Assembly: GCA_963737905.1 (NCBI GenBank) | Contig: CAVTUQ010000010.1 | Location: forward strand, 1 to 64,000 | DNA length: 64,000 bases | Source of the DNA: an uncultured delta proteobacterium | Lineage (GTDB): Bacteria > Desulfobacterota > Binatia > UBA9968 | Reading direction: 5' to 3' | Part shown: in pieces, positions 1 through 64,000 of the stretch | How the letters are laid out: the number at the start of each line of letters is the position of its first letter | How positions within the stretch are numbered: the first letter of the stretch is position 1 | Made by a program: the position numbers and the translations under genes | The notes under the pieces: generated by a model | The model's database searches: none | The model's input: only the letters and a program-made list of their open reading frames with translations | Told to the model about the DNA's origin: nothing

Positions 1-126
1 GGAAAAAAGCGGTGTTTTTGACAAGTAAAGTCGCTCGATTCACTATCGAGCCGGCTAGAGATGATATGTTTTCATGAGGGTCAATGTCTAAGGGCCAAGT
101 TTTCCGTATACTCCTTCCTACGACCC

Positions 127-153
127 TTGAACATTGAACCTTGAACTTTGAAC
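127..153. repeat. Four tandem 7-mers TTGAACN (GTTCAA/TTGAAC repeat family)
   Basis: ttgaaca ttgaacc ttgaact ttgaac read directly. Confidence 0.75.
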
Positions 154-161
154 TGGATTTC

Positions 162-1184
162 ATGCGCGCCATCGATATTCATCACCACTATGTTCCCGAG
201 CAAATAATCGGCGAGGCGAAACGCCATGGAAAAACGCTAGGGATCGAAGCCTCTGAAGACAAGGACGGGACTATCCGGTTCTCCTTCAATGGCGGTCCTC
301 GGTATCCTTTAGTTCAGGGATTGACGGATGTGGAACCGAGGCTGGAGATGATGGAGAAGGGCAAGATTGTGCTGGCGGCGCTCGATCCGAGCACGCAACT
401 CCTCGGTTATGATCTGAGAGGCGAACAGGCGGAGAGCTGGTGCCGCGTCTACAACGAGTGCGTCAAAGAATTCCTCAAAAAATATCCCGACCGTTTTACC
501 GCGATGGCCGCGGTGCCAATACAGGAGCCGGAGCGGGCGGCGAAAGTTTTGGAGCACGCGATTGCCGAGCTCGATTTTCGCGGCGCCTACATCGCGACCA
601 ACGTCAATCACCGTTATTATGACAGCGAAGATTTCGACCCTTTTTGGGCCAAGGCGCAAGAGTTGGACATTCTCGTCTTCATGCACCCGGACAATCCGGC
701 GGGAACCGAGCTCATGGGTTCCTTTGGGCTCCGTCTAGTTTGCGGTAACCCGGCAGACACCACGCTTTCACTCGGGATTCTTATTTATAGCGGTGTCTTT
801 GACCGATTTCCAAATTTAAAACTTTGCACCTGCCACGGCGGTGGATTTTTCCCCTATCACGTGAGCCGCTTCGATCGAGAGTTTCTTACGGGAAAACAAG
901 CGACCCGGCGCGCCGACCGTCCCAACGCGCCACGCTGCACGGCCCTGCCGAGCGTTTATTTCAAAAACCTCTACTTCGACACGCTGGTTTACGACGTGGA
1001 AACTCTTGATTTTCTTCGCCGCAAAGTCGGCGCCGAACGTTTGATGCTTGGGACCGATTTTCCGTACGTGCTCGGCGATTGGCTGGGCGCCGAGAAAATC
1101 GAAGCCTTGCCTTGTTCGGAGATAGAGAAACAAACGATTCTCGAAGGCAACGCGAGAAAGCTGCTGAAACTTCCGGCGACCTAA
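162..1184 (+). CDS. Amidohydrolase_2 family protein (ACMSD/aromatic decarboxylase-like)
   Basis: N-terminal IDIHHH motif, FMHP, CHGGGFFPY, C-terminal LMLGTDFPY; ATG at 162. Confidence 0.9.
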   Translation: MRAIDIHHHYVPEQIIGEAKRHGKTLGIEASEDKDGTIRFSFNGGPRYPLVQGLTDVEPRLEMMEKGKIVLAALDPSTQLLGYDLRGEQAESWCRVYNECVKEFLKKYPDRFTAMAAVPIQEPERAAKVLEHAIAELDFRGAYIATNVNHRYYDSEDFDPFWAKAQELDILVFMHPDNPAGTELMGSFGLRLVCGNPADTTLSLGILIYSGVFDRFPNLKLCTCHGGGFFPYHVSRFDREFLTGKQATRRADRPNAPRCTALPSVYFKNLYFDTLVYDVETLDFLRRKVGAERLMLGTDFPYVLGDWLGAEKIEALPCSEIEKQTILEGNARKLLKLPAT

Positions 1185-1246
1185 TATTGGGACCGTGTCA
1201 GAGCGGTTCTTGGCACGTGATTGTTCTTTTAAAAAAGCCGGAATAT

Positions 1247-1310
1247 CTCGCGCAAAGACGCAAAGTCCGCAAAGGAAAAAATGAATCCGAGCTTGGCGCT
1301 CTTGGCGCGA
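1247..1310. repeat. CGCAAAG...CTTGGCG imperfect palindromic intergenic repeat
   Basis: ctcgcgcaaagacgcaaagtccgcaaag ... cttggcgctcttggcgcga; related copies near 8941-9065, 10229-10310, 13914-14030, 23811-23875, 62218-62277. Confidence 0.65.
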
Positions 1311-1345
1311 TAAACTCTGTTGAAGTCGGTCTGAAGGGAGACGAT

Positions 1346-2302
1346 ATGCGAAGAGGGTATATCTCCGTTCTCGTTGTTCTCTTTTTGACGATGGGTGCGA
1401 CGCCGCTGTCGGCGCAACTGAAAAAAGTTCGGTTTTCTACTACGGGGATTTCCATTTCCGAGCTCCCTTTCAAAGTCGCCCATCTCAAAGGTTTTTATCG
1501 CGAAGAGGGTCTCGATGTCGAAACGATTCTTATTCGCGGCGCCGTAGGGATGCAGGCGCTTCTGGGCGGCTCTGTGGATTATACGTCGGCTTCCGGCTCA
1601 ACCATCGCCGCTGCCGTGCGCGGTCTGCCGGTCAAGCTTGTGTTTATCTCTTCGTCCAAGCCTCAGTTCGAGCTGGTTTCCCAGCCCCAGATCAAGTCCG
1701 TTCAGGAACTAAAAGGAAAGATCGTCGGCATTTCCTCTCGGGGAGGCTCCAATGACCTGATGATGCAAATGATCCTGCAAAAAAACGGCCTCGCTCCAAA
1801 CAAGGATGTCACGACGCTTATCGTCGGAGCTCAGGAAGAAACCGTTATTGCGCTTCGAACGGGACGCATCGCTGCGGCCCTTTTGACTCCGCCGCGAAAC
1901 TTTATGCTTCAACGCGACGGTTACAACCGTATTGCCTATTCCGGCGATTACATGTCCACGTATGCGAACGGTGGAATCGGTGTCACCGACGAAAAAATAA
2001 AAACCAACACTGCCGAGGTTCTGGCCCTCGTGAAGGCGACGATCAAAGCCCTCCAGTATTCTATGCAAAACCGCGCCGAGATGTTAAAAATCATACCGCC
2101 ATACTTGGGTATTAAGGACGCCGCACTGGTCGAGCAGCTCTACGATCTGTATCTGACTCGTCAATCGGTCGACGGATCGGTCGATGATCATTGGATGAGA
2201 GGCGCCATCGAGTTCACCCAGAAAACGCTCGGCGGCGCCGCCAAGGAAGTTCCTTCGAGCCAGGTCTTTGATTTCAGCTTTGTTCAAAAAGCCGCCCGAT
2301 AG
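1346..2302 (+). CDS. ABC transporter substrate-binding protein, NitT/TauT (SsuA/NMT1-like) family
   Basis: Signal peptide, GFYREEGLDVE, QELKGKIVGISSRGG; RBS gggag before ATG 1346. Confidence 0.9.
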   Translation: MRRGYISVLVVLFLTMGATPLSAQLKKVRFSTTGISISELPFKVAHLKGFYREEGLDVETILIRGAVGMQALLGGSVDYTSASGSTIAAAVRGLPVKLVFISSSKPQFELVSQPQIKSVQELKGKIVGISSRGGSNDLMMQMILQKNGLAPNKDVTTLIVGAQEETVIALRTGRIAAALLTPPRNFMLQRDGYNRIAYSGDYMSTYANGGIGVTDEKIKTNTAEVLALVKATIKALQYSMQNRAEMLKIIPPYLGIKDAALVEQLYDLYLTRQSVDGSVDDHWMRGAIEFTQKTLGGAAKEVPSSQVFDFSFVQKAAR

Positions 2303-2324
2303 TTTATAATTATTGGACCGATCT

Positions 2325-3374
2325 TCAGTTCGGCGGGAGGGACTCTGCGCCCGCAATTTTTTTGAACAGGTCAATCACCTCCGGATCGCGCGGGATCTCT
2401 CTGATCACCTTTTCATGGTCTTTGGGTAGAAGCGGAGTTGGCTCCGGTCCGGTGAGTTTTTTGTATTCTGCGTGAAATTCAGGGTCCGTATAGGTTTTGC
2501 GAAAGGCTTCCTGCAAAATTTCGACACGCTCTTTGGGAGTTCCGGGGGGAAGGAAAAACGGTGCGCCGGCAACCCGGAAAGCGCGCTGAAGAACAATCAA
2601 CTTGCGATCTTTGTCCGACCTGGCCAGTGTCTCCAGTTCGGGAAGGTGGCTGAACTGAGGATGCTTTTCCCCCTTGGGAATATTGATGATCGTATGAAAA
2701 TCCACGACTCCTCCTTGAAGCCACTCCGGGGTCCGGAGGATACCGTCAGCGCCCGACGAGCGGGCGTCGATCTCGCCCTGCAAAAGTGCTGGATCGAGCT
2801 CGGCGCCTGAATAGCCTGTGACGAATTTTGGATCTTTAAGACGGAGAACGTAGGCAAAGAGGCGGCCTTCAATATAGGTGGAGAAACCCACAGATTGCCC
2901 TCCGATTCTCAGTCCAGAGGCGGCCCGAAGTTTTGCCATGCTGTCCAACCCGGCCTGTTTTCGGGTGAAAAAGACGGGATGATAGGCGCTATAAGGGGAA
3001 CCCAAATAGAAAAACTTGTCGATGTTGTACAAGACTCCTGACTCTCCCAGTATCTGAAGCTGGACCATGCTGGAGCCGGCGTTGCCGATCGTGAGCCCGT
3101 CGGGACGGGATGATCTAAAGACATGATTTGCGGCCTTCCGGCCTCCGCCGCCGGGCATGTATTCGCTAACAATAGTCGGATTTCCCGGAATATGCTTCTG
3201 CAGGAAAGGCATCATAACTTTTGCCCGCAGGTCTCCTGACCCTCCCGGATCTCTGCCTTGAATAATCGTGATGGTCTTTCCCCGATAAAAGTCAGCCTGT
3301 GAAAAAAGAGGATCAGGTAAAACCGTCAAACAGCTGAAGAAAACGACCAAAAATGCCGAAGCTGAATATTTCAT
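2325..3374 (-). CDS. Tripartite tricarboxylate transporter substrate-binding protein (Bug/TctC family)
   Basis: ADFYRGKTITII, PGGSGD, HIPGNPTIV..MPGGGG, PDGLTI, PPGTPKERVEIL. Confidence 0.85.
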   Translation of the reverse strand: MKYSASAFLVVFFSCLTVLPDPLFSQADFYRGKTITIIQGRDPGGSGDLRAKVMMPFLQKHIPGNPTIVSEYMPGGGGRKAANHVFRSSRPDGLTIGNAGSSMVQLQILGESGVLYNIDKFFYLGSPYSAYHPVFFTRKQAGLDSMAKLRAASGLRIGGQSVGFSTYIEGRLFAYVLRLKDPKFVTGYSGAELDPALLQGEIDARSSGADGILRTPEWLQGGVVDFHTIINIPKGEKHPQFSHLPELETLARSDKDRKLIVLQRAFRVAGAPFFLPPGTPKERVEILQEAFRKTYTDPEFHAEYKKLTGPEPTPLLPKDHEKVIREIPRDPEVIDLFKKIAGAESLPPN

Positions 3375-3422
3375 TTCCTAAGCAGGCCTCCTTTTCGGTG
3401 CCGGGCCGCGCGCCTGCAACTC

Positions 3423-5171
3423 TCAATTCGCCCTGTCCGGCCGCTCGTTGGTTTCCGCCGCCTTCGCCAGACGAATGTCGATAAGCGCGAACTGGCCGCC
3501 GGCGATGGCTTTGAAGCCACGCTGGAGCGCCGCGCGCACTTCGCCGGGCTCTTCGACTTTTTCGCCGTAACCGTCGAAGGCCCGCGCGACAGTGGCATAG
3601 TCGGGACTCGGATTAATTGAGATGCCAATGAAATCTTGGTTCTTCACGGCAAAGCCTTCGGGAAAGAAACGCGGCACGCCGGACTTTTGCGAGTGATAGC
3701 CGTAGTTGTTGTAGAGCACGATCATGATCGGCAACTGGTGCTCCTGGCAAACGCCCAGGGCCGCCAGCCCGGGATCATAATTGAACGCGCCGTCGCCGAT
3801 GAGACAGAGAACGGGCCGTTTGGGAAAAGCCGCTTTGACTCCCAAAGCGGTGCCTGTGCCGGTGCCGAGCCCGCCGATGCAGCCGGCAAAGAATGACCCC
3901 GGCTTCAGCATGTCCAGATAGCGATGGATTGAAAGCCTATGGGTGATGGTTTCTTCCACCACGAGCGCGTCAGATGGAATTACCTGGGCGAGCTCGTAGG
4001 TGACCCAGCGCGTATCGATGGGTTTTTGCTCTTTACGAGCCAATGCCTCATCTTTCCAGGCGGCTTTTCGTTTTTCATAACGGCCGTGCCAAGTCTCTGC
4101 GCGCCCCGCCGCGTCACCGGTGCCTTTGGAGACTCGCTTTTTGACGGATTCGAGCAGGTGCTTTATGGAGCTTTCGATCTCTCCCGTGAGAATTTGATTA
4201 ACCGGATAGCCCCAATAGGGGAGGTCAGAGCGCAGCGGATTGTCCGACAAAACCGCGACTTTGGTTCCCGGGCTTAGTTTCTTCGATGCCGGATGCCAAG
4301 GTGCAATGACACCGAGAAGGAGAATAACATCCGCCTCCTGCAAGAACTCCTGCGGCTCGAATCCAGCGTGTAGAGGATGAGTGCGCGGAAAATTCACATA
4401 GCTTGAAGCTCGGCTCTCGACAACGCCTGCTCCAAGCAGTTCGGCCAGCTCCACGAGCATCTCGACGACAACGGCGCTACGTCCCGCCTCTTCGGTGATG
4501 ATAACCGGGTTTTTTGCGGCGGCGAGCAACGCCGAAAGTTCGTCGATCGCCGCCAGGTCGGCCGTGGGCGCGGGTATAGGAACATTTTCGGCTGAGGCGT
4601 TCTTGGACATCTTGTCGAAGAGATATTCCATCGGGAGCGAGACAAAGACCGGTCCCTTGGGAGATCCCATCGCCAATTGACAAGCGCGCTGAATGGTCGA
4701 AGGCAACAACGACTTAGCGTTGACTCCATAGCTCCACTTGACACAGCGGTCGACCAACCGCGCCGGCCCGCCGATGTCTGCCAGCGCGCCGAGCCACTGC
4801 GCTCCGACGTCTGGGCCCGCCTCTTCGCCGAAGCCCAGCGATTCTCCCGTGAACACCACCATGGGCACTTGCTCGTGCAGGGCGCCGCGCAGCGCCATCG
4901 TAGCGTGCAGCGCTCCGACAGTGGTGTGGATCATAACGGCCGGAAGTCTACCCGTAGACTTGGCATAGCCGCTGGCCATGCCGACAGCGATCTCCTCGTG
5001 GCGCGAGCTTATGTAAAGCGGCACTCCCTCGCTCTGAGCTTTTGCTTTAGCGAAGGCTTCCCACACCGGCGACCACTCCGATCCTGGGGAAGCAAAAATC
5101 CGATCCACTCCCATGTGTGAAAGCACGCGTAGTAGAGTATCGGCGCCCGTAAGTCCTTCGGTCTCAATCAT
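3423..5171 (-). CDS. Thiamine pyrophosphate-binding enzyme (acetolactate synthase/benzoylformate decarboxylase-like)
   Basis: RHEEIAVGMASGYAK, PKGPVFVSLP, GDGAF...NN TPP motif. Confidence 0.9.
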   Translation of the reverse strand: MIETEGLTGADTLLRVLSHMGVDRIFASPGSEWSPVWEAFAKAKAQSEGVPLYISSRHEEIAVGMASGYAKSTGRLPAVMIHTTVGALHATMALRGALHEQVPMVVFTGESLGFGEEAGPDVGAQWLGALADIGGPARLVDRCVKWSYGVNAKSLLPSTIQRACQLAMGSPKGPVFVSLPMEYLFDKMSKNASAENVPIPAPTADLAAIDELSALLAAAKNPVIITEEAGRSAVVVEMLVELAELLGAGVVESRASSYVNFPRTHPLHAGFEPQEFLQEADVILLLGVIAPWHPASKKLSPGTKVAVLSDNPLRSDLPYWGYPVNQILTGEIESSIKHLLESVKKRVSKGTGDAAGRAETWHGRYEKRKAAWKDEALARKEQKPIDTRWVTYELAQVIPSDALVVEETITHRLSIHRYLDMLKPGSFFAGCIGGLGTGTGTALGVKAAFPKRPVLCLIGDGAFNYDPGLAALGVCQEHQLPIMIVLYNNYGYHSQKSGVPRFFPEGFAVKNQDFIGISINPSPDYATVARAFDGYGEKVEEPGEVRAALQRGFKAIAGGQFALIDIRLAKAAETNERPDRAN

Positions 5172-5185
5172 GATATCCTCCTATT

Positions 5186-5223
5186 GTTCAAGTCGTTCAA
5201 AACGTTCCAGTCGTTTCAATCGT
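5186..5223. repeat. GTTCAA 9-mer tandem repeat
   Basis: gttcaagtc gttcaaaac gttccagtc gtttcaatc. Confidence 0.7.
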
Positions 5224-5334
5224 CAGATGAGATCTCGTACCCTGTATCAAATTACTGCGAGGTGCGGCAAATGACCCCCTGTATTGCAAAATCCATTGAC
5301 GTGCCGGCACGGCGAAGAACCTTGAACCGGTAGG

Positions 5335-6345
5335 TCACGGCTTTTCTCCCCACAGACGCTTGAGAAAGCCGCTGTCTCGTAGCTCGGTGTAAAAACGAGC
5401 GTCATAAAAATCCTCCGCCTTGGCCGAGGCAGCCTGAGGGACGGTTTTGCCAATCAATTGCAGAATAAGCTCGATTCCCTTGGGATCCACCTGGAGAGTT
5501 CTTTCCATGGCCTTCGACTCAGACTCGATCGCATAGTTATTGATTTCCCGGTCCTCGACTTTCGTATATTTGGCGACGATCTGGGCTGTCCCTTCCGCGT
5601 TGGTCAGAAAATAGTGCATCGCTTCCGCATACGCCCGCATGAACTTCGAAAGCTCGGGCTGTTTACGTGCTACCGTTTCGCGGGCGGAAACGAGCACCGT
5701 GGCTGCAAACGGGATTTTCATGGCGGCGATATCCACAATCTCCTTGAAGCCCAGCCGCAACGCAAAAAGATCGTGCGGCGCGCCGGCGATAATCGCATCG
5801 ACGGCCCCAGCTTTGAGGGCGGGGATTGCCTGGCCAATATTGCCGAGCTGAACGTATTGAAGGTCCTTGAAAGTGTCGATGTGAAAACGCGCAAGAGCGA
5901 CTTGGGCAAACATATCCGGATTCGAACCGATGCGATCGATTCCTAAACGCCGCCCTTTTAGATCTTGAACACCGGCGATCTCATTCTTGCCAATGATTTT
6001 GCTGGTTATACGGTTCTTGCTTTGACCGATGACTACCAAAGCTTTGGCTCCGCCCAGAATTGCTCGTGTCGGTGCGAATCCGCCGATGATTCCCACATCC
6101 GCATCTCCACCGAGCAAAGACGCAACGCCCGCCGGCCCGGACGCGATAAAGACAAGTTTGACGTCAAGTCCCTGCTTCTTGAAAAAACCGGCTTCCTTGG
6201 CGATCCACATCGGAGCCATGGAAACCACCGGCGCGGTGTAGAATGCCGTGAGCGTCGAAGATTGTCCCGCGCTCTCATCGACCGCGCCGAAACAGGCAAA
6301 GAAGACAATTCCCATTACCGTTAGCCGCCGTTGGAAACCATTCAT
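5335..6345 (-). CDS. NitT/TauT family ABC substrate-binding protein
   Basis: PMWIAKEAGFFKKQGLDV, DLKGRRLGI; close paralog of 9128-10135. Confidence 0.9.
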   Translation of the reverse strand: MNGFQRRLTVMGIVFFACFGAVDESAGQSSTLTAFYTAPVVSMAPMWIAKEAGFFKKQGLDVKLVFIASGPAGVASLLGGDADVGIIGGFAPTRAILGGAKALVVIGQSKNRITSKIIGKNEIAGVQDLKGRRLGIDRIGSNPDMFAQVALARFHIDTFKDLQYVQLGNIGQAIPALKAGAVDAIIAGAPHDLFALRLGFKEIVDIAAMKIPFAATVLVSARETVARKQPELSKFMRAYAEAMHYFLTNAEGTAQIVAKYTKVEDREINNYAIESESKAMERTLQVDPKGIELILQLIGKTVPQAASAKAEDFYDARFYTELRDSGFLKRLWGEKP

Positions 6346-6365
6346 CGTTCGCCTCCTTCATTAGG

Positions 6366-6476
6366 CTAAGCGCAAAGCGCATGGCGCTAAGCGCAAAAAA
6401 GTGCCATTTCTACCTATGAAATTTCTCGTCCTTTTTCCTCCGCTCTTTGCGTTCTGCACTTTGCTCTCTGCTATGT
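6366..6476. repeat. 7-mer tandem/inverted repeat (AAGCGCA ... TTTGCG)
   Basis: ctaagcgcaaagcgcatggcgctaagcgcaaa ... ctttgcgttctgcactttgctctctgctatg. Confidence 0.55.
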
Positions 6477-6621
6477 CGTCACCTGACACTTGTCCGATGG
6501 TTCTCTTTCACGCTGGACTATAGACCGGTGAGTGGTCCGCCTGTCAAGCCATATCGACGGTTTCAGTTGACTCATGCTGCCTGATCAATTAGCTTGGCCG
6601 CCAAGAGCGAGTCACGAGTCA

Positions 6622-7557
6622 ATGAGCGGCGATCAGCAGAAAAACTGGCGCATCGATGTCCATCATCACGTGGTGCCGCCGCAGTTTGCGGACGACTCGA
6701 TGCCGATCAAGGTTCCGGATCCTGAAATGCAACTGCAGGTGATGGATAATTGGCGAATCCGGACGGCCATCACCTCTCTCACTCCACGAGTCATTTTGAG
6801 AAATCTTCATCGCCTCCGTGAAGTGGCCCGGATCTGTAACGAATTCCAAGCAAGAATGGCGCTGGAGCATCCTTCGCGATTCGGATCGTTTGCACTGCTT
6901 CCACTACCGGACGTGGATGGCGCACTGGAAGAAATCACCTATGCGCTCGACATCTTACATCTCGACGGCGTAGGCCTTTTTTCCAGCGTAAACAGTCGGT
7001 ACCTGGGCGATCCGCTGTTCGATCCGGTGTTTGACGAGCTCAACCGGCGCAAGGCGGTAGTTTTTGTCCATCCGACGCACTGCGAAGCGCCCCCGGAGAC
7101 GAACCTGAGGGCGCCTCCGTTTGTTGTCGAATATGTGTTTGATACGACTCGCGCTGTCGTTAATCTTATTTTTACCGGCACGTTGAACCGCTGCCCTGAT
7201 ATTCGCTTCATCATCGCGCATGGCGGTGGTACGGTGCCGTTTCTCGCCCAAAGAATCTCGATGCTGGAGGGACACCGGCATGCTAAGGGAGTTACAGACG
7301 TGATCCCGACGCTCCGTGCACTGTATTACGAGATCGCCAGCACGACCGCCGGATACGCGCTGCGCTCGCTGCAAGAGCTTGCCGACCCAACCCATATACT
7401 CTGGGGTTCGGACCTGCCTTTCGTCCACGGCGAGCGGCTGCAGGAGGAAGTAGACCATTGGCAAGCTTACGACGGATTCAATGCCAGCGAGCGCATGGAT
7501 GTAGAGCAACGAAACGCGGGCCGTCTTTTTCCACGGTTTTTCTCGGGCGACCATTGA
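6622..7557 (+). CDS. Amidohydrolase_2 family protein (6-methylsalicylate decarboxylase-like)
   Basis: IDVHHH, VFVHPT, DTTRA, AHGGGTVPFL, LWGSDLPF. Confidence 0.9.
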   Translation: MSGDQQKNWRIDVHHHVVPPQFADDSMPIKVPDPEMQLQVMDNWRIRTAITSLTPRVILRNLHRLREVARICNEFQARMALEHPSRFGSFALLPLPDVDGALEEITYALDILHLDGVGLFSSVNSRYLGDPLFDPVFDELNRRKAVVFVHPTHCEAPPETNLRAPPFVVEYVFDTTRAVVNLIFTGTLNRCPDIRFIIAHGGGTVPFLAQRISMLEGHRHAKGVTDVIPTLRALYYEIASTTAGYALRSLQELADPTHILWGSDLPFVHGERLQEEVDHWQAYDGFNASERMDVEQRNAGRLFPRFFSGDH

Positions 7558-7600
7558 AGCGAATTTGCAGCGATATAGCTACTCATGGGAGGTAAAACTT

Positions 7601-8776
7601 ATGACTGTGATGGAACAACGGAAACGAACTCTGGTGCGACAACACATCGCTTTGTTTGAACCAAAGTTCCCTCTCCCCTCGCGGGAGAGGGTTAGGGTGA
7701 GGGGGCTGTGCAAACTTTGGTCACCCTTACCTCATTCCTCTCCCGTCGAGGGAGAGGAAGCCAGTCACGGCGTAGCCGGTAACAGATCCTCTAACGTTTC
7801 CTTGTCGTCCCTGACTCTAATAATCCTGGTGATTCTTTCGGTGGTATTTGCGGGTTCCGTAACGATCGGATCGGCAGCTGAGAGCCAGTTTCTGGTGAGC
7901 TACGGCGGAACGGCCGGCTATCAACTTCCCCTCTGGGTCAACAAAGAATTGGGATTCAGCAAGAAATATGGCACTGATCTGGAAATTATTTTGATCCAGG
8001 CGGGCTCGCCAAATATTCAGGCTCTGCTTGGCGGCAGCATTCAGCTCACGCAGACGGCGGCTTCGTCCGCGCTAATCGGCGCGGTGCGCGGCGCGCCGGT
8101 GGTGATCGTCGCCACCTTGGAAAATAAGCTGCCGATGCTGCTCGTCTCCCGCCCCGAGATCAAAGAGCCGCAGCAACTGCGCGGCAAGGTCATCGGCATC
8201 AACCGCTTCGGCGGCTCCAACGACGCCGCGGTCCTGATGGCGATTAAAGCCTGGAAGATGAATCCAAAAGACATCACCATGTTGCAGACTGGGGGGACGG
8301 CGGCGCGCATGGCGGCGCTGCTCAGCAATAAGGTTTCCGCGACGGTGCAGTCCTATCCGGAAATCTACCAGGCGCGTAAGCTCGGCATGAACGTGCTCGC
8401 GGATATCGGCGATTTCGGGTTCTACACGAACACCTCCAACATCGTCACCCGCTCCTATCTGCAACAGAACCGCGCGGCGATAAAGGGGTTCATCAAGGGG
8501 CAAATCGAGGGCATGCACTACGTCAAGACCAATAAGGAGGGGAGCTTGAAGATTCTCAGGAAACACCTCCAGGTCACAGACGCCGAAGCGGTGGAAGGAA
8601 CGTACGAGTTTTTTGCCAAGCGGTTGCCCAGGTCCCCGCGCACGGAGTTGGAAGGGATCAAGAACATCTTGGTGTCCATTGACGCCGGCGATAAAAATCC
8701 TGGTGACTTCATCGATATGAGCCTGATCGACGAGATCGAGCGGGAGGGGTTTGTCAAGAAACTCTACGGATCCTAG
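7601..8776 (+). CDS. NitT/TauT family ABC substrate-binding protein, possibly with a repeat-derived N-terminal extension
   Basis: RBS gggagg before ATG 7601; hydrophobic signal segment, LPLWVNKELGF, LRGKVIGINRFGG; exact start uncertain. Confidence 0.85.
   Translation: MTVMEQRKRTLVRQHIALFEPKFPLPSRERVRVRGLCKLWSPLPHSSPVEGEEASHGVAGNRSSNVSLSSLTLIILVILSVVFAGSVTIGSAAESQFLVSYGGTAGYQLPLWVNKELGFSKKYGTDLEIILIQAGSPNIQALLGGSIQLTQTAASSALIGAVRGAPVVIVATLENKLPMLLVSRPEIKEPQQLRGKVIGINRFGGSNDAAVLMAIKAWKMNPKDITMLQTGGTAARMAALLSNKVSATVQSYPEIYQARKLGMNVLADIGDFGFYTNTSNIVTRSYLQQNRAAIKGFIKGQIEGMHYVKTNKEGSLKILRKHLQVTDAEAVEGTYEFFAKRLPRSPRTELEGIKNILVSIDAGDKNPGDFIDMSLIDEIEREGFVKKLYGS
7668..7760. repeat. Double REP-like palindrome CCTCTCCC-n-GGGAGAGG
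   Basis: ttccctctcccctcgcgggagagggttagggtgagggg ... cacccttacctcattcctctcccgtcgagggagaggaa. Confidence 0.85.
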
Positions 8777-8903
8777 CAGACTGCTGAAAAAGACTCATAT
8801 GCTTCGTTGCACTCGACCGATTTCGCGTCAACGTACAAAAGAGTACGCCTCCGCTCATCGATCTTCGTGCGCCTCGCCTCTGAGGTCTTTTTGAGCAGTC
8901 TGC
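8776..8903. mobile_element. MITE-like element with terminal inverted repeats, at a TAG stop codon
   Basis: GCAGACTGCTGAAAAAGAC ... GTCTTTTTGAGCAGTCTGC; interior related to the copies at 36001, 40906 and 42146. Confidence 0.8.
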
Positions 8904-9127
8904 TGGCCTTAATTCTTTGCCAAGCATGTCCAGTCGAAGGGACGCCAAGAACGCAAAGAAAATCTCTTCTAACAGGGGAACTAGAGCAAACAAAAATCTC
9001 CGTTACATGCTGTAAAAAAACCATTCTTATTCGGTCTCCCGCCTTAGCGCCCTTTGCGCCTTTGCAGGAGTCTCTCCGACATGGTTGCGGCTCTATTACA
9101 CTGGCTCTTCGTGGTGAATAGAATCAG

Positions 9128-10135
9128 TCACTTCTCACCCCAGAGCTTTTTCAGAAAGCCGCTGTCCTTGAGATCGGTGAAGAAGCGCGGGTCGTAGAAA
9201 TCTTCCGCTTTGGCCGAAGCGGCTTGAGGCATCGTCTTTCTCATCAGTCCGAGAATCAGCTCGATGCCTTTCGGATCGACTTGTAAGGTCTTGTCCATCG
9301 CTTTCGCCTCCGCGGCCATCGAATGGGATATCACTTCTTTATCCTCGACCTTGGTGTATTTCTGCACGATCTTCGACGCGCCCTCCGGGTTCGTAAGATA
9401 GTAGTGAACCCCTTCAGCGTAGGCGCGCATGAACTTTTCTATTTCCGCCTGCTTCCGGGCTACCGTGTTGCGGGTCGAGATGAGAACCGTTGCGGCGAAC
9501 GGAATTTTCAGCTCCGTGATGTCCAAAATCACTTTGAAGCCCATGCGCTGAGCGAAAAGGTCGTAGGGAGAGCTGGTGGTAAAAGCGTCGATGGCACCCG
9601 ACTTGAGGGCCGAAATTCCCTGGCTGGTGCTGCCCATCTGAATATAGCTGAGATCGCGCAGGGGATCGATCTGATACCGAGCGAGCGAGGCCTGCGTATA
9701 CATGTCCGGGTTGGAGCCGATGCGGTCGATGCCCAGGCGCTTTCCTTTAAGGTCCTGGACGCTGGCAATCTCTTTTTTACCGACGATTGCTCCGACCATG
9801 TAGGTTTTGCTTTGCCCGATGATCACAAGGTTTTTTGCGCCGCTCAGCACCGCGCGTATCGGGGCGAATCCGCCGATGATGCCGATATCGACTTCGCCGG
9901 CGAGTATCGAGGTCGTGCCGAGGGGCCCGGAACCGATAAAGACGAGCCTGACATCGGTGCCGTGTTTTTTGAAAAGACCATTTTCATTGGCGATCCACAT
10001 GGGGGCCATGGAGACGACGTGTGCGGTATAAAAGGCTGTGAGCGGCTGAGACTGGCCCCAGCTCTCTTTGCTTGACCCAATGCACACGATGAAAGCGATT
10101 AGGAGAAGCGCAAGCAGTTTACGCAAACTTGTCAT
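9128..10135 (-). CDS. NitT/TauT family ABC substrate-binding protein
   Basis: RBS aggagg before ATG 10135; PMWIANENGLFKKHG; paralog of 5335-6345. Confidence 0.9.
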   Translation of the reverse strand: MTSLRKLLALLLIAFIVCIGSSKESWGQSQPLTAFYTAHVVSMAPMWIANENGLFKKHGTDVRLVFIGSGPLGTTSILAGEVDIGIIGGFAPIRAVLSGAKNLVIIGQSKTYMVGAIVGKKEIASVQDLKGKRLGIDRIGSNPDMYTQASLARYQIDPLRDLSYIQMGSTSQGISALKSGAIDAFTTSSPYDLFAQRMGFKVILDITELKIPFAATVLISTRNTVARKQAEIEKFMRAYAEGVHYYLTNPEGASKIVQKYTKVEDKEVISHSMAAEAKAMDKTLQVDPKGIELILGLMRKTMPQAASAKAEDFYDPRFFTDLKDSGFLKKLWGEK

Positions 10136-10152
10136 CTTACCTCCTGTGAACA

Positions 10153-10225
10153 GTTTCAAGTTCAAATCGTTCAAGTAGTTCAACCGCTGCGCTCCGTTCA
10201 AACGGTTTGAACCATTGGAACGAAC
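10153..10225. repeat. GTTCAA/TTGAAC 9-mer inverted tandem repeat
   Basis: gttcaaatc gttcaagta gttcaaccg...gttcaaacggtttgaaccattggaac. Confidence 0.75.
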
Positions 10226-10337
10226 TCATCCCGCCAAGATGCCAAGCTCGCAAAGGTAAGAATTTGTCTCCCAACCTTTGATGCAGTTTGTCTTGGCGTC
10301 TTTGCGCGAGAATACTCTTATCTGAATCCTCTTCTTG

Positions 10338-13300
10338 TTAACCCTCGCCCTCTGGGAGAGGGAATGGGTGAGGGTTGATCGGCAGGGTGAATGTAAACTT
10401 GCTTCCTTTCCCGACTTCGCTCTCGACCCAGATTTTTCCGCCGTGCAACTCCACAAACTTCTTGGCCAGCGTTAATCCAAGTCCGGTCCCCTCGACCTTG
10501 TGTGTATAGTCGGAGCCTACCTGACGAAACTCCTCGAAGATCTTTGGCTGGTCCTCTGGCGCAATGCCGACACCGGTGTCACTGACTGATATCTCCACAA
10601 CACCGTCGGCCTGCCTGGCTTCAATCCCGATCCGCCCGCCCTCCGGGGTGAACTTCACTGCGTTGGAAAGAAGGTTGAGAAGTATCTGCTTTATCTTGCG
10701 CTCATCGCCGGTGAAGTCGCCGAGGCGCTCGTCTACGGTAACATCGAGTGTGATGCCGTGCCGTGTGGCGCGCTCGCGCACAAAGGTGCGCGCGTTATCT
10801 ATTGCCAAGGGTAGGTCGAAGGTGGCCACTTCCAGCTCCATACGCCCGGCTTCGACCTTGGAGAGATCGAGAATCTCATTGATCAGTGAGAGCAGGTGAC
10901 GGCCGGAGGTGAGAATGTCGTCGGTGTATTCGGCTTGCTTCTCGTTTAACTCGCCGAACAGTCTCTCGCCCAAGACTTCAGAGAAGCCGATGATCGCGTT
11001 GAGCGGCGTGCGCAGCTCATGGGACATGTTGGCGAGGAACTCCGACTTGTGCCGATTTGCGGCCTCGATCTGCCGGCTCTTATCCTCGATTTCCCGAAAC
11101 AGCCGCGCGTTCTGAATCGCCAGTAGCGATTGCGTTGCAAACGTCTGAAGCAAATTTACGACTTCTGTTGAAAAACTTCCCGCCGTGCGACGATAGATAG
11201 TCAGCCCTCCCATGATCCGGTCCTCTCGCAGGAGTGGAACCGCGAGCAAAGACCGATAACCAAGTTGTCGTAGCAGGGGCCTAAACCGTGTGGCAGTGTA
11301 TTGCCGCTCGTCAAGTATATCTGTAACTTCCACTGGCGCTCGTGTTGTCGCCGCTTGCCCCACCGCGCCCGAACCCATTTGGATCGGACTGGAGTGCAGC
11401 GCCTCAACCAACTCTTTTTCGATCTGGTGGCTCCCTCGAAGTTGAAATTCCTGGGTAGCCTCGTCGTATTCATAGATCGCTCCACCGTCGGCACCGCTAA
11501 GCTGGACGGCATGCGAAGCAATGCGCGTTAAAACCGTTTCCAGTTCCAAAGTCGAGCTGACAGCTTGACCCACCTCGCCGAGCGCTCTCAGTTCCCCGAC
11601 CGAGCGCGCCAGTTCGCTTGTCCGTGCCTCCAGTTCTTGGAACAATCGAACGTTCTCGATCGCAATTACCGCCTGGTCGGCGAAGGTTTTGAGCAGGGCG
11701 ATTTGCTTTTCAGAGAATGGACGGACCTCCGTTCGGCGAACATTAATTGCACCAATGGGAATACCTTCGCGTAGTAGTGGCATTGCCAGGATGGTTCGAG
11801 CGCCGGTAACCCGCTGAATGTCCCTGGATTCTGGGAACTCGGTTTCAATCTCTGAGGCAACGTCAATCACATGAATCGTTTGGCGGTCGATGATGGCTCG
11901 GCCAGTAGGTGTTCCGCGGGTCATCGAGAATTCATTTACAGCTGGCATGGGCCCAAACATTGCCACTTGCCGAAGTATATCCCCTTCGACACGGAAGATT
12001 TGAGCATCGCTTGAATCGCACAGCCGTGCGGCGTTTTCCGCCACAGTGTCGAGAACAGGTTGAATGTCCGTCGGCGAACTGGCGATGACACGCAGAATCT
12101 CGCTCGTCGCAGTCTGCTGCTCCAGGGCCTCGGTGAGATCGCGGTTGCGTTCCTGCAGTTCTTTGAACAGCCGCACGTTCTCGATAGCGATCACGGCCTG
12201 GTCGGCGAAGGTTTCGAGCAGTCTGATCTGGGCCGGAGTGAAGGGACGCACCTCGATGCGACGCGCGGTCAGTATTCCAATGAGTTCCCCCTGCTGACGA
12301 AGGGGAACAACCAAAAAGGTGCGTGCGCCGGAGACGGCACCCATCATTGGGAAATCATTCTGTGCGCGGACATCGGAAACATGAAGCGTGCCATGCTCGC
12401 GCATCCAGCGATGCTGGGGCTCATCAATACCGATCTCAATGCGGGCAATAGGTATGGGAATGGGACCAGTATGAGCCCGCGAAACCAGACTGTTTCCCTC
12501 GCGGAGTCGCAGCCCCACGTCATCAATCCCACAAACCCGGGCCGCGCTCTCGACGATGGCGTCAAGGACCGGTTGAACGTCCGTAGGCGAACGGCTGATG
12601 ATGCCAAGCACCTCGGCGGTCGCCGTCTGATGCTCCAGAGCCTCGCGCAATTCAGCGTTGCGCTCTCCGAGTTCCCGGAACAGTCGCACGTTCTCGATAG
12701 CGATCACCGCTTGATCGGCGAAGGTCTTCAAGAGAGCTATCTGTTTGTCGGAGAATGGCCGAACCTCGGTCCGCAGCACCGACAGCGCCCCGACAGCCGT
12801 CCCCTCGCGGAGCAGAGGCGTAACCGTCACGCTACGGTATTCGTAGCGGCGCTGCAGCGCCTTGGTATCAGGGAATTCCGACTCGACCGCCTCTGCCAGG
12901 TCAGCAACTACGACCGTCGTTCGATCCAGCACCGCGCGCCCAGGCGGGAACCCGCGGCCGAGCGGCACTGGACTCCCGGCAGGGAGAGCCTCGTGTAAGC
13001 CTGAATGAGCCGCTAGGAAGAAACGGGAACCGTCGAGCCGGAAGATAACCGCGTCGCTGGCGTCGCACAGGCGGATGGCACTGGAAGTGACGGCATCCAG
13101 CACCGGCTGAATATCGGTTGGCGAGCTGGCGATCACGCGCAGAATCTCGCTTGTGGCCGTCTGCTGCTCCAGAGCCTCGGTCAAATCGCGGTTGCGCGCC
13201 TCAGATTCTTGGAACAATCGGGCGTTTTCAATCGCAATCACAGCCTGGTCGGCGAAGGTCTTGAGTAGTGCGATTTGTTTGTCAGTGAACGGCCGAACTT

Positions 13301-13832
13301 CCATCCGGCGAATAATGATGGCCCCGATGGGGACATCCTGTCGCATCAGCGGCGTGACAAGCACGGTGCGATAACCGAAACGCTGCGCCAGGGCTACGCC
13401 CACGGGGAATTCATCCTTTACCTCCGCTGCTAGGTCATGAATGTGGATCGTTTGCCGGTCGATCACGGCGCGACCGCTTACCGAGCCACGACTGAGTGTT
13501 GTCGAATCAGCCTCACTCATATGGGGGATTTGCCCGTAATGGGCGACGACGGCAAGAACATCGCCATCGACGCGACGGATAAGGACATCGCTCGCCTCAC
13601 ACAGTCGGGCGGCGCTCTCCGCAACCGCGTCCAGCACTGGCTGCAAATTCGTCGACGAGCTGGCGATCATCCGCAGAATCTCGCTCGCCGCCGCCTCCCG
13701 TTCGAGCGACTCGTCGAGGGCGCGCCGCAATGACTGAATGTTTTGCGTTTGTTCGGGCAGAGACTTCTTCACCACCGGCGGGCGCCGTTTTGCCTTGCTT
13801 TTTCGAGAACCTTTCTTCGGGGTGGAAGCCAT
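10338..13832 (-). CDS. Cytoplasmic sensor histidine kinase with five tandem GAF domains
   Basis: Five GAF modules ending in LLxTFAxQxxxAIxNxRLF; H-box [14 protein letters not shown]; [22 protein letters not shown]; no TM segment. Confidence 0.95.
10340..10376. repeat. REP-like palindrome forming the last codons of the kinase
   Basis: accctcgccctctgggagagggaatgggtgagggtt encodes [12 protein letters not shown]-stop on the minus strand. Confidence 0.75.
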
Positions 13833-14083
13833 AAAAGACCGACACGAGTTGAGCTGACTTTTATGCTAGGTAGTTGAAAGCGTCAAGCGGGTCTAGCAGA
13901 GATCTCAGAGATCTCACCGCAAAGGCGCTGAGGACGCGTCCTTCGACTAAGCGCAGGATGCGCGGCTATGAAAAATCCTGCGCCTGGTGATCTTGTCGAA
14001 CTCGGCGCGCTCCGCGTCTCCGTGGTGAGTAGTCTCTGATGCTAAACCGGAAGAGCAAAATGTCACCGAGCGGCTTTATCGAT

Positions 14084-15709
14084 CTACAACGCGGCGCCAC
14101 GGACGCGATCAATCAACGCTCCGACATCTGCAGGTATTCGATCAGCGCGCCAGGCAACGTGGCCGTCGGGACGTACCAAAACGAGACGGCGTCCGTAGCG
14201 CTCGAGCACTTCGGGTTCTCGCAGCGTCATCACCTGAAGGGGCATCTTTACTTGAGCCGCTGCCTGGATCAACACCGAGGAGTCAGGCGCCTCGGGTCCA
14301 AGTCTGAGCAAGACGAAATCGCGACCGAACAAGTCAAGGGTTGATCGGCCGTCGGCTAGCCAGACATGCGGCGCCCGGGAGCCGGGGCGCGCCGTCGGTA
14401 CATAGGTCTCCGGTGTGTCCGCTGGCGGCGGTGTACCGTCGGGCACACAGATTGGCGAGGGATCGTAACGGTAACCAAGTTGCACGCCGATAGTCCGGAA
14501 CATGCGCGCGATGTCGCGTAGCAGTTGCTCGCCCAGGCGCTTGCGGATTTCATTTCCCTCGGATGTGGCGTCCTCGATTGCTTCAACGCCGCGTTCGAAA
14601 TCGCGATGGCCCTGGAAATATCCGGTTGCCGCCCGGACGTTCCGTTCTCCGATTGGCCGTCGCTCAGCGTCGTAGGTGCCGAGGAGGCCGTCGCCGCCCC
14701 ATCCTTCGATCACTGCGGCCAGCTTCCAACTCAGGTCCACCGCATCAGCGATCCCAGTGTTCATGCCGAGCGCGCCGGTCGGGGACAACTGGTGGACCGA
14801 GTCGCCCAGGAGATGAACCGGCCCTTGCGAATAGCGCTCCGCCACGACACCGCGCCTTGTCCACACGCTAACGCCGACCCATTCCACGTCGATGTCCCGG
14901 CCCAGCGCGCGGCGTAGATACGCATTGCGGTCGATACTGTTCGGATCGAGATCCGCGGGCGAATCGAGCACCATCAGCCGCCAGAGTCCTTGCACCGGGT
15001 CGATGATGCGGATGTTCGCCCACAGGCCGTTGCGGTCGATCGCCAGGTAAAAAGTTCCGGGCTTGATGCCGAGCTTCCCGAACAGGTCGGGGACACGGAA
15101 GAACATGTGAAACGGGCGGCTGAGCACTTCGGATCCGACTAACTTGATGCCGAGCGCGCGCCGGATGGTGCTGTTCGCTCCATCGCAGGCGGCGAGAAAG
15201 CGCGGCTTCACTTTTTCGCGTTGTCCAGTGTCGCGATGGACAATCTCGGCCGTTACTCCGCCATCACTTAGCTCGAATGTTTCGAGCCGGCAACGATGGC
15301 GAAGTGTCACGACGGAATAGGACTGGGCGAGTTCGCATAATATCGGATCGAACCATGTTTGCGAGCATATCTGCTGGATCATCGGGCTGAGCGGTCCGGT
15401 GGTCTGGTGCTTTTTGGCGGGCCGCTCCATTCGCGCCAGCTCGTATCCGCCGAGACTGGTTACGAAGACGGCATCCATCGGATGATCGTCGGGAAACGGA
15501 CAGTTCACCACCTTGTCAGCAATGCCCCAACGGCGGCAGAACTCCATGGTCCGAACGTTCACCTCATTCATCTTCGGCGTGTTGATCCGGCCGTCCGTCT
15601 GCTCAACGAGGACGCACTCAATGCCACGCCAGCCCAGATCGGCGGCGAGGGCGAGCCCGACCGGTCCCCCGCCGACAATGAGCACGGGTGTTTCAAGCAC
15701 TGAAACCAC
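14084..15709 (-). CDS. FAD-dependent monooxygenase (PheA/TfdB, FAD_binding_3 family)
   Basis: VLIVGGGPVGL, ACDGANS, LLGDSVHQLSPTGALGMNTGIADA, LVRPDGHVAWR. Confidence 0.92.
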   Translation of the reverse strand: MVSVLETPVLIVGGGPVGLALAADLGWRGIECVLVEQTDGRINTPKMNEVNVRTMEFCRRWGIADKVVNCPFPDDHPMDAVFVTSLGGYELARMERPAKKHQTTGPLSPMIQQICSQTWFDPILCELAQSYSVVTLRHRCRLETFELSDGGVTAEIVHRDTGQREKVKPRFLAACDGANSTIRRALGIKLVGSEVLSRPFHMFFRVPDLFGKLGIKPGTFYLAIDRNGLWANIRIIDPVQGLWRLMVLDSPADLDPNSIDRNAYLRRALGRDIDVEWVGVSVWTRRGVVAERYSQGPVHLLGDSVHQLSPTGALGMNTGIADAVDLSWKLAAVIEGWGGDGLLGTYDAERRPIGERNVRAATGYFQGHRDFERGVEAIEDATSEGNEIRKRLGEQLLRDIARMFRTIGVQLGYRYDPSPICVPDGTPPPADTPETYVPTARPGSRAPHVWLADGRSTLDLFGRDFVLLRLGPEAPDSSVLIQAAAQVKMPLQVMTLREPEVLERYGRRLVLVRPDGHVAWRADRIPADVGALIDRVRGAAL

Positions 15710-15804
15710 TTGCGCTCCTCCCGGGGTGGTGGTCGTTCAGGGCGTACGCCATTGCGGCGATGAAAATGATCATCATGATCGTCCTTTGTTTCAATGCCGG
15801 TTTA

Positions 15805-16626
15805 CTAGCCGGCCCGCTCGATCTCCAACACGGCAACCGCGCAGCCGGTGGACCAGGCGGGCACCGGCTGATAGGCAAGCAACGATCCGCGTGCGTCAGC
15901 CGCCGCGCCGGCAATGGCAATCCACGTGCGGATCTCATGCCCGCCCGGCCCCGCTTCCGCTTCTAGCTTCTCTTTGGGATAGCGCAGGAAACTCTCGATT
16001 CGTCCACTGAGGAATGCATCGAGAAAGCGCCGGTCGAAATCGATCCCGATCTGTCCGGACTCCGGCATTGCCGGCCAGTGCGAGAGGCCGCCGGTGCCAA
16101 GGAGTGCAACTCGTTCCGGCCAACGATCCACCGTGCGCCGTAGCGCAACTCCAAGGGCGTGGCAGCGATGAAGCGGCGCGGGCATGCCCGCAAGACAATT
16201 GACGATGATCGGTATTACTGGGAGCTCGGTTCGCAGCAGATGCAAAGGGAGCATCACACCGTGATCGAACGCTAGCTCCTGCGAGGTAGAGAGGTCCACG
16301 TCTTCGGCGATGCCCTGGGCGAGCGCGCGGGCGAGCCGCACGTGTCCGCGGACGCTCCGGCGCGGGATATTGACGAACTTCTCGTCCGTCGGTCCCGAAA
16401 ATTCGTCAGCGATACCGATACAAAACGACGGCATGTTATCGAGAAAAAAATTTGCCCAATGTTCGGGCGAGACGACGACCAGCACGTCCGGCCGCGCGGC
16501 TTCGAGGCGGCTGCGCAGCTCGGCATAGGCGCGGAAGATGGGCTCCGATTCTACTGCCGGCGGTAGAGATGGCCGCCCCGTTATACCGGGCGCGTGGCTA
16601 GCGGCAAAGGCTCCGACGAGGCTCAC
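15805..16626 (-). CDS. Extradiol ring-cleavage dioxygenase, LigB-type beta subunit
   Basis: AASHAP, EHWANFFLDNMPSFCIG, FDHG, GTGGLSHWP, GHEIRTWI. Confidence 0.9.
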   Translation of the reverse strand: MSLVGAFAASHAPGITGRPSLPPAVESEPIFRAYAELRSRLEAARPDVLVVVSPEHWANFFLDNMPSFCIGIADEFSGPTDEKFVNIPRRSVRGHVRLARALAQGIAEDVDLSTSQELAFDHGVMLPLHLLRTELPVIPIIVNCLAGMPAPLHRCHALGVALRRTVDRWPERVALLGTGGLSHWPAMPESGQIGIDFDRRFLDAFLSGRIESFLRYPKEKLEAEAGPGGHEIRTWIAIAGAAADARGSLLAYQPVPAWSTGCAVAVLEIERAG

Positions 16627-16880
16627 AGCTGATTTCCCCTGAGGATCGCCAAGTAATCAGGAAAGCTCAGACCAAGCGTCGCCGCGAGCGGTCCGAGCAA
16701 CAACGAGTGCACGCCCATCTCGTATAGACGTCGGAAGTCTGTCTCCAAAAGGGCGAGTTGCTCCTCTTCGCTGAGCCGGTATTCGGCGATCAGAGTTTCT
16801 CGCTCGCCAAGAAACCGGTCGAACATCTTCGGTTCACGGTTGACGTGGAAGAGAAGCTTCTGAACTTCGTAAAGACTCAT
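16623..16880 (-). CDS. LigA-like small subunit of extradiol dioxygenase
   Basis: MSLYEVQKLLF...LSEEEQLALL..D...LYEMGVHSLLL; 4-bp overlap with the LigB-type gene. Confidence 0.8.
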   Translation of the reverse strand: MSLYEVQKLLFHVNREPKMFDRFLGERETLIAEYRLSEEEQLALLETDFRRLYEMGVHSLLLGPLAATLGLSFPDYLAILRGNQL

Positions 16881-16886
16881 ACCTGT

Positions 16887-16952
16887 GTTTCAAGTTCAAA
16901 TCGTTCAAGCCGTTCAATCGCTTCGCTCCGTTCAATCCCCCTCCTTTATCCT
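16887..16952. repeat. Left half of the composite palindromic repeat split by the IS110 insertion
   Basis: GTTCAA 9-mers followed by cccctcctttatcct; continues at 18474. Confidence 0.85.
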
Positions 16953-16964
16953 TATATTAACATC

Positions 16965-17180
16965 ATTGCAGATTGACATAGAGGAGATCATGTTTATGTG
17001 ACACCGATTTCAAGAGCTTGCTGGTTGAGGACCACCTTTATCCTATCCCTTATTCGAGGATCTGGGAGAGACTGTCCCGGCCAGTAAGAGAACGGAGCTA
17101 GAGGTTCAATAGAAAGTAGTCCCCTTTTGGAGGACCGATATAAGGCTAACTTTCCGTTCAGAGCTATTGGGATTGGAATT
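16965..17180 (+). ncRNA. Predicted IS110 bridge RNA (target-binding and donor-binding loops)
   Basis: Guides at 17035-17044 (target left + core), 17064-17070, 17109-17117 (donor left) and 17138-17144 (reverse complement of core + donor right) lie in two internal loops; RNA ends are approximate. Confidence 0.88.
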
Positions 17181-17203
17181 ACATAACGGAGGAGTAACAG
17201 ACA

Positions 17204-18430
17204 GTGAAACGATACTACATAGGAGTGGATTGGGGCGACCGCTTGCATCAGGTGTACGTCGGCGATGAGGAGGGGAAGAAGGTAAGAGAGATGAAAGTGC
17301 CAGAGAGCCCGGAGGGGTTGGCCGAGATCGGGCGCTGGCTCGACGAGCGAAGAGCCGAGGGGCTTGAGCTGTGGGCGGCCATTGAGAAGCCGGCGGGGCG
17401 GATTGTGGACTTTCTGCTCGATCACGGGGTGGAGGTTTACCCGGTCAATCCCAAGGCGCTGGATCGAGTGCGGGATCGTTATCGAATGAGCGACTCGAAG
17501 AGCGATGCGTTTGATGCCTATGTGTTGGCGGAGTTTCTGAGAACCGATCAGGCGCACTTGAGAGTGCTTCGACCGAGCTCTGAGAAAGCCCAAGAGCTTA
17601 AAATCCTGAGTCGGGATCAGCGCCGAGTGGGGCGCCAGAAAACGCGGTTGCTCAATCAGCTCACCACCACGCTCAAAGAGTATTATGCTCGGCCCCTGGA
17701 GGCCTTTGAGGACCTGGAGACTGAGATCGCCCTGGATTTTCTCAAACAGTATCCGACCCCGGCTCACCTCAGTGCACTTAAACGTAAAGAGTTCAATCGC
17801 TTTGCCACCACCCAACATCATCTCAGTAAACAGCGCTGTGAGGAGTTGTGGAAAAAGCTTAACCAACCGCAACTTGCGGTGCCCGAACATGTGGTCAGAG
17901 CCAAGGCACAGCTGGTTGAGGTCCTCATCGAGCAGCTTCGGGCTTCGATCAAAGCGGTGAAGATCTATAACCACAAGGTCGAGAGTTTTTTCGCCTCTAG
18001 CCCGGCCGCTCAGTTTGCTAAGACGCTGCCGGGCGCAAAAAGCGGAACCCTGGTGGCGGCGATCTCGGCCGAACTCGGCGATGCCCAGGGTCGCTGGGAA
18101 TCCTCTCGCCATCTTCAAGCCGAAGCGGGAGCGGTACCGGTGACCAAAGCCAGTGGCAAGAGTCATGTCGTACATTTTCGTTTTGCCTGTAACAAGCATC
18201 TGCGCCACGCGATGTACTGGTTTTCCTTTGTCTCGCTCAACCACAGTGAGTGGGCTAAGCTCTACTACCGGGGACAGAGGGATAAAGGTCATAGCCATCA
18301 CCAAGCGTTGCGCGCCCTGGGAGCCAAGTGGCTCAAGATTATCTTTGTGATGTGGCGAGACCATAAGCCTTACGATGAAAATTTCCACCTGGCCAACATC
18401 GCTCGTCAGAAGATGCGTCAGGCGGCGTGA
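17204..18430 (+). CDS. IS110 family recombinase/transposase (DEDD RuvC-like + Tnp domain)
   Basis: YIGVDWG, AIEKP, KSDAFDA acidic tetrad; AGAVPVTKASGKS serine motif; RBS ggaggag before GTG. Confidence 0.95.
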   Translation: MKRYYIGVDWGDRLHQVYVGDEEGKKVREMKVPESPEGLAEIGRWLDERRAEGLELWAAIEKPAGRIVDFLLDHGVEVYPVNPKALDRVRDRYRMSDSKSDAFDAYVLAEFLRTDQAHLRVLRPSSEKAQELKILSRDQRRVGRQKTRLLNQLTTTLKEYYARPLEAFEDLETEIALDFLKQYPTPAHLSALKRKEFNRFATTQHHLSKQRCEELWKKLNQPQLAVPEHVVRAKAQLVEVLIEQLRASIKAVKIYNHKVESFFASSPAAQFAKTLPGAKSGTLVAAISAELGDAQGRWESSRHLQAEAGAVPVTKASGKSHVVHFRFACNKHLRHAMYWFSFVSLNHSEWAKLYYRGQRDKGHSHHQALRALGAKWLKIIFVMWRDHKPYDENFHLANIARQKMRQAA

Positions 18431-18450
18431 AATATTTTTTAAAAAAGGGC

Positions 18451-18456
18451 TTGACA
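18451..18456 (+). promoter_or_regulatory. -35 box (TTGACA) of the IS110 circle-junction promoter
   Basis: In the circular form it lies exactly 17 nt upstream of TATATT (16953-16958). Confidence 0.85.
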
Positions 18457-18473
18457 AGTTTCATAGAAAGTCT

Positions 18474-18544
18474 CCCCCGCGTCCGCTCGCGTCCGCGGGG
18501 GAGGAAAGAGGTGGGGGATGGAACGGCTTGAACGTCTTGAACGG
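18474..18544. repeat. Right half of the composite palindromic repeat split by IS110
   Basis: cccccgcgtccgctcgcgtccgcgggggaggaaagaggtggggg then TTGAAC 9-mers. Confidence 0.85.
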
Positions 18545-18564
18545 CCATGTTTGACACAGCCCCG

Positions 18565-19563
18565 CTAGCGATAGAGCTGCTCGATCCAGTTCTCCTTAAC
18601 CAACCTCTCCAGAGGAACAGGATCGCGAAAATAATCCGGCCGATTCATCATCTCCTTGGGCACCGGGCTGCTTTCGGCAAGCTCTTCCAAAACCGCCTTG
18701 ATCCCGCCATCCGTTACCGTTGGCAGGCGCTTGAAAAGGTCCGCATAGACCTGAACGGTTCTCTTGGCGATCTCAGGATCTGGTTGCCGGAGCCACTTAT
18801 TAAAAACTTTCTCGGTGAACGAACGGTCTTTCTTTATGAGGTGAATTGCCTCGACGTAGGCTCTGAGAAAGCGGTCAACGACTCTCGGGCTTTCTTTGAT
18901 GAAGACCCGGCTGCTGACCACGCAAGACGCCGGGTAAACGAAATCGGTCTTCGTCAGATCGAGCAGAACCGGCCATCCTTTTTGCAAATAGGGAAGGGCG
19001 AGATTGAACGGCAAAGCCGCGGCGTCAATCTGTCCCGCCTCCAGTGCCCCGGAGAAATCCAATCCGAGCTGCAGGACTTTGACATCCTTTGGATCCAGCC
19101 CGGCATACCGCAGCGCCGCGCGCAAATAAAAATGCGTGGTCGACCCTAGCCGCGTCACCGCCGCTGTCTTGCCTTTTAGCTCGGCGGCGTTTTTCATTCC
19201 CGGTCGCGCGATCAGGTAAACCGCATCGGCATCGACAGGACAAGCCAACAGAGCGACGTCGCCGCCTTTGAGTCGTGCCGCCACGACCGAAGCGGCCCCC
19301 GCCCCCGAAAAATTCAGCTCCCCGCTCACCACCCCCATCGTGATCAAGGTCCCGCTCTGGATGAAGATGACTTCAACGTTAGTCAGGCCATGCTTCGAGA
19401 ACAAACGCGCATCTTGGGCAACCCATACCGGAAGGTTCATAATGCTGTTGGTTGTCCCGTAGCGAAGGAGCTGCGTCTCCTGGGCAAACGCGAAACTTGA
19501 CAGCGCTCCCATGCAACAACCGAGCACCAATAACCGAAGACCAGATCCGCTGACCATAGTCAT
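18565..19563 (-). CDS. NitT/TauT family ABC substrate-binding protein
   Basis: LPVWVAQDARLFSKHGL, ELKGKTAAVTRLGS. Confidence 0.9.
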   Translation of the reverse strand: MTMVSGSGLRLLVLGCCMGALSSFAFAQETQLLRYGTTNSIMNLPVWVAQDARLFSKHGLTNVEVIFIQSGTLITMGVVSGELNFSGAGAASVVAARLKGGDVALLACPVDADAVYLIARPGMKNAAELKGKTAAVTRLGSTTHFYLRAALRYAGLDPKDVKVLQLGLDFSGALEAGQIDAAALPFNLALPYLQKGWPVLLDLTKTDFVYPASCVVSSRVFIKESPRVVDRFLRAYVEAIHLIKKDRSFTEKVFNKWLRQPDPEIAKRTVQVYADLFKRLPTVTDGGIKAVLEELAESSPVPKEMMNRPDYFRDPVPLERLVKENWIEQLYR

Positions 19564-20036
19564 CGCTCGCTCGAAAAGACCTTGCGCTCCACTGCTTCCT
19601 GATCGTAGGGAACAAACTGATTCTCACCGGGGCCCCGCAGCCTTGGTGTCTCTCCCTCATCGAAGAGACCGGCGGCGCCTTTGATGATGTCTCCGCCGAC
19701 CAATGGTGGGGAATGGGATTCGACAACCACTGCATCTGACTGAGAACGATTCCATGCCCAATGGACTTTGTTCGCGGGAATGCGATGAAAATCTCCCTTC
19801 TTGCACAGGTAGCCTTCGTCCTCGACGAAGAACCAGATCTCGCCATCCAGGACGTGATTGATCTGTTCCGAGACATGCATATGGGGTTTAGTGTGGTAGC
19901 CCGGAGGCCGGGTGGCCATCATGAGGCTGCTTTCGTTGCCGTAGGCCTGCTTCACGACCATCGAGCCTTGTCCCTGGTCCGCGCTCAACACGACTTTTTT
20001 CACCGGAACGTTTTCTGCTTTTACACGCAGCGCCAT
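19560..20036 (-). CDS. Cupin domain protein
   Basis: GYHTKPHMHVSEQ...RIPANKVHW; ATG 20036. Confidence 0.85.
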   Translation of the reverse strand: MALRVKAENVPVKKVVLSADQGQGSMVVKQAYGNESSLMMATRPPGYHTKPHMHVSEQINHVLDGEIWFFVEDEGYLCKKGDFHRIPANKVHWAWNRSQSDAVVVESHSPPLVGGDIIKGAAGLFDEGETPRLRGPGENQFVPYDQEAVERKVFSSER

Positions 20037-20065
20037 AAAACCACCATCCTTCCGAAATTGCTTTG

Positions 20066-20105
20066 CCCTCGCCCCAGCCCTCTCCCACTGGGAGAGGGTG
20101 AGGGT
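20066..20105. repeat. REP-like palindrome CCCTCTCCC-n-GGGAGAGGG
   Basis: ccctcgccccagccctctcccactgggagagggtgagggt. Confidence 0.8.
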
Positions 20106-20115
20106 GCGTAAGTTC

Positions 20116-21126
20116 TCATTTTCGTCCAGCTTGTTTGACTGCGGCTTCGGCATAAGAGAGATCGAGCAGCTCTTTGATCGGTTTCATTTCCTTGTATTTC
20201 AAATAGCCGAGACGCAGATTAAACTCCTGCTGGGACATCATCACCTTCTCTTCAATCTCCAGGTTCGGACTGAAGGAAGGGGCGCGGGTCTTCACTAAGA
20301 CGTTCGCAGACACGCCCGTGTGTTTGCTAATGATCTCAGTGTGCACCGGCGCCTTCCAAGCGTTGGGCTCGCTCAAGTCCCGCACTGCCCGTAGGTAGCC
20401 GGCCATAAACCCTCTGGCGGCAGCATCGTTTTTTTTCGCCCAGTCGCTGTTCCAGAAGGCGACCGTTATCGGCACCGGCTTGGTTCCGGGTTTCGCCTTC
20501 AAGGGCCGCACACCTATGCCTCTCTCCTCTGCTTGAGTCGCAAAAGGCTCGGTTATGATTCCGCAGTGAATAGCGCCATTATCCAGGGCAGGTAACATTT
20601 CCGGAAACGGGAGTGTCTTAACGTCGACGTTATCGATTCTAAGTCCGCCGGTTTGTAATACCTCGTCCAGCACCCATTCGGTTGCGACGCCTTTGGCATT
20701 GATAGCGCACGGTTTGCCGCGCAGGTCGGCGACGGCCTTGAATCGGCCCGCATCGATCTCTGCTTTGCGAACCACCAAATAGTCTTCGTTGTAGGCATAG
20801 TGCATGGGCGCTACGAACGCGACGGGGAGTTTCTGGTGCGCCGCATTGAATCCTGCTGCGCCCAGCGCGCCGCCGCCTACCTGTAAGTCTCCGGTGGAGA
20901 CCTGGGTGAGAATGGCCGCGCCGCTTGGCAGGCGGACGAGCTGGGTTGTCAACCCGTGCGCCTTAAAATGACCTCGCTCGTGCGCAACGAAGAGCGGTGC
21001 GAACGATTCGGAAGGTACGAAGCCGATCTTTACGACGGATTGCGCGAAAACGGGACTGACCATGCCGAGTAAGATCACTGTTAAGAGGGGTATCATCCAA
21101 CTCAGCCAAGATTGATTATCGCTCAT
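20116..21126 (-). CDS. NitT/TauT ABC substrate-binding protein (cognate to the adjacent permeases)
   Basis: FAPLFVAHERGHF, DLRGK, LPFPEMLPALDNGAI, EPF. Confidence 0.9.
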   Translation of the reverse strand: MSDNQSWLSWMIPLLTVILLGMVSPVFAQSVVKIGFVPSESFAPLFVAHERGHFKAHGLTTQLVRLPSGAAILTQVSTGDLQVGGGALGAAGFNAAHQKLPVAFVAPMHYAYNEDYLVVRKAEIDAGRFKAVADLRGKPCAINAKGVATEWVLDEVLQTGGLRIDNVDVKTLPFPEMLPALDNGAIHCGIITEPFATQAEERGIGVRPLKAKPGTKPVPITVAFWNSDWAKKNDAAARGFMAGYLRAVRDLSEPNAWKAPVHTEIISKHTGVSANVLVKTRAPSFSPNLEIEEKVMMSQQEFNLRLGYLKYKEMKPIKELLDLSYAEAAVKQAGRK

Positions 21127-21171
21127 ATGGTTTCCTCCTTTGTGAAATCAAAAAATTTGCTCAATCTTTGG

Positions 21172-21245
21172 TGTCATTCCGAGGAGTCGGAGACGACGAG
21201 GAATCTTGCTCTCGGATTAGATTCCTCACTTTGTTCGGAATGACA
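21172..21245. repeat. REP-like palindrome TGTCATTCCGA...TCGGAATGACA
   Basis: tgtcattccgagg...gaggaatct...agattcctc...tcggaatgaca. Confidence 0.8.
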
Positions 21246-21321
21246 GCCCTTGAGCATGAACAGGAACATCGTCGATGGGGACCTCTTCTGCAAAGTTGAA
21301 ATACACTACACCCGATCCTCA

Positions 21322-22098
21322 TCACAAAAACATCGCCGCGCTTGACCGCTCGCGCCACGGCATCAGCCAGTTGCCGATACGCTCCAGACCGTAGGTGAGA
21401 GCTAAGCCAACAACACCGATCACAATAAAAGCCGAGAACAAATTCTTTGCGGAAAAAGTTTGCCCAGCCGTCCAGAGGAAGGCTCCGAGACCTTCCTGCG
21501 CCGCCGTAAGCTCAACGGCGATCACGAGCACCAGAGTGAGACTCAGCCCGATGCGCATTCCGGTGAAGATGTCGGGCAAAGCCGAGGGGAAAAGCACGTA
21601 GCGAAACAAACGCCAGCCCGTTGCGCCGTAGTTTTTGCCTGCTTCCAGGACAACGCGGTCCACCGCCAATACGCCTGCCATTGTGCTCACGGTCATCTGG
21701 ACGAAGCTCGTCAGCGTAGATGTGAAGATCAAGGTACGCTCGTTTACGCCCAGTATTAACATGACCAGCGGAAGCAACGCGATCTTCGGGATCGCGTAAA
21801 GGGAGGTAAGAATCGGCTCGAGTGCTAGCCGCGCGGTCCGAGACATGCCCAGGCTTAAGCCCAGCAGCACAGCCGGTATGAGTGCAAAGATGAAACTGAG
21901 TCCGAGCCGGTACAACGTCACGCTTAGATGGCGCCACAGCTCGCCGCCTGCCAGAAGCTCGACGAGATGAGGTCCGAGTTGACTGGGCGGCGGCACATAG
22001 TTAGGTCGAAGGACTCCTACGGCAGCCAACAATTCCCACACGAGTAGAACCAACACCGGAGAAATAATAAGACGCCATCTAGCTCCTGGCCGCGCCAT
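21322..22098 (-). CDS. NitT/TauT ABC transporter permease
   Basis: IPKIALLP, EAGKNYGA (EAA-like) loop, AVELTAAQEGLG. Confidence 0.9.
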   Translation of the reverse strand: MARPGARWRLIISPVLVLLVWELLAAVGVLRPNYVPPPSQLGPHLVELLAGGELWRHLSVTLYRLGLSFIFALIPAVLLGLSLGMSRTARLALEPILTSLYAIPKIALLPLVMLILGVNERTLIFTSTLTSFVQMTVSTMAGVLAVDRVVLEAGKNYGATGWRLFRYVLFPSALPDIFTGMRIGLSLTLVLVIAVELTAAQEGLGAFLWTAGQTFSAKNLFSAFIVIGVVGLALTYGLERIGNWLMPWRERSSAAMFL

Positions 22099-22907
22099 TA
22101 TCGCTGTCCCTTCAATCGCAACAGATCGACTTGCCATGGCATTAGCCGATCCGCGAGGGCTTCCAGCCCATAGGTCACTAAAATTCCCAGGAAACCAATC
22201 AGCATTAGTCCAACGTACATCTCTTCGATGCGCAGGATTTGCCACGAATGCCAAAGAAAACCGCCCAGACCGCGCTTGGCTGCTACCATTTCGACGGCTA
22301 CGGTGACGATGAATCCAATTCCTAGAGCGAGGCGATACCCGATGAAGAGACGCGGCAATGCCGCTGGCAGTATAACCCGCATGAACAACCGCCACCCGCT
22401 CGCGCCATAATTCCTACCTGCCTCCAGCAAGGTACGCTCCAGACTTTCTACGGCGGAAGCCGACTGCACCGTAATGAGAAGGAACGGCGTGATCGCTGCG
22501 GTCAGCAGCAGCCCCCATTCGCTGAGGCCTAGATAGAAAATGACCACAGGAAAAAATGCGATGCTTGGGATGGGAAACAAAAGCCTCACGAGCGGGTCGG
22601 CGGCCGTTCGCATTCCCATCCACCAGCCCATGGCGATGCCCAGCGTCGTGCCTGGTATTAACGCCATAAGAAAGGAAGCAATGAGCCTTCCCAGGGTCGT
22701 CCCCGCATGGAGCCACAACTCGCCGCCGGCAGCGAGGCCCAAAAGCGTGCTCGCAATATTCGTCGGTGGCGGAAAAAAAGCGGCGCGCAAAAAACCAGCA
22801 TGGACCAGGACCTCCCAGGCCCCCAGAGTAAGGAGAGACGTTGCTAGTGGAATAGTCAACTCCCGGGAAAAAAGCCAGGTTGCGCGTGAAGGAACCATAC
22901 TACTCAT
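22098..22907 (-). CDS. NitT/TauT ABC transporter permease
   Basis: FPPPT, PIPSIAFFP, EAGRNYGA, VAVEMVAAKRGLG. Confidence 0.9.
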   Translation of the reverse strand: MSSMVPSRATWLFSRELTIPLATSLLTLGAWEVLVHAGFLRAAFFPPPTNIASTLLGLAAGGELWLHAGTTLGRLIASFLMALIPGTTLGIAMGWWMGMRTAADPLVRLLFPIPSIAFFPVVIFYLGLSEWGLLLTAAITPFLLITVQSASAVESLERTLLEAGRNYGASGWRLFMRVILPAALPRLFIGYRLALGIGFIVTVAVEMVAAKRGLGGFLWHSWQILRIEEMYVGLMLIGFLGILVTYGLEALADRLMPWQVDLLRLKGQR

Positions 22908-23691
22908 GACTCATTGCCGTTTCTACTTCTTCTCGAAGACAAGCCCAGATATCCAACGACATCTTCGTGTACGAATTCCAACCGCGCATTTCCATGTTGC
23001 GGGGACGCGGCAGCTGAACGGAATATTCCGCTTTGATTCGCCCCGGCCTGGCGGTCAATAGCACGACTCTGTCGGACATATATACGGCTTCGTCGATGCT
23101 ATGGGTGACATAGAGGACGGTCTTGCGCTCGCTTTCCCAGACACGCAGAAGTTCCTCTTGGAGGACAGTTCGGGTCTGCGCATCCAGCGCGCCAAAAGGC
23201 TCGTCCATCAGCAGCACCTCGGGTTGCGCGGCCAGGGCGCGGGCGATGCCTACCCGTTGGCGCATGCCGCCGGAGAGTTGGTGCGGATAGGCCGCACTAA
23301 AGGACTCAAGTCCCACACGGCCCAGCACGTCCCGCGCCTGAGCCAGCCGTTCAGTGCGCGGAACACCGCGCATCTCCAAAGAGAAAGCGACATTTTCGAG
23401 GACGGTGCGCCAGGGGAAAAGCGCATACTCCTGGAAGACGAGCGCGGTTTTCGGACCGCCGTTTTCTTTGTTGGTTGAAGAATAAATCTGCACGGAGCCG
23501 GCCGTGGGGCGCAGCAGCTCGGCCACGATGCGGAGAAGGGAGGACTTGCCACACCCGCTCGGTCCCAACAGGGCGACAAATTCGCCGTCATTCACTGTGA
23601 GGTTCACGCTTGCTAATGCGGGAACGGATGAGAAATCGCTTTGGTATACGTGCTCCACATCGCGAATCTCGATCTTGGTTACTGCCGGCAT
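22900..23691 (-). CDS. NitT/TauT ABC transporter ATP-binding protein
   Basis: [35 protein letters not shown]. Confidence 0.95.
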
Positions 23692-23941
23692 GGCCCCCCA
23701 GCTCAAGCGGGGCGAATTATAGCACGGGTACCGCCGATGACAACGGGAATATTGACAGGGGGATTTTCGGGTGATACGCGTGCGGCAACAAAGGCGGGGA
23801 GTAAGATTCTCCACCACAAAGAACGCATACAACACAAAGCAAATCTTCTTTGCGACCTTTGTGTTCTTGCGGTAAAAAATGTCTTGTCGGCTTCGGCGAT
23901 GGGCTTTTGGTCGGAGCATGCTGAGAGAGGAGAGGAAGATA

Positions 23942-24964
23942 ATGAAATCCTTTTTGTCTACCACAAAGAAAACGACTCTGATCGGGACTTGCCTCTTTTT
24001 CTTGTTGGCGACCGACTGGGGTTATGCTGCCGAAGGACTCCAAAAGCTCCGTGTCGCCTACGCGGCGATCACTGCAGCGTTTTCCATACCCTGGATCGCG
24101 AAAGAGGCGGGAATATTCGAACGCCACGGCTTGGACGTTGAACTCGTATATATCGCCAGCGGGTCGCGGGCGGTCCAGACCTTAGTCGGAGGAGGCATAG
24201 ACGTTGCGGCGATCGGCGGGCCGGCCGGCGTCGACGCCAAACTGGCCGGAGCGGACACGGTTTATATCGCCATCCCGGTAAATCGGGTGCTTGTCTTTAC
24301 GGTGGCCGAGCCGAATATTCAGCGTGTCGAGGAGCTCCGCGGTAAGAGTATCGGCGTTACGCGGATCGGAACCGTCACGGATTTTTTTACGCGCATATTT
24401 CTCCGTCAAAACGGACTTGCGCCGGACCGGGATGTGATGATCCGGCAAATGGGCGGTTTGCCGGAGATAGTCGCCGGGCTCAAGGCCGGGCAGATCCAGG
24501 GGGGCACGTTCGGGTTTCCGGCGGTTCTGCATGCGCGCGCGGCAGGGTTTCACGTTTTGGTCGATTACAACACGCAAGGCTTCCGGTATCCGCTATCGTC
24601 GGTGGTGGTGACGGAAACGTTGCTGCGGACCCGGGAGCCGGCAGTCCGCGGCTTTCTCGAAGCCCATATCGAGGCGGTGCATCGGTTCAAGACCGATCCA
24701 AATTTTGCGATGAATGTCATCGGAAAATACACCAAGACCGCCGACCGGGCGATGCTCGATGAGACGCAGCGGGTTTATGCCGCGGCATTCGAACGGATCC
24801 CCTATCCGAATATCGAAGACATGAAGCTCGGAATAACCCAGGTCGCCGAGACCAATCCGCGGGCGAAGGGCGCCGATCCGAAGGACTTCGTTAATCCGGG
24901 GCTTCTGCGCAAGATCGAGACTAGCGGATTCGTGAAGCGGCTCTATGGCGAGCAGGGGAAGTGA
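23942..24964 (+). CDS. NitT/TauT family ABC substrate-binding protein
   Basis: RBS ggagg before ATG 23942; PWIAKEAGIFERHGLDVE, ELRGKSIGVTRIG. Confidence 0.9.
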   Translation: MKSFLSTTKKTTLIGTCLFFLLATDWGYAAEGLQKLRVAYAAITAAFSIPWIAKEAGIFERHGLDVELVYIASGSRAVQTLVGGGIDVAAIGGPAGVDAKLAGADTVYIAIPVNRVLVFTVAEPNIQRVEELRGKSIGVTRIGTVTDFFTRIFLRQNGLAPDRDVMIRQMGGLPEIVAGLKAGQIQGGTFGFPAVLHARAAGFHVLVDYNTQGFRYPLSSVVVTETLLRTREPAVRGFLEAHIEAVHRFKTDPNFAMNVIGKYTKTADRAMLDETQRVYAAAFERIPYPNIEDMKLGITQVAETNPRAKGADPKDFVNPGLLRKIETSGFVKRLYGEQGK

Positions 24965-25037
24965 ACTTGCGGGTTTCTGAAATAGACTTGTATGCCTTGA
25001 TTCAAGGCGACGAATGGAGCGCGTTCTAGAGAAAGGA

Positions 25038-26096
25038 CTACGGAGTCCGATGCGTCCTTATAGCGTCAAAGAAGTTTTCCTTTTCCAGCTCGTCCAGCAC
25101 CGTTTCGTCAATGAATGGATTGACGTCGATCAACTCGTTCGGTTTTGCGCCGCCCTTCGGATTGACCAGTTGCAACGTGTTGCGCATGCCCTCCCGATTC
25201 ACTCGAGGGGGAAATGAGAATTTACCGGCGATATCATCGTAGGTTTCTTCCAAAATTTTGTTGTCTTGTTGTTTCAAATATTTTCTATAAACGCCAATCA
25301 TGGCATCCCTAGAGTGCATCAATCGGTAAATCGCTTCGCTATAGCCCTTTAAAAACTGTTTCACGATCCCTCTTTTTTTCTCCACAAAATCTCGAGTCAC
25401 GGCTACGACCGTCATTGGGAAGAAGGCCTGCATATCTCCCATATGCGCTAGAGTAGTGAATCCCATCTTTCTTGCTTCGGTGGTCGAAGGGGGTGACAGA
25501 AATGTTGCATCGATGGCTCCATTCGATAGAGCGACTAAACGGCTGGACGTGTCGCCGCTCCGAATCAAGGTAACGGCTTGACGCGGGATATCCCACTCTT
25601 TGAGCGCGAGAGTAATGGCGAGATCGTTCGAGCCGCCGAAGTTCACAATGCCGATTTTTTTGCCCACGAGCTGAGAGGGTTGGCGAATCTCCTTTCGTGC
25701 GACCAAGCTAAAGGGAAACTTGTTGAGCGCTGCGGCTATGATAACGACATTGCCGCCTTGAAGTTTGATGCTCATGGGAGCCGTTGCGGACCCAAGAGCA
25801 AATTGCACATTGCCGGATAAGAGAGTCTGCATAGACTGAGTTCCCCCGCCAATCAAGACAATTTCCGGACTGAGCCCGTATTTTTGGAAAAGGTTCATTT
25901 CTTTGTACGCCCATAAAGGTCCTTGAAACCCCGAGACCCCGCTATAGGCAATAACGATCTTATCCTCCGACTTGCCTGTCGCCGGTGAGATCAAAACGAA
26001 CATCGTTACCCAGATCGCCAGGAGCAAAACTTCTGCGTTGGTTCGCACCCCTTCGTGTCCTCCGTTCAAATGAATGGCTAGGCTTTTCGATCTCAT
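25038..26096 (-). CDS. NitT/TauT family ABC substrate-binding protein
   Basis: GPLWAYKEMNLFQKYGL, GKKIGIVNFGGSN; start uncertain. Confidence 0.88.
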   Translation of the reverse strand: MRSKSLAIHLNGGHEGVRTNAEVLLLAIWVTMFVLISPATGKSEDKIVIAYSGVSGFQGPLWAYKEMNLFQKYGLSPEIVLIGGGTQSMQTLLSGNVQFALGSATAPMSIKLQGGNVVIIAAALNKFPFSLVARKEIRQPSQLVGKKIGIVNFGGSNDLAITLALKEWDIPRQAVTLIRSGDTSSRLVALSNGAIDATFLSPPSTTEARKMGFTTLAHMGDMQAFFPMTVVAVTRDFVEKKRGIVKQFLKGYSEAIYRLMHSRDAMIGVYRKYLKQQDNKILEETYDDIAGKFSFPPRVNREGMRNTLQLVNPKGGAKPNELIDVNPFIDETVLDELEKENFFDAIRTHRTP

Positions 26097-26215
26097 GATC
26101 CCTTGAGCTTGTCAACTCTACTCACGCGGCGATCCATTGGATCGTGTTTGCACTCCAAACTGAATGCCTTTATTTATGGTGAGGCACTAGTCACCAAAGC
26201 AATCGAGGGAAAAAC

Positions 26216-27646
26216 ATGTCTGATCTCCGTTCGTGGATCGCCGAGGTCGAAACCCTGGGACGTCTGAAAAACATCAAGGGCGCCGATCCCCATCTGGAAA
26301 TCGGCGTCATGACTGAGATCAACTGTCGACGCCGAGGGCCGACGTTTTTATTTGATGATATCCGGGGCTTTTCCAAAGGACGTCGGATTCTCACGGGATC
26401 TATTCTCGATGCGCAAAGGCTAGCTTTAACGTTGGGTCTGCGCGACATCCACTCCGACCAAGACCTCGTCTCTCGCCTCGAAGGTAAAATGACCGAATAT
26501 GAACTCCAATCCGCAAAGTTTTCTGTCAATGAAGTGTCCGATGGACCGGTACTCCAGAATCAAATGCGCGGAGAAGCGATCAACCTTCTTAGCTTTCCCG
26601 CGCCCAAGTGGCACGAATTCGACGGCGGCAACTACATAGGTACGGGATGTGTCGTTATTACTCGCGATCCTGACACGGGGAAAGTTAACTTGGGCTCGTA
26701 CCGGATCATGGTGCAAGGCGAGAAGGCCGTTACGGTACAGATTTCGTCAGCGCACCATGGAGCGATTAATTTAAAGAAATACCATTCACGAGGCGAGCCC
26801 GCCCCTGTCGCCGTATCACTGGGTCATCATCCGATTTATCTTGTTGTCGGCGGTCTGGGGGTGCCCTACCGAGTATCCGAATATGAGTACCTGGGGGCAA
26901 TGGTGGGAGAACCCGTGCCGGTCATTCGGGGAGAGAATACGGGCCTTCCCATCCCGGCGCAGAGTGAGCTTGCGATCGAAGGGTTTTGTCATCCGCACCA
27001 GACTCGAAGCGAAGGCCCATTTGGAGAATTTACCGGGTATTACGGCTCGGGAGAAGACCAGGAGCCGCTTCTAGACGTGAAAACCGTCTATTTCAGAAAC
27101 GACCCGATCAACCTCGGAGCCCCTCCCGGGCGGCCACCGCACGATTACTCGTACATGTATTCTTTGATTCGCTCGGTGATGGTGAAAGAGTCCCTCGTCA
27201 AAGACGGATTGCCGGACGTTCGGGGAGTATGGTTCCATGAGGTGGCGGGCGTGAATTTCTTTGCCGTGGTCTCGATCAAACAGCGCTTCCCGGGGCACGC
27301 GCGACAGGCCGCATACATGACCGCGCAGTGCCAGGCGGCGGCCGGCCATCTCGGTCGTTATGTCGTTGTCGTAGATGACGATATCGACCCTTCGAACTTG
27401 GCGGACGTTATCTGGGCCATGGGCACTCGGACGAATCCGGAGAGGGACATCGATCTTTTGCGCAATACTTTTTCAAGCACGCTCGATCCCGTATATCCTA
27501 AAGGTTCGCGGAAATTCTTTGGCTCGCGGGCGGTCATCGATGCGTGCAGGCCCTACGACTGGATCGAGGATTTTCCCAAAGTCGCGGAATCGAGCGATGA
27601 GGAGAAGCAAAAAGTCATGAAGAAGTGGAAGGAGTTGTTCAGTTAG
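26216..27646 (+). CDS. UbiD family (prFMN-dependent) decarboxylase
   Basis: DPDTGKVNLGSYR, EGPFGEFTGYY, VVVVDDDIDPSN..DVIWAMGTR, RAVIDACRP. Confidence 0.93.
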   Translation: MSDLRSWIAEVETLGRLKNIKGADPHLEIGVMTEINCRRRGPTFLFDDIRGFSKGRRILTGSILDAQRLALTLGLRDIHSDQDLVSRLEGKMTEYELQSAKFSVNEVSDGPVLQNQMRGEAINLLSFPAPKWHEFDGGNYIGTGCVVITRDPDTGKVNLGSYRIMVQGEKAVTVQISSAHHGAINLKKYHSRGEPAPVAVSLGHHPIYLVVGGLGVPYRVSEYEYLGAMVGEPVPVIRGENTGLPIPAQSELAIEGFCHPHQTRSEGPFGEFTGYYGSGEDQEPLLDVKTVYFRNDPINLGAPPGRPPHDYSYMYSLIRSVMVKESLVKDGLPDVRGVWFHEVAGVNFFAVVSIKQRFPGHARQAAYMTAQCQAAAGHLGRYVVVVDDDIDPSNLADVIWAMGTRTNPERDIDLLRNTFSSTLDPVYPKGSRKFFGSRAVIDACRPYDWIEDFPKVAESSDEEKQKVMKKWKELFS

Positions 27647-27738
27647 CGCTAGCCTGGATTATTCACTGGCGAACAACGATCAACGGGCGAGCCCTCCGGA
27701 TCGAAGGCAATGGGCCTCTACGTATCAGAGTTCCATCC

Positions 27739-27801
27739 GTTCAAATAGTTTAAATCGTTCCAAACGTTTTGAGCGGCTTGAACAGCTTGAACGTTTTGAA
27801 C
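27739..27801. repeat. GTTCAA/TTGAAC 9-mer inverted tandem repeat
   Basis: gttcaaata gtttaaatc gttccaaac ... ttgaacagc ttgaacgtt ttgaac. Confidence 0.75.
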
Positions 27802-27918
27802 CAACTCAACGGACGCTCACCCCTTGATCGACGCTGTGTCGTGGGTTTTCCTGAGAGCATGAATAATCTGGGCTAGCATTTGGAGTGGGTTAGGCAGCGA
27901 ATTTTGCGGAGGAACAGC

Positions 27919-28725
27919 ATGATCACACTAGATGGAGAAAAAATCGAAGTCATCGACGCTCATTCACATATGGGCTCGAGAAATAAATTAGCCGTGCATC
28001 AGATACCGCGGATCATGAAATTCACGGCGGAGGATATGATCGCGTCGATGGACGGGGCGGGCGTTGATAAAGTCGTGACCTTTGCGATCGGCGCCGGAGA
28101 GCCGGTGGATTATCGCGACACCAACAATTACATCGCAAGTTCGATGCAAAAATATCCCGATCGAATCATCGGCTTTTTGCGGCTCAATCCGGCGAAGGGG
28201 CCGAAAGATACTTTGCAGGTATTGGAAGAGGGGGTCAAATTAGGACTGAAGGGCATAAAGATTCATCCCCTCATCGAAAAATGCCCGGCGAACGACAAGG
28301 AAAAAGTCTATCCACTGATGGAGGCGGCACAACATTACGGGCTCCCTGTGCTTTTCCATTGTGGACTGGGTGAGGATGCGAGTCCCAAACGAATTTCTGA
28401 AGTGGCAAAAGACTTTCCGAAGCTGTCCGTGATCCTGGGCCACTCGGGGGTCATCGAAGGAGTCAGGGACGCCGTCGATGCGGCCAAAAAACACGACAAT
28501 CTATCGATGGATAGCTCAGCGGTGGGATGGTTGCCGTTTTTCTGTGAAACGATTGCCTGGGCCGGCGTGGACCGGGTGATGTATGGTTCGGATCATCCGT
28601 TCAATCCCATGGATTGGGAAGTAGCGAAGATCGTAAAACACGCGCAGAAACACTTGAAGTTACAGATCGAAGATCTGCGGAAAATCATGGGCGGTAATCT
28701 TAAACGACTGCTCGGCATCTCCTGA
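27919..28725 (+). CDS. Amidohydrolase_2 family protein
   Basis: IDAHSH, GIKIHP, LFHCG, ILGHSG, MYGSDHPF. Confidence 0.9.
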   Translation: MITLDGEKIEVIDAHSHMGSRNKLAVHQIPRIMKFTAEDMIASMDGAGVDKVVTFAIGAGEPVDYRDTNNYIASSMQKYPDRIIGFLRLNPAKGPKDTLQVLEEGVKLGLKGIKIHPLIEKCPANDKEKVYPLMEAAQHYGLPVLFHCGLGEDASPKRISEVAKDFPKLSVILGHSGVIEGVRDAVDAAKKHDNLSMDSSAVGWLPFFCETIAWAGVDRVMYGSDHPFNPMDWEVAKIVKHAQKHLKLQIEDLRKIMGGNLKRLLGIS

Positions 28726-28794
28726 TAAACAACAGAGATAACGAGTAGCGCACGCGGATAATCGACAAGGGAAAGAAAGAAGCGGGAGGAGATA

Positions 28795-29877
28795 ATGGAA
28801 CCAAAAATCTCAACACAACAGATCGCCGAAAAAAAGAGTTCTTATCGTAAGTGGGTAGAGAAGGAAGGCATACCGCTTATGGAGGGATTTTTCATCGAAG
28901 ACCTCAAGACACTCGACCTGCAGCCATGGGATGGGAAAGGCGGCATGGGGGTTCGCATCTGCCTGGAAGGCACGGGCGAGACCAACGACGCCTACGTCTG
29001 TGAAATTGCTCCCGGCAAGAGCCTTAAGCCCCAGAGACATCTCTTCGAAGAACTGATTTACATTGTGAGCGGCCGCGGCGCTACGACGATCTGGCAAGAC
29101 GGCGGTCCGAAACGAACCTTCGAATGGCAGGAGGGCGCGGTTTTTTCTCCGCCGCTCAATAGCTGGTATCAGCACTTCAATGGGAGTGGCGATCAGCCCG
29201 CGCGTTACTTTGCCGTTACGACCGCGCCCGTGATGATCAATTTACTTCACAATTTAGATTTTATCTTTAACTGCGACTACGTGTTCAAAGACCGATACAA
29301 TAATGAAGAGGATTACTTCAGCGGCGAAGGAGCCTGGTACGCCGGGAGAATATGGGAAACCAACTTTGTCCCCGATGTGAGAAATCTCAAACTGCTCGAA
29401 TGGAAAGAACGCGGCGCTGGAGGCTCGCAGGTGCGTTTTGAAATTTCAGAGAATACGATGTGCGGCCACGTATCGCAGTTCCCCGTGGGGACTTACAAGA
29501 AGGCCCATTTTCATGGACCCGGCGCTCACGTGGTTGTGCTAAGCGGCCAAGGCTATTCTCTCATGTGGCCAAAGGGGCAACCGATCCGGCGTTTCGACTG
29601 GAAGCCTGGAAGTTTGGTTGTGCCGCCGGCCAGCTGGTTTCACCAGCATTTCAATTCCGGCCCCAATCCGGCGCGCTACCTGGCGCTTCGATGGGGCAGC
29701 CGAAAGTATTATGGAGTCTCGGGGGACGCGGGAAAGACCGACATTGATGTCAAACTCGGCGGCAGCCAGATCGAGTATGAAGATGAAGATCTCGCCGTCA
29801 GGCAGATGTTCGAAGAGGCGTGTGCCAAGGCGGGCGTCAAAAGCCAGATGGACAAGTACTATAAGACTTCACCCTGA
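28795..29877 (+). CDS. Bicupin protein
   Basis: PQRHLFEELIYIVSGRG...WYQHFN and KKAHFHGPG...WFHQHFN. Confidence 0.85.
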   Translation: MEPKISTQQIAEKKSSYRKWVEKEGIPLMEGFFIEDLKTLDLQPWDGKGGMGVRICLEGTGETNDAYVCEIAPGKSLKPQRHLFEELIYIVSGRGATTIWQDGGPKRTFEWQEGAVFSPPLNSWYQHFNGSGDQPARYFAVTTAPVMINLLHNLDFIFNCDYVFKDRYNNEEDYFSGEGAWYAGRIWETNFVPDVRNLKLLEWKERGAGGSQVRFEISENTMCGHVSQFPVGTYKKAHFHGPGAHVVVLSGQGYSLMWPKGQPIRRFDWKPGSLVVPPASWFHQHFNSGPNPARYLALRWGSRKYYGVSGDAGKTDIDVKLGGSQIEYEDEDLAVRQMFEEACAKAGVKSQMDKYYKTSP

Positions 29878-29878
29878 C

Positions 29879-30850
29879 ATGCGCCGACTCAACGATTACA
29901 GCAAGCGAGCCTGGCTTCCTCTGTTGTGTCTATTGCTTTGGGGTTTCGAAGCGAGCGCAGCGGAGCTAAAACAAATCACCTTGGGCTATTCCAGCATCGG
30001 CCCGATGGCAACCGGTTTTTGGATGGCCAAGGAGATCGGCGCTTTTGAGAAGTACGGCGTCCATGCAGAGATCATCTATATCTCCTCGGGGCCCGTCGTC
30101 ATCCAGGCTCTCATCGGTGGAGACCTTCAAGGAGCGAGCGCAGCGAGCAATGCCGTTATCAATGCGGTTTTGAGCGGCGCGCCCATCGTGGGAGTGGCGG
30201 GAACCGCAAATCGGCCTTACCATCGGCTCTATGTGCAGCCTGAGATCAACCGGTTCGAGGATCTGCGGGGCAAAACTCTCGGGGTTACCCGATTGGGCGC
30301 GATCACGGATAACTTGACAAGAATCTTGCTCCGGAAAAACAACATGGAGAATGCGGTAACCGTTCGCCAACTAGGGACGACCGCCGCGGTCGGCGCGGCA
30401 TTCCAGCAACGGGCCATAGCGGGGGCTGTCACCTCCGAACTTCGTGCGAGCACGAGAATGCCGGCCAAGATCCTCGTTAACCTCGTTGATTTGGGCATCC
30501 CCTATTCGATGCAAATGATCACAGTCACGCGCGACTATTATCGGCGCAATCGAGATATCGTGGAGGGAATGATCAGGGCCTACACTTCAGGAGTGGCGGC
30601 CTTAAATAACCAAAAAGCGATGGCGCTCAAAGTGATCGCCAAGTATTCGCGCCAAACGGACCCCAAGATGATAGAGGAGCATTACCGAGACTCGGTGGCC
30701 AATCTGGATCGGGTCCCGCGGGTCGAGACGGAAGCGATTTCTACGATTCTCGATTTCATGGGGAAATCAGGTATTCCCCGGGAGACGTTTGTTGACGATT
30801 CTATCGTCGAACGAATGGTGCGTGAGGGTTTCATTGAGAAAAACAAATAG
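29879..30850 (+). CDS. NitT/TauT family ABC substrate-binding protein
   Basis: FWMAKEIGAFEKYGV, DLRGKTLGVTRLG. Confidence 0.88.
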   Translation: MRRLNDYSKRAWLPLLCLLLWGFEASAAELKQITLGYSSIGPMATGFWMAKEIGAFEKYGVHAEIIYISSGPVVIQALIGGDLQGASAASNAVINAVLSGAPIVGVAGTANRPYHRLYVQPEINRFEDLRGKTLGVTRLGAITDNLTRILLRKNNMENAVTVRQLGTTAAVGAAFQQRAIAGAVTSELRASTRMPAKILVNLVDLGIPYSMQMITVTRDYYRRNRDIVEGMIRAYTSGVAALNNQKAMALKVIAKYSRQTDPKMIEEHYRDSVANLDRVPRVETEAISTILDFMGKSGIPRETFVDDSIVERMVREGFIEKNK

Positions 30851-31164
30851 AGTTCGACCCCAAACGTTTCGCCCTCTTTCTTCCTTTTGAGTCCTATCGA
30901 CCCTGGGTTTTTGAGATTTCCACGCTGAGCTCGCCGAAGACCTGCTGGCACAGCCGTTGCTGGTATCTGTCTGTCAAGTTGCCAGAGGCGCAATAAGCTG
31001 CCGGGTGTCATGCGGTTTCGCTTGTTGTCCAATGATGCCTCTAGAAGGCTATCTGGTTTACGAGCTGCATCGGCACCTTTTTGCGGCCAATTGTACAAAA
31101 CTCCAATCCTAAAAATTAAAAAAAACGCAAAAGTGCTCAGCAGCAGGCTGCCAAGGAGGTAACC

Positions 31165-32169
31165 ATGAGTGAATATCATGAGGTGCAACTCCAGCAGAAC
31201 GAAACAGTAACTGCATCCATCGAGAACGAGCTCACTTCCATCGCGAACCAAAGCGGCATCGGAAACAACAACGTCGCACGAATTGCCATCTTAGCGGTTG
31301 CTGCGATTGGAATTCTGGCGTTACCCCTCGCCGTCTTGCTCTCAAGCCGTGCGCGTCTGTTACAGAAGCTGCCGATTTTTGTCGGATCGCACTCTAGTCC
31401 CATGACCACTGAAAGCGTAGTTCTCGCGGTGGATACATTCGGTCTTACGATACGAGCCAAAAACGCCTCTTCATCAACACGAGAACTGTTCGAACAGATT
31501 GCTGTGGAGCATCTCGCGAAGCTTCACCGCACTTATAGCCGCTGGGCCGACGGAAACGGCGATTTGATGGGGAGTCTCTCGCTAAAATTGACGCTGGATG
31601 CCACCGGGACAGTGGTCAGTGTCGACCCACTAGCTTCACACGTAACGAATGCCAATTTCACAAGAACTGTGATGGAGGACGTTCGCAAGTGGAAATTTCC
31701 CAGAGGAAGAGTGGAAGCCGCCGAAATAACGGTCCCACTGCTGTTTGTTCCGAAGGGAATGGATCCGGAGACAGTCGTTCAGTGGGAACGCAAGTTTCGA
31801 AGCGCCGAGGAAGGCGAAACGCCGGCGGCCGGCATGCGTATTGCCAGTAAGGCGGCTATTTCCACGGTGGGCGGGGGCACTCCGATGGTCTCAGCATCCG
31901 TGCCCGATTCCGATCAGCCTAAAACAACCAAGTCTTCCACCGTTCATTCCCCCAAACCTAAGACTGAAGAAACGCTCACCGCCGCTAAGACAAACCGCCC
32001 CGTAGCTATCAGAGAAAATCCTCGCTTCTCAGCCAAAAAAGTTCTCGATGTTGACGAAGATACCGAGTTAAGCATCGTCGAGAACAAAGGCGATTGGCTC
32101 AAAGTAAAAATAGCCGATGCTGGCTTCATCGGCTTTGTTAGAAAAGAATTTGTCTCGCCGATCAACTAG
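31165..32169 (+). CDS. Membrane-anchored protein with TonB-C/AgmX-PglI-like domain and C-terminal bacterial SH3 domain
   Basis: One TM helix; GSLSLKLTLDATGTV...VRKWKFP...ITVPLLF; IRENP...GDWLKV...GFV. Confidence 0.7.
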   Translation: MSEYHEVQLQQNETVTASIENELTSIANQSGIGNNNVARIAILAVAAIGILALPLAVLLSSRARLLQKLPIFVGSHSSPMTTESVVLAVDTFGLTIRAKNASSSTRELFEQIAVEHLAKLHRTYSRWADGNGDLMGSLSLKLTLDATGTVVSVDPLASHVTNANFTRTVMEDVRKWKFPRGRVEAAEITVPLLFVPKGMDPETVVQWERKFRSAEEGETPAAGMRIASKAAISTVGGGTPMVSASVPDSDQPKTTKSSTVHSPKPKTEETLTAAKTNRPVAIRENPRFSAKKVLDVDEDTELSIVENKGDWLKVKIADAGFIGFVRKEFVSPIN

Positions 32170-32304
32170 CCGATTGCTGAAAAAGCCTTTGGGAGTCCTT
32201 CGACCGGGCTCAGGACGAACGGAGGAAACTTGATATTGTTGATGAATTTCCGTTCATGCTGAAGTTCTCGAAGCATTCTTAATCTTTTTTTTCACCAACC
32301 TGTC
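32169..32304. mobile_element. MITE-like element at a stop codon with a different internal palindrome
   Basis: gccgattgctgaaaaag ... tttttcaccaacctgtc enclosing cttcgaccgggctcaggacgaacgg...ccgttcatgctgaagttctcgaag. Confidence 0.6.
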
Positions 32305-32536
32305 AGTGAGTTGTAAGGCTGAGTCGCTCAGGCCCAACAGAGCTAAGAGTTCCTCATCGAACCCGTCCCTGCACACAATTGTTTCGGAGTGCCTCCTTGA
32401 CTCCGCTACGCTTCTTCTAAAGCTTCTCGAGAATCCAAACTCAAAATCGCCTTCCGTGTGTCTTGCCGTCAACGTCGGTCTGAGGTATTGGATAGCTCAT
32501 AGATCGCTCACGATAAATCGCGGAGAATTGCTAAAA

Positions 32537-32947
32537 ATGTCCGCTCTTAGAAAGGCCGCCGCATCCGTGGCATCGGAAAATTTTGGCTATCCAACGGGGA
32601 TGGTCTGGTGTCCGATGAAAAGGAGCGGTATGGCCATCATGAAGTGCGCGCGATTGCAGAAGGAACTCGGGTGCGGAACTCGTCGAGAGCTTCAAATGCT
32701 TAAAGCAACCAAGCCCGAACGTGTTGTTCTCTTCTGGCCCTGGCTCCGAAATCGAGGCGAGTGCCCAGAGCGGGCGACCGAAAAGCAGATTCGAGAGATC
32801 CTACTGGTGCTTACCCCTCTGAAGCTAGTGGAGCGCAGCAGAAAAAATCCGCGGACTTACCAGTGTCCGAGGTGCGGAGGTCCGAAGATCTTCGGTGCGC
32901 GTCAGTGCCGCCAATGCTGGCTCATTTCGGTGAGGAGATCGGTGTGA
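32537..32947 (+). CDS. Hypothetical Cys-rich, basic protein with a C-terminal zinc ribbon
   Basis: CPRC...CRQC; four further Cys residues; start uncertain. Confidence 0.6.
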   Translation: MSALRKAAASVASENFGYPTGMVWCPMKRSGMAIMKCARLQKELGCGTRRELQMLKATKPERVVLFWPWLRNRGECPERATEKQIREILLVLTPLKLVERSRKNPRTYQCPRCGGPKIFGARQCRQCWLISVRRSV

Positions 32948-32990
32948 CGGTTCAACTACTCGAACGATTTGAAATGCTTCAACTATTATT

Positions 32991-33317
32991 ATGATGAATT
33001 CGGAACGGCAAAAGCGGGAAAAAGAAATCGAGAGGCTCATGCAGGGGACGGGTGTAAGCCAAGAGGCAGACGCCGCTTTCCAGGAAGAAGTCAGGAAAGC
33101 CGCTGCCGCCATGGTTGAGCAAGAAACGAGCAGGATTCAGAAAAGTGAGCGAACGGAGCGGCGTAAACGAGCGATCAGCCCGGCGACAGCTGGCCTATGG
33201 CTGCTCGCGATCGGAGCCGGACTGACATTTGCCATGCCGATCCTGGGAGAGGTGCTTATCGTTTGCGGTGTTGCCGCCATCATCTGGGCTACTTTTCTGA
33301 AGCCGTCAAAAAAATAG
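32991..33317 (+). CDS. Hypothetical protein with two C-terminal TM helices
   Basis: Charged helical N-terminus followed by two hydrophobic segments. Confidence 0.7.
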   Translation: MMNSERQKREKEIERLMQGTGVSQEADAAFQEEVRKAAAAMVEQETSRIQKSERTERRKRAISPATAGLWLLAIGAGLTFAMPILGEVLIVCGVAAIIWATFLKPSKK

Positions 33318-33739
33318 CTCTCCACCACTTGTGGTGAGTCCGTTTATCCGTCTTCTCGCGACCGCGACTCTTGTTACGAGCCAAACTCACAGGTTTCTCG
33401 CAACGGAAACGTTGCCTCTCCCCTCTTCCTTCTCAATTCGAACATCGGGTTTTGTCAATCGTTTTTTCAATCTCGCCCGGGGTCAAAAGGACGAGACGAT
33501 TTGAGCTCGCTTTCAGCTCGTGACCAAGCCAGACTTCAAGTTGACACCAAAGTGCCTTATCAGATATTTTCCGCCACAAATGGCGCACCGTACCAATTAA
33601 GTCAATCGGTCGCTGAAAGCCAAGTTTGCTTTCCGTTTCGACAACCAGTCGCTCAATTTTTCAGAGGTCAGACTGAATCGAACAAGACGTGCTCCAGTGC
33701 AAATCGAAAGCACGGTAAATAACAAGGAAGGAAAGAACC

Positions 33740-34906
33740 ATGGCATTGAGTTTTGACGAGAACGAAATGTTAACCCGTGTGGGTCCCGGGACGCCTGGAG
33801 GCGACTTATTGCGCCGTTATTGGCATCCCGTCGGGTTTTCTACGGAATTAAAGGATAGACCGAAGCGGAGAAGGCTTCTAGGCGAAGACCTCGTTCTCTT
33901 TCGCGATGATGCCCGCAGACTCGGGTTACTTGAGCTACGGTGCTTACACAGAGGAACTTCTCTTGAATTCGGCCATATCGAGGATGGCGGCCTGCGTTGT
34001 TGTTACCATGGTTGGCTTTACGATGTTGACGGGCGTGTGTTGGAGCAGCCGGGCGAGCCGCCGGAGAGCAGCTTTAAAGAGCGCATTCGTCAACGCGCCT
34101 ATAAGGTTCAAGAGCTTGCCGGGATCATTTTTGCCTACCTCGGTCCCGACCCGGCGCCGCTCTTGCCCCGCTACGATGTACTGGTGCGAGAAGACGGAGT
34201 TCGATCCTTGAGCGCGCGGCTGGTTCACTGCAACTATTTGCAAATGGTGGAGAACAGCGTCGATCAGCACCATTTCAAGTGGCTCCATCGAACTCCCAAG
34301 ACCAGGCACTGGAAAGAAGAAAAGCTCACTTCTGAAGTTACCGATTTCGGCATCCGCGACACGTTTACGCGCCGTGTGGGAGACGATTACTTCAGGACCA
34401 TAAGCTTATTTCTCATGCCCAATATGAACAAAGTCGGTTATCACCTGTCTGAAGACCATCCGGCCGCCTTTGCCGCTACTCACGAAGGATATGAGGCGCT
34501 ACGCTGGCGTGTTGCAGTGGATGACACTACGACCATGCACTTCACGCTCTACTTCGCTCCGAGCGTCGACGGCAAGGTAGCGGCGAAGATTCCTGAAGAT
34601 CGACAGCACGAAGGTCTCGGCGATAGCATTCCGGGGAAATATCGCTGGGACGAGGAAACGGGTTGGATTGCACGAGGCGATCAGGACCGCTGCGCGCAGG
34701 AGAGTCAAGGACCGGTTTTGGACCGAACGGCAGAACACCTGGGCGTGTCCGACGAAGGTGTCATCCTGCTGCGGCGGTTATTCAAGGACTGCATCGAATC
34801 GGTGGAGAAGGGACAAGATCCCGTGGGCGTTGTTCGAGATACGGCGAAAAACGAAATCATTCGCCTGGTGCCAGGCGAGTACAAGGTCAATCCAGCGGGG
34901 TTATAA
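33740..34906 (+). CDS. Rieske non-heme iron oxygenase alpha subunit (phthalate 4,5-dioxygenase/LigXa-like), type A1
   Basis: RVGPGTPGG..LRRYW; CLH...CCYHGW; ENSVDQHH...H; QDRCAQESQG. Confidence 0.92.
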   Translation: MALSFDENEMLTRVGPGTPGGDLLRRYWHPVGFSTELKDRPKRRRLLGEDLVLFRDDARRLGLLELRCLHRGTSLEFGHIEDGGLRCCYHGWLYDVDGRVLEQPGEPPESSFKERIRQRAYKVQELAGIIFAYLGPDPAPLLPRYDVLVREDGVRSLSARLVHCNYLQMVENSVDQHHFKWLHRTPKTRHWKEEKLTSEVTDFGIRDTFTRRVGDDYFRTISLFLMPNMNKVGYHLSEDHPAAFAATHEGYEALRWRVAVDDTTTMHFTLYFAPSVDGKVAAKIPEDRQHEGLGDSIPGKYRWDEETGWIARGDQDRCAQESQGPVLDRTAEHLGVSDEGVILLRRLFKDCIESVEKGQDPVGVVRDTAKNEIIRLVPGEYKVNPAGL

Positions 34907-34907
34907 A

Positions 34908-35999
34908 ATGCGGCCATCTGGAAACGGCTTTCTTTGGTTAGGAATAGTAGGTTTAGCCGCCACGTTAGTTGGAACTTGCCCGGTCGATGCAGCGGAAAGC
35001 GTGGACGCGATTGTCGCCGCCTCCAAAAAAGAGGGAGATGAGATTGTCTTTGTCGCCGGAGCGCAAACTTTCGGCGGACGAAAAGGCCTCGCCGAGCTGG
35101 AGACGGGCTTTAACAAGAGATTCGGCCTCAAAGCAAATATCAATTTCGCCGCCGGTCCGGATATGAATGCGCGAGCGGCGCGGCTTATCACCGAGGTAAA
35201 AGCCGGCAGAAAATCTTCCACCGATCTCTACCTCGGCTCGCAATCCCATTTCGCGCTGCTCCATAAGGAGAACGCACTAGAGATAGTGAACTATTCAGGA
35301 ATATTTCCCTGGTTAACCAAAGAGATGGAGATCTTTCCCGGAGAGGGGGTGCTCGTTTACACGTCGCCCAACGGGATCATTTACAACACCAATTTGATTC
35401 CCAAGGACAAGGCGCCGAAGAACTACATGGACTTGATTGATCCTCGCCTAAGCCCCATGTGGGCGGGGAAGTTGGCGATCCCGCCCTACGTAGCATGGCT
35501 TGCTGAGTTGTCCCTGGCGTGGGGACAGGAAAAAGTGAAAGATTTTGCCCGCAAACTGGTTGCCATCAGCGGCGGCCGGCTCCGGTACAGCGAGGAGGAA
35601 CGGATTGTCAGCGGGGAATTTCCGATCATGGCGAATATCGGAGATGCCTTCGGAGCAATGTGGACCTGGCAGGCCAAGGGAGCGCCGTTGGTTGGTGTGC
35701 CTGGTCTGAATCCGATCAATACCGACTACTTCCAGTTAGGCGTTCCAAAAAACGCCGCACATCCGAACCTGGCAAAGTTGTTCGTCGCTTTCATGGCCTC
35801 CAAGGAGGCGCAGGCCGTTCTGCAGAAGCACGAATCCCGTAGTTCTCATCTCGTAGAGGGTACGATAATGGCGAAATATCTCCGGGATAATCATATCAAG
35901 GTCCAAGAGCCCAAGGAGTCGATCGATTATTACCTCAAGGGAGACTCGGCGGAGGGGCTACAATTCAAAGAAGATCTAGCGAAGATACTGAAGCAATAA
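34908..35999 (+). CDS. Extracellular solute-binding protein (Fe3+/polyamine-type cluster)
   Basis: Signal peptide; IYNTNLIP...PKNY.DL.DP...GK; PKNAAHPNLAKLFV.F..S.EAQ. Confidence 0.85.
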   Translation: MRPSGNGFLWLGIVGLAATLVGTCPVDAAESVDAIVAASKKEGDEIVFVAGAQTFGGRKGLAELETGFNKRFGLKANINFAAGPDMNARAARLITEVKAGRKSSTDLYLGSQSHFALLHKENALEIVNYSGIFPWLTKEMEIFPGEGVLVYTSPNGIIYNTNLIPKDKAPKNYMDLIDPRLSPMWAGKLAIPPYVAWLAELSLAWGQEKVKDFARKLVAISGGRLRYSEEERIVSGEFPIMANIGDAFGAMWTWQAKGAPLVGVPGLNPINTDYFQLGVPKNAAHPNLAKLFVAFMASKEAQAVLQKHESRSSHLVEGTIMAKYLRDNHIKVQEPKESIDYYLKGDSAEGLQFKEDLAKILKQ

Positions 36000-36000
36000 A

Positions 36001-36173
36001 CAGGCCGATGAAAAAAGCCCACCTGCTTCGTTGCGCTTCGATCGACTCGCTCTAGTTGGCTTATGGCGTATGGCTCATAGCGTATGGTTCGTATGTTTCA
36101 ACTATATGCCATAAGCTATCAGCCATATGCGAACTACGCGCGCCTCGCATCTGGGACTTTTTTGATCGGCCTG
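36001..36173. mobile_element. MITE-like element with a nested TATGGC/GCCATA 7-mer palindrome
   Basis: CAGGCCGATGAAAAAAG ... CTTTTTTGATCGGCCTG; near-identical to 42146-42318. Confidence 0.85.
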
Positions 36174-36202
36174 AAAACCGGCTTGATCAAAAGGAGGAAA
36201 TA

Positions 36203-37183
36203 TTGAAGATCGTAATTTTGGCAGTTAGCCTGCTTTTATCTTTTTCTCCCGTTGCCTCGGCTCAGCTCACCAAATTGATCGCTGGCTACGGTTCAATTAG
36301 CTCAGCGCAGTTGCCAGCCTGGATGGCGAAAGAATCAGGAATATTTCGCCAAAACGGTTTGGAGGTCGAGCTGGTTTTTTTTAGAGGAAGCACCACCGCG
36401 GTGATGGCCCTACTAGCAAGGGAAACCCCGATAAGTCAGGTGACTGGTCCGCCGGTCGTGAGTGCAAGCCTCAGGGGCGCCGATTCGGTGATGGTTGCTG
36501 GGGGAGCCGTGGTCGCGGACTACTGGCTCATGAGTCGATCAGAGACCAAAACCGCTGAGGAGCTCAAAGGGGGCTCCGTTGCCGTCTCCACGTTTGGCGG
36601 CCAGTCCGAGTTTGTCGCTCGCATTGCGCTGAAGAAGCTCGGCCTGACTCCGGGGAAGGATGTCACAATGGTGCAGATCGGAGCGCCACCGGATCGCCTG
36701 ACTGCCTTGCAGACAGGAAAGGTCCGAGGCGCTTTGCTCAACCCACCCGACAGCTTCGTCGGCGAGAAAAAGGGCTTTTACACTCTAGTGCAGGTGAGCG
36801 TGGCTACTCAGAGCACCGGAGTGGCAACAACTCGTAGATTCATTCGGGAAAATCCTGACGTCGTCAAAAAATACGTCAGGTCTCAGATCGAGGCTGTCCA
36901 CCGAATTAAGACAGATCGGGTGGCCGGGATGAATGTCCTCGTGAAATACCTCGGCCCGCAGGACAAGGAGATTCTAGAAAAAACCTACGATGACGCTAGC
37001 AATGACCGAAAGCTTCCTCCTAAACAATATCCGACACTGGAAGGCATCAAGAACATCTTAGATCCGCTAGCGGAGACGGATCCTAAGGCAAAGGCTGCCA
37101 AGCCTGAGGACTTTGTCGATATGAGTTTTATTCGAGAGCTGGATCAGAGCGGATACATTGACAGTCTATACAAGAAGAGATGA
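36203..37183 (+). CDS. NitT/TauT family ABC substrate-binding protein
   Basis: RBS aggagg before TTG 36203; LPAWMAKESGIFRQNGLEV. Confidence 0.88.
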   Translation: MKIVILAVSLLLSFSPVASAQLTKLIAGYGSISSAQLPAWMAKESGIFRQNGLEVELVFFRGSTTAVMALLARETPISQVTGPPVVSASLRGADSVMVAGGAVVADYWLMSRSETKTAEELKGGSVAVSTFGGQSEFVARIALKKLGLTPGKDVTMVQIGAPPDRLTALQTGKVRGALLNPPDSFVGEKKGFYTLVQVSVATQSTGVATTRRFIRENPDVVKKYVRSQIEAVHRIKTDRVAGMNVLVKYLGPQDKEILEKTYDDASNDRKLPPKQYPTLEGIKNILDPLAETDPKAKAAKPEDFVDMSFIRELDQSGYIDSLYKKR

Positions 37184-37306
37184 TTCGAACAAGAACTCGA
37201 CGTAATAGGAAATGGAATAATGGAGTGATGGATTTAAATTCCAATCTCAGTACTCCACCGTTCTGACCTTGCCGGATGCCCACGTTAGAAAGAAGGGGAT
37301 AGACCC

Positions 37307-38443
37307 ATGTTGTCGAAGGAAGAAAACGAATTATTGACACGAGTGGGACCCGGAACGCCCGCAGGGGAGATGCTCAGACGCTACTGGTGGCCGGTGGGAT
37401 TTACCGAGCAGGTCAAGTTGAAAGGCAGTCCGACTCGCGTTCGACTGCTCAGCGAGGACCTGGTTCTCTTTCGCGATGGCAGCGGCAAGCTAGGACTCTT
37501 AGGCCTCCACTGCTCGCACCGTGGGACTTCCCTGGAGTTCGGCCGAGTCGAAGATTCCGGCATTCGGTGCTGCTATCACGGCTGGCTTTACGATGTTGGC
37601 GGGCGATGTTTAGATCAGCCGGCGGAGCCTGAAAACGGTACTTTCAAGAACCGTGTCCAACATCCGGTTTACCAAGCTCAGGAAATCGGCGGATTCATCT
37701 TTGCTTACCTTGGTCCTGAGCCCGCTCCGTTATTGCCGAACTATGACTTGTTTCTCAGGGACGACGGCGAGCGCCACATTGGAGCGGGTCATGATTTTTG
37801 CAATTGGCTGCAGCGAGCTGAGAACTCGGTCGACCAGACGCATCTCGTCGCGCTTCATGCCCCGGAATACCCGCACATGGCTTTGAAGCGGCCGGTGATC
37901 GGCTGGGAGAGAACGCGCTATGGGGCGAAGATCTCCATGCATGTGCCGGATGTAACGAAGCCGAAGCTTTCGCACTGGGTATTTCCCTCGCACACCCGCC
38001 ACACCACGGCGCGCCGCGGGCGCATACCCGACCACGCGATTCGCTTCCGCGTTCCGATGGACGATACAAATACGATGACTTTCTGGCTGAGATTCTATCC
38101 GCATAGTGACGAAGAGCACGCGAAGCCTTTCGTCATGAAAACCCTCGGGTTCGAAGACGACCAGCCGGGCGTCTATACGCGCGTCGAAGACGGCTGGTGG
38201 GGTATTGCCTCACATGACCAGGATCGCGTAGCCCAGGAGAGTCAGGGGCTCATCTATGACCGGACCAAAGAACATCTTGGGGCCTCGGACCAGGGCGTTA
38301 TCATGCTGCGCAACATGATCAAAGAATCCATCGACGCCGTTGGGCAAGGCAAAGATCCCATCTGGATTATCCGAGACGCGAGCCAAAACGAAAATATAAC
38401 TTTCGATGCCAGCATGCAGCAGGAGATCGGAGCGTTGGGGTAG
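37307..38443 (+). CDS. Rieske oxygenase alpha subunit, type B1
   Basis: CSH...CCYHGW; ENSVDQTH...H; QDRVAQESQG. Confidence 0.92.
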   Translation: MLSKEENELLTRVGPGTPAGEMLRRYWWPVGFTEQVKLKGSPTRVRLLSEDLVLFRDGSGKLGLLGLHCSHRGTSLEFGRVEDSGIRCCYHGWLYDVGGRCLDQPAEPENGTFKNRVQHPVYQAQEIGGFIFAYLGPEPAPLLPNYDLFLRDDGERHIGAGHDFCNWLQRAENSVDQTHLVALHAPEYPHMALKRPVIGWERTRYGAKISMHVPDVTKPKLSHWVFPSHTRHTTARRGRIPDHAIRFRVPMDDTNTMTFWLRFYPHSDEEHAKPFVMKTLGFEDDQPGVYTRVEDGWWGIASHDQDRVAQESQGLIYDRTKEHLGASDQGVIMLRNMIKESIDAVGQGKDPIWIIRDASQNENITFDASMQQEIGALG

Positions 38444-38452
38444 ATTAAGGGC

Positions 38453-38546
38453 GTTCAAATCGTTCAAACGGTTCAAGCCGTTCAAAGCGCGCAGAAGCTC
38501 CGCCGAAGGCGGATCAGCCTCTGGCTGAGATTGAACAGCTTGAACG
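38453..38546. repeat. GTTCAA/TTGAAC 9-mer inverted tandem repeat with an internal hairpin
   Basis: gttcaaatc gttcaaacg gttcaagcc gttcaaag ... tccgccgaaggcgga ... ttgaacagcttgaac. Confidence 0.75.
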
Positions 38547-38608
38547 CATGGACCTCTAGGGTCAGACGCGCAGAGGGCGCGAAGTCGGAAACACTATAGG
38601 AGAGTACA

Positions 38609-39646
38609 ATGAAGCAACCTGTTCTTATTGCAGATAGCGTCGAAACTCTCAACCGAGATATGGCCAAGAAGAATCTCGGGGGGCATTGGCAGTTGGGTCT
38701 TGAAAGTTGTGCTCCGTACCCGGAGACCACGGTTCAGCCGTGCCTGTGGAAATGGCAGGATGTTTACGAAAGCTTGATGCGGGCCGGCGAAGTAGTCAGC
38801 ATGGAAGAGGCTGAACGTCGAACTGTGCGTCTGCTAAATCCTGCGCTCCGCGATCGTCAAGCGACCACGCATACGATTCATTTTTCGTTCCAGTATGTAA
38901 AAACAGGCGAACACGCAAGGCCGCACCGGCACACTGCCGCCGCTTTCCGCTTTATTCTCAAGGGAAGCGGTGCCTACACCACGGTCAATGGGCAAAAGTG
39001 CGTGATGGAAGAGGGCGATCTGATCCTGACGCCGCAACTTAGCTGGCATGATCACACGAACGACTCGGGAAAACCGATTATCTGGCTCGACGGGCTTGAC
39101 ATTCCCCTGGTCCAATCTCTACAGCAGCTTCTTTTTGAGCCGCACCCTGAGTACGCGCAGCCGATTGAGAAAACCAGCGAAGAGGTGGCCGGTTCATACG
39201 GTCTTGTTCGGCCAGCTGATGTACTGGCAACCGAGTTTTTTCACTACAAGTGGTCTGACACACATCGAAGATTAAACGCACTGCTTGAGGCGGCCGCTCC
39301 CAATTGCTTTGACGGCTACCTTTTGGAATATCGGAACCCAACAACAGAGGGTCCCACGATGCCGACGATCCAGTGCTCTTTGAGTCTTCTCCGCCCAAAT
39401 CAAGAAACCGAAGCGCATCGACACACCAGCACAGTCATCTACCACGCGTTTCGCGGCCGCGGCTCGAGTTTTGTTGGTGACGAGCGCTTTGATTGGGAAG
39501 CGGGGGACTCTTTCGTTGTCCCGCTTTGGTATCCCCATCGTCACGTCAATCGCGCGGCTTCGGAAGAAGCGATTCTGTTCTCGATGACCGATGCTCCAGT
39601 GTTAAAGTCTCTTGGTCTATATCGCGAGGAGCCGATGGGGGTATAG
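38609..39646 (+). CDS. Gentisate 1,2-dioxygenase-like bicupin
   Basis: AERRTVRLLNP, PHRHTAAAFRF, WHDHTN, WLDGLDIPLV, TGPTMPTI-like motif, HRHTS. Confidence 0.88.
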   Translation: MKQPVLIADSVETLNRDMAKKNLGGHWQLGLESCAPYPETTVQPCLWKWQDVYESLMRAGEVVSMEEAERRTVRLLNPALRDRQATTHTIHFSFQYVKTGEHARPHRHTAAAFRFILKGSGAYTTVNGQKCVMEEGDLILTPQLSWHDHTNDSGKPIIWLDGLDIPLVQSLQQLLFEPHPEYAQPIEKTSEEVAGSYGLVRPADVLATEFFHYKWSDTHRRLNALLEAAAPNCFDGYLLEYRNPTTEGPTMPTIQCSLSLLRPNQETEAHRHTSTVIYHAFRGRGSSFVGDERFDWEAGDSFVVPLWYPHRHVNRAASEEAILFSMTDAPVLKSLGLYREEPMGV

Positions 39647-39757
39647 GCAATGGAATAGTGGAGTACTGGAGTATTGGGGTGCTGGATTCAAGATGCCGGC
39701 ATTGCTTTACTCGAACGGAAGAATCATCGCCGTGTTCAGAAAGAGGAGATCGTTCCA

Positions 39758-40906
39758 ATGTTAACGAAGGAAGAGAACGAGTTTCTCACCAGAGTAGGGC
39801 CGGGGACGCCCGCGGGAGAAATGTTGCGGCGCTATTGGCATCCGATGGCGTTTGTCAAAGAACTGAAGGGAAGGCCGCTGCGCAGACGAATTTTGGGCGA
39901 AGATCTTGTTCTCTTTCGCGACGAGCAAAATCGACTGGGATTGCTCGCGCTCCGCTGCTCGCATCGCGGTACTTCTCTGGAATTCGGCCACCTGGAGGAT
40001 GGCGGTTTGCGTTGCTGCTACCATGGCTGGCTTTACGATGTCGAAGGGCGGGTGCTGGAAATGCCCGGCGAGCCTGGCGACAGCACCTTCGGGCAACGCG
40101 TTCGTCACCCCGCTTATAAAGTTCAAGAGTTGGGCGGTGTGGTTTTCGCCTATCTTGGACCCGAGCCGGCGTCGCTTCTGCCGCGCTGGGACGTGCTGGT
40201 CAGGGAGGACGGTGTGCGAGCTCGGCGAGCCAGAACCGTGAATTGTAATTTTTTTCAGATGATCGAAAATTCCGTGGATCAAAATCACTTGCGCTGGCTC
40301 CATCGAACAGCCTCGACGCCAACGTGGGAGGACGGCGAGATCAATCCTCAAGTTTTCGAATATGGCGTTTTGAACACTTACACCCGGCGGGTCGCCGATG
40401 GAAAACGATATGCTCACGTTAATTTTTTCGTCATGCCGACCATGAACAAAACCGGCAATGTCGAAGAGGGTCACCCGACGGAGCACCGCGCGAGCAGTGC
40501 AGGCGAGGTGATGCGTTGGCGAGTGCCCATCGACGACACCCATACGATGCACTTCACTGTGGAATTCGGCGCTACCGTCGATGGCGGGCCGGTCGCGAAA
40601 ATCATGAAGGATGCATCTGAGCAAGGACTTGTTGAGAGCAAGCCCGGGGTCTACAAATGGGATGAATCGATCAACTGGTTTGCTCGCGGAGACCAGGACC
40701 GGGTCGCGCAGGAGAGCCAGGGACCGATCTATGACCGGACCAGTGAGCATCTGGGCTACACGGATCGGGGTGTCATCCTTTTGCGCCGTCTCTATAAGGA
40801 ATCCATCGAAGCGGTGCAGAAAGGTCTGGATCCGCTGGGCGTCGTCAGAGACTTAGGGAAAAATGAGATGATTCGGCTGGTACCGCATGAAGATTTGCTG
40901 GATTAG
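39758..40906 (+). CDS. Rieske oxygenase alpha subunit, type A2
   Basis: CSH...CCYHGW; ENSVDQNH...H; GDQDRVAQESQG; RBS gaggag. Confidence 0.92.
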   Translation: MLTKEENEFLTRVGPGTPAGEMLRRYWHPMAFVKELKGRPLRRRILGEDLVLFRDEQNRLGLLALRCSHRGTSLEFGHLEDGGLRCCYHGWLYDVEGRVLEMPGEPGDSTFGQRVRHPAYKVQELGGVVFAYLGPEPASLLPRWDVLVREDGVRARRARTVNCNFFQMIENSVDQNHLRWLHRTASTPTWEDGEINPQVFEYGVLNTYTRRVADGKRYAHVNFFVMPTMNKTGNVEEGHPTEHRASSAGEVMRWRVPIDDTHTMHFTVEFGATVDGGPVAKIMKDASEQGLVESKPGVYKWDESINWFARGDQDRVAQESQGPIYDRTSEHLGYTDRGVILLRRLYKESIEAVQKGLDPLGVVRDLGKNEMIRLVPHEDLLD

Positions 40907-41034
40907 CAGACCGATGAAAAAGGCCCATCTGCTTCGTTGCGCCTCGATCGGCTCGCTCCAACGTACGACCGTAGTACGCCTCCGCTTGCCGATCATCGCG
41001 CGCCTTGCTGCTGAGACCTTTTTGATCGGTCTGC
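40906..41034. mobile_element. MITE-like element at a TAG stop codon
   Basis: GCAGACCGATGAAAAAGG ... CCTTTTTGATCGGTCTGC. Confidence 0.82.
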
Positions 41035-41071
41035 AAACTGGTATGGCCAGCAGCTGATGAGGGAGAATTCA

Positions 41072-42145
41072 ATGAAGAAATATGAGAGCAGCTTTCTCCT
41101 CACGGGTTGGCTCATACTGGCAGCGGCTTTCCCGGTCGGTGCAGCAGAGAGTTTGGATTCGTTAATCGCCGGGGCCAGGAAAGAACCCGAATTTACATTT
41201 ATCGCCGGGGCTCAGACCTTTGGCGGGACGAAGACTCTTTCCGCTCTCGAGGCGGCCTTCAATAAGAGATTCGGTCTTAACGCGAAAATCCGCTTCGCTG
41301 CCGGACCGGAGATGAATGCGATGGCGGCGCGGGTCATTACCGAATTGAAAAGCGGTAACAAAGCGTCCACGGATATCTACCACGGCTCCCAATCTCACTT
41401 CGCGTTGCTGCACAAAGAGAAAGCGCTGGAGCGGGTCAACTGGTCCGGCGTTTTTCCTTGGATCACTAAACCGATGGAAATTTTTCCTGAGGAAGGGCTG
41501 CTGGTTTTCACGTCGCTGCGCGGGATGATCTACAACTCCAATATCATTCCTAAAGAGAAAGCGCCGAAAACTTATGAAGACCTGGTGGATCCTCGTCTAA
41601 GTCCGAACTGGGCAGGCAAACTGGCCATTCCACCCTATGTTTCTTGGCTGGTGGAGTTGTCGATGATTTGGAGCGAAGAACGGGTGAAAAATCTTACGCG
41701 CAAATTAGTTGCCATCAGCGGAGGAAGACTCCGTTACAGCGAAGAGGAGCGGGTGGTCAGCGGCGAGTTTCCCATCGCGGCGAATATGGGCGGCGCGGTG
41801 GAGCAGATGTGGCAGTGGCAAGCCAAAGGCGCGCCGCTCATGGCGGTTATCGGCTCAACGCCGGTGCTGCCGTCTTATTTTCAATTGGGCGTGCCGAAGA
41901 ACTCCGCCCATCCGAATCTGGCGAAGCTGTTCGTGGGTTTTATGGCCTCGAAGGAAGCTCAAGACATTCTCGATAAATTGGACTTTCGTTCTTCCCATTT
42001 GGTGGAAGGAACCCGGATGGCGAAGTATTTGCGCCAAAACCCCATCAAGCTTCAAGAGCCCAAGGATTCCATTTCTTATTATCTCCAGGACGAGGAAAGC
42101 GGTTTGCAGTTTAAAGAGGAGTTGACGAGGATGCTGAAACAGTAA
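41072..42145 (+). CDS. Extracellular solute-binding protein (paralog of 34908-35999)
   Basis: AGAQTFGG, FAAGPEM, GGRLRYSEEER, PKNSAHPNLAKLF. Confidence 0.87.
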   Translation: MKKYESSFLLTGWLILAAAFPVGAAESLDSLIAGARKEPEFTFIAGAQTFGGTKTLSALEAAFNKRFGLNAKIRFAAGPEMNAMAARVITELKSGNKASTDIYHGSQSHFALLHKEKALERVNWSGVFPWITKPMEIFPEEGLLVFTSLRGMIYNSNIIPKEKAPKTYEDLVDPRLSPNWAGKLAIPPYVSWLVELSMIWSEERVKNLTRKLVAISGGRLRYSEEERVVSGEFPIAANMGGAVEQMWQWQAKGAPLMAVIGSTPVLPSYFQLGVPKNSAHPNLAKLFVGFMASKEAQDILDKLDFRSSHLVEGTRMAKYLRQNPIKLQEPKDSISYYLQDEESGLQFKEELTRMLKQ

Positions 42146-42318
42146 CAGGCCAATGAAAAAAGCCCACCTGCGTCGTTGCGCTGCGATCGACTCGCTCTAG
42201 TTGGCTTATGGCGTATGGCCTATAGCGTATGGTTCGTATGTTCCAACTATATGCCATAAGCTATCAGCCATATGCGAAGTACGCGCGCCTCGCATCTGGG
42301 ACTTTTTTGATCGGCCTG
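42146..42318. mobile_element. MITE-like element with a nested 7-mer palindrome
   Basis: CAGGCCAATGAAAAAAG ... CTTTTTTGATCGGCCTG. Confidence 0.85.
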
Positions 42319-42350
42319 AAGACTAGGTCGATAACAACAGGAAAGATTGC

Positions 42351-43484
42351 ATGTTGCCAATCGAAGAAAACGAACTGATGACCAGAGTCGGTCCCGGCAC
42401 TCCCGCCGGTGAGATGCTGAGGCGCTATTGGTGGCCGGTGGGCTTCAGCGAGGAAGTGACGCCGAAAGGCGCGCCGGTCAAGGTGCGGCTTCTCGGCGAA
42501 GACTTTGTCCTTTTTCGCGACGGCGGTGGAGAGCTTGGGCTTCTGGAGCTCCACTGTTCCCATCGCGGCACGTCGCTCGAGTTCGGGCGGATCGAGGACA
42601 ACGGAATTCGCTGCTGTTACCACGGCTGGTTATACGATCGGCGCGGCAAATGTTTGGAACAGCCCGCCGAGCCGGAAGACAGCACCTTCAAGGATCGGAT
42701 TCAGCACCCGGCGTACCATGCCCAAGAAGCGGCTGGTCTGGTGTTCGCCTACATCGGCCCCGAGCCGGCGCCGTTGCTGCCCGGCTATGACTTGCTGGTT
42801 CGAGACGACGGCTGCCGCGTGGTCGGCGGGGGCGAAGAGTTTTGTAACTGGCTGCAGCGTGCCGAGAATTCCGCCGACGGCGCGCATTCCATCGCGCTCC
42901 ATGCCGCCGGCTACCCGAACATGGCGATGAAACGGCCGACGATCAACTGGGAGCAGACCCAGTTCGGCATCAAGGAAACGACTTGGGTCGAAGGCGTCTC
43001 CCGGCCGAGAATCACCCATTTCATTTTTCCTTCACATGTGCGCCATTCGGCTGCGCGCGTGGGCGAGAATCCGCGGCAAGTGATTCGCTTTCGCGTGCCC
43101 ACGGACGATTTCAAGACGACGAGTTATTGGATTGATTTCTATCCGCATAAAGACGGAAAGCCAACCCAGCCCGCGCTGCTCAAGACGCAGGGATTCAAGA
43201 AAAGCGAGCCCGGCGTCTACAAACGGGTTCAGGACGGCTGGTGGAATATTTACACGCATGAACAAGACCGCGTCGCACAGGAATCCCAAGGGGTTATCGC
43301 CGACCGCACCAAGGAACATCTAGCGTCGTCCGACCAGGGAATCATCTTGCTGCGCAAGATGATTCGCGATTCCATCGAAGCGGTTCGAGCGGGGAAAGAT
43401 CCGCTTGGGGTAATCAGAAATCCGAATGAAAACATGTCGATAACCTTCGATTCCAGCAGGGACGCCGTGGCGGCTCTTGGCTAA
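42351..43484 (+). CDS. Rieske oxygenase alpha subunit, type B2
   Basis: CSH...CCYHGW; ENSADGAH...H; QDRVAQESQG. Confidence 0.92.
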   Translation: MLPIEENELMTRVGPGTPAGEMLRRYWWPVGFSEEVTPKGAPVKVRLLGEDFVLFRDGGGELGLLELHCSHRGTSLEFGRIEDNGIRCCYHGWLYDRRGKCLEQPAEPEDSTFKDRIQHPAYHAQEAAGLVFAYIGPEPAPLLPGYDLLVRDDGCRVVGGGEEFCNWLQRAENSADGAHSIALHAAGYPNMAMKRPTINWEQTQFGIKETTWVEGVSRPRITHFIFPSHVRHSAARVGENPRQVIRFRVPTDDFKTTSYWIDFYPHKDGKPTQPALLKTQGFKKSEPGVYKRVQDGWWNIYTHEQDRVAQESQGVIADRTKEHLASSDQGIILLRKMIRDSIEAVRAGKDPLGVIRNPNENMSITFDSSRDAVAALG

Positions 43485-44605
43485 AGAGAACTCGAGGATG
43501 GAAGATAGAGGATGGAAGAGGGAATGTTCTTTGGAGATTCTAATGCTTAGCCTGATTACTGTGTTGTGCGTGCACATGCTTTTGGTCGGTGTTCACCAGG
43601 CCGCGGCGGCGGAACAGACCCTCGAACAACTCTTGACCGGCGCCAAAAAAGAAGGCGAAGTTACTCTCATGGCGAGCGCATCGACCTTTGGCGGGAAGAA
43701 AGGATTCGCTGAGCTCGAGGCAGGATTCAACAAAAGATATGGCTTGACATCGAAAGTTAATTTAGCGCCGGGGCCGAGCTTTCCACAGGTGGCCGCGCGC
43801 GTTCTGACCGAGCTTAAAGCCGGCGCGAAATCGTCGACGGATCTGTATCTCGGTTCGGACGGCACGATGAGCGACATGCACCGGGAAAAAGCGTTACAGA
43901 AAGTCGACTGGTCAGGTGTCTTTCCCTGGGTAACTAAAGAAATGGAAATCTTTCCCCAGGAGACATTGCTCGTCTATGCGTCATTTCACGGCATAATCTA
44001 TAACTCGAATGCGATTCCAAAAGACAAGGCGCCGAAGGGCTATGAAGATTTGGTTGATCCGGCGTTATCCCCACTTTGGGCCGGAAAAATGGCGATCCCC
44101 GCCTATATCCATTGGCTGATTCGAGTCTCGGGGAGTTGGGGCAAAGAAAAAGTCTTAGCGTATGCGCGCAAGCTCGCGCCGCTTTCCGGAGGGCGGCTGC
44201 GCCAGGGCGAGGAAGAGCGCATCGTCAGCGGCGAGTTCCCGATTATGGCGAGCACCGGCGGCGCATTGGAGGCGATGTGGAAGTGGCAAGCGAAAGGCGC
44301 GCCGCTCGGTGGGGCTGCCCGGCGCCTCACCGGCCACTTCTTCGTACTATCAGCTGGGGGTGCCGCGAAATTCAGCCCATCCCAATTCCGCTAAGCTGTT
44401 CATCGCCTTCATGACGACTAGGGAAGCGCAGGCGGTGATAGAAAAGCATGACTATCGTTCGTCCTATTTGGTCGACGGAACTCTGATGGCGAAATACGTG
44501 CGCAACAACAAGATCAAACTCCAAGATCCGCGGGAACTGAACGAGCTGTTTCAGCGGGACGATACGGCTTTGGAGGAGGAGCTCACCAGGATACTCCTGA
44601 AATAG
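43477..44605 (+). pseudogene. Extracellular solute-binding protein with a single frameshift near 44308
   Basis: N-part in ORF 43477-44394 up to GAPL; C-part (VGLPGASPATSSYYQLGVPRNSAHPN) in ORF 44162-44605; may be a sequencing indel. Confidence 0.8.
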
Positions 44606-44614
44606 GACTTGACC

Positions 44615-44825
44615 ATGCCCCCTATTGATCCATTGAAGCCAAGCATCGAGGACGTGGATTTCGTCCATACCGGTCCCGCCACTTTGGCTGGAAGATATAT
44701 GCGAAGGTTTTGGCAGCCGGTCTATGAAAATGGCGTTGACCAGGCCCATGTCCCCTTCACTCATGCCAAGTCCAATTTCACCAAGTTTGGCCTCAACTGG
44801 GACATTCCCAAGATCACCGCGAGGA
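44615..44825 (+). pseudogene. Internally deleted Rieske oxygenase remnant
   Basis: DFVHTGPATLAGRYMRRFWQPVY joined directly to ENGVDQAHVPFTH; the 2Fe-2S domain is missing. Confidence 0.75.
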
Positions 44826-44881
44826 GTTGGCCAAATTACTCAAACGGTAGACGGCTCAGCAATGGCGACGTAAAGGCAGCC

Positions 44882-46642
44882 ATGGAATCCACGCCAACAG
44901 CCAACAGTACCTTCTCGCTCAGACCCTTTTTCTGGGGGTTCGACGGGTCCAAGCTCGTTCTCTTCGGGCTGGCGGGAGCCGCAGCGCTGGCAATAGTGGG
45001 CCTGCTGCTCACCATCGTCTGGATGAGCCTGCGGACCGGAGTCCCGGGCCAACCTTCGCCCTATACGCTCAGCAACTACACATCGTTGCTTGCCGACCCT
45101 TACACTTATCGCGTGATGGTGACGACGTTGATCTTTTCCGCTGTTACGATCGCGGTTTCAGTTCCCTTGGGATTCGTGTTTGCGTGGCTCATCGAGCGCA
45201 CCAACCTGCCCTACAAAGCGTTCGCCATGAGCCTGCTGAGCATCGGTGTCCTCTTTCCGACTTTTTTGAAGGCGATGGGCTGGGTGTTTCTCTGCCATCC
45301 GCGGATCGGGGTGATCAACATTTTCTTGATGCAGCTTTTTGGACTGAGGAATGCTCCGTTAAACATCGCGACGTTGGGCGGCATCGGCTTCGTTCAAGGC
45401 TTAACCTTGGCGCCGCTGGCATACGTGATGATCTCTGCGGCCCTGCGCGGCATGAATCCTCTGCTGGTTGAAGCCGCCAGCGTCCACGGGGTGAACAAAT
45501 GGCGCACCCTCGTCCGCATCGAGCTGCCTCTGGTGTGGCCGGCTTTGCTCTCGGCAATCATCTGGATGTTTACCGTTGCCATCGCCGCCTTCGACGTTCC
45601 CGGCGTGATTGGCATGGCGAATAACATTTTTACCTTCAGCACTGCCGTCTATTTCATGATCAACCCCAACGAGGGGCTTCCGCGCTACGGGCTAAGCGGC
45701 GCTTACGGAACCCTCATGGTCGGGCTGTCTTTGATCTTGATGATTCCGTATTTCGTAGCGTTGAAGCAGAGCCACCGCTACCAGATCATTTCCGGAAAAT
45801 CTTACCAGTCGCGGCCCGTCGAACTCAGGCGCTGGTGGATGCTCGGTTGGGGGCTTCTTGGAACTTACTTTCTGCTGGCTTTTGTTTTGCCGTTGCTCGC
45901 CATTTTCTGGGTGTCACTGCTTCCCTACGTTCAGATTCCTTCGCGGCAAGCTCTGGCCGTCGCTTCCTTCGAGCGTTACAGTGCCATTGCCTTCGATAGC
46001 GCGCTTTTGCGAGCCGCCGGAAATACGCTGCTCCTCATGGTGATCGTCCCCACCCTTATTGTGGTGATGAGCTCGGCAATTTCGTGGATCGTGACTCGCT
46101 CGCGCCTGCGCTGGCGCATTGCTTTAGATGCGATTGCCTTTCTACCCCACCCCGTGCCCAACCTGTTGTTTGCTCTGGCGATCGCCTATTTCGCGTTGCT
46201 CGTATCCAACGTGGTTCCTGTGTACGGCACCCTCGTTGTCCTTATGGCGGTCTACGTTATTTGTTGGATTAGTTTTGGAACCAGAGTGCTAAACAATAGC
46301 ATGATTCAGGTGCACCGCGAGCTGGAAGAGGCGGCTCAGGTGGGCGGGGTTTCAACGTTTCGTACCTTTTACAAAGTGATTGTCCCGTTGATTCGTCCGG
46401 GATTGATCTACGCCTGGATCTGGACATCGCTTTCGGCATACCGGGAGCTTACCATGGCGGTTTTTCTAGCTTCGCCGAAGAGCCAGGTTCTGTCCACCTA
46501 CATTTGGGGGCAATGGCATGGTGGTGGGCTGGGCGATGCGGCGGCGATCGCCGTGATCATGATGGCGGTTATGTCCCCGCTGGTCACGACCTTTTGGATC
46601 TATGCGCGGCATCAACAACATGTCGCTTCTTCGGCAGCGTAG
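44882..46642 (+). CDS. FbpB-type (Fe3+ family) ABC permease with two fused halves
   Basis: AWLIERTNLP, two EAA loops (VEAASVHG, LEEAAQVGG); start uncertain. Confidence 0.9.
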   Translation: MESTPTANSTFSLRPFFWGFDGSKLVLFGLAGAAALAIVGLLLTIVWMSLRTGVPGQPSPYTLSNYTSLLADPYTYRVMVTTLIFSAVTIAVSVPLGFVFAWLIERTNLPYKAFAMSLLSIGVLFPTFLKAMGWVFLCHPRIGVINIFLMQLFGLRNAPLNIATLGGIGFVQGLTLAPLAYVMISAALRGMNPLLVEAASVHGVNKWRTLVRIELPLVWPALLSAIIWMFTVAIAAFDVPGVIGMANNIFTFSTAVYFMINPNEGLPRYGLSGAYGTLMVGLSLILMIPYFVALKQSHRYQIISGKSYQSRPVELRRWWMLGWGLLGTYFLLAFVLPLLAIFWVSLLPYVQIPSRQALAVASFERYSAIAFDSALLRAAGNTLLLMVIVPTLIVVMSSAISWIVTRSRLRWRIALDAIAFLPHPVPNLLFALAIAYFALLVSNVVPVYGTLVVLMAVYVICWISFGTRVLNNSMIQVHRELEEAAQVGGVSTFRTFYKVIVPLIRPGLIYAWIWTSLSAYRELTMAVFLASPKSQVLSTYIWGQWHGGGLGDAAAIAVIMMAVMSPLVTTFWIYARHQQHVASSAA

Positions 46643-46665
46643 GGCGGGTCATGCAACTCTGCCTG

Positions 46666-46704
46666 TTCAAATCGTTCAAAACGTTCAAGCCGTTCAAGTA
46701 GTTC
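46666..46704. repeat. GTTCAA 9-mer tandem repeat
   Basis: gttcaaatc gttcaaaac gttcaagcc gttcaagta gttca. Confidence 0.8.
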
Positions 46705-46707
46705 ACG

Positions 46708-47781
46708 ATGATCGGAATCCACTCCCTTAGGAAGACTTTCAAAACCGGGACTGATGCAGTCCAGGCGGTGGACGGAGTCGATCTACAGGTGAACGAGAAG
46801 GAGTTCTTCGTGCTTCTCGGCCTGAGTGGATCCGGCAAGACCACGCTGCTCAGATGCGTTGCGGGGTTGGAAAGGCCGGAAGCTGGAGAAATTGCTTTAG
46901 GGGAGCAACTAGTGAGCTCCGCGGAGCGGGGTATTTTCATCACTCCGGAGGATCGGGCGATCGGTATGGTATTTCAGTCCTATGCCGTGTGGCCCCACAT
47001 GACCGTATTTGACAACGTGGCTTTCCCTCTAACCGACGGAAAGAGAAGATTACCGCGAGCCAAGGTCCGAGATCGAGTCATGAGCGCTCTCGAATTGGTG
47101 CAGCTATCGGCCCTCGCGGATCGGCCGGTGCCCTTTCTCAGCGGAGGCCAGCAGCAGAGGGTGGCACTTGCGCGGGCGCTGGCTGTGGAGCCAAAGGTGC
47201 TTTTGATGGACGAGCCTTTGAGTAACTTGGACGCCCGGCTGAGAGAAGAAGTTCGAGATGAGATCAGGGGCTTGGCAAAAAAACTCGGAATCACGGTCCT
47301 GTACGTGACTCACGATCAGGTGGAAGCGATGGCGTTGGCTGACAGAATCGCCGTGATGAGCTCGGGAAAGATTTTACAGATCGGCGTGTCTAGAGACCTG
47401 TATCATTTTCCTCTCAACCGGAAGGTAGGCGAATTTTTGGGCTCGATGAACGAATTCGAGGGCGCGCTGCAACCTGATGGCAGTGTCAAAATCGATTTTG
47501 GGGTCGTGAATTGCACCGTCCCGAACGGCACCGTCAAAGAAATGATTGTCGCCATCAGACCCGAAGATGTTTCGCTATCGCGGGAACCGAGTGGTTTAAG
47601 CAATGAGTTCCCGGCTCAACTGGTCTCCCAGCTTTTCCTCGGGGACATTACCCTCTATCACCTCTCTGCCAAGGGGAAAAACCTGCGAGGTAAGACGGCA
47701 GGTACGGATCAACAATTGGAACCAGGTAGCTCCATCTACGTCCGGCTTCCTGGAGAAAAACTGAAGATCTTCCCGAGGTGA
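46708..47781 (+). CDS. FbpC/PotA-type ABC ATP-binding protein
   Basis: GLSGSGKT, FQSYAVWPHM, LSGGQQQR, MDEPLSNLD, TOBE-like C-terminus. Confidence 0.95.
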   Translation: MIGIHSLRKTFKTGTDAVQAVDGVDLQVNEKEFFVLLGLSGSGKTTLLRCVAGLERPEAGEIALGEQLVSSAERGIFITPEDRAIGMVFQSYAVWPHMTVFDNVAFPLTDGKRRLPRAKVRDRVMSALELVQLSALADRPVPFLSGGQQQRVALARALAVEPKVLLMDEPLSNLDARLREEVRDEIRGLAKKLGITVLYVTHDQVEAMALADRIAVMSSGKILQIGVSRDLYHFPLNRKVGEFLGSMNEFEGALQPDGSVKIDFGVVNCTVPNGTVKEMIVAIRPEDVSLSREPSGLSNEFPAQLVSQLFLGDITLYHLSAKGKNLRGKTAGTDQQLEPGSSIYVRLPGEKLKIFPR

Positions 47782-47857
47782 TGGCTTTTGCTATTTGAAT
47801 TTTTGGATGGCGGAGCGAGTTCGATGACAACAGACGCAATAACAGATGGGAGGAGCC

Positions 47858-48397
47858 ATGAGCCGACTACCACTTATCAACCGTGATGCGTTGTCGCCGG
47901 ACGATCAAGCGGTTTGGGACCGGATCGCCGCGGTCCGCACTGGAGTGCGCGGACCCTTCGGAGCATTGATGCATGTGCCAACTCTCGCCGACCGCGTCGC
48001 CGCGCTGGAGGATTACTTTCGTTTCAACGCAGCCCTGCCGGCGGTCGACCGCGAGCTCGTGATTATGGCCACCGCTCGCGAGATGGGCGCGCGTTACCCG
48101 TGGGCACGGCACGAGGCCAGAGGGCGCGAGGTGGGCACGAGAACAGAGGCGATCGAAGCGGTACGCGCCAACGGCACGTTGGAGCAATTGACGCCGCGCG
48201 AGCGTTTGCTCGTGGAAATCGTGCGCGCTCTCTTGCGCACGCGGGCGTTGCCCGACGAGTTGTATGCGCGCGGGGTGGCTGAACTGGGCCGCCAACAGCT
48301 GATCGAGATGGTCGGGCTCGTCGGCCATTACAGCTTGATCGGACTTACCGTGAACGCTTTCGATGTCGCGCCGCCGGATAACAGTCAGACATTCTGA
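47858..48397 (+). CDS. Carboxymuconolactone decarboxylase family protein
   Basis: RGPFGALMHVP.LA, RELVIMATARE...YPWARH, EMVGLVGHY. Confidence 0.85.
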   Translation: MSRLPLINRDALSPDDQAVWDRIAAVRTGVRGPFGALMHVPTLADRVAALEDYFRFNAALPAVDRELVIMATAREMGARYPWARHEARGREVGTRTEAIEAVRANGTLEQLTPRERLLVEIVRALLRTRALPDELYARGVAELGRQQLIEMVGLVGHYSLIGLTVNAFDVAPPDNSQTF

Positions 48398-48607
48398 ACT
48401 GTGTACAGAAGGTTTCAGTTTCAGAGGAAAGAGTGAGTGTATGTAATGTTCATAAATCTCCCTTTGCTCCCATATTCCGGGATCGGAAGGAAGTAAGGAC
48501 CGAGGCCGTGGCCAAGACGAGAAAGAGCAACGAGATGGGCTGGGTGACGAAAACCGTGGGGTCGCCTCGGGACTCGACCAGCGCGCGCCGAAAGTTGGTC
48601 TCTAACC

Positions 48608-49636
48608 CTATCCCTCGGTGCAGGACGATTTCCAGCTTGGGTCGTCCGTCCAGCGCCCGAGCTTGGCCAAGGCGGCGTTCGCCGGCCCTCGAACCACCGC
48701 CTGTTCGCCTTTTGGCTTCGCGTTTTCCTTCAGAAGGCCCATGTCCACCGCTGTTGATTCACCCCCACCTTTCGGTCGGCATCCCATCATTACTGGCTAG
48801 ACCCGCAGCGGCCAGCGGATCATAGGCTGGGCTCGGGACTTCCTCCGGATAGCCAGTGTGCTTGCTTGCCAGATCGAGGGTGCGATCCTCATCGCCGGGA
48901 CATGAAACGGTGAGCCCGCGTGAGGCCGAACTGCGCGGCCGAGGAGGTCCGGATCCTTCCGCAGCAAATCCTCCGTGGAGCTAAATGTACCATACCAGAG
49001 CTGGGCATGACCTCCCAGAGCGGGACCAAGGAGTGGAGGGACGCCTCTTTTTGTGCGCGCCATGTACGCTTGGCCGATGTGCAGGATGGCCGTGTCGATC
49101 TTGTTAGCCGTGAGTGCAGCGATGTAGCCGGCGCTCGACACGGGGACGTAATTGACGTCCTGCGGGGTAAGCCCGGCGCTGTGGAGGACGGCCCGTGTCA
49201 TCACCTCGCGGAATGCTCCAACCTCCTGGATACCGAGGTTCTTCCCCCGCAGATCGGCGGGTCTGCGGATGTTCTCCTGAGCCGCCATGACAACCGTGAG
49301 CCTGTGAGCATAGCTGAAGATGCTCCGGATCTTCGCTCCACGAACTGATGGCCGTGGTCACTGGTTCGCTGCTGGCCCCAAGAATATCCAGTCCCCCGGC
49401 CACACCGCCGCGCAAGGCCAGCAGGCCCGATTCAACTGCGCAAAGTCGACGTTAATCCCCTCCTCTTCGAAGTAGCCGAGGTCTTTCGCGACGTAGACGC
49501 CGACGTGAGGCAGGTTCGGGGGCGTAACGGGCATCCCAATAACGAGCGTCCGCCGGGGAGCCTGGGCCCTCGCGATCCCGCCCAGTCCTAGGGCCGTCAG
49601 AAGTACCACTGTCATCACCGATGGACGCGTTCGCAT
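48608..49636 (-). pseudogene. NitT/TauT substrate-binding protein with multiple frameshifts
   Basis: Fragments YVAKDLGYFEEEGINV, DLRGKNLGIQEVG and VDMGLLKE lie in different frames. Confidence 0.75.
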
Positions 49637-49684
49637 ATTCCGTTTCCTTAGGATCGAGCTTTCCAGGCCTCTTTCAATGACGGC

Positions 49685-50749
49685 TTAGACATGGATGATC
49701 ACCTTCAACGCATTGCCGATCCGCTCGACGTAAGTCCGGAACGCTTCGTGAATCTGATCCAGCGTGAAGTGATGCGTGATGATCGGGTCGGCCGTGATCT
49801 TGCCCCCGCTCATGAGAGCTAGCGACCGTCCGCAGTTCATTCCACCCTCTCCTCGTGCCGCGTAAATGCGGACGTTGCTCCGAACCGCGAGATTCATATC
49901 CATCTCTACCGGACCCGTGTACCAGGCCACAACCCCGATGCGGCCTCCGCGCTTGACGTTTTCCAGCGCTTCTTGCATGGAGGTCGAACCACCAGCGCAT
50001 TCGAGGACGGAGTCAGCACCCTTGCCCTGGGTTATTTCACGTACACGATCCGCCAAATTCTCTTTTCGCACGTTGATCGTGAAGTCCGCACCATACTGTT
50101 TGCCGATTTCCAGGCGCGAATCCCGCGTGCCACTGAGGATGACCCGTTCCGCACCGAGCGCCTTGCATAGCTGTACAGCGATGAGACCAATGGGCCCCGG
50201 CCCGAGGACCAACACGGTCTCGCCGGCAACGTAGCCGCCCATAAGGTCGATGGCCCAGAGCGGCGAAGCGGCGGTGGTCACCATGCAGGCCTGCTCAAGT
50301 GTCAGATTGTCGGGTAACCGGTAAAGTGTGTTGATATGATTGACGGCGTACTCGGCGAAGCCTCCGTCGCAGGTGAGACCTTTCGCGCGGTGGCCTTTGG
50401 CGAGATCGCCGTAATTCAGGCAGGAGGTGTACCAGCCTTTGATGCAGTTTTCGCAGCGGTCGCAACCCTTGTGCACCTCCACGGCGACCCGCTCTCCGAT
50501 CTGGAACTCGTTGACGCCTGGTCCCAGCGCTGCCACGGTGCCGGCGTACTCGTGGCCCATGATAAACTCACCGGCGGGTTGCCCCTGGAGCGTCCTGTGC
50601 AAGACCTTCACGTCGGTTCCGCAGATCGAGGCGACATTTACCTTGAGGAGAACCTCGCCGGGGCCGAGCTGCGGCACCGACCGCGTCTCCACCCGCATAT
50701 CGTCGGCGTCATGCAGCACTACTGCGTTCATCGTAGTGGGAATCGGCAT
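49685..50749 (-). CDS. Zinc-dependent alcohol dehydrogenase (MDR family)
   Basis: ICGTD, GHEYAG, CDRCENC...C, GPGPIG. Confidence 0.93.
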   Translation of the reverse strand: MPIPTTMNAVVLHDADDMRVETRSVPQLGPGEVLLKVNVASICGTDVKVLHRTLQGQPAGEFIMGHEYAGTVAALGPGVNEFQIGERVAVEVHKGCDRCENCIKGWYTSCLNYGDLAKGHRAKGLTCDGGFAEYAVNHINTLYRLPDNLTLEQACMVTTAASPLWAIDLMGGYVAGETVLVLGPGPIGLIAVQLCKALGAERVILSGTRDSRLEIGKQYGADFTINVRKENLADRVREITQGKGADSVLECAGGSTSMQEALENVKRGGRIGVVAWYTGPVEMDMNLAVRSNVRIYAARGEGGMNCGRSLALMSGGKITADPIITHHFTLDQIHEAFRTYVERIGNALKVIIHV

Positions 50750-50970
50750 GGACTTTACCTCCCGTTTCGGTCTTGTGCTGCGTCAGGAGCAGTCATCCCG
50801 GCCGCAGTCTCAAAGAAGACGCCGGTTCGCGGGATGGTGCTTGAGGGCGTGTCTCGAATTCTACCACGTAGCCTTGCGATCTGCGGCGCTGCCATGACAA
50901 TAGGGGAGATCCATCATGGGCGTCAAGGGACGAAAAGCAGAAATGCAATCGCAGAGACAGAGGCTGCTTT

Positions 50971-52684
50971 TCAACGGGAGAGCCCAAAGGAGCTGATATC
51001 TCCGCCGGAAAAGAAGGTGCCGATCAAGTTGCCGCGCGTGATCGGCAGGTCCAGGTGCGATGGATGCGACTCGTCGTGATGAATGGTAATCCGAGCCGCG
51101 CGCGGGCGCCGCAAATGGTTTCGGGCGAGAGCTTGGAGCGAGCTCAAGGCGGGCTCGTCGTCGGCTCCCTTGATGCGAACGGCGATCCGGTCGCCGGCCT
51201 GGAACAGGCGCGCCGTCGCTACAATCGGAATGCGCAACTCGTAAATTTTTCCCGGCTGCAGCGGGTCCCGGTCCTCATGCACTTGAATCGGCTCCCACGG
51301 CTTGCTGTCTTCGCGCAAGCGTCGTTGCGAAGCGCGCAACCAACCGCGGGTCAGCTCCTCCGCCTTGCCCTCGCGATCGATCGCCAGCAAGGTTACGAAT
51401 AGCAACGCGTCGGTATCCGTGGTGGAAAGATAGAGCGTCAGCACGCTCGGTCCCAACACTTCGGTGTTCTCGACGAGCAACGGTGTAGAATAGGTCACCG
51501 AACCGTGTTCGAAGTTCGATTCATCGAATGCGTCCGCGCCCTCGCTCGGCCATAGCTCATGCTCGCTGAGTATGCCGTCTTTATGCAGGTAGAAGGGGGT
51601 CCAGCGGGCCTCCGGCGGCGGCCAATCAACGAGCGATTTCCATTCGCCGGTAGGCGGGATGAAGCAGCGGATCGGCGGTTCGTCCATTACGCCATTGTCT
51701 ATGCCTTTGAGCCAGTGATCGAACCAGCGCAGCGATTCGTCTTGATACTGATACACGGGGCGATCGAGATAGATTCCCGGGCCGATAACCATCTTCTTCG
51801 GGCCTCGCCAATCTTTCCAGGCGGTAAAAGCCCCGGGCAGGTGAAGACCATAGTTGCCCCAGCAGGCGCCGAGGTAAGCGGGAATAGTCGCCTTCGCGTC
51901 CTGCGCGCTGTGCTCGCGCCAAAACGGCCCGTCGAAGGGATGCAACAGGAAATCGACGATCAACGCGTTGGTTCCCGCCTCGGGATTCTGCAGCGCCTCG
52001 CGCAGCCCGGGCACAGCCATGATCTCTTCGTCTTGCATCGCCCGGGCGATGGCATCCTTGTACGCGGCTTCGCCGCGGGCTTCTTTGTACAGGCTGCGGT
52101 AGTTAGGGCGGTGCAGGCTGTTTCGCCAGTGAGTAATAAAGCCGTGCGCAAGAATGCCGCCGTGGTAGCAGCGGTGGCGATAATCGTCGGTGCCGGCGAA
52201 TGGAGCGAAAATCGCTTTGAGTGGCTTCGGGCCCATGGCGGCTACTGCTTTGGCGAGCCGGGCAAAATAAGAGACGCCGAACATGCCGACATCGCCGGTG
52301 CTCCAAGATTGCGCCGCCAGCCAATCGATGAGGTTGCAGATATCTTGAACCTCGATGCGGGCCCATGAGCTGATAGAAGCCTTCGGACTTACCGCTGCCT
52401 CGGACGTTGAAGACGGCGTGAACGTAGCCGCGGCGCGCAAAGAAAGTGGAGTCGCCGCTTTCCATGTAGCCCCGCATCGGTGTGAAACCCACCGGGCGCA
52501 TCGGCGGCGATTGCAGGTCTTTGTTATAGGCGTGGGCGCCAAGAATGACCGGGAAACACTCGGAGGCGGCGGGACGATAAATATTGCCATCAAGCAGAGT
52601 GCCATCCGGCATCCGTACCTTGACGTCGCGCTCAACAATGACGTCGTACTTTCGTTCCGAAGTAGACCACTTAGTTGTGAACAC
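50971..52684 (-). pseudogene. CocE/NonD family hydrolase with a single frameshift near 52357
   Basis: DVKVRMPDG..L..NIYRP, RGSGKSEG in one frame; WSTGDVGMFGVSY, RWFDHWLKG in the next; RBS aggagg before GTG 52684. Confidence 0.82.
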
Positions 52685-52951
52685 GAGCTCGGTCCTCCTT
52701 ATGCTCATTTCGTATGGACTCAAACCCCATACATCAAGCGGAACGAAATGTCCATTTTTGCTTGGCCCCATTGCAATGGATTGCTCCTATAGGCTTTTTT
52801 CCTTGACTCACCTCTTATGTTTGCCCTATTTTACGCGCAACGGACTGCTAAGCGATTCGTTAATTCGGTTATATCGTCGATCAGCAGCGGTTGGTTCGCT
52901 GACCTGTCTCGAGCACAACTGTGGTCACAAACTCTAAGAGGGAGTTCGGTT

Positions 52952-53827
52952 ATGCCAGTCACAGTCGAACAGCTTCAGTCCATTCGATCAACGATCAACG
53001 ACAATATTAGGCCCTTACTGGCAACTGCAGGAGCTGCGGGCCCATATGCAATGGCAATAGGATTTGCCGCCGACCTTATTCTCCGCGCTATAACGCTTGG
53101 TGTCCAAATAAGAATTGTCAGAGACAAGTTAGTTGCCGAACTAGATCTGGAAAGCAAGAAGTTAAATATCTTTCGACGTCCTTACATCGTTAGCATCGAT
53201 GACTTCGACGTAACGAGTTTTTTCACTAACAAGGGTTATCTCAGGATTCAGTACCCACAGTTGTTAGAGCAGTTTGACGCAGAAATTAAGGCTGTCGATT
53301 TTGTTGGCAACACGGGCTACGACTCGGCGCTTAGACTGTTAAAGATTGCGCATCAGGTTATTTTACCAGCGTATCACACGGGTAAATTCATTAATCCACT
53401 TTCGCGGGATATGTTCGGTAATGAACTAGAAAAGCCGATGCCGGACTATTACGCTATTGTCAGGGAAATCGACGTGTTGGGATATCGAGACGACAGCGAG
53501 ATGGACAACCTAGCAGCTAAACTGCCGCCGTACTGGGAGACGAAATTGGAGTTGGCCAGACTCTCGTTGGAGAGGACTTACAAAGAACAGAACGCCAAAT
53601 ATAAGGACGAAGTGATCAGTGCGATCCTAGAGGCGCTGTCTGGAAAAGACGGAGCGATTTCTGCTTTGACGACATTTGCAAAAGAGATCGCCAAAAATAA
53701 CGTGGAAAACGAGCTTGCAAAAATAGACAACGCTCTTAGCGCAAATCCAGACGAGTCCGTCAAAGCCAAACTCAGTGAACAAATGAAAGAGCTGCAGCAA
53801 CGTTTGTCGGCGATAGAGGGTCGTTAA
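52952..53827 (+). CDS. Hypothetical protein (N-terminal Ala/Gly hydrophobic segment, C-terminal coiled coil)
   Basis: RBS gagggag; long ORF in a lower-GC segment; no family recognised. Confidence 0.75.
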   Translation: MPVTVEQLQSIRSTINDNIRPLLATAGAAGPYAMAIGFAADLILRAITLGVQIRIVRDKLVAELDLESKKLNIFRRPYIVSIDDFDVTSFFTNKGYLRIQYPQLLEQFDAEIKAVDFVGNTGYDSALRLLKIAHQVILPAYHTGKFINPLSRDMFGNELEKPMPDYYAIVREIDVLGYRDDSEMDNLAAKLPPYWETKLELARLSLERTYKEQNAKYKDEVISAILEALSGKDGAISALTTFAKEIAKNNVENELAKIDNALSANPDESVKAKLSEQMKELQQRLSAIEGR

Positions 53828-53870
53828 AAGGAAGCTCATACGGTTTTCTTGTTTCACGGATAGTTTTCTT

Positions 53871-54824
53871 ATGAAAACGATTTGTCATGTTCTCTTGTCA
53901 TTGTTATTAGCGTTGTCTGGTTTGATTGCTAGCGGGTGCAGTCCAGCTCTCCCGAAGCCCTCCTCTGTAAGCAATCTTGAAGCTCTTAACAGAGCGATGG
54001 CTCTCCATACGGAGAGTGCATACAATGAAGCGCTTGCGGAAATTTCCAAGAATCTACAAAACAATCCGACCGATCTGCATTCGAGAATATCGAGGGTCAT
54101 AGCGGCACAAAACAGGATTACTGTTGTTGCGGATCAGTCCCAGAAATTGAAGATTTTTCACGACAGTCTCCCAACAATTTTGCGCGATCTTATTATCATT
54201 GTCGAATTGGCTCCGCAGGTGTCTGATACGATGGCTTGGATTGTCCCGCGAGCGCTCGTCGTGGCCGGCGATCTTTTCTTAATTAGAGCGAGCATCTCCA
54301 CAGCAGAGACGTACGATAAGAACCCTACCGTCGATCGAATCAAAAAGACCATAATAGTTAGGGCCTATTACCAGATTGCTAAAGGGTACTTTGTTCAAGC
54401 ACTGGGTCTGGTTTCCCAAGTCAAGGATATTGCTCCTGCCTTGACTGCCGTAAAGCAACAGGCCGTCAACGGTCTGGTCAATACCCAGGTCGGGGTATTG
54501 ACAAACAACCGCAGACTAGGTGACAAAGAAAGGGTTCGGAATGACTTGGAAGAGATTAAGAGCTTGCTATTAATCGACCAGCAAAAGACAGTTGAGGCAA
54601 TGACTGAGTTTTCGCCTTCTTTCGATCCTGAGATCCATCGAGTGTTAAGTGTGGTTTATCGGGAGTTAGCGGATGACGGAACCGATCAAGCAGCTGAAGC
54701 TAAGTCGATCGAGGTCGCGCTTGTAAACGAGCTAATGTACGTTACGTATTCAGGTGACAAAAACCAAGCCAACCTAAATGATCTGTTGACTAGGGCGGCC
54801 CAACCTTATCTGTCGCGGCTCTAG
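53871..54824 (+). CDS. Hypothetical all-helical lipoprotein
   Basis: Signal peptide with lipobox IASGC; TPR-like helices. Confidence 0.75.
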   Translation: MKTICHVLLSLLLALSGLIASGCSPALPKPSSVSNLEALNRAMALHTESAYNEALAEISKNLQNNPTDLHSRISRVIAAQNRITVVADQSQKLKIFHDSLPTILRDLIIIVELAPQVSDTMAWIVPRALVVAGDLFLIRASISTAETYDKNPTVDRIKKTIIVRAYYQIAKGYFVQALGLVSQVKDIAPALTAVKQQAVNGLVNTQVGVLTNNRRLGDKERVRNDLEEIKSLLLIDQQKTVEAMTEFSPSFDPEIHRVLSVVYRELADDGTDQAAEAKSIEVALVNELMYVTYSGDKNQANLNDLLTRAAQPYLSRL

Positions 54825-55159
54825 TTTACTGCAAGATTTGCAGGCACCATCGTGGTCAAGAGGGAGACGTTTAGACCCGGAGGAGCTCCCAATAAATCTT
54901 GCAATCCTTTCACGTTCTTTGGTATTTTCGTGCCCATAAGCCAATTGTCTGGGAATGATTTCGCCATTGCCTGGCGCAAAGTATTGACCAAAGGGAACGG
55001 TGTGTTGTCTTGGTTGGCCGCGATCCTGCCACTGTCGGCAGCATTTTCAAGCAGAGAGAGAAAGCCCTCGCCTCGCCCACACGAGTTGTCTTGACACGCT
55101 AGATTGCGGGGTGTTAGTTTCGCTCGCGCTGGAGCGAAAATCTTCGTCAGGGAGTACCC

Positions 55160-56144
55160 ATGAATATTGATTTTCACTGCCATTTCTATCCCGAAGAATA
55201 CTTGAAGAAACTGGAAGCCTCCAAAGGCGACGTCAGGATCGAAAAGAACGACAAGGGCGAGAAAATTATTTTGAGCATGGGGGCCAAGGCAGGACCCGTG
55301 ACCGAGGACTTTTTCGATATCGAAGTGAGGGTGGACAAGATCAGGCAGAACAGGATCGACATGCAGATCTTGACCGCGCCTCATCCCGGCGTCGACCGCT
55401 TTTCACCGGACGAGAGCGCCGAGATGAGCCGGACGATCAACGATGGTCTGTCGAAGGTCGTTAAAAAATATCCGAAGAACTTTCAGGCCCTCGCGATGTT
55501 GCCTCTCATCGATACCAAGCTCGCTCTCAAAGAACTGGATCGGGCGATTTTTGATCTGGGGCTAAAGGGAATTTGCATGTTGACCAACGTAGCGGGACAG
55601 ACATCGGATTCAAACTTCTTGCTACCGGTCTATGAAAAAGCGCAGTCCCTCGGTGTGCCGATCTTTATTCATCCGACAACTCCGGTGGGCGCACAAGTCA
55701 TGCAAGAGTGGCGTCTCGCGATCATTCTTGGATTTGAATTTGACATCATGCTTTCGGCGACGCGGCTTGCTTACTCCGGAATACTCGAGAGATTTCCCGA
55801 GCTCAACTTTGTCATCGCCCATCTTGGAGCCGGCATTCCGTTTCTCGCCGGCAGAATCGACCGAGGCTACCACGATCCGATGTGCGGCGTTAAAACCAAA
55901 AAGCCGACTTCCGAGCACCTCAAGGAGTTGCATACGGATACCGTCTGCTTTTATCAGCCGACTCTGAAGTTCGCCTATGAGTTTTTTGGCGCGGGGACGG
56001 ATGGTAATGGGGAGTGACTTCCCGCTACCGATCGGCGATCTAGAAGCTGCGGTTCCCAGCATTGAGCAAATGGATATCTCCGGAGACGAAAAAGAGAAGA
56101 TTCTGGGAAAGAATGTTCAAAGGCTCCTAAAACTGAATTCTTGA
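55160..56144 (+). pseudogene. Amidohydrolase_2 family protein with a frameshift in the G run near 55995
   Basis: IDFHCH, IFIHP, AHLGAG; the C-terminal MVMGSDFPLP...KILGKNVQRLLKL continues in another frame. Confidence 0.82.
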
Positions 56145-56200
56145 AGGTTTCTGATCTCACTATCCCGAATATTCCAAGATAAAATGGCGAGAGGGGTCAG

Positions 56201-56974
56201 TTGCAAATCGTGAGTAGTGATAAGCCTACGGCTCTGGTTACGGGCGCATCCACGGGTATCGGCAGAAGCGCGGCTATAGCACTGGCGAAAAACGGTTATG
56301 ATGTAGTCATTAATTTCAGCCGCAGCGAGGATGCGGCCAAGATTACGGCTCGTGATGCCGCAGCTACGGGTGCGCGGACGTTGCTTTACCGCTGCGATGT
56401 CAGCGACGAGACTTGCGTGCGCGCCATGATCGCGGCCACGGAAAAGGAATTTGGGCGCCTCGATGTCCTGATCAACAATGCGGGAACCACGGCCGATGTC
56501 GAGCCCAAGAATCTGGAAGGCATGAAGGTCGAAGACTGGAATCGTGTCTTCAATGTCAACGTCCTCGGTCTGTTTCTGGTCACGCGCGCGGCCGTGCCGC
56601 TACTGAAAAAATCGCCTAACGGCTGCATCGTGAATACCTGCAGTATCGCCGGCCTGAGACCAAGCGCACAACCATTGCCTTATGCTGCCAGCAAAGCTGC
56701 AGTGGCAAACCTGACCAAGACTCTCGCGAACGCGCTCGGACCTCAAATCCGCGTCAACGCGGTGGCGCCGGGATGGATCGAAGGGGACTGGATGAAACGG
56801 ACACTGGCGGATAACTACGAGGGGTTGATGGCGCGCCGCGCCAAATACACGCCGCTCAAGCGCTGCTGTACTGAAGACGACGTCGCCGACAGTATGCTAA
56901 GCCTAATTTTGCATAACCGCTTCGTCACCGGCGAGATCATCATCGTCGATGGCGGGTTTTCAAGCACGACTTAA
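56201..56974 (+). CDS. SDR family oxidoreductase
   Basis: TGASTGIG, NNAG, YAASK, VNAVAPG. Confidence 0.93.
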   Translation: MQIVSSDKPTALVTGASTGIGRSAAIALAKNGYDVVINFSRSEDAAKITARDAAATGARTLLYRCDVSDETCVRAMIAATEKEFGRLDVLINNAGTTADVEPKNLEGMKVEDWNRVFNVNVLGLFLVTRAAVPLLKKSPNGCIVNTCSIAGLRPSAQPLPYAASKAAVANLTKTLANALGPQIRVNAVAPGWIEGDWMKRTLADNYEGLMARRAKYTPLKRCCTEDDVADSMLSLILHNRFVTGEIIIVDGGFSSTT

Positions 56975-56985
56975 ACTAAGAGTAC

Positions 56986-57112
56986 TGTTCAAAACGTTCA
57001 AGTCGTTCAAGTTGTTCAAAACGTTTTCGGAGGTTCAAGTCGTTGGAAGGTTCAATTCGTTTATATCGTTTTAAACGTCTTGAACTTTTTGAACGATTGG
57101 AACGACTGGAAC
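56986..57112. repeat. Long GTTCAA/TTGAAC 9-mer inverted tandem array
   Basis: gttcaaaac gttcaagtc gttcaagtt gttcaaaac ... ttgaacttt ttgaacgat tggaacgac tggaac. Confidence 0.8.
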
Positions 57113-57137
57113 GCGACGAGCGCTAGCGAGGAGATGA

Positions 57138-58787
57138 ATGTTAGACGGTGTCGTTCGATTTCCTCCAGAATTCGCGGCGCGGTATCGGGCGAAGGGCTAC
57201 TGGGAAGATCGGTCGCTGCGAGACGTATTCGCCGACGTTTTTGCCAAATACGGCGATCGAATCGCGATCATTGATCGTGACGAATCCGTTACCTACGCGC
57301 AATTGAACGAACGCGCCGAGCGTCTAGCGCTGAACCTTCTGGAAGAAGGGCTTCAGCCACTCGACCGCGCCGTCATGCAGCTGCCCAATGTGGTTGAGTT
57401 CGCTTACTTCTATTTCGCACTGCAAAAGATCGGCTGCATACCGATCATGGCGCTGCCGAGCCACCGTTACCGCGAAATGAGTCAGTTCGTCCAACTTGCC
57501 GGCGCCGTGGCTTGTGCGACACCGGACCGAAGCAAAGACTTCGACTACAGAGATCTCGTGGGTCGCATCCGCGAGGCGAATGCGACCTTACGCTTCGGAA
57601 TCGTTTTGGGAGACGCCCCGGCAGGGTTTTTATCGTTGAAAGAACTAGTCGAGCGGCCGAGCAGACATTCTCGGGATGATTTGAAAAAAATCACCATTGA
57701 TCCCGAAGACCCCGCAGTGTTTCAACTCTCAGGCGGCACCACGGGCATTCCCAAGCTCATCCCAAGAACGCATAACGACTACATCTATAATTCTAAAATG
57801 GCGGCGGCGGTGACCGGAGTAGGGCCAGACAAGATTTTTTTGAACGTACTTCCACTGGCACATAATCTGCCGCTCGCCTGTCCCGGCTTGCAGGGTTTTC
57901 TGTTGCACGGTGGCAAGGTGGTGCTGGCCAACACAACGCGAGCCGAGGATATTTTTCGTATCGTCGAGCGCCATCGGGTCACACACATCGCTGTCGTGCC
58001 GGCGCTTTTGATTCGTCTGATCAATGATCCGTCGATCAAGAACTTCGATCTATCATCCCTGCAAGTTATCCAGAGCGGCGGCCAGCGGCTGCAACCGGAA
58101 GTCCGCCGCCGTACAAAAGAACTGATTCCAAGCGTTACCGTTCAAGAAAACTTCGGGATGGCGGAGGGGATGCTGCTATTTGTCCGGCTGGATGATCCTG
58201 AAGAAGTGCGCATGGAAACTGTCGGCAGGCCCGTCAGCCCCGATGATGAGATCCGGATAGTGGACGACGAGGATAATGAAGTTTCGCCGGGCGAAGTCGG
58301 CGAATTGTTAGCTCGTGGTCCCTACACGCTCCGGGGTTACTTCGGCGTGCCGGAGTACAACGCCAGAGCGTTCACGTCCGATGGCTTTTACCGATCAGGC
58401 GATTTGATGCGGCGGCATCCTTCCGGGAACTATATGGTCGAAGGACGAAAGAAAGATCTCATTAACCGGGGAGGCGAAAAAATCAGCGCCGAGGAGATCG
58501 AGAACCTCATTCTCACTCATCCATCCGTCCAAAACGTTGCGTGCGTGCCGATGCCGGATCCGATTCTGGGCGAGCGCATGTGCGCCTGCGTGATCCTGCG
58601 GCAGGGCAAGGCTTTGAGTTTGGACCAACTGGTAGTTTTCCTTATGAAAGAGGAAATTGCCAAGCACAAACTACCCGAGCGGCTGGAAACGATGGGCGAT
58701 TTCCCTCTCTCAGCCTTTGGCAAGGTATCGAAAAGAGATCTAACTGAAACCATCGCACAAAAGCTTAAGGCAGAGGGTAAGACTTGA
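57138..58787 (+). CDS. Aryl acid-AMP ligase (2,3-dihydroxybenzoate-AMP ligase EntE/DhbE-like)
   Basis: QLSGGTTGIPKLIPRTHNDY, HNLPLACPG, FGMAEG, GFYRSGD, INRGGEKI. Confidence 0.9.
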   Translation: MLDGVVRFPPEFAARYRAKGYWEDRSLRDVFADVFAKYGDRIAIIDRDESVTYAQLNERAERLALNLLEEGLQPLDRAVMQLPNVVEFAYFYFALQKIGCIPIMALPSHRYREMSQFVQLAGAVACATPDRSKDFDYRDLVGRIREANATLRFGIVLGDAPAGFLSLKELVERPSRHSRDDLKKITIDPEDPAVFQLSGGTTGIPKLIPRTHNDYIYNSKMAAAVTGVGPDKIFLNVLPLAHNLPLACPGLQGFLLHGGKVVLANTTRAEDIFRIVERHRVTHIAVVPALLIRLINDPSIKNFDLSSLQVIQSGGQRLQPEVRRRTKELIPSVTVQENFGMAEGMLLFVRLDDPEEVRMETVGRPVSPDDEIRIVDDEDNEVSPGEVGELLARGPYTLRGYFGVPEYNARAFTSDGFYRSGDLMRRHPSGNYMVEGRKKDLINRGGEKISAEEIENLILTHPSVQNVACVPMPDPILGERMCACVILRQGKALSLDQLVVFLMKEEIAKHKLPERLETMGDFPLSAFGKVSKRDLTETIAQKLKAEGKT

Positions 58788-58942
58788 AGGATACTCGTGC
58801 GAGGTTGTCGAACCGCTAAACCAGCTTCGATTATTATTTGCCGCCGACTGCACCTGTGTGTATGGCGATACCTTTGTTTTGGAGACACTCCTGACCGAAC
58901 AGAGAATAGTCTTTCGGATCCGAGCGTCCGGGAACGTAAGCC

Positions 58943-60520
58943 CTACTCAACGACCTCAATCGCCAGGCGATAAGCAGGTAATCGATAGCCGAGCGCCAGG
59001 GCAGGGAAGTCGCGGGCATAGGTGAGAAAGGGCGTCTGATAATTCAACGGCACCTTGTCTTTGCCCTTATAGATGGCAGGATAGATATCGATTAGATGGG
59101 TCCCCGGGTGCCCGGTGGCCACTAGATTGATCGTGACATCACCGTTGCTATTGAAAGCGCAGGCGTAACCTATGGATGCGTTGTCGTAAGTCACGGCGAC
59201 TGTGTTATCCAACTCGGTCCAGCCGCCTCCTTTGATCTGAATGGTGAAAGGCTCACCGACCTTAACGCGCTTCGGCTCTACCTGCACCAGCTTCTGCTCA
59301 ACGTAGTAAGGGATTTCCATTAGCACCTGATCCCGCGCCACCAGTTTCACCACGTGCCAGCCTCCCAGATCATCTGGAATTTGGATGTTGGTGGTCAGTG
59401 ATCCGTCTGACTTCGTCGTTGCGCTGGAAAGCGGAACGTTTTCCAGATTCCATCCGCTAGGGCCCATGCGGTTACCTCTGGCGGTAACAAAAAATAGCCC
59501 AACTTCTGTGTTGGGAGGCAGACCAGTAACTCGCAGACTAGTCTTGGACAGAATGGGCCCGGAAGCAGGACTCAGAGTCGCAGAGCTGGACGCCGCGGGC
59601 TTCGTGTTCATGGCCGTCCGTGACACATGGCTGTTGAGTCGAGCAACGCGCTCGGTGTCCGGCCATTGGAGAGTGTCGGGAGGCGGTCCGGTGTCCTTGG
59701 TTACGTTGAAAACAAAACGAAACTCTTGTTTGTTGTCCAGATGGGCGTAGATATAATCCTGCGGCGATTGCTGCGTGTTTAAATAGGCGCCGGGGGCGGT
59801 GGCGGTGCTGTTGTTGAGTTGAATAATATGCTTGCCAGTCGGTCCTGCGGCACGGATTTGAAAGACAGCGGTGCCATTAGTCGTTACACCTGATATTTCA
59901 CCGGTGTACTTGTTGTCGTAGCGCAGCGCCATAAAGTGCTCGAATCCTCGCCAGCTCAACCCCTTTACCATGATGGTGACCGGCGCTCCCACGGGCCCTT
60001 CGGCGGGAGCGATGGTAGCGCTGCGCAAGATGCGAAAGCCGCCGCGGCCCACGTCCTGTCCATCCACCACAGCATAGATCTCGTGCACTTCGCCGAAATC
60101 CTCCGGCGCGGTAAAGACCGTATTCACTCGCCCTTGGGAATCGACCAAGTTGCCGCCTAAATGGAGGCGCTTCTCGTCATACTTCCGCTCATGGTACTCG
60201 ACATTGTCAGGTATAACTTTAGTTGCGTAGGCGCCATCGACAGTGCTCCAGAAGAAATTCACTTTCTTGCCGGGTGTGAATCCGTTAGCCGTCACTGTGA
60301 AGGAATCTCCCACGTAGCCCTTAACCGGCTCGACCTTGAGCAACTTAATTGGCGTTGGTGCTGCGGTGGATTTATTGGCTTGAGCGAGAGTAGGTGAGGT
60401 GGCGGGGGCGGTAGCCGCAGAAGCAGCAATCCCGGGCAGCGCGTTGGAGCCCAAGACGACCAGCAGTCCGAGCAGTGCTACGAGCGTAATTGCTGAGTCT
60501 GTTGCCGGCGGCTTGCGCAT
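58943..60520 (-). CDS. Uncharacterised exported beta-rich protein with four Ig-like repeats
   Basis: Signal peptide; repeats PEDFGEVHEI/PDDLGGWHVV and YDNKYTG...GPTGKHII/YDNASIG...GHPGTHLI. Confidence 0.75.
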   Translation of the reverse strand: MRKPPATDSAITLVALLGLLVVLGSNALPGIAASAATAPATSPTLAQANKSTAAPTPIKLLKVEPVKGYVGDSFTVTANGFTPGKKVNFFWSTVDGAYATKVIPDNVEYHERKYDEKRLHLGGNLVDSQGRVNTVFTAPEDFGEVHEIYAVVDGQDVGRGGFRILRSATIAPAEGPVGAPVTIMVKGLSWRGFEHFMALRYDNKYTGEISGVTTNGTAVFQIRAAGPTGKHIIQLNNSTATAPGAYLNTQQSPQDYIYAHLDNKQEFRFVFNVTKDTGPPPDTLQWPDTERVARLNSHVSRTAMNTKPAASSSATLSPASGPILSKTSLRVTGLPPNTEVGLFFVTARGNRMGPSGWNLENVPLSSATTKSDGSLTTNIQIPDDLGGWHVVKLVARDQVLMEIPYYVEQKLVQVEPKRVKVGEPFTIQIKGGGWTELDNTVAVTYDNASIGYACAFNSNGDVTINLVATGHPGTHLIDIYPAIYKGKDKVPLNYQTPFLTYARDFPALALGYRLPAYRLAIEVVE

Positions 60521-60544
60521 GGAACAAAGGATAGCGTAATCACG

Positions 60545-61213
60545 TTAGTCGATGATCCTCACACGAGTATCCATCGTCGCCGTTTTTTGAATCGGCGGAG
60601 TGAAAGTCCCGGTGCGACCATCTTTAGTCGTGACGACGATACGATAATCGAGGGAGCCTACCGGGTAGTCCGGCGGAATGTCCCAAGAGGTATCCCACAT
60701 CCAGGCAGAGTCAGGCAGGGCAGCCGCGCTGCCGCGAATCGTCCAGCGCCCGGGAACTTCCTCACCGTGCGGCAATACGAGTTTAATGGTGGCTCCATCT
60801 TTATCCGTCACCCGCTTGCCAGTCTTAATATCCAAAACCTCGAATCGAACCACCATCTTCATGCCCCGTTTGAACACTCCGCTCTGAACACATGCGACCG
60901 TTGGCGCAAAACCGTACTTGTTTGGGGGGGTGATGTTGGCCGTCAAAGTTTCCACATAGAAAAAGAATGGTCCTACCGGTTCATAGTAAGATGCTGGCGT
61001 CGTGAGTTTTTGTGCCGGAGGCGCGCCCGGCCCGGCCGGCGGGGGAGGAGGTAGTTTTTGCGCTCCGATCAGCATCGTAACGCCGCTGCCTCCTGCGCCT
61101 TTATCCCGCTCACTTTGCGTACCGACAGACGAGGCGCAAGCGGCGACGAGCCAGGGCGTGAGAGCTAATATCCCAACAAAGATCAACTTTCGTAGGGCGA
61201 TGTTTTTTACCAT
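60545..61213 (-). CDS. Uncharacterised lipoprotein with a Pro-rich linker and Ig-like domain
   Basis: Lipobox LVAAC; PPPPPAGP linker; WDIPPDYPVG. Confidence 0.75.
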   Translation of the reverse strand: MVKNIALRKLIFVGILALTPWLVAACASSVGTQSERDKGAGGSGVTMLIGAQKLPPPPPAGPGAPPAQKLTTPASYYEPVGPFFFYVETLTANITPPNKYGFAPTVACVQSGVFKRGMKMVVRFEVLDIKTGKRVTDKDGATIKLVLPHGEEVPGRWTIRGSAAALPDSAWMWDTSWDIPPDYPVGSLDYRIVVTTKDGRTGTFTPPIQKTATMDTRVRIID

Positions 61214-61366
61214 TTTTTGCCCCCATCCGGTTGAACGGTTTTTTAAACCACTGCTTAATTTGACCCTGAACATAGGGGAAGCTCTCGACTCCTGTCAAGT
61301 GCAATAAATGCGGATTGAGTTAACGACGAATTGACACGGAGGTTCTTCCTCCGATAAGTGAAAACC

Positions 61367-62209
61367 ATGAGAATCATCGATCTGCATTGCTATCCCAACA
61401 CGGAGCCCTGGATCAAGTCTCAGGGACCCTATGTAGAAGCGCTTGCCAAGTATTGGAACCGTGCCTGGACTGCCAAGACTGAAGACGCGGTTATTGAGGA
61501 GTTCAAACAAGCGAAGGTGGAAGCCGTGCTGGTAGCTTTCGATATCGAGTCTGTTACCGGATCACCACCGTGTACCAATGACTACGTCGCCAGGATGCGC
61601 GCCGATCATCCCGGTGTAATTCGCCAAGCATGGGGCGCCGTGGACCCGCTGAAAGGCGAGGCCGCCATCGAAGAAGCGAGAAAGGCGATCAAAGAGTTCG
61701 ACCTGTTGGGTTTTCACTTTCATCCCATCATGGGCCATTTTTCCGTTGATGAGCGGCGGTTTTATCCCTTGTGGGAGGCGATTAACGAATTGGCCGTTCC
61801 CGTGATGATCGATGTCGGGACCACCGGGATGGGCGCGGGTATGCCTGGCGGCTTGGGCGCCGTCCTAAGAAACGCGCATCCGGCTGCAATCGATCGCCTG
61901 GCCGCTGATTTCCCAAATCTCAAAATCGTCGCGGCGCATCCCGGATGGCCGTGGACGGACGAGATGATCGCCGTAGCGCTGCACAAGGGCAATGTGTCAT
62001 GGGAGCTATCGGGCTGGGCGCCCCAGTATTTCCCCGATGCTTTGAAACGGGACATCAAGGGACGGCTCAAGGACAAGATCATGTTCGGCAGCGACTATCC
62101 GAGCATCCCTTATGAGCGCCTTTTCAAGGAGTGGAATGAACTAGGTTATCCGGATGGGCTGTTGGAGAAAATTTTTCACGGCAACGCGGAGCGAATTCTA
62201 GGATTGTAA
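61367..62209 (+). CDS. Amidohydrolase_2 family protein (CouO-like)
   Basis: IDLHCY, GFHFHP, GTTGMGAGMPGG, AHPGWPW, ELSGWAPQYF, MFGSDYP. Confidence 0.88.
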   Translation: MRIIDLHCYPNTEPWIKSQGPYVEALAKYWNRAWTAKTEDAVIEEFKQAKVEAVLVAFDIESVTGSPPCTNDYVARMRADHPGVIRQAWGAVDPLKGEAAIEEARKAIKEFDLLGFHFHPIMGHFSVDERRFYPLWEAINELAVPVMIDVGTTGMGAGMPGGLGAVLRNAHPAAIDRLAADFPNLKIVAAHPGWPWTDEMIAVALHKGNVSWELSGWAPQYFPDALKRDIKGRLKDKIMFGSDYPSIPYERLFKEWNELGYPDGLLEKIFHGNAERILGL

Positions 62210-62348
62210 GAAAGTTAACCGCAAAGAACGCAAGGAAGACAAAGGTTGACTATGTGAACTTTGCGTTCTCTGCGGTTGATCGAATTTTTTAACCACTGCC
62301 TCTCAGCTTTCAGTTGATCTTTGAATCGGTGTCAGTTAAGCGAGTTAG

Positions 62349-63095
62349 ATGCTTTTCTCTTCGCGGTTTCGCCAGGGGGCGAAGGCGGCCATCCCCATCT
62401 GGATGGCTTTCGTCCCGTCGTCGATCGCTTGGGGCATCGCCGCGCAAGCGCATGGGCTGAAACTCGACGAAGTCATTCTCATGTCCGCCTGGGTTTACTC
62501 CGGACCAGCGCAGTTCGCGGTTCTCGCTCCGTTGGCGGAAGGGAAATCTTCACTTCAGGTTCTTGTCGCAGGGTTCCTTATGAACCTGCGCTTCTTGCCG
62601 ATGAGCACGGCGCTGGCGCCCTATTTCAACGACGTGAAGCGGCTTCCGTTGCTGTTTGCGTCCCATGTGATCAGCGCCAGCAGTTTCATCGTGCCCTATT
62701 TACAATTTCAGAAAGAGCGACAGGGTGTCCCGGACGACTCCGGCGCGTCGCAACGAATCGACGGCTATAGGAATTTAGCTTTTTTCCTCGGCGTCGGGGC
62801 GACCAGTTTTCTCATCTGGGTCATCGGCACCGGAGTCGGTTACGGTGTCGCGCTCGGCTTTCCACCCGGATTCGAAGAAGCACTGAAGTTCATTTTACCC
62901 GGATATTTTGCCGGTCTATTGGTGGTCGAAATGAAGGGCTGGGCGATGCCGCTCGTATGCGCCGCGAGTCTACTCGCCGCGATTCCAGGAGTGATCATCA
63001 GCTTCGGGTGGGGATGGCTTGTGACCGCGATTTCGGTTGCGATTTTGGTTTGGGCACTAGAGCAGTGGAAAATACGCGCATCGTCATCATTTTAA
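62349..63095 (+). CDS. AzlC family branched-chain amino acid exporter, large subunit
   Basis: FRQGAKAAIP, MSAWVYSGPAQF, MNLRF, WVIGTGVG. Confidence 0.85.
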   Translation: MLFSSRFRQGAKAAIPIWMAFVPSSIAWGIAAQAHGLKLDEVILMSAWVYSGPAQFAVLAPLAEGKSSLQVLVAGFLMNLRFLPMSTALAPYFNDVKRLPLLFASHVISASSFIVPYLQFQKERQGVPDDSGASQRIDGYRNLAFFLGVGATSFLIWVIGTGVGYGVALGFPPGFEEALKFILPGYFAGLLVVEMKGWAMPLVCAASLLAAIPGVIISFGWGWLVTAISVAILVWALEQWKIRASSSF

Positions 63096-63385
63096 TTATG
63101 GGTCTGATGGCGTTCGCCGTCCGCGCCGGGCCGCAAGTTGTTTTCGTGAGGCGAAAGTTTCCTGAACGTTGGGATCGGTTGCTCCGTTATCTCTCGTATG
63201 CCCTTATTTGCAGCATTATCTCCATTACGCTTTTCCTGACCGACGCAAAGTTTGATAGTCAAGCTGCGCCGTACCGGAGCGCGGCTTTGGCCGTCACGAT
63301 TATTATCGCGCATAAGACTAAGAGCGCTGTAACCGGGATGATAGTCGGAACGGTTCTCGTGCTGATGCTTTCCTGGATGCGTTAG
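63065..63385 (+). CDS. AzlD family small subunit
   Basis: IILIMGLMAFAVRAGP...RLLRYL; overlaps the AzlC gene. Confidence 0.75.
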   Translation: MENTRIVIILIMGLMAFAVRAGPQVVFVRRKFPERWDRLLRYLSYALICSIISITLFLTDAKFDSQAAPYRSAALAVTIIIAHKTKSAVTGMIVGTVLVLMLSWMR

Positions 63386-64000
63386 CCGGGGGTTGTTCGG
63401 CTGCGCTCCCGGACAGTGCTGATCAGACCACCGTAGAGGAGGAGGGGAAGCGCGGAGACCAAGATCATCGCAAGCACGATGTTACCGGTTGCGATGATGA
63501 GCTGCGCGGCAATCAACGGCGCCACTACGCCCGAGGTGTAATGGAGCGACATGATGATGCCGCTGGCGGTGCCTGCGCTTCCTGCGGGTGCCGCTTCCTG
63601 AGCAAGCGCTACCACCAAAGCCGGCACCGATGCTTTGAGGGTGCCGAAAACGAGAATGCCCACTGCAAGACTCGCCGCCGATTCCAACCAATAGAACACT
63701 ACAAACGCCGCCAGCGCCGCCGGGAAGGCGCTCAGTGCGATCACCGTTTTGCGGCCGAATTTGTCGGACAACGAGCCGAGTGAAAAAGAGCCAAGCATGT
63801 TTGCCAAGCTTAAGACGCCCATCACCCAGCCGGTTTCTTGCAGGGTGAGCGCCTTGGCGGTGCGCAACAATGTCGGTGTCCAGGCCGCGGAGCTCCAGAA
63901 CACCGAACCGCCGATAAACTCAGCCAGCGCAAGAATCAGAATGGGAGCGCTAAGCGTGTCTTTGAAGGAACCGCTGCGGCTCGCGGTCCGTATCGAATGA
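63382..64000 (-). CDS. MFS transporter, C-terminal part (runs off the window end)
   Basis: GSLSDKFGRK motif A, AGTASGI, multiple TM helices. Confidence 0.85.
   Translation of the reverse strand, partial: HSIRTASRSGSFKDTLSAPILILALAEFIGGSVFWSSAAWTPTLLRTAKALTLQETGWVMGVLSLANMLGSFSLGSLSDKFGRKTVIALSAFPAALAAFVVFYWLESAASLAVGILVFGTLKASVPALVVALAQEAAPAGSAGTASGIIMSLHYTSGVVAPLIAAQLIIATGNIVLAMILVSALPLLLYGGLISTVRERSRTTPG

Follow-up and report, generated by a model that had tools for sequence, protein, structure and literature searches.

The locus raises two questions: what occupies positions 16953-18473 of the window (the whole 64,000-nt stretch of DNA that was analysed, from an uncultured Binatia bacterium), and why it stands where it does. 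The occupant is a mobile element of the ordinary IS110 type that brings its own guide RNA, and it landed, as the guides predict, within one arm of a short intergenic palindromic repeat. Read jointly, the evidence makes RNA-guided placement of an IS110-family element at a CT within the 5' arm of a REP-like hairpin rich in G+C very probable. The in silico basis consists of protein domains, element ends, an RNA fold, guide-flank matches and their covariation, a junction promoter, and uninterrupted repeat copies. Targeting of REP-like palindromes by IS110 elements through bridge RNAs is already known, and the element here adds another member. The element, its gene and its junctions are:

16953-18473, forward strand: IS110-family insertion sequence, 1,521 bp including the right-hand CT
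17204-18430, forward strand: recombinase gene, 408 aa with a GTG start, the one long open reading frame between the junctions
18472-18473, forward strand: right copy of the CT core, read directly from the junction
16941-16958: left junction, CTCCTTTATC (16941-16950), CT (16951-16952) and TATATT (16953-16958)
18463-18481: right junction, ATAGAAAGT (18463-18471), CT (18472-18473) and CCCCCGCG (18474-18481)

The encoded protein matched PF01548 over residues 6-161 at 114.2 bits (cut-off 29, E 6.4e-33), PF02371, the C-terminal domain with the conserved serine, at 41.7 bits (cut-off 21.3), and the NCBIfam model NF033542, 'IS110 family RNA-guided transposase', at 153.2 bits (cut-off 140). Its distant matches in the PDB were the solved ISCro4 and IS621 recombinases; the match to IS621 chain 8wt6 (E 1.2e-5) covered the C-terminal part, and the 408 aa compare with 328 residues in that chain. 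Residues D9, E61, D101, D104 and S317 are probably the catalytic residues known for the family, and the alignment to ISCro4 lines up D9, D101, D104 and S317, with S317 on the ISCro4 SG serine.

All junction strings given by the initial annotation lie where it placed them, and its central claim, an IS110 element at a CT core within a palindromic repeat, is borne out by the CT on both sides, by the recombinase domains and family model, and by a guide that matches the site. CT flanks both termini, which are not inverted copies of each other (read directly, with no repeat tool). A whole-element search of the element's own genome (an assembly of 46 contigs, 87% complete) returned a single place, that in the window; a within-genome table of flanks was therefore impossible and related genomes were used instead, and mobility in this host is something that we infer. 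The relatives carrying the element are labelled Binatia or Deltaproteobacteria. Full-length relatives at 73-93% DNA identity have the same ends as the window element. The initial annotation had named other copies with different ends, or with flanks unrelated to this repeat, as evidence that would count against it; what was found is that the ends are conserved (the left-end TATATTA in 16 of the 18 related loci having a left end, the right-end motif in 24 of 25) and that flanks differing between related copies accompany differing guides.

The guides lie near the left end, in a candidate bridge RNA:

17018-17159, forward strand: structured bridge-RNA core of two stem-loops, both containing a large internal loop
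17034-17044, forward strand: left target guide, ACCTTTATCCT, in the same sense as left flank plus core
17062-17070, forward strand: right target guide, CTGGGAGAG, complementary to core plus right flank
17109-17117, forward strand: left donor guide, ATAGAAAGT, identical to the last 9 right-end bases before the core
17138-17144, forward strand: right donor guide, ATATAAG, reverse-complementary to the core and first 5 left-end bases

The single sequence folds at -68.1 kcal/mol (z -2.9). The consensus fold of 17 sequences has 34 pairs, of which 5 show compensatory changes, and its variable columns sit in the first internal loop. No bridge-RNA family of Rfam matched positions 16800-18600 at a permissive threshold; the sole Rfam match, mir-969 on the hairpin, was set aside as chance (E 0.29, 22.3 bits, gathering score 61).

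The rules used for reading target and donor guides are those given for IS621 in excerpts of PMC11208160. By these rules, the left target guide agrees with left flank and core in an unbroken run of 10 bases (8 of 8 non-core bases plus CT), and the right target guide matches the core together with 4 of the 5 right-target bases that follow it. At the second of these 5 bases it expects T where the site has C, so that CT-CTCCC is predicted and CT-CCCCC is present; the site of the window copy is thus near-cognate, with a single A-C mismatch on its right-target side. The register of the right guide was fixed by loci L002 and L004 (9/9) and by L010, L011 and L012 (7/7). The guides of the donor loop match the conserved ends of the element, and the left donor guide varies little across the family.

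If the guides place the element, they should change together with the flanks, and they do. Predicted guides covary with flanks across 17 related elements, and none of 10,000 flank shuffles reached the observed sum on either side, a test that overstates independence because the elements are kin. On the left side the mean match was 6.5/8 for cognate pairs vs 4.0/8 for 265 non-cognate pairs, where the score is the best of three registers, which raises the non-cognate scores too; on the right side it was 4.7/5 vs 2.2/5 for 242 non-cognate pairs. The left-guide register shifts by one base either way among members of the clade, and the cognate left fits of L003 (3/8) and L014 (4/8) are poor. Four loci were dropped from the count as duplicates (L031 of L002, L032 of L004, L033 of L008 and L036 of L007), and L018, which has no recognisable target loop, was left out. 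L008 and L016 lacked a usable left flank, and L006 and L016 a right flank. No claim is built on genomes G006 (the source of L033) and G012, whose counts were not used. The 17 elements form a natural series in which guide and target change together, and the extended right guide and shifting left register could inform design rules for bridge recombinases. An uncultured soil lineage also joins those in which the genome sequence directly reveals the bridge-RNA guides of IS110 elements.

The two ends also carry the halves of a putative promoter:

16953-16958, forward strand: TATATT, -10 half of the circle-junction promoter, at the left end of the element
18451-18456, forward strand: TTGACA, -35 half of the circle-junction promoter, at the right end of the element

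When right end and left end are joined, TTGACA, 17 bases and TATATT form a near-consensus promoter, a likeness to the promoter rebuilt across the circle junction of IS621 (excerpts of PMC11208160) for which the evidence here is that of sequence. In the integrated stretch, 0 promoter-like sites were found. The motif CTTGACA is retained in the right ends of related loci. No circle junction was seen in the contigs of four (X1-X4) of 20 listed public runs, all of them kept as contigs, which can reveal presence only.

These observations bear on the idea that the element is a stranded relic, inserted once and now immobile in the lineage, the fit to the flanks being a historical footprint. The single copy in the assembly, the integrated state with no promoter-like site, and the lack of any join across the element in the contigs of the four runs (which, again, reveal presence only) would all agree with it. 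Against this, the open reading frame is intact and scores above the family cut-offs; nothing is missing from either end, the four guide stretches or the two promoter halves, whereas L018, a decayed relative, has lost both termini; and copies 93-95% identical stand at other loci of related genomes. We regard a relic as quite improbable and continue with a guided, structurally complete element.

The element splits a composite repeat, whose parts are:

16894-16935, forward strand: left array of four 9-bp GTTCAA/GTTCCA units, the outer part of the composite repeat
16936-16952, forward strand: left arm of the target hairpin, comprising the left target and the left CT copy (16951-16952)
18474-18517, forward strand: remainder of the target hairpin, comprising the right arm and the upper stem and loop, which are intact
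18519-18542, reverse strand: right array, three TTGAAC units in inverted orientation to those on the left

The bracketing 9-mers noted in the initial annotation are thus present as four units on the left and three on the right. Removing 16953-18473 in silico gives a 64-nt site that folds as one long imperfect hairpin, at -25.8 kcal/mol with DNA parameters vs -11.8 +/- 2.0 for 200 shuffles, none of which folds as well. The rebuilt site is colinear with uninterrupted composite repeats of related genomes in 12 of 15 fetched regions, which had been chosen because both flanks matched beforehand, and an uninterrupted copy without the insertion sequence is also present in the element's own genome at C9:178232. 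The claim of an exactly rebuilt empty site is borne out only by analogy: the hairpin agrees with paralogous repeats in relatives, but no true empty site was found at the orthologous locus. In the same-genus genome G002, the orthologous spacer (C225, 86 bp, both flanking genes kept) has GTTCAA arrays with a different centre and no hairpin, and is therefore not an exact empty site. Among contigs of the four public runs, read for presence only, none crosses the element position joined at CT. One contig joint, from 16917 to 18521 with 30 other letters between, was rejected as another GTTCAA repeat. A contig of X1 holds a second, diverged right-end copy in a hairpin whose loop is 8 bases shorter.

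The same comparisons weigh on the view that the hairpin halves and the GTTCAA arrays belong to a larger composite mobile unit and were no pre-existing target. Matching inverted arrays on both flanks would be expected of such a unit; the repeat occurs uninterrupted and free of the insertion sequence in related genomes and at C9:178232, however, related copies with the same ends stand in quite different flanks, and the G002 spacer has arrays and no insertion sequence. A composite unit is accordingly very improbable, close to refuted already, and the hairpin is treated below as the target of the element.

Within the hairpin, the opposite arm was said to mismatch the guide, and so it does: CCTCTTTCCT (minus strand) differs at 2 of 10 positions. 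The arm and orientation specificity proposed from this fits the data, as the same arm lies downstream in all 5 distinct insertions in this hairpin type (the window, L003, L009, L023 and L025; L039 shares the junction of L023 and was counted once). L064 and L065, which are 15-mer matches in more distant genomes, are not hairpins.

The single mismatch leaves room for an off-target landing, with guides tuned to ...ACCTTTATC-CT-CTCCC... hairpins of the CCCTCACC / GGGAGAGG type and the window copy a one-mismatch event in a place that is not a regular harbour. The right guide of the window is that of L002 and L017, whose flanks match over the core and all 5 next bases; a hairpin perfectly matching both window guides exists in the related genome G011 (L063); the element's own genome holds no second site of either form; and excerpts of PMC11208160 describe IS621 as favouring perfect matches while tolerating some single mismatches. 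Yet L003, whose right guide predicts the same core and 5 bases, also sits in a CT-CCCCC hairpin, as do L023 and L025 (which share 95-96% identity with the window element in the recovered right-end DNA), so that the combination of guide and hairpin recurs, and the left guide exactly fits an arm of the window hairpin. An off-target event is a serious possibility that we nonetheless doubt; guided placement in the window's own hairpin type is the reading kept here.

The proposal that the element uses an abundant intergenic repeat as a safe harbour fails in its own genome, where the hairpin is rare and the insertion site lies 72 bp upstream of the start of the ligA-ligB operon. The exact 15-mer target site has 0 other occurrences there, allowing up to 2 mismatches gives 21 sites vs 17 for the reversed control, and a profile search for the hairpin found 8 loci at E <= 0.01, the window locus included. 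The hairpin sub-type read by the window element is thus rare in this genome, below the copy number of >100 per genome that marks REPs. Abundance is confined to the flanking GTTCAA arrays (214 in the genome vs 0 for the reversed motif), and the guide does not read them; 134 of the 214 fall wholly outside a crude open reading frame mask covering 86% of the genome. Their abundance is the less expected feature and merits a separate look. Y1 (RAYT-like) transposases were considered as makers of the repeats and dropped: of 5 Y1_Tnp matches in this incomplete assembly, 4 were examined and none has such arrays or hairpins within 700 bases.

The closest described parallel is IS621 of Escherichia coli, an IS110-family element with a bridge RNA that inserts in REP sequences (excerpts of PMC11208160). 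Shared with it are the DEDD and Ser recombinase domains and the CT core, as well as features that the same excerpts give for IS621: a left-end non-coding RNA with a target loop and a donor loop, a left guide in the sense of the left target with a right guide complementary to the right target, and a palindromic intergenic repeat as target. The proteins are only distantly alike, however, and the target repeat is from another family; the right guide, four bases in IS621 as described there, covers the core and at least 5 bases here, and the left donor guide is unpaired with the core in every member of the present clade. The REP-targeting IS110 elements ISPpu10 and ISPpu9 of Pseudomonas putida, as portrayed in excerpts of 10.64898/2026.03.19.712850 and PMC12288879, likewise insert at one defined position of a REP-type stem-loop, and a G+C-rich hairpin adjoins the guide-paired bases of the target. 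For ISPpu10 that stem-loop is described as a 5' extension involving the left target, whereas here the 5' arm holds the core, and the stem is made by the right target and followed downstream by the loop; P. putida is described as having many identical targets, whereas the genome here has none beyond the occupied one.

By the definition of REPs and BIMEs in excerpts of PMC2817692, the hairpin resembles them as a short imperfect palindrome, mostly intergenic, in a mosaic with other repeat modules. It differs in copy number (REPs usually exceed 100 per genome, against 8 loci at E <= 0.01 for this sub-type) and in that the abundant module is a 9-bp tandem array and not a palindrome; in the 4 cases examined in this incomplete assembly, no Y1 transposase gene stands beside the repeats. 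Among the literature matches listed, none joined Binatia or Binatota with IS110 or REP, and the supplementary natural-target tables of PMC11208160 may include the clade. Three repeat strings of the locus were sought in the literature and none was found.

The mechanism that we propose follows IS621. The element would be placed by RNA-guided recombination at a CT dinucleotide that sits in the 5' arm of a REP-like hairpin, itself between inverted GTTCAA 9-mer arrays. Its left end is predicted to encode the bridge RNA, the first internal loop of which would read the target (the left guide in the sense of left flank plus CT, the right guide as complement of CT plus right flank) and the second the element's own joined ends. 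By analogy with IS621, the element may excise as a circle, and joining right end to left end would make a strong promoter driving the bridge RNA and then the recombinase; the resulting complex could pair the circle junction with a matching chromosomal site, with strand exchange at CT. Circle formation, expression and catalysis are steps that we infer.

A more far-reaching reading combines natural retargeting, in which loops are swapped on near-identical scaffolds among sub-families of REP-like hairpins, with structure-assisted capture of the target and an undescribed class of GTTCAA repeats; as a whole we consider it speculative and rather unlikely. The window guide and its site share CCTTTATCC, and the repeat consensus and the guides of L003 and L009 have CCTTCATCC; within the retargeting part, this single T/C difference in the guide follows the local repeat variant. 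The right guide covers the core and at least 5 bases and is identical in sequence to the hairpin's own 3' arm, and may therefore invade an opened or extruded hairpin. If true, such invasion would amount to structure-assisted capture through the right target, a variation on the 'dual-match' logic reported for ISPpu10, and the GTTCAA 9-mer mosaic that hosts the hairpin, with its 214 arrays, would be an undescribed repeat class of this bacterial family.

A second IS110 element is present in the genome as two copies, in C25 and C37, which are 99.5% identical over 1,536 bases. Comparison of this pair for shared flanks showed no common target, and their ends could not be fixed. The repeat copy in the window is intergenic, with ligA on one side and an NMT1-like gene on the other. 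The operon beside the site encodes aromatic ring cleavage (ligA, ligB and a FAD hydroxylase), and the IS110 element may affect expression of this operon downstream of it, a modest point for the genome.

The element at window positions 16953-18473 is a new member of the IS110 insertion sequences that target REP-type palindromes, in an uncultured soil lineage. Its left junction reads ...CTCCTTTATC-CT followed by TATATT... (16941-16958) and its right junction ...ATAGAAAGT-CT followed by CCCCCGCG... (18463-18481), exactly where the initial annotation had placed them. The 1,521-base element holds a single long ORF (17204-18430, plus strand, 408 aa), which matched the Pfam models PF01548 (DEDD_Tnp_IS110; 114.2 bits) and PF02371 (Transposase_20; 41.7 bits) and the NCBIfam model NF033542, 'IS110 family RNA-guided transposase', at 153.2 bits, above the cut-off of 140. 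The recombinase showed only distant similarity to solved structures (ISCro4, E 1.5e-8; IS621, E 1.2e-5), and in this alignment D9, D101, D104, and S317, the probable catalytic residues, fell on conserved residues. Every testable IS110 family feature was found in the element.

The left end (251 bases) gave a single-sequence fold of -68.1 kcal/mol (z -2.9). The window and 16 related left ends were aligned, and the consensus fold consisted of two stem-loops with a large internal loop in each; compensatory changes were seen in 5 of its 34 pairs, and the most variable columns lie on both sides of the first internal loop. Guides were assigned using the IS621 rules, under which a left guide has the same sense as its left target or donor and a right guide is the complement of the core together with the right target or donor (PMC11208160).

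Predicted guides of the window element.
17034-17044, left target guide, ACCTTTATCCT: matches 10 consecutive bases of the left flank and CT
17062-17070, right target guide, CTGGGAGAG: complement of CT and 4/5 next bases
17109-17117, left donor guide, ATAGAAAGT: same as the last 9 bases of the right end
17138-17144, right donor guide, ATATAAG: complement of CT and the first 5 bases of the left end

When the right end was joined to the left end computationally, TTGACA (18451-18456) was followed after 17 bases by TATATT (16953-16958), the promoter arrangement described for IS110 circles (PMC11208160); no promoter-like site was found in the integrated stretch 16800-18620.

Scanning the genome collection gave 28 loci that encode relatives, most of them in assemblies carrying the label Binatia or Deltaproteobacteria, and further related loci came from searching 41 genomes (40 relatives plus that of the window). 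TATATTA was present in 16 of the 18 related loci having a left end, and the right-end motif followed by CT in 24 of 25. The exception, a relative with 89% DNA identity (L018:2277-3762), has lost both termini (~24 bases from the outer edge of the left end, ~8 from that of the right end) and carries a 2-base deletion in its left target guide; it still has donor guides for normal ends and is a decayed copy, probably immobilised. The flanks vary widely among relatives, and the predicted guides vary alongside them. For 17 elements, cognate left guides had a mean of 6.5/8 non-core matches versus 4.0 for 265 non-cognate pairs, scored as the best of three registers because the left-guide register moves by a base in either direction from one element to the next. 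Cognate right guides, with the register fixed by L002 and L004 (9/9) and L010, L011, and L012 (7/7), had a mean of 4.7/5 versus 2.2 for 242 non-cognate pairs (17 elements). When flanks were shuffled among these elements, which are kin, the observed sums were reached in 0 of 10,000 shuffles. The left guide fitted poorly at L014 (4/8) and L003 (3/8).

Among the 17 aligned left ends, the part of the left target guide that faces the core is displaced by a single base in one direction or the other, with the core at positions 9-10 (L013, L035), at 10-11 (window, L009, L011, L015), or beyond position 10 (L010, L012, L017). The relative at L003:1799-3316 is bordered on the right by the usual hairpin and on the left by a flank from a different hairpin type, the one its left guide misfits; recombination between two copies, or an IS-mediated rearrangement, would be expected to leave hybrid flanks of this kind. 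Relatives with 61-97% protein identity were also seen at L003, L004, L006, L015, L016, L017, and L025 (the last over 29 residues only), in assemblies labelled Verrucomicrobiia, Udaeobacter, Enterobacteriaceae, Gemmatimonadales, and Sulfotelmatobacter. For these out-of-lineage copies, wrong binning of contigs is as likely as inter-phylum transfer, because L003 and L025 share the hairpin flank of Binatia-type genomes.

Removal of the element and one CT left a 64-base rebuilt site that folds as a single long imperfect hairpin at -25.8 kcal/mol (shuffles, -11.8 +/- 2.0; 0 of 200 fold as well). Fifteen regions of related genomes were fetched for side-by-side matches to both window flanks, and 12 of them (for example, L042) carry the same composite repeat uninterrupted in the same orientation; in the remaining three it is flipped or carries an insert.

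Parts of the composite repeat, left to right.
Outer left part: GTTCAA 9-mers
C-rich arm: ends ...CCTTCATCCT
Stem: CCCCCGCG, loop of 2-4 bases
Opposite arm: GGAAAGAGGTGGGGG
Outer right part: TTGAAC 9-mers

In uninterrupted copies the element's CT corresponds to that of ...ATCCT/CCCCC, with the boundary after CT, so the element boundaries and the rebuilt site are sound. The claim that the empty site can be rebuilt stands to that extent, on the repeats of relatives; no true empty site was found, and the same-genus genome G002 keeps both flanking genes around an 86-bp spacer with GTTCAA arrays and a different centre. The two hairpin arms consistently differ (TTCATCC versus TCTTTCC), and the GGAAAGAGG arm lies downstream in all five distinct insertions in this hairpin type (window, L003, L009, L023, and L025; L039 has the same junction as L023 and was counted once). 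The left guide mismatches the opposite arm at two positions, and double mismatches are poorly tolerated by IS621 (PMC11208160). Both results fit the proposal of arm- and orientation-specific insertion, directed by the left guide. The window copy occupies a near-cognate site, since the site carries C at a position for which the right guide predicts T, and a hairpin fitting both guides perfectly exists in a related genome (L063 in G011). The right guide of L003 predicts the same core and 5 bases as that of the window, and L003 too is inserted in this hairpin; the guide and hairpin combination therefore recurs.

Insertion of IS110 elements at one position of REP-type palindromes has long been known, and bridge RNAs, the junction promoter, and guide rules are already published (PMC11208160; preprint 10.64898/2026.03.19.712850). 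The window element stands apart on three points: its longer right guide, its left donor guide unpaired with the core, and its different target repeat family. A literature search turned up no publication on the clade or on its repeats; supplementary data may list the clade.

What the initial annotation observed is confirmed; it had the mechanism right and erred in calling the repeat abundant, the targeted hairpin not being so here. The exact 15-mer target, allowing either C or T at the ambiguous base, occurs nowhere else in the 6.7-Mb assembly; allowing up to 2 mismatches gave 21 sites (reversed control, 17), one of which is the guide and another the opposite arm. When a profile was made from 11 uninterrupted hairpins, it found 8 loci in this genome at E <= 0.01, including the window's, followed by a diffuse tail of different G+C-rich hairpins. 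Some relatives are richer, with 41 sites versus 11 for the reversed control (G001) and 109 versus 31 (G010). Only the outer module is abundant, and it is not read by the guide: arrays of at least three GTTCAA/GTTCCA units numbered 214 at 166 loci, versus 0 for the reversed motif. The unit is 9 bp, with 3-6 units per array; 30 of the arrays form convergent pairs with variable centres, and 134 have no overlap with a crude ORF mask covering 86% of the genome. 'Safe' is an assumption, since the element sits upstream of a minus-strand ligA-ligB-FAD hydroxylase operon, 72 bp from the operon's start; on its other side it is downstream of an NMT1-like binding-protein gene.

Further arrays in the window are at 5186-5209, 10160-10201, 27730-27801, 38453-38485, 46665-46697, and 56987-57112. 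GTTCAA arrays are mostly intergenic, often as inverted pairs around a variable centre, and among the genomes searched the window stretch with arrays had matches only in the same family; no paper containing GTTCAA-type repeat strings was found in the literature search. The genome has five further IS110 DEDD domain matches, on contigs C25, C37, C33, C26, and C19. Those at C25:71071-71508 (minus strand) and C37:85153-85590 (plus strand) belong to two copies of a different element that share 99.5% identity across 1,536 bases; the C25 copy has a G+C-rich hairpin on either side, unlike the C37 copy. Short ORFs at window 19860-20110 translate to GEG-rich strings (for example, PLPLGEGEG), and since CCCTCTCCC / GGGAGAGGG class hairpin repeats elsewhere in the genome would yield such strings if translated, another repeat of this class may lie there.

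What the first reader, a model, noticed from the sequence alone, without database searches (positions are those of the whole stretch)
16965..17180. Readable bridge RNA in the left end of an IS110 element: four guides in two symmetric 12x12 loops
Seen in sequence: the 250-bp non-coding left end folds into an enclosing stem (17004-17013 with 17167-17176) carrying two hairpins. Hairpin 1 (17021-17084) has an internal loop CACCTTTATCCT (17033-17044) / CTGGGAGAGACT (17062-17073). CCTTTATCCT matches the left flank plus core (16943-16952) 10/10, and GGGAGAG is complementary to core plus right flank with one mismatch. Hairpin 2 (17091-17158) has a loop CAATAGAAAGTA (17107-17118) / CGATATAAGGCT (17136-17147). 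ATAGAAAGT equals the element's right end (18463-18471) 9/9, and ATATAAG is the exact reverse complement of core plus left end CTTATAT. Established: this is the target-binding/donor-binding loop architecture of IS621-type bridge recombinases. Inference: this is an intact RNA-guided recombinase with its own target and donor specificities and a 408-aa recombinase, longer than IS621's. The mechanism class is published; whether this element is described I cannot tell.
Basis: partly seen in the sequence, partly recalled or inferred. Interest (0 to 1): 0.95.

Follow-up and report, generated by a model that had tools for sequence, protein, structure and literature searches.

The report
IS110 insertion sequence with bridge RNA
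This is an intact-looking IS110-type jumping gene whose left end encodes a bridge RNA, with four short guides that match its insertion site and its own ends; it is a clear example of a mechanism published in 2024, not a new one.

Summary
Window 16953-18471 is an IS110-group insertion sequence flanked by the CT core (16951-52, 18472-73). It has a 251-bp left end, a 408-aa DEDD/Ser recombinase gene (17204-18430) and a 41-bp right end.

The left end folds into a closing helix that carries two hairpins, each with a 12x12 internal loop.

Evidence from 108 related loci in soil MAGs and metagenomes:
- The right target guide matches core plus right flank 7/7 in 62 of 81 distinct insertions, against a mean of 4.3/7 for mismatched pairs.
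- The left target guide matches its left flank at 8 or more of 9 positions in 48 of 74 insertions, against 3.4% of mismatched pairs.
- Donor guides equal the element ends in 84 of 85 (left) and 84 of 84 (right).
- A covariance model of the RNA hits 97 of 100 sources, always upstream of the gene.

Two features differ from IS621. A closing helix and a 3-4-nt linker join the two loops, and the left-guide register varies by one base among relatives.

No RNA or activity data exist. Verdict: a new member of a known kind, of moderate interest.

The parts
16894..16950 (+). Left arm of the long imperfect palindrome that is the target. The last 8 nt (16943-16950) are the left target read by the LTG.
   Evidence: The reconstructed empty site folds into one long hairpin (-82 kcal/mol, z = -8.9 against mononucleotide shuffles).
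16951..16952 (+). Core dinucleotide CT, left copy.
   Evidence: The same CT follows the right end at 18472-18473.
16953..17203 (+). Left end (251 bp, non-coding). It begins with TATATT (16953-16958), the -10 hexamer of the junction promoter. The predicted start of the RNA is near 16965.
   Evidence: TATATT is present in 84 of 85 parsed relatives. The RNA start is inferred from the hexamer position only.
16968..16993 (+). Possible 5' stem-loop.
   Evidence: It appears in the MFE fold. 70% of cells are paired across 64 relatives, against 33-50% when slid. Support is moderate, and RNAalifold did not predict it.
16994..17018 (+). 5' strand of closing helix P1. The core is 17004-17013, with 17015-17018 and a possible extension at 16994-17001.
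   Evidence: The core helix is 87% paired and 6 of its 10 pairs show changes on both sides. In 53 of 64 single folds, an enclosing helix of at least 8 pairs appears.
17019..17086 (+). Target-binding hairpin. Outer stem 17019-17032/17074-17086; 12x12 loop 17033-17044/17062-17073; distal stem-loop 17045-17061.
   Evidence: The outer stem is 95.7% paired and the distal stem 97.3%.
17035..17044 (+). Left target guide (LTG), identical to left target plus core (16943-16952) at 10/10.
   Evidence: Family covariation is shown.
17064..17070 (+). Right target guide (RTG), complementary to core plus right target (18472-18478) at 6/7.
   Evidence: Family result: 62 of 81 events match 7/7, and mutual information lies on the expected diagonal.
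17071..17072 (+). Handshake dinucleotide AC of the target-binding loop, complementary to GT (18470-18471), the two donor bases before the core.
   Evidence: The position is assigned by analogy with IS621 nucleotides 81-82 (PMC11208158). It is invariant in the family, so complementarity is seen but covariation is not.
17091..17158 (+). Donor-binding hairpin. Outer stems 17091-17096/17153-17158 and 17102-17106/17148-17152; 12x12 loop 17107-17118/17136-17147; distal stem-loop 17119-17135.
   Evidence: The three helices are 99.7%, 92.5% and 100% paired.
17109..17117 (+). Left donor guide (LDG), equal to the right end 18463-18471 at 9/9. The next loop base (17118, A) does not match core C.
   Evidence: LDG matches 9/9 in 84 of 85 relatives. 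Loop position 12 equals core C in only 21 of 85.
17138..17144 (+). Right donor guide (RDG), the reverse complement of core plus left end (16951-16957) at 7/7.
   Evidence: 7/7 in 84 of 84.
17145..17146 (+). Handshake dinucleotide GC of the donor-binding loop. Its G can pair with C at 16950, the target base just before the core.
   Evidence: That target base is C in 69 of 71 events, and the G is invariant.
17162..17186 (+). 3' strand of closing helix P1.
17204..18430 (+). Recombinase gene, 408 aa, GTG start, with a GGAGGAG ribosome-binding site at 17190-17196. It has a RuvC-like DEDD domain, an expanded coiled-coil region and a Tnp domain with Ser317.
18431..18471 (+). Right end (41 bp) with the -35 hexamer TTGACA at 18451-18456. 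The left donor is 18463-18471.
   Evidence: TTGACA is present in 79 of 85 relatives. The spacer to TATATT across the junction is 17 nt in 84 of 85.
18472..18473 (+). Core dinucleotide CT, right copy.
18474..18542 (+). Right target (18474-18478) and the rest of the palindrome. The apical hairpin is 18474-18481 paired with 18494-18501.

Best explanation
Window 16953-18471 is an IS110-group insertion sequence that works like IS621.

Inferred cycle, by homology to IS621:
1. The element leaves its site as a circle in which the right end meets the left end across one CT.
2. That junction creates a strong sigma-70 promoter: TTGACA from the right end, a 17-nt spacer, and TATATT from the left end.
3. 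The promoter drives an RNA of about 220 nt from the left end.
4. The RNA binds the 408-aa DEDD/Ser recombinase and presents two internal loops.

[quoted passage not shown] In loop 2, LDG (17109-17) and RDG (17138-44) read the right-end/CT/left-end junction in the same way. The dinucleotides after each 3' guide (AC and GC) can pair with the other DNA after top-strand exchange. Recombination at CT then inserts the element.

The natural target is the 5' arm of a GC-rich palindrome between genes.

Shown here: the sequence anatomy, the structure with covariation, the guide-flank covariation in relatives, and the catalytic residues. Inferred by homology: transcription, RNA-protein binding, the chemistry, and whether this copy is still mobile.
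For: - Anatomy and the four matches are read from the sequence.
- Recombinase family. A family profile hits IS621 (8wt6) at E = 8e-39 and ISCro4 at 4e-38, with the DEDD and SG motifs aligned. E61 and D101 are invariant, and D9, D104, S317 and G318 are at least 90% conserved in 105 sequences.
- Structure: RNAalifold recovers two hairpins with open loops. Of 46 pairs, 93.6% of cells are paired against 21-49% when slid, and 15 pairs have changes on both sides against 4.3 in shuffles. Frequent G-U pairs fit an RNA of the + strand only.
- RTG: of 81 non-identical insertions, 62 match 7/7, 18 match 6/7 and 1 matches 5/7. Across 4734 mismatched pairs the mean is 4.34, and 60 are 7/7. There are 21 distinct loop sequences.
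- RTG register: loop positions 7 to 3 have their highest mutual information with flank positions +1 to +5, with complementarity of 1.00, 0.88, 0.99, 0.97 and 0.93 over 69 events.
- LTG: 74 events have a mean of 7.8/9, and 48 reach 8 or more. Across 4306 mismatched pairs the mean is 5.36, and 3.4% reach 8 or more. There are 38 distinct loops.
- Donor guides and junction promoter are conserved. In the two most divergent relatives, three donor changes are mirrored in the LDG.
- Covariance model R1 hits 97 of 100 sources, always on the gene's strand and upstream of it. The 3 misses have no left end in the locus.
- The layout matches IS621 as described in PMC11208160 and PMC11208158 (passages read): a 2-nt linker, a 7-nt RTG ending in AG, and a 2-nt handshake guide.
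Against: - There is no direct evidence of the RNA. Contigs from three RNA-labelled soil runs cover the left end and the gene of relatives at 90-95% identity, but such libraries can hold DNA and contigs cannot show transcript ends.
- No promoter-like site is found in the integrated copy.
- The single-sequence MFE pairs parts of the LTG with the RTG and redraws hairpin 2.
- This copy is alone in an 87%-complete genome, and no perfect target is left there.
- The RTG has one mismatch to its flank.
- The LDG does not cover the core, unlike the description of IS621.
- The LTG register differs by one base among relatives.
- Relatives are kin, so event counts overstate independence.
Confidence: 0.9

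Rival explanations
1. The architecture is that of a bridge-RNA element, but this copy is a stranded relic that no longer moves in its host.
For: It is a single copy in the genome. There are 0 perfect and 1 one-mismatch match to the 15-nt target, and that one match is the guide itself. The RTG has a mismatch to its own flank. No promoter-like site exists in the integrated state.
Against: The reading frame is open and full length, and all catalytic residues are kept. All four guides, the junction promoter hexamers and the structure are at the family consensus. One RTG mismatch is seen in 18 of 81 natural insertions. Twenty-one sites within 2 mismatches exist in the genome, about 6 of them in similar palindromes. 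Relatives of 92-95% protein identity sit at many different sites.
Confidence: 0.2
2. The left-end structure is mainly a 5' untranslated leader that controls translation of the recombinase. Site choice is made by the protein, and the guide-like matches are by-products of conserved ends.
For: The closing helix may extend to 17186, four bases from the ribosome-binding site. There is no separate terminator between the RNA and the gene.
Against: Loop 1 changes together with the flanks while the scaffold stays constant, which protein-only recognition does not predict. The ribosome-binding site is unpaired in the fold. The family is homologous to IS621, where RNA guidance is shown (PMC11208160, passages read).
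Confidence: 0.04
3. It is an IS1111-type (seekRNA-like) element whose guide RNA lies in the right end.
For: It belongs to the same protein superfamily.
Against: The right end is only 41 bp, against 251 bp for the left end. There are no 7-17-bp sub-terminal inverted repeats, only ATA...TAT around the donor. Both loops lie in the left end. These are the IS110-group traits listed in PMC11208160, section 12.
Confidence: 0.01

Closest known systems
IS621 of Escherichia coli (IS110 group) and its 177-nt bridge RNA (Durrant et al. 2024, PMC11208160; Hiraizumi et al. 2024, PMC11208158)
   Same: - CT core, a long left end and a short right end.
- A promoter split across the circle junction.
- The target-binding loop comes before the donor-binding loop.
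[quoted passage not shown]
- A 2-nt handshake guide follows each 3' guide.
- G is the first handshake base of the donor loop, facing T.
- DEDD plus Ser-Gly catalytic residues.
- A palindromic intergenic target.
   Different: - The proteins are only distantly related: single-sequence E = 1e-5, rising to 8e-39 only with a family profile.
- The recombinase is 408 aa against 326 aa, with about 77 extra residues in the coiled-coil region.
- The loops are 12x12.
- The inter-loop linker is 3-4 nt, against 11 nt (nucleotides 99-109) in IS621.
- A closing helix joins the sequence before loop 1 to the sequence after loop 2. The IS621 description names no such helix.
- The LDG stops before the core.
- The LTG here runs up to the distal stem without the 1-nt linker of IS621.
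ISPpu10 of Pseudomonas putida (IS110 group; bioRxiv 10.64898/2026.03.19.712850, abstract and section 7 read)
   Same: It targets a repeated intergenic palindrome (REP), and a hairpin in the target DNA adjoins the guide-matched bases.
   Different: In ISPpu10 the stem-loop is a 5' extension folding onto the left target. Here core plus right target is the 5' arm of the apical hairpin, in 37 of 71 distinct right flanks against 12.2 expected.
ISCro4 / IS622 (PDB 9t56; bioRxiv 10.1101/2025.05.14.653916, passages read)
   Same: It is the best single-sequence hit among solved structures (E = 1.5e-8) and has the same domain order.
   Different: It belongs to the IS621-like clade that was screened for genome editing. 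The present family lies outside that clade by sequence.

Membership tests
IS110 family, IS110 group (bridge-RNA elements) | Recombinase with a RuvC-like DEDD domain and a Tnp domain carrying the catalytic Ser | tested here: met
   PF01548 at 6e-33 and PF02371 at 1.5e-10. NF033542 at 153 bits against a cut-off of 140. D9, E61, D101, D104 and S317-G318 are conserved in 105 relatives and align to the IS621 motifs.
IS110 family, IS110 group (bridge-RNA elements) | CT core dinucleotide at both junctions and no long terminal inverted repeats | tested here: met
   CT is at 16951-52 and 18472-73. Only ATA...TAT flanks the donor. In relatives my parse required CT, so its presence there is partly by construction.
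IS110 family, IS110 group (bridge-RNA elements) | Non-coding left end much longer than the right end, with the RNA in the left end | tested here: met
   The ends are 251 bp and 41 bp. Model R1 hits only upstream of the gene, in 97 of 100 sources.
Bridge RNA (IS621 type) | Two stem-loops with internal loops, target-binding first and donor-binding second | tested here: met
   The first loop is variable and the second is conserved, as described for IS110 left ends in PMC11208160.
Bridge RNA (IS621 type) | A 5' stem-loop before the target-binding hairpin | tested here: inconclusive
   A hairpin at 16968-16993 appears in the MFE. It is 70% paired in relatives and is not predicted by RNAalifold.
Bridge RNA (IS621 type) | Loop 1 covaries with the left and right target; loop 2 matches the donor junction | tested here: met
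Bridge RNA (IS621 type) | [quoted passage not shown] | tested here: not met
   The LTG, RTG and RDG of the window copy include CT. The LDG does not (17118 is A, followed by the stem). Loop position 12 equals core C in only 21 of 85 relatives. Many relatives' LTGs miss the core T, or both core bases.
Bridge RNA (IS621 type) | Handshake guides complementary to positions 6-7 of the other DNA | tested here: met
   AC (17071-72) faces donor GT (18470-71). G (17145) faces target C (16950), and that base is C in 69 of 71 events. The second base of the donor-loop handshake does not pair in the window copy.
Bridge RNA (IS621 type) | Sigma-70 promoter rebuilt at the right-end/left-end junction | tested here: met
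   The promoter is TTGACA-17 nt-TATATT. In 85 relatives the -35 is exact in 79, the spacer is 17 nt in 84 and the -10 is exact in 84. This is sequence evidence only.
Bridge RNA (IS621 type) | The RNA is made, binds the recombinase and directs recombination | not testable with these tools
   Laid RNA-library contigs are inconclusive.

The most novel reading that the evidence does not exclude
This family may represent a distinct structural class of bridge RNA: a clamped three-way junction. A conserved closing helix (about 14-22 bp) and a 3-4-nt linker hold the bases of the two guide hairpins together.

In the IS621 synaptic complex the corresponding stem ends are about 80 Angstrom apart. If that geometry holds here, the two loops of one RNA molecule could not serve the same synapse. 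Either two RNAs per synapse are obligatory, or the synapse has a different shape, possibly matched by the recombinase's coiled-coil region, which is about 77 residues longer.

The one-base variation in where the left target guide meets the core, within one constant scaffold, would then say how much register slack the enzyme tolerates.
Probability: 0.2. Interest if true: 0.55.

Novelty: new member of a known kind. Interest (0 to 1): 0.35.

Why it matters
The mechanism class has been in print since 2024, so the finding does not open a new question. Its value is as material.

The family is far from the IS621-like clade used for genome editing, and it is known here only from uncultured soil bacteria. 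It offers at least 38 natural left-guide loops and 21 natural right-guide loops on one nearly invariant scaffold, each with its real insertion site. That is a natural reprogramming series. It shows which mismatches and registers are tolerated in nature, for example one right-guide mismatch in 18 of 81 insertions.

The closing helix, the short linker, the core-less left donor guide and the longer coiled coil are testable differences from IS621. They bear on how many RNA molecules a synapse uses. For genome annotation, the case shows that element ends, target and donor can be read from sequence alone.

Tried and rejected
- Rfam 15 has no family matching the region. Only two chance-level hits appeared, both in the flanks.
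- Other copies in the own genome: none by DNA or by covariance model (150 of 1259 first-look candidates were scored). Five other PF01548 genes exist, but they are not of this RNA type.
- Same phylum: 0 of 150 other sampled genomes have the RNA. This is a sample, scored with stricter filters, so it means 'not found', not 'absent'.
- Plasmid collection: no relative above 36.5% identity.
- RNA evidence: three RNA-labelled runs hold contigs of relatives over the left end and the gene. Depth is higher over 17065-17174 in one run, but depths sum over all relatives and DNA carry-over cannot be excluded. I do not count this as expression.
- One contig in that call joins 16947 to 18498 with 20 other letters between. 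It looks like an unoccupied palindrome of a relative or paralog, but its depth is 2.7 at 85% likeness, so I do not count it as an empty site.
- A fixed register for the left guide was rejected. The best register is 0 in 45, +1 in 18 and -1 in 7 of 75 events, with 5 ties. C-runs make some calls ambiguous, but L012, L017, L061 and L072 (+1) and L013, L068, L069, L074, L082 and L090 (-1) are clear.
- A mutual-information map for the left guide was blurred by this register shift and by shared ancestry, so I used own-versus-mismatched pairing instead.
- Literature: a search for 'bridge RNA' plus 'three-way junction' listed 4 papers, none about a closing helix. This one search does not show that the feature is unpublished.
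ISfinder could not be consulted.
- A protein structure prediction was not obtained.

Full report
**What is in the window**

The stretch 16953-18471 is bounded by the same dinucleotide, CT (16951-52 and 18472-73). It holds a 251-bp non-coding left end, one gene (17204-18430, GTG start, 408 aa, with GGAGGAG at 17190-96) and a 41-bp right end.

The protein has the two Pfam domains of IS110 transposases: PF01548 at 6e-33 over residues 6-161, and PF02371 at 1.5e-10 over residues 273-356. It also passes NCBI's model NF033542, 'IS110 family RNA-guided transposase', at 153.2 bits against a cut-off of 140.

Against solved structures, the single sequence finds ISCro4 (9t56, E = 1.5e-8) and IS621 (8wt6, E = 1.2e-5) only weakly. 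A profile of 105 relatives finds them at 4e-38 and 8e-39, and aligns the GxD, xxE, DxxD and SG motifs. In that alignment of 105 sequences, E61 and D101 are invariant, and D9, D104, S317 and G318 are at least 90% conserved.

The profile aligns positions 2-152 with IS621 residues 8-155, and positions 241-392 with residues 167-323. So about 77 extra residues lie within what is the coiled-coil domain of IS621 (residues 123-188 according to PMC11208158). Lengths of 399-430 aa are usual among the 150 best representatives. In the library of 50%-identity cluster representatives, 8876 score E <= 1e-3 and 535 score E <= 1e-30.

**Check of the observation**

- 17035-17044 equals the left flank plus core at 10/10.
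- 17064-17070 is complementary to core plus right flank at 6/7.
- 17109-17117 equals the right end at 9/9.
- 17138-17144 is the exact reverse complement of core plus left end.

The MFE fold of 16953-17203 is -72.8 kcal/mol, with z = -2.19, and 3 of 200 shuffles fold as well. It contains the enclosing stem 17004-13/17167-76 and the outer stem of hairpin 1. It also pairs eight positions of the two sides of loop 1 with each other, and it redraws hairpin 2.

It does not hold up in comparison. RNAalifold on 64 distinct left ends predicts both hairpins and leaves both loops open.

- 93.6% of cells paired, against 21-49% with the partners slid by 1-3 columns.
- 15 pairs with changes on both sides, against 4.3 +/- 1.5 in shuffles, with 0 of 500 shuffles as high.

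The closing helix is 87% paired, and 6 of its 10 pairs change on both sides. In 53 of 64 single folds, a helix of at least 8 pairs encloses both hairpins. Many pairs alternate between G-U and G-C or A-U, which fits an RNA of the + strand and not its complement. A 5' stem-loop (16968-93) and an extension of the closing helix (16994-17001/17179-86) have only moderate support, at 70% and 75% paired.

**Relatives**

One protein-guided scan of species genomes gave 28 loci, at 61-92% identity over the best segment for the near-full-length ones. All are MAGs labelled Binatia, Deltaproteobacteria, Verrucomicrobiia, Udaeobacter, Gemmatimonadales or Sulfotelmatobacter. One scan of metagenome contigs gave 236 relatives, of which the best 80 were kept, at 72-95% identity.

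An anchored parse of these 108 loci plus the window found loop 1 in 93. The other 16 lack the left end or were too divergent for the anchors. A covariance model built on 52 trimmed sequences then hit 97 of 100 sources. There was one hit each, always on the gene's strand and just upstream of it. The three misses (L019, L073, L089) have no left end in the locus.

**Do the guides change with the flanks?**

Yes. This is the main evidence that the matches are functional.

Right target guide (loop-1 3' side, positions 3-9):
- Of 81 non-identical insertions, 62 match core plus right flank 7/7, 18 match 6/7 and 1 matches 5/7.
- Across 4734 pairings of a guide with the flank of an element carrying a different guide, the mean is 4.34, and 60 are 7/7.
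- There are 21 distinct loop sequences, and very different guides each match their own flank.
- Mutual information is highest exactly on the expected diagonal. Loop positions 7, 6, 5, 4 and 3 go with flank positions +1 to +5, with complementarity of 1.00, 0.88, 0.99, 0.97 and 0.93 over 69 events.

Left target guide (5' side, positions 3-11, best of three registers):
- 74 events have a mean of 7.8/9, and 48 reach 8 or more.
- Across 4306 mismatched pairings the mean is 5.36, and 3.4% reach 8 or more.
- There are 38 distinct loops.

Donor side, which is nearly invariant:
- The LDG equals the right end 9/9 in 84 of 85, and the RDG matches 7/7 in 84 of 84.
- In the two most divergent relatives (L016, L017), three changes in the right end are mirrored in the LDG. 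Each also has one unmatched position.

Relatives share ancestry, so these event counts are not independent trials. The numbers of distinct guides are the safer measure.

(a) Junction promoter. Joining the right end to the left end across one CT gives TTGACA (18451-56), a 17-nt spacer, then TATATT (16953-58). Among 85 relatives with both ends parsed, the -35 is exact in 79, the spacer is 17 nt in 84 and the -10 is exact in 84. My anchor allowed one change in the -35 and spacers of 16-20 nt. The integrated copy has no promoter-like site in 16700-18700. This is the split promoter described for IS621 (PMC11208160).

(b) Handshake guides. In IS621, the two bases after each 3' guide pair with positions 6-7 of the other DNA after strand exchange (PMC11208158). 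Here AC (17071-72) is complementary to GT (18470-71), which precedes the core in the donor. The G at 17145 can pair with the C at 16950, which precedes the core in the target. That base is C in 69 of 71 events. Both are invariant in the family, so this is complementarity without covariation.

(c) Loop layout. The 3' side of loop 1 has a 2-nt linker, a 7-nt guide ending in AG, a 2-nt handshake guide and a 1-nt linker. This reproduces the order given for IS621.

(d) The target. The rebuilt unoccupied site folds into one long imperfect hairpin, 16894-16952 with 18474-18542 (-82 kcal/mol with RNA parameters, z = -8.9 against mononucleotide shuffles). The insertion point lies in its 5' arm, just before the apical stem 18474-81/18494-501.

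Among 71 distinct right flanks of relatives, core plus right target has its reverse complement (at most 1 mismatch) 9-50 nt downstream in 37, against 12.2 expected from shuffles. Targeting of intergenic palindromes is known for IS110 elements, and a role for a target hairpin is claimed for ISPpu10 (bioRxiv 10.64898/2026.03.19.712850, abstract and section 7).

In the own genome there is no perfect 15-nt target. Twenty-one sites lie within two mismatches, about six of them in similar palindromes.

**Differences from IS621**

1. The two hairpins are separated by only 3-4 nt (17087-90), and a closing helix ties the sequence before loop 1 to the sequence after loop 2. IS621 is described as a 5' stem-loop, loop 1 (nucleotides 34-98), an 11-nt linker and loop 2 (110-177). 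The stem ends are about 80 Angstrom apart in the synapse, so the two loops are thought to come from two RNA molecules. With the clamp seen here, one molecule could not span that distance. Therefore either the two-RNA model also applies here, or the synapse differs. This is inference only.

2. The LDG stops before the core. Base 17118 is A, and the matching base is C in only 21 of 85 relatives. IS621's four guides are all said to include the core.

3. The place where the left guide meets the core is not fixed. Taking the window copy as register 0 (core at loop positions 11-12, with no linker before the distal stem), the best register is 0 in 45 of 75 events, +1 in 18 and -1 in 7, with 5 ties. 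The -1 group has the IS621 layout: a 9-nt guide followed by a 1-nt linker. Runs of C make some calls ambiguous, but ten loci are clear. I have no explanation for this beyond tolerance of the enzyme.

**What is shown and what is inferred**

Shown: the element's limits, the recombinase family and catalytic residues, the RNA structure with covariation, guide-flank covariation, the junction promoter sequence and the palindromic target.

Inferred from homology with IS621 and relatives: circle formation, transcription from the junction, RNA binding, serine-mediated strand exchange at CT, and mobility of this copy. Recent work disagrees on whether excision is cut-out or copy-out, and on single-strand intermediates (abstracts of PMC13626964, 10.64898/2026.08.31.748434 and 10.1101/2025.10.25.684509). 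Nothing here bears on that question.

RNA-labelled soil runs contain contigs of relatives over the left end and the gene, but that does not show transcription.

**Distribution and novelty**

The RNA type is found once in its own genome. It was found in 0 of 150 other sampled genomes of the phylum. It has no close relative among 72,556 plasmids, where the best hit is 36.5% identical. It is common in soil metagenomes.

The class was published in 2024, and bridge RNAs were then predicted for 85.7% of the IS110-group elements catalogued in ISfinder (274 IS110-family recombinases in all). NCBI already names the protein family as RNA-guided. I could not see the supplementary tables or ISfinder, so I cannot say whether this particular family is listed.

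Noticed in passing
window 16894-16952 with 18474-18542; also the right flanks of L007, L009, L020 and L023: The target palindrome is large, with arms of about 55 bp. Its outer arms consist of repeated GTTCAA/TTGAAC-like units. Similar units flank insertions in several relatives from other MAGs, which suggests a widespread REP- or MITE-like intergenic repeat family in these soil bacteria.
   Followed up: partly
G000 contigs C25:71071-71508, C37:85153-85590, C33:31600-32046, C26:212099-212482, C19:97986-98411: The same genome holds five further IS110-family (PF01548) genes. Two have identical scores and 418-aa frames, so they are probably two copies of one element. None carries the RNA type of this finding. 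Their own left or right ends were not examined for other bridge-RNA types.
   Followed up: no
L010, L083-L086, L091, L093, L096-L098, L100, L101, L103-L108: One sub-family with an identical loop 1 sits at about a dozen or more different sites whose left flanks differ by one C in a C-run. Most are best matched one base out of the register used by the window copy. It is a natural test case for guide slippage.
   Followed up: partly
L018:1501-2725 and upstream; L019: L018 has the RNA and the gene, but its left and right ends are replaced by unrelated sequence (no TATATT start, and the right end diverges after CATA). L019 lacks the first 76 residues and the left end. Both look like decayed or rearranged copies.
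   Followed up: no
window 16986-17003: A GGAG-ATG-TTT-ATG-TGA mini-frame lies in the 5' part of the RNA. The frame is not kept in relatives with a one-base deletion there, so it is probably not a coding feature.
   Followed up: partly
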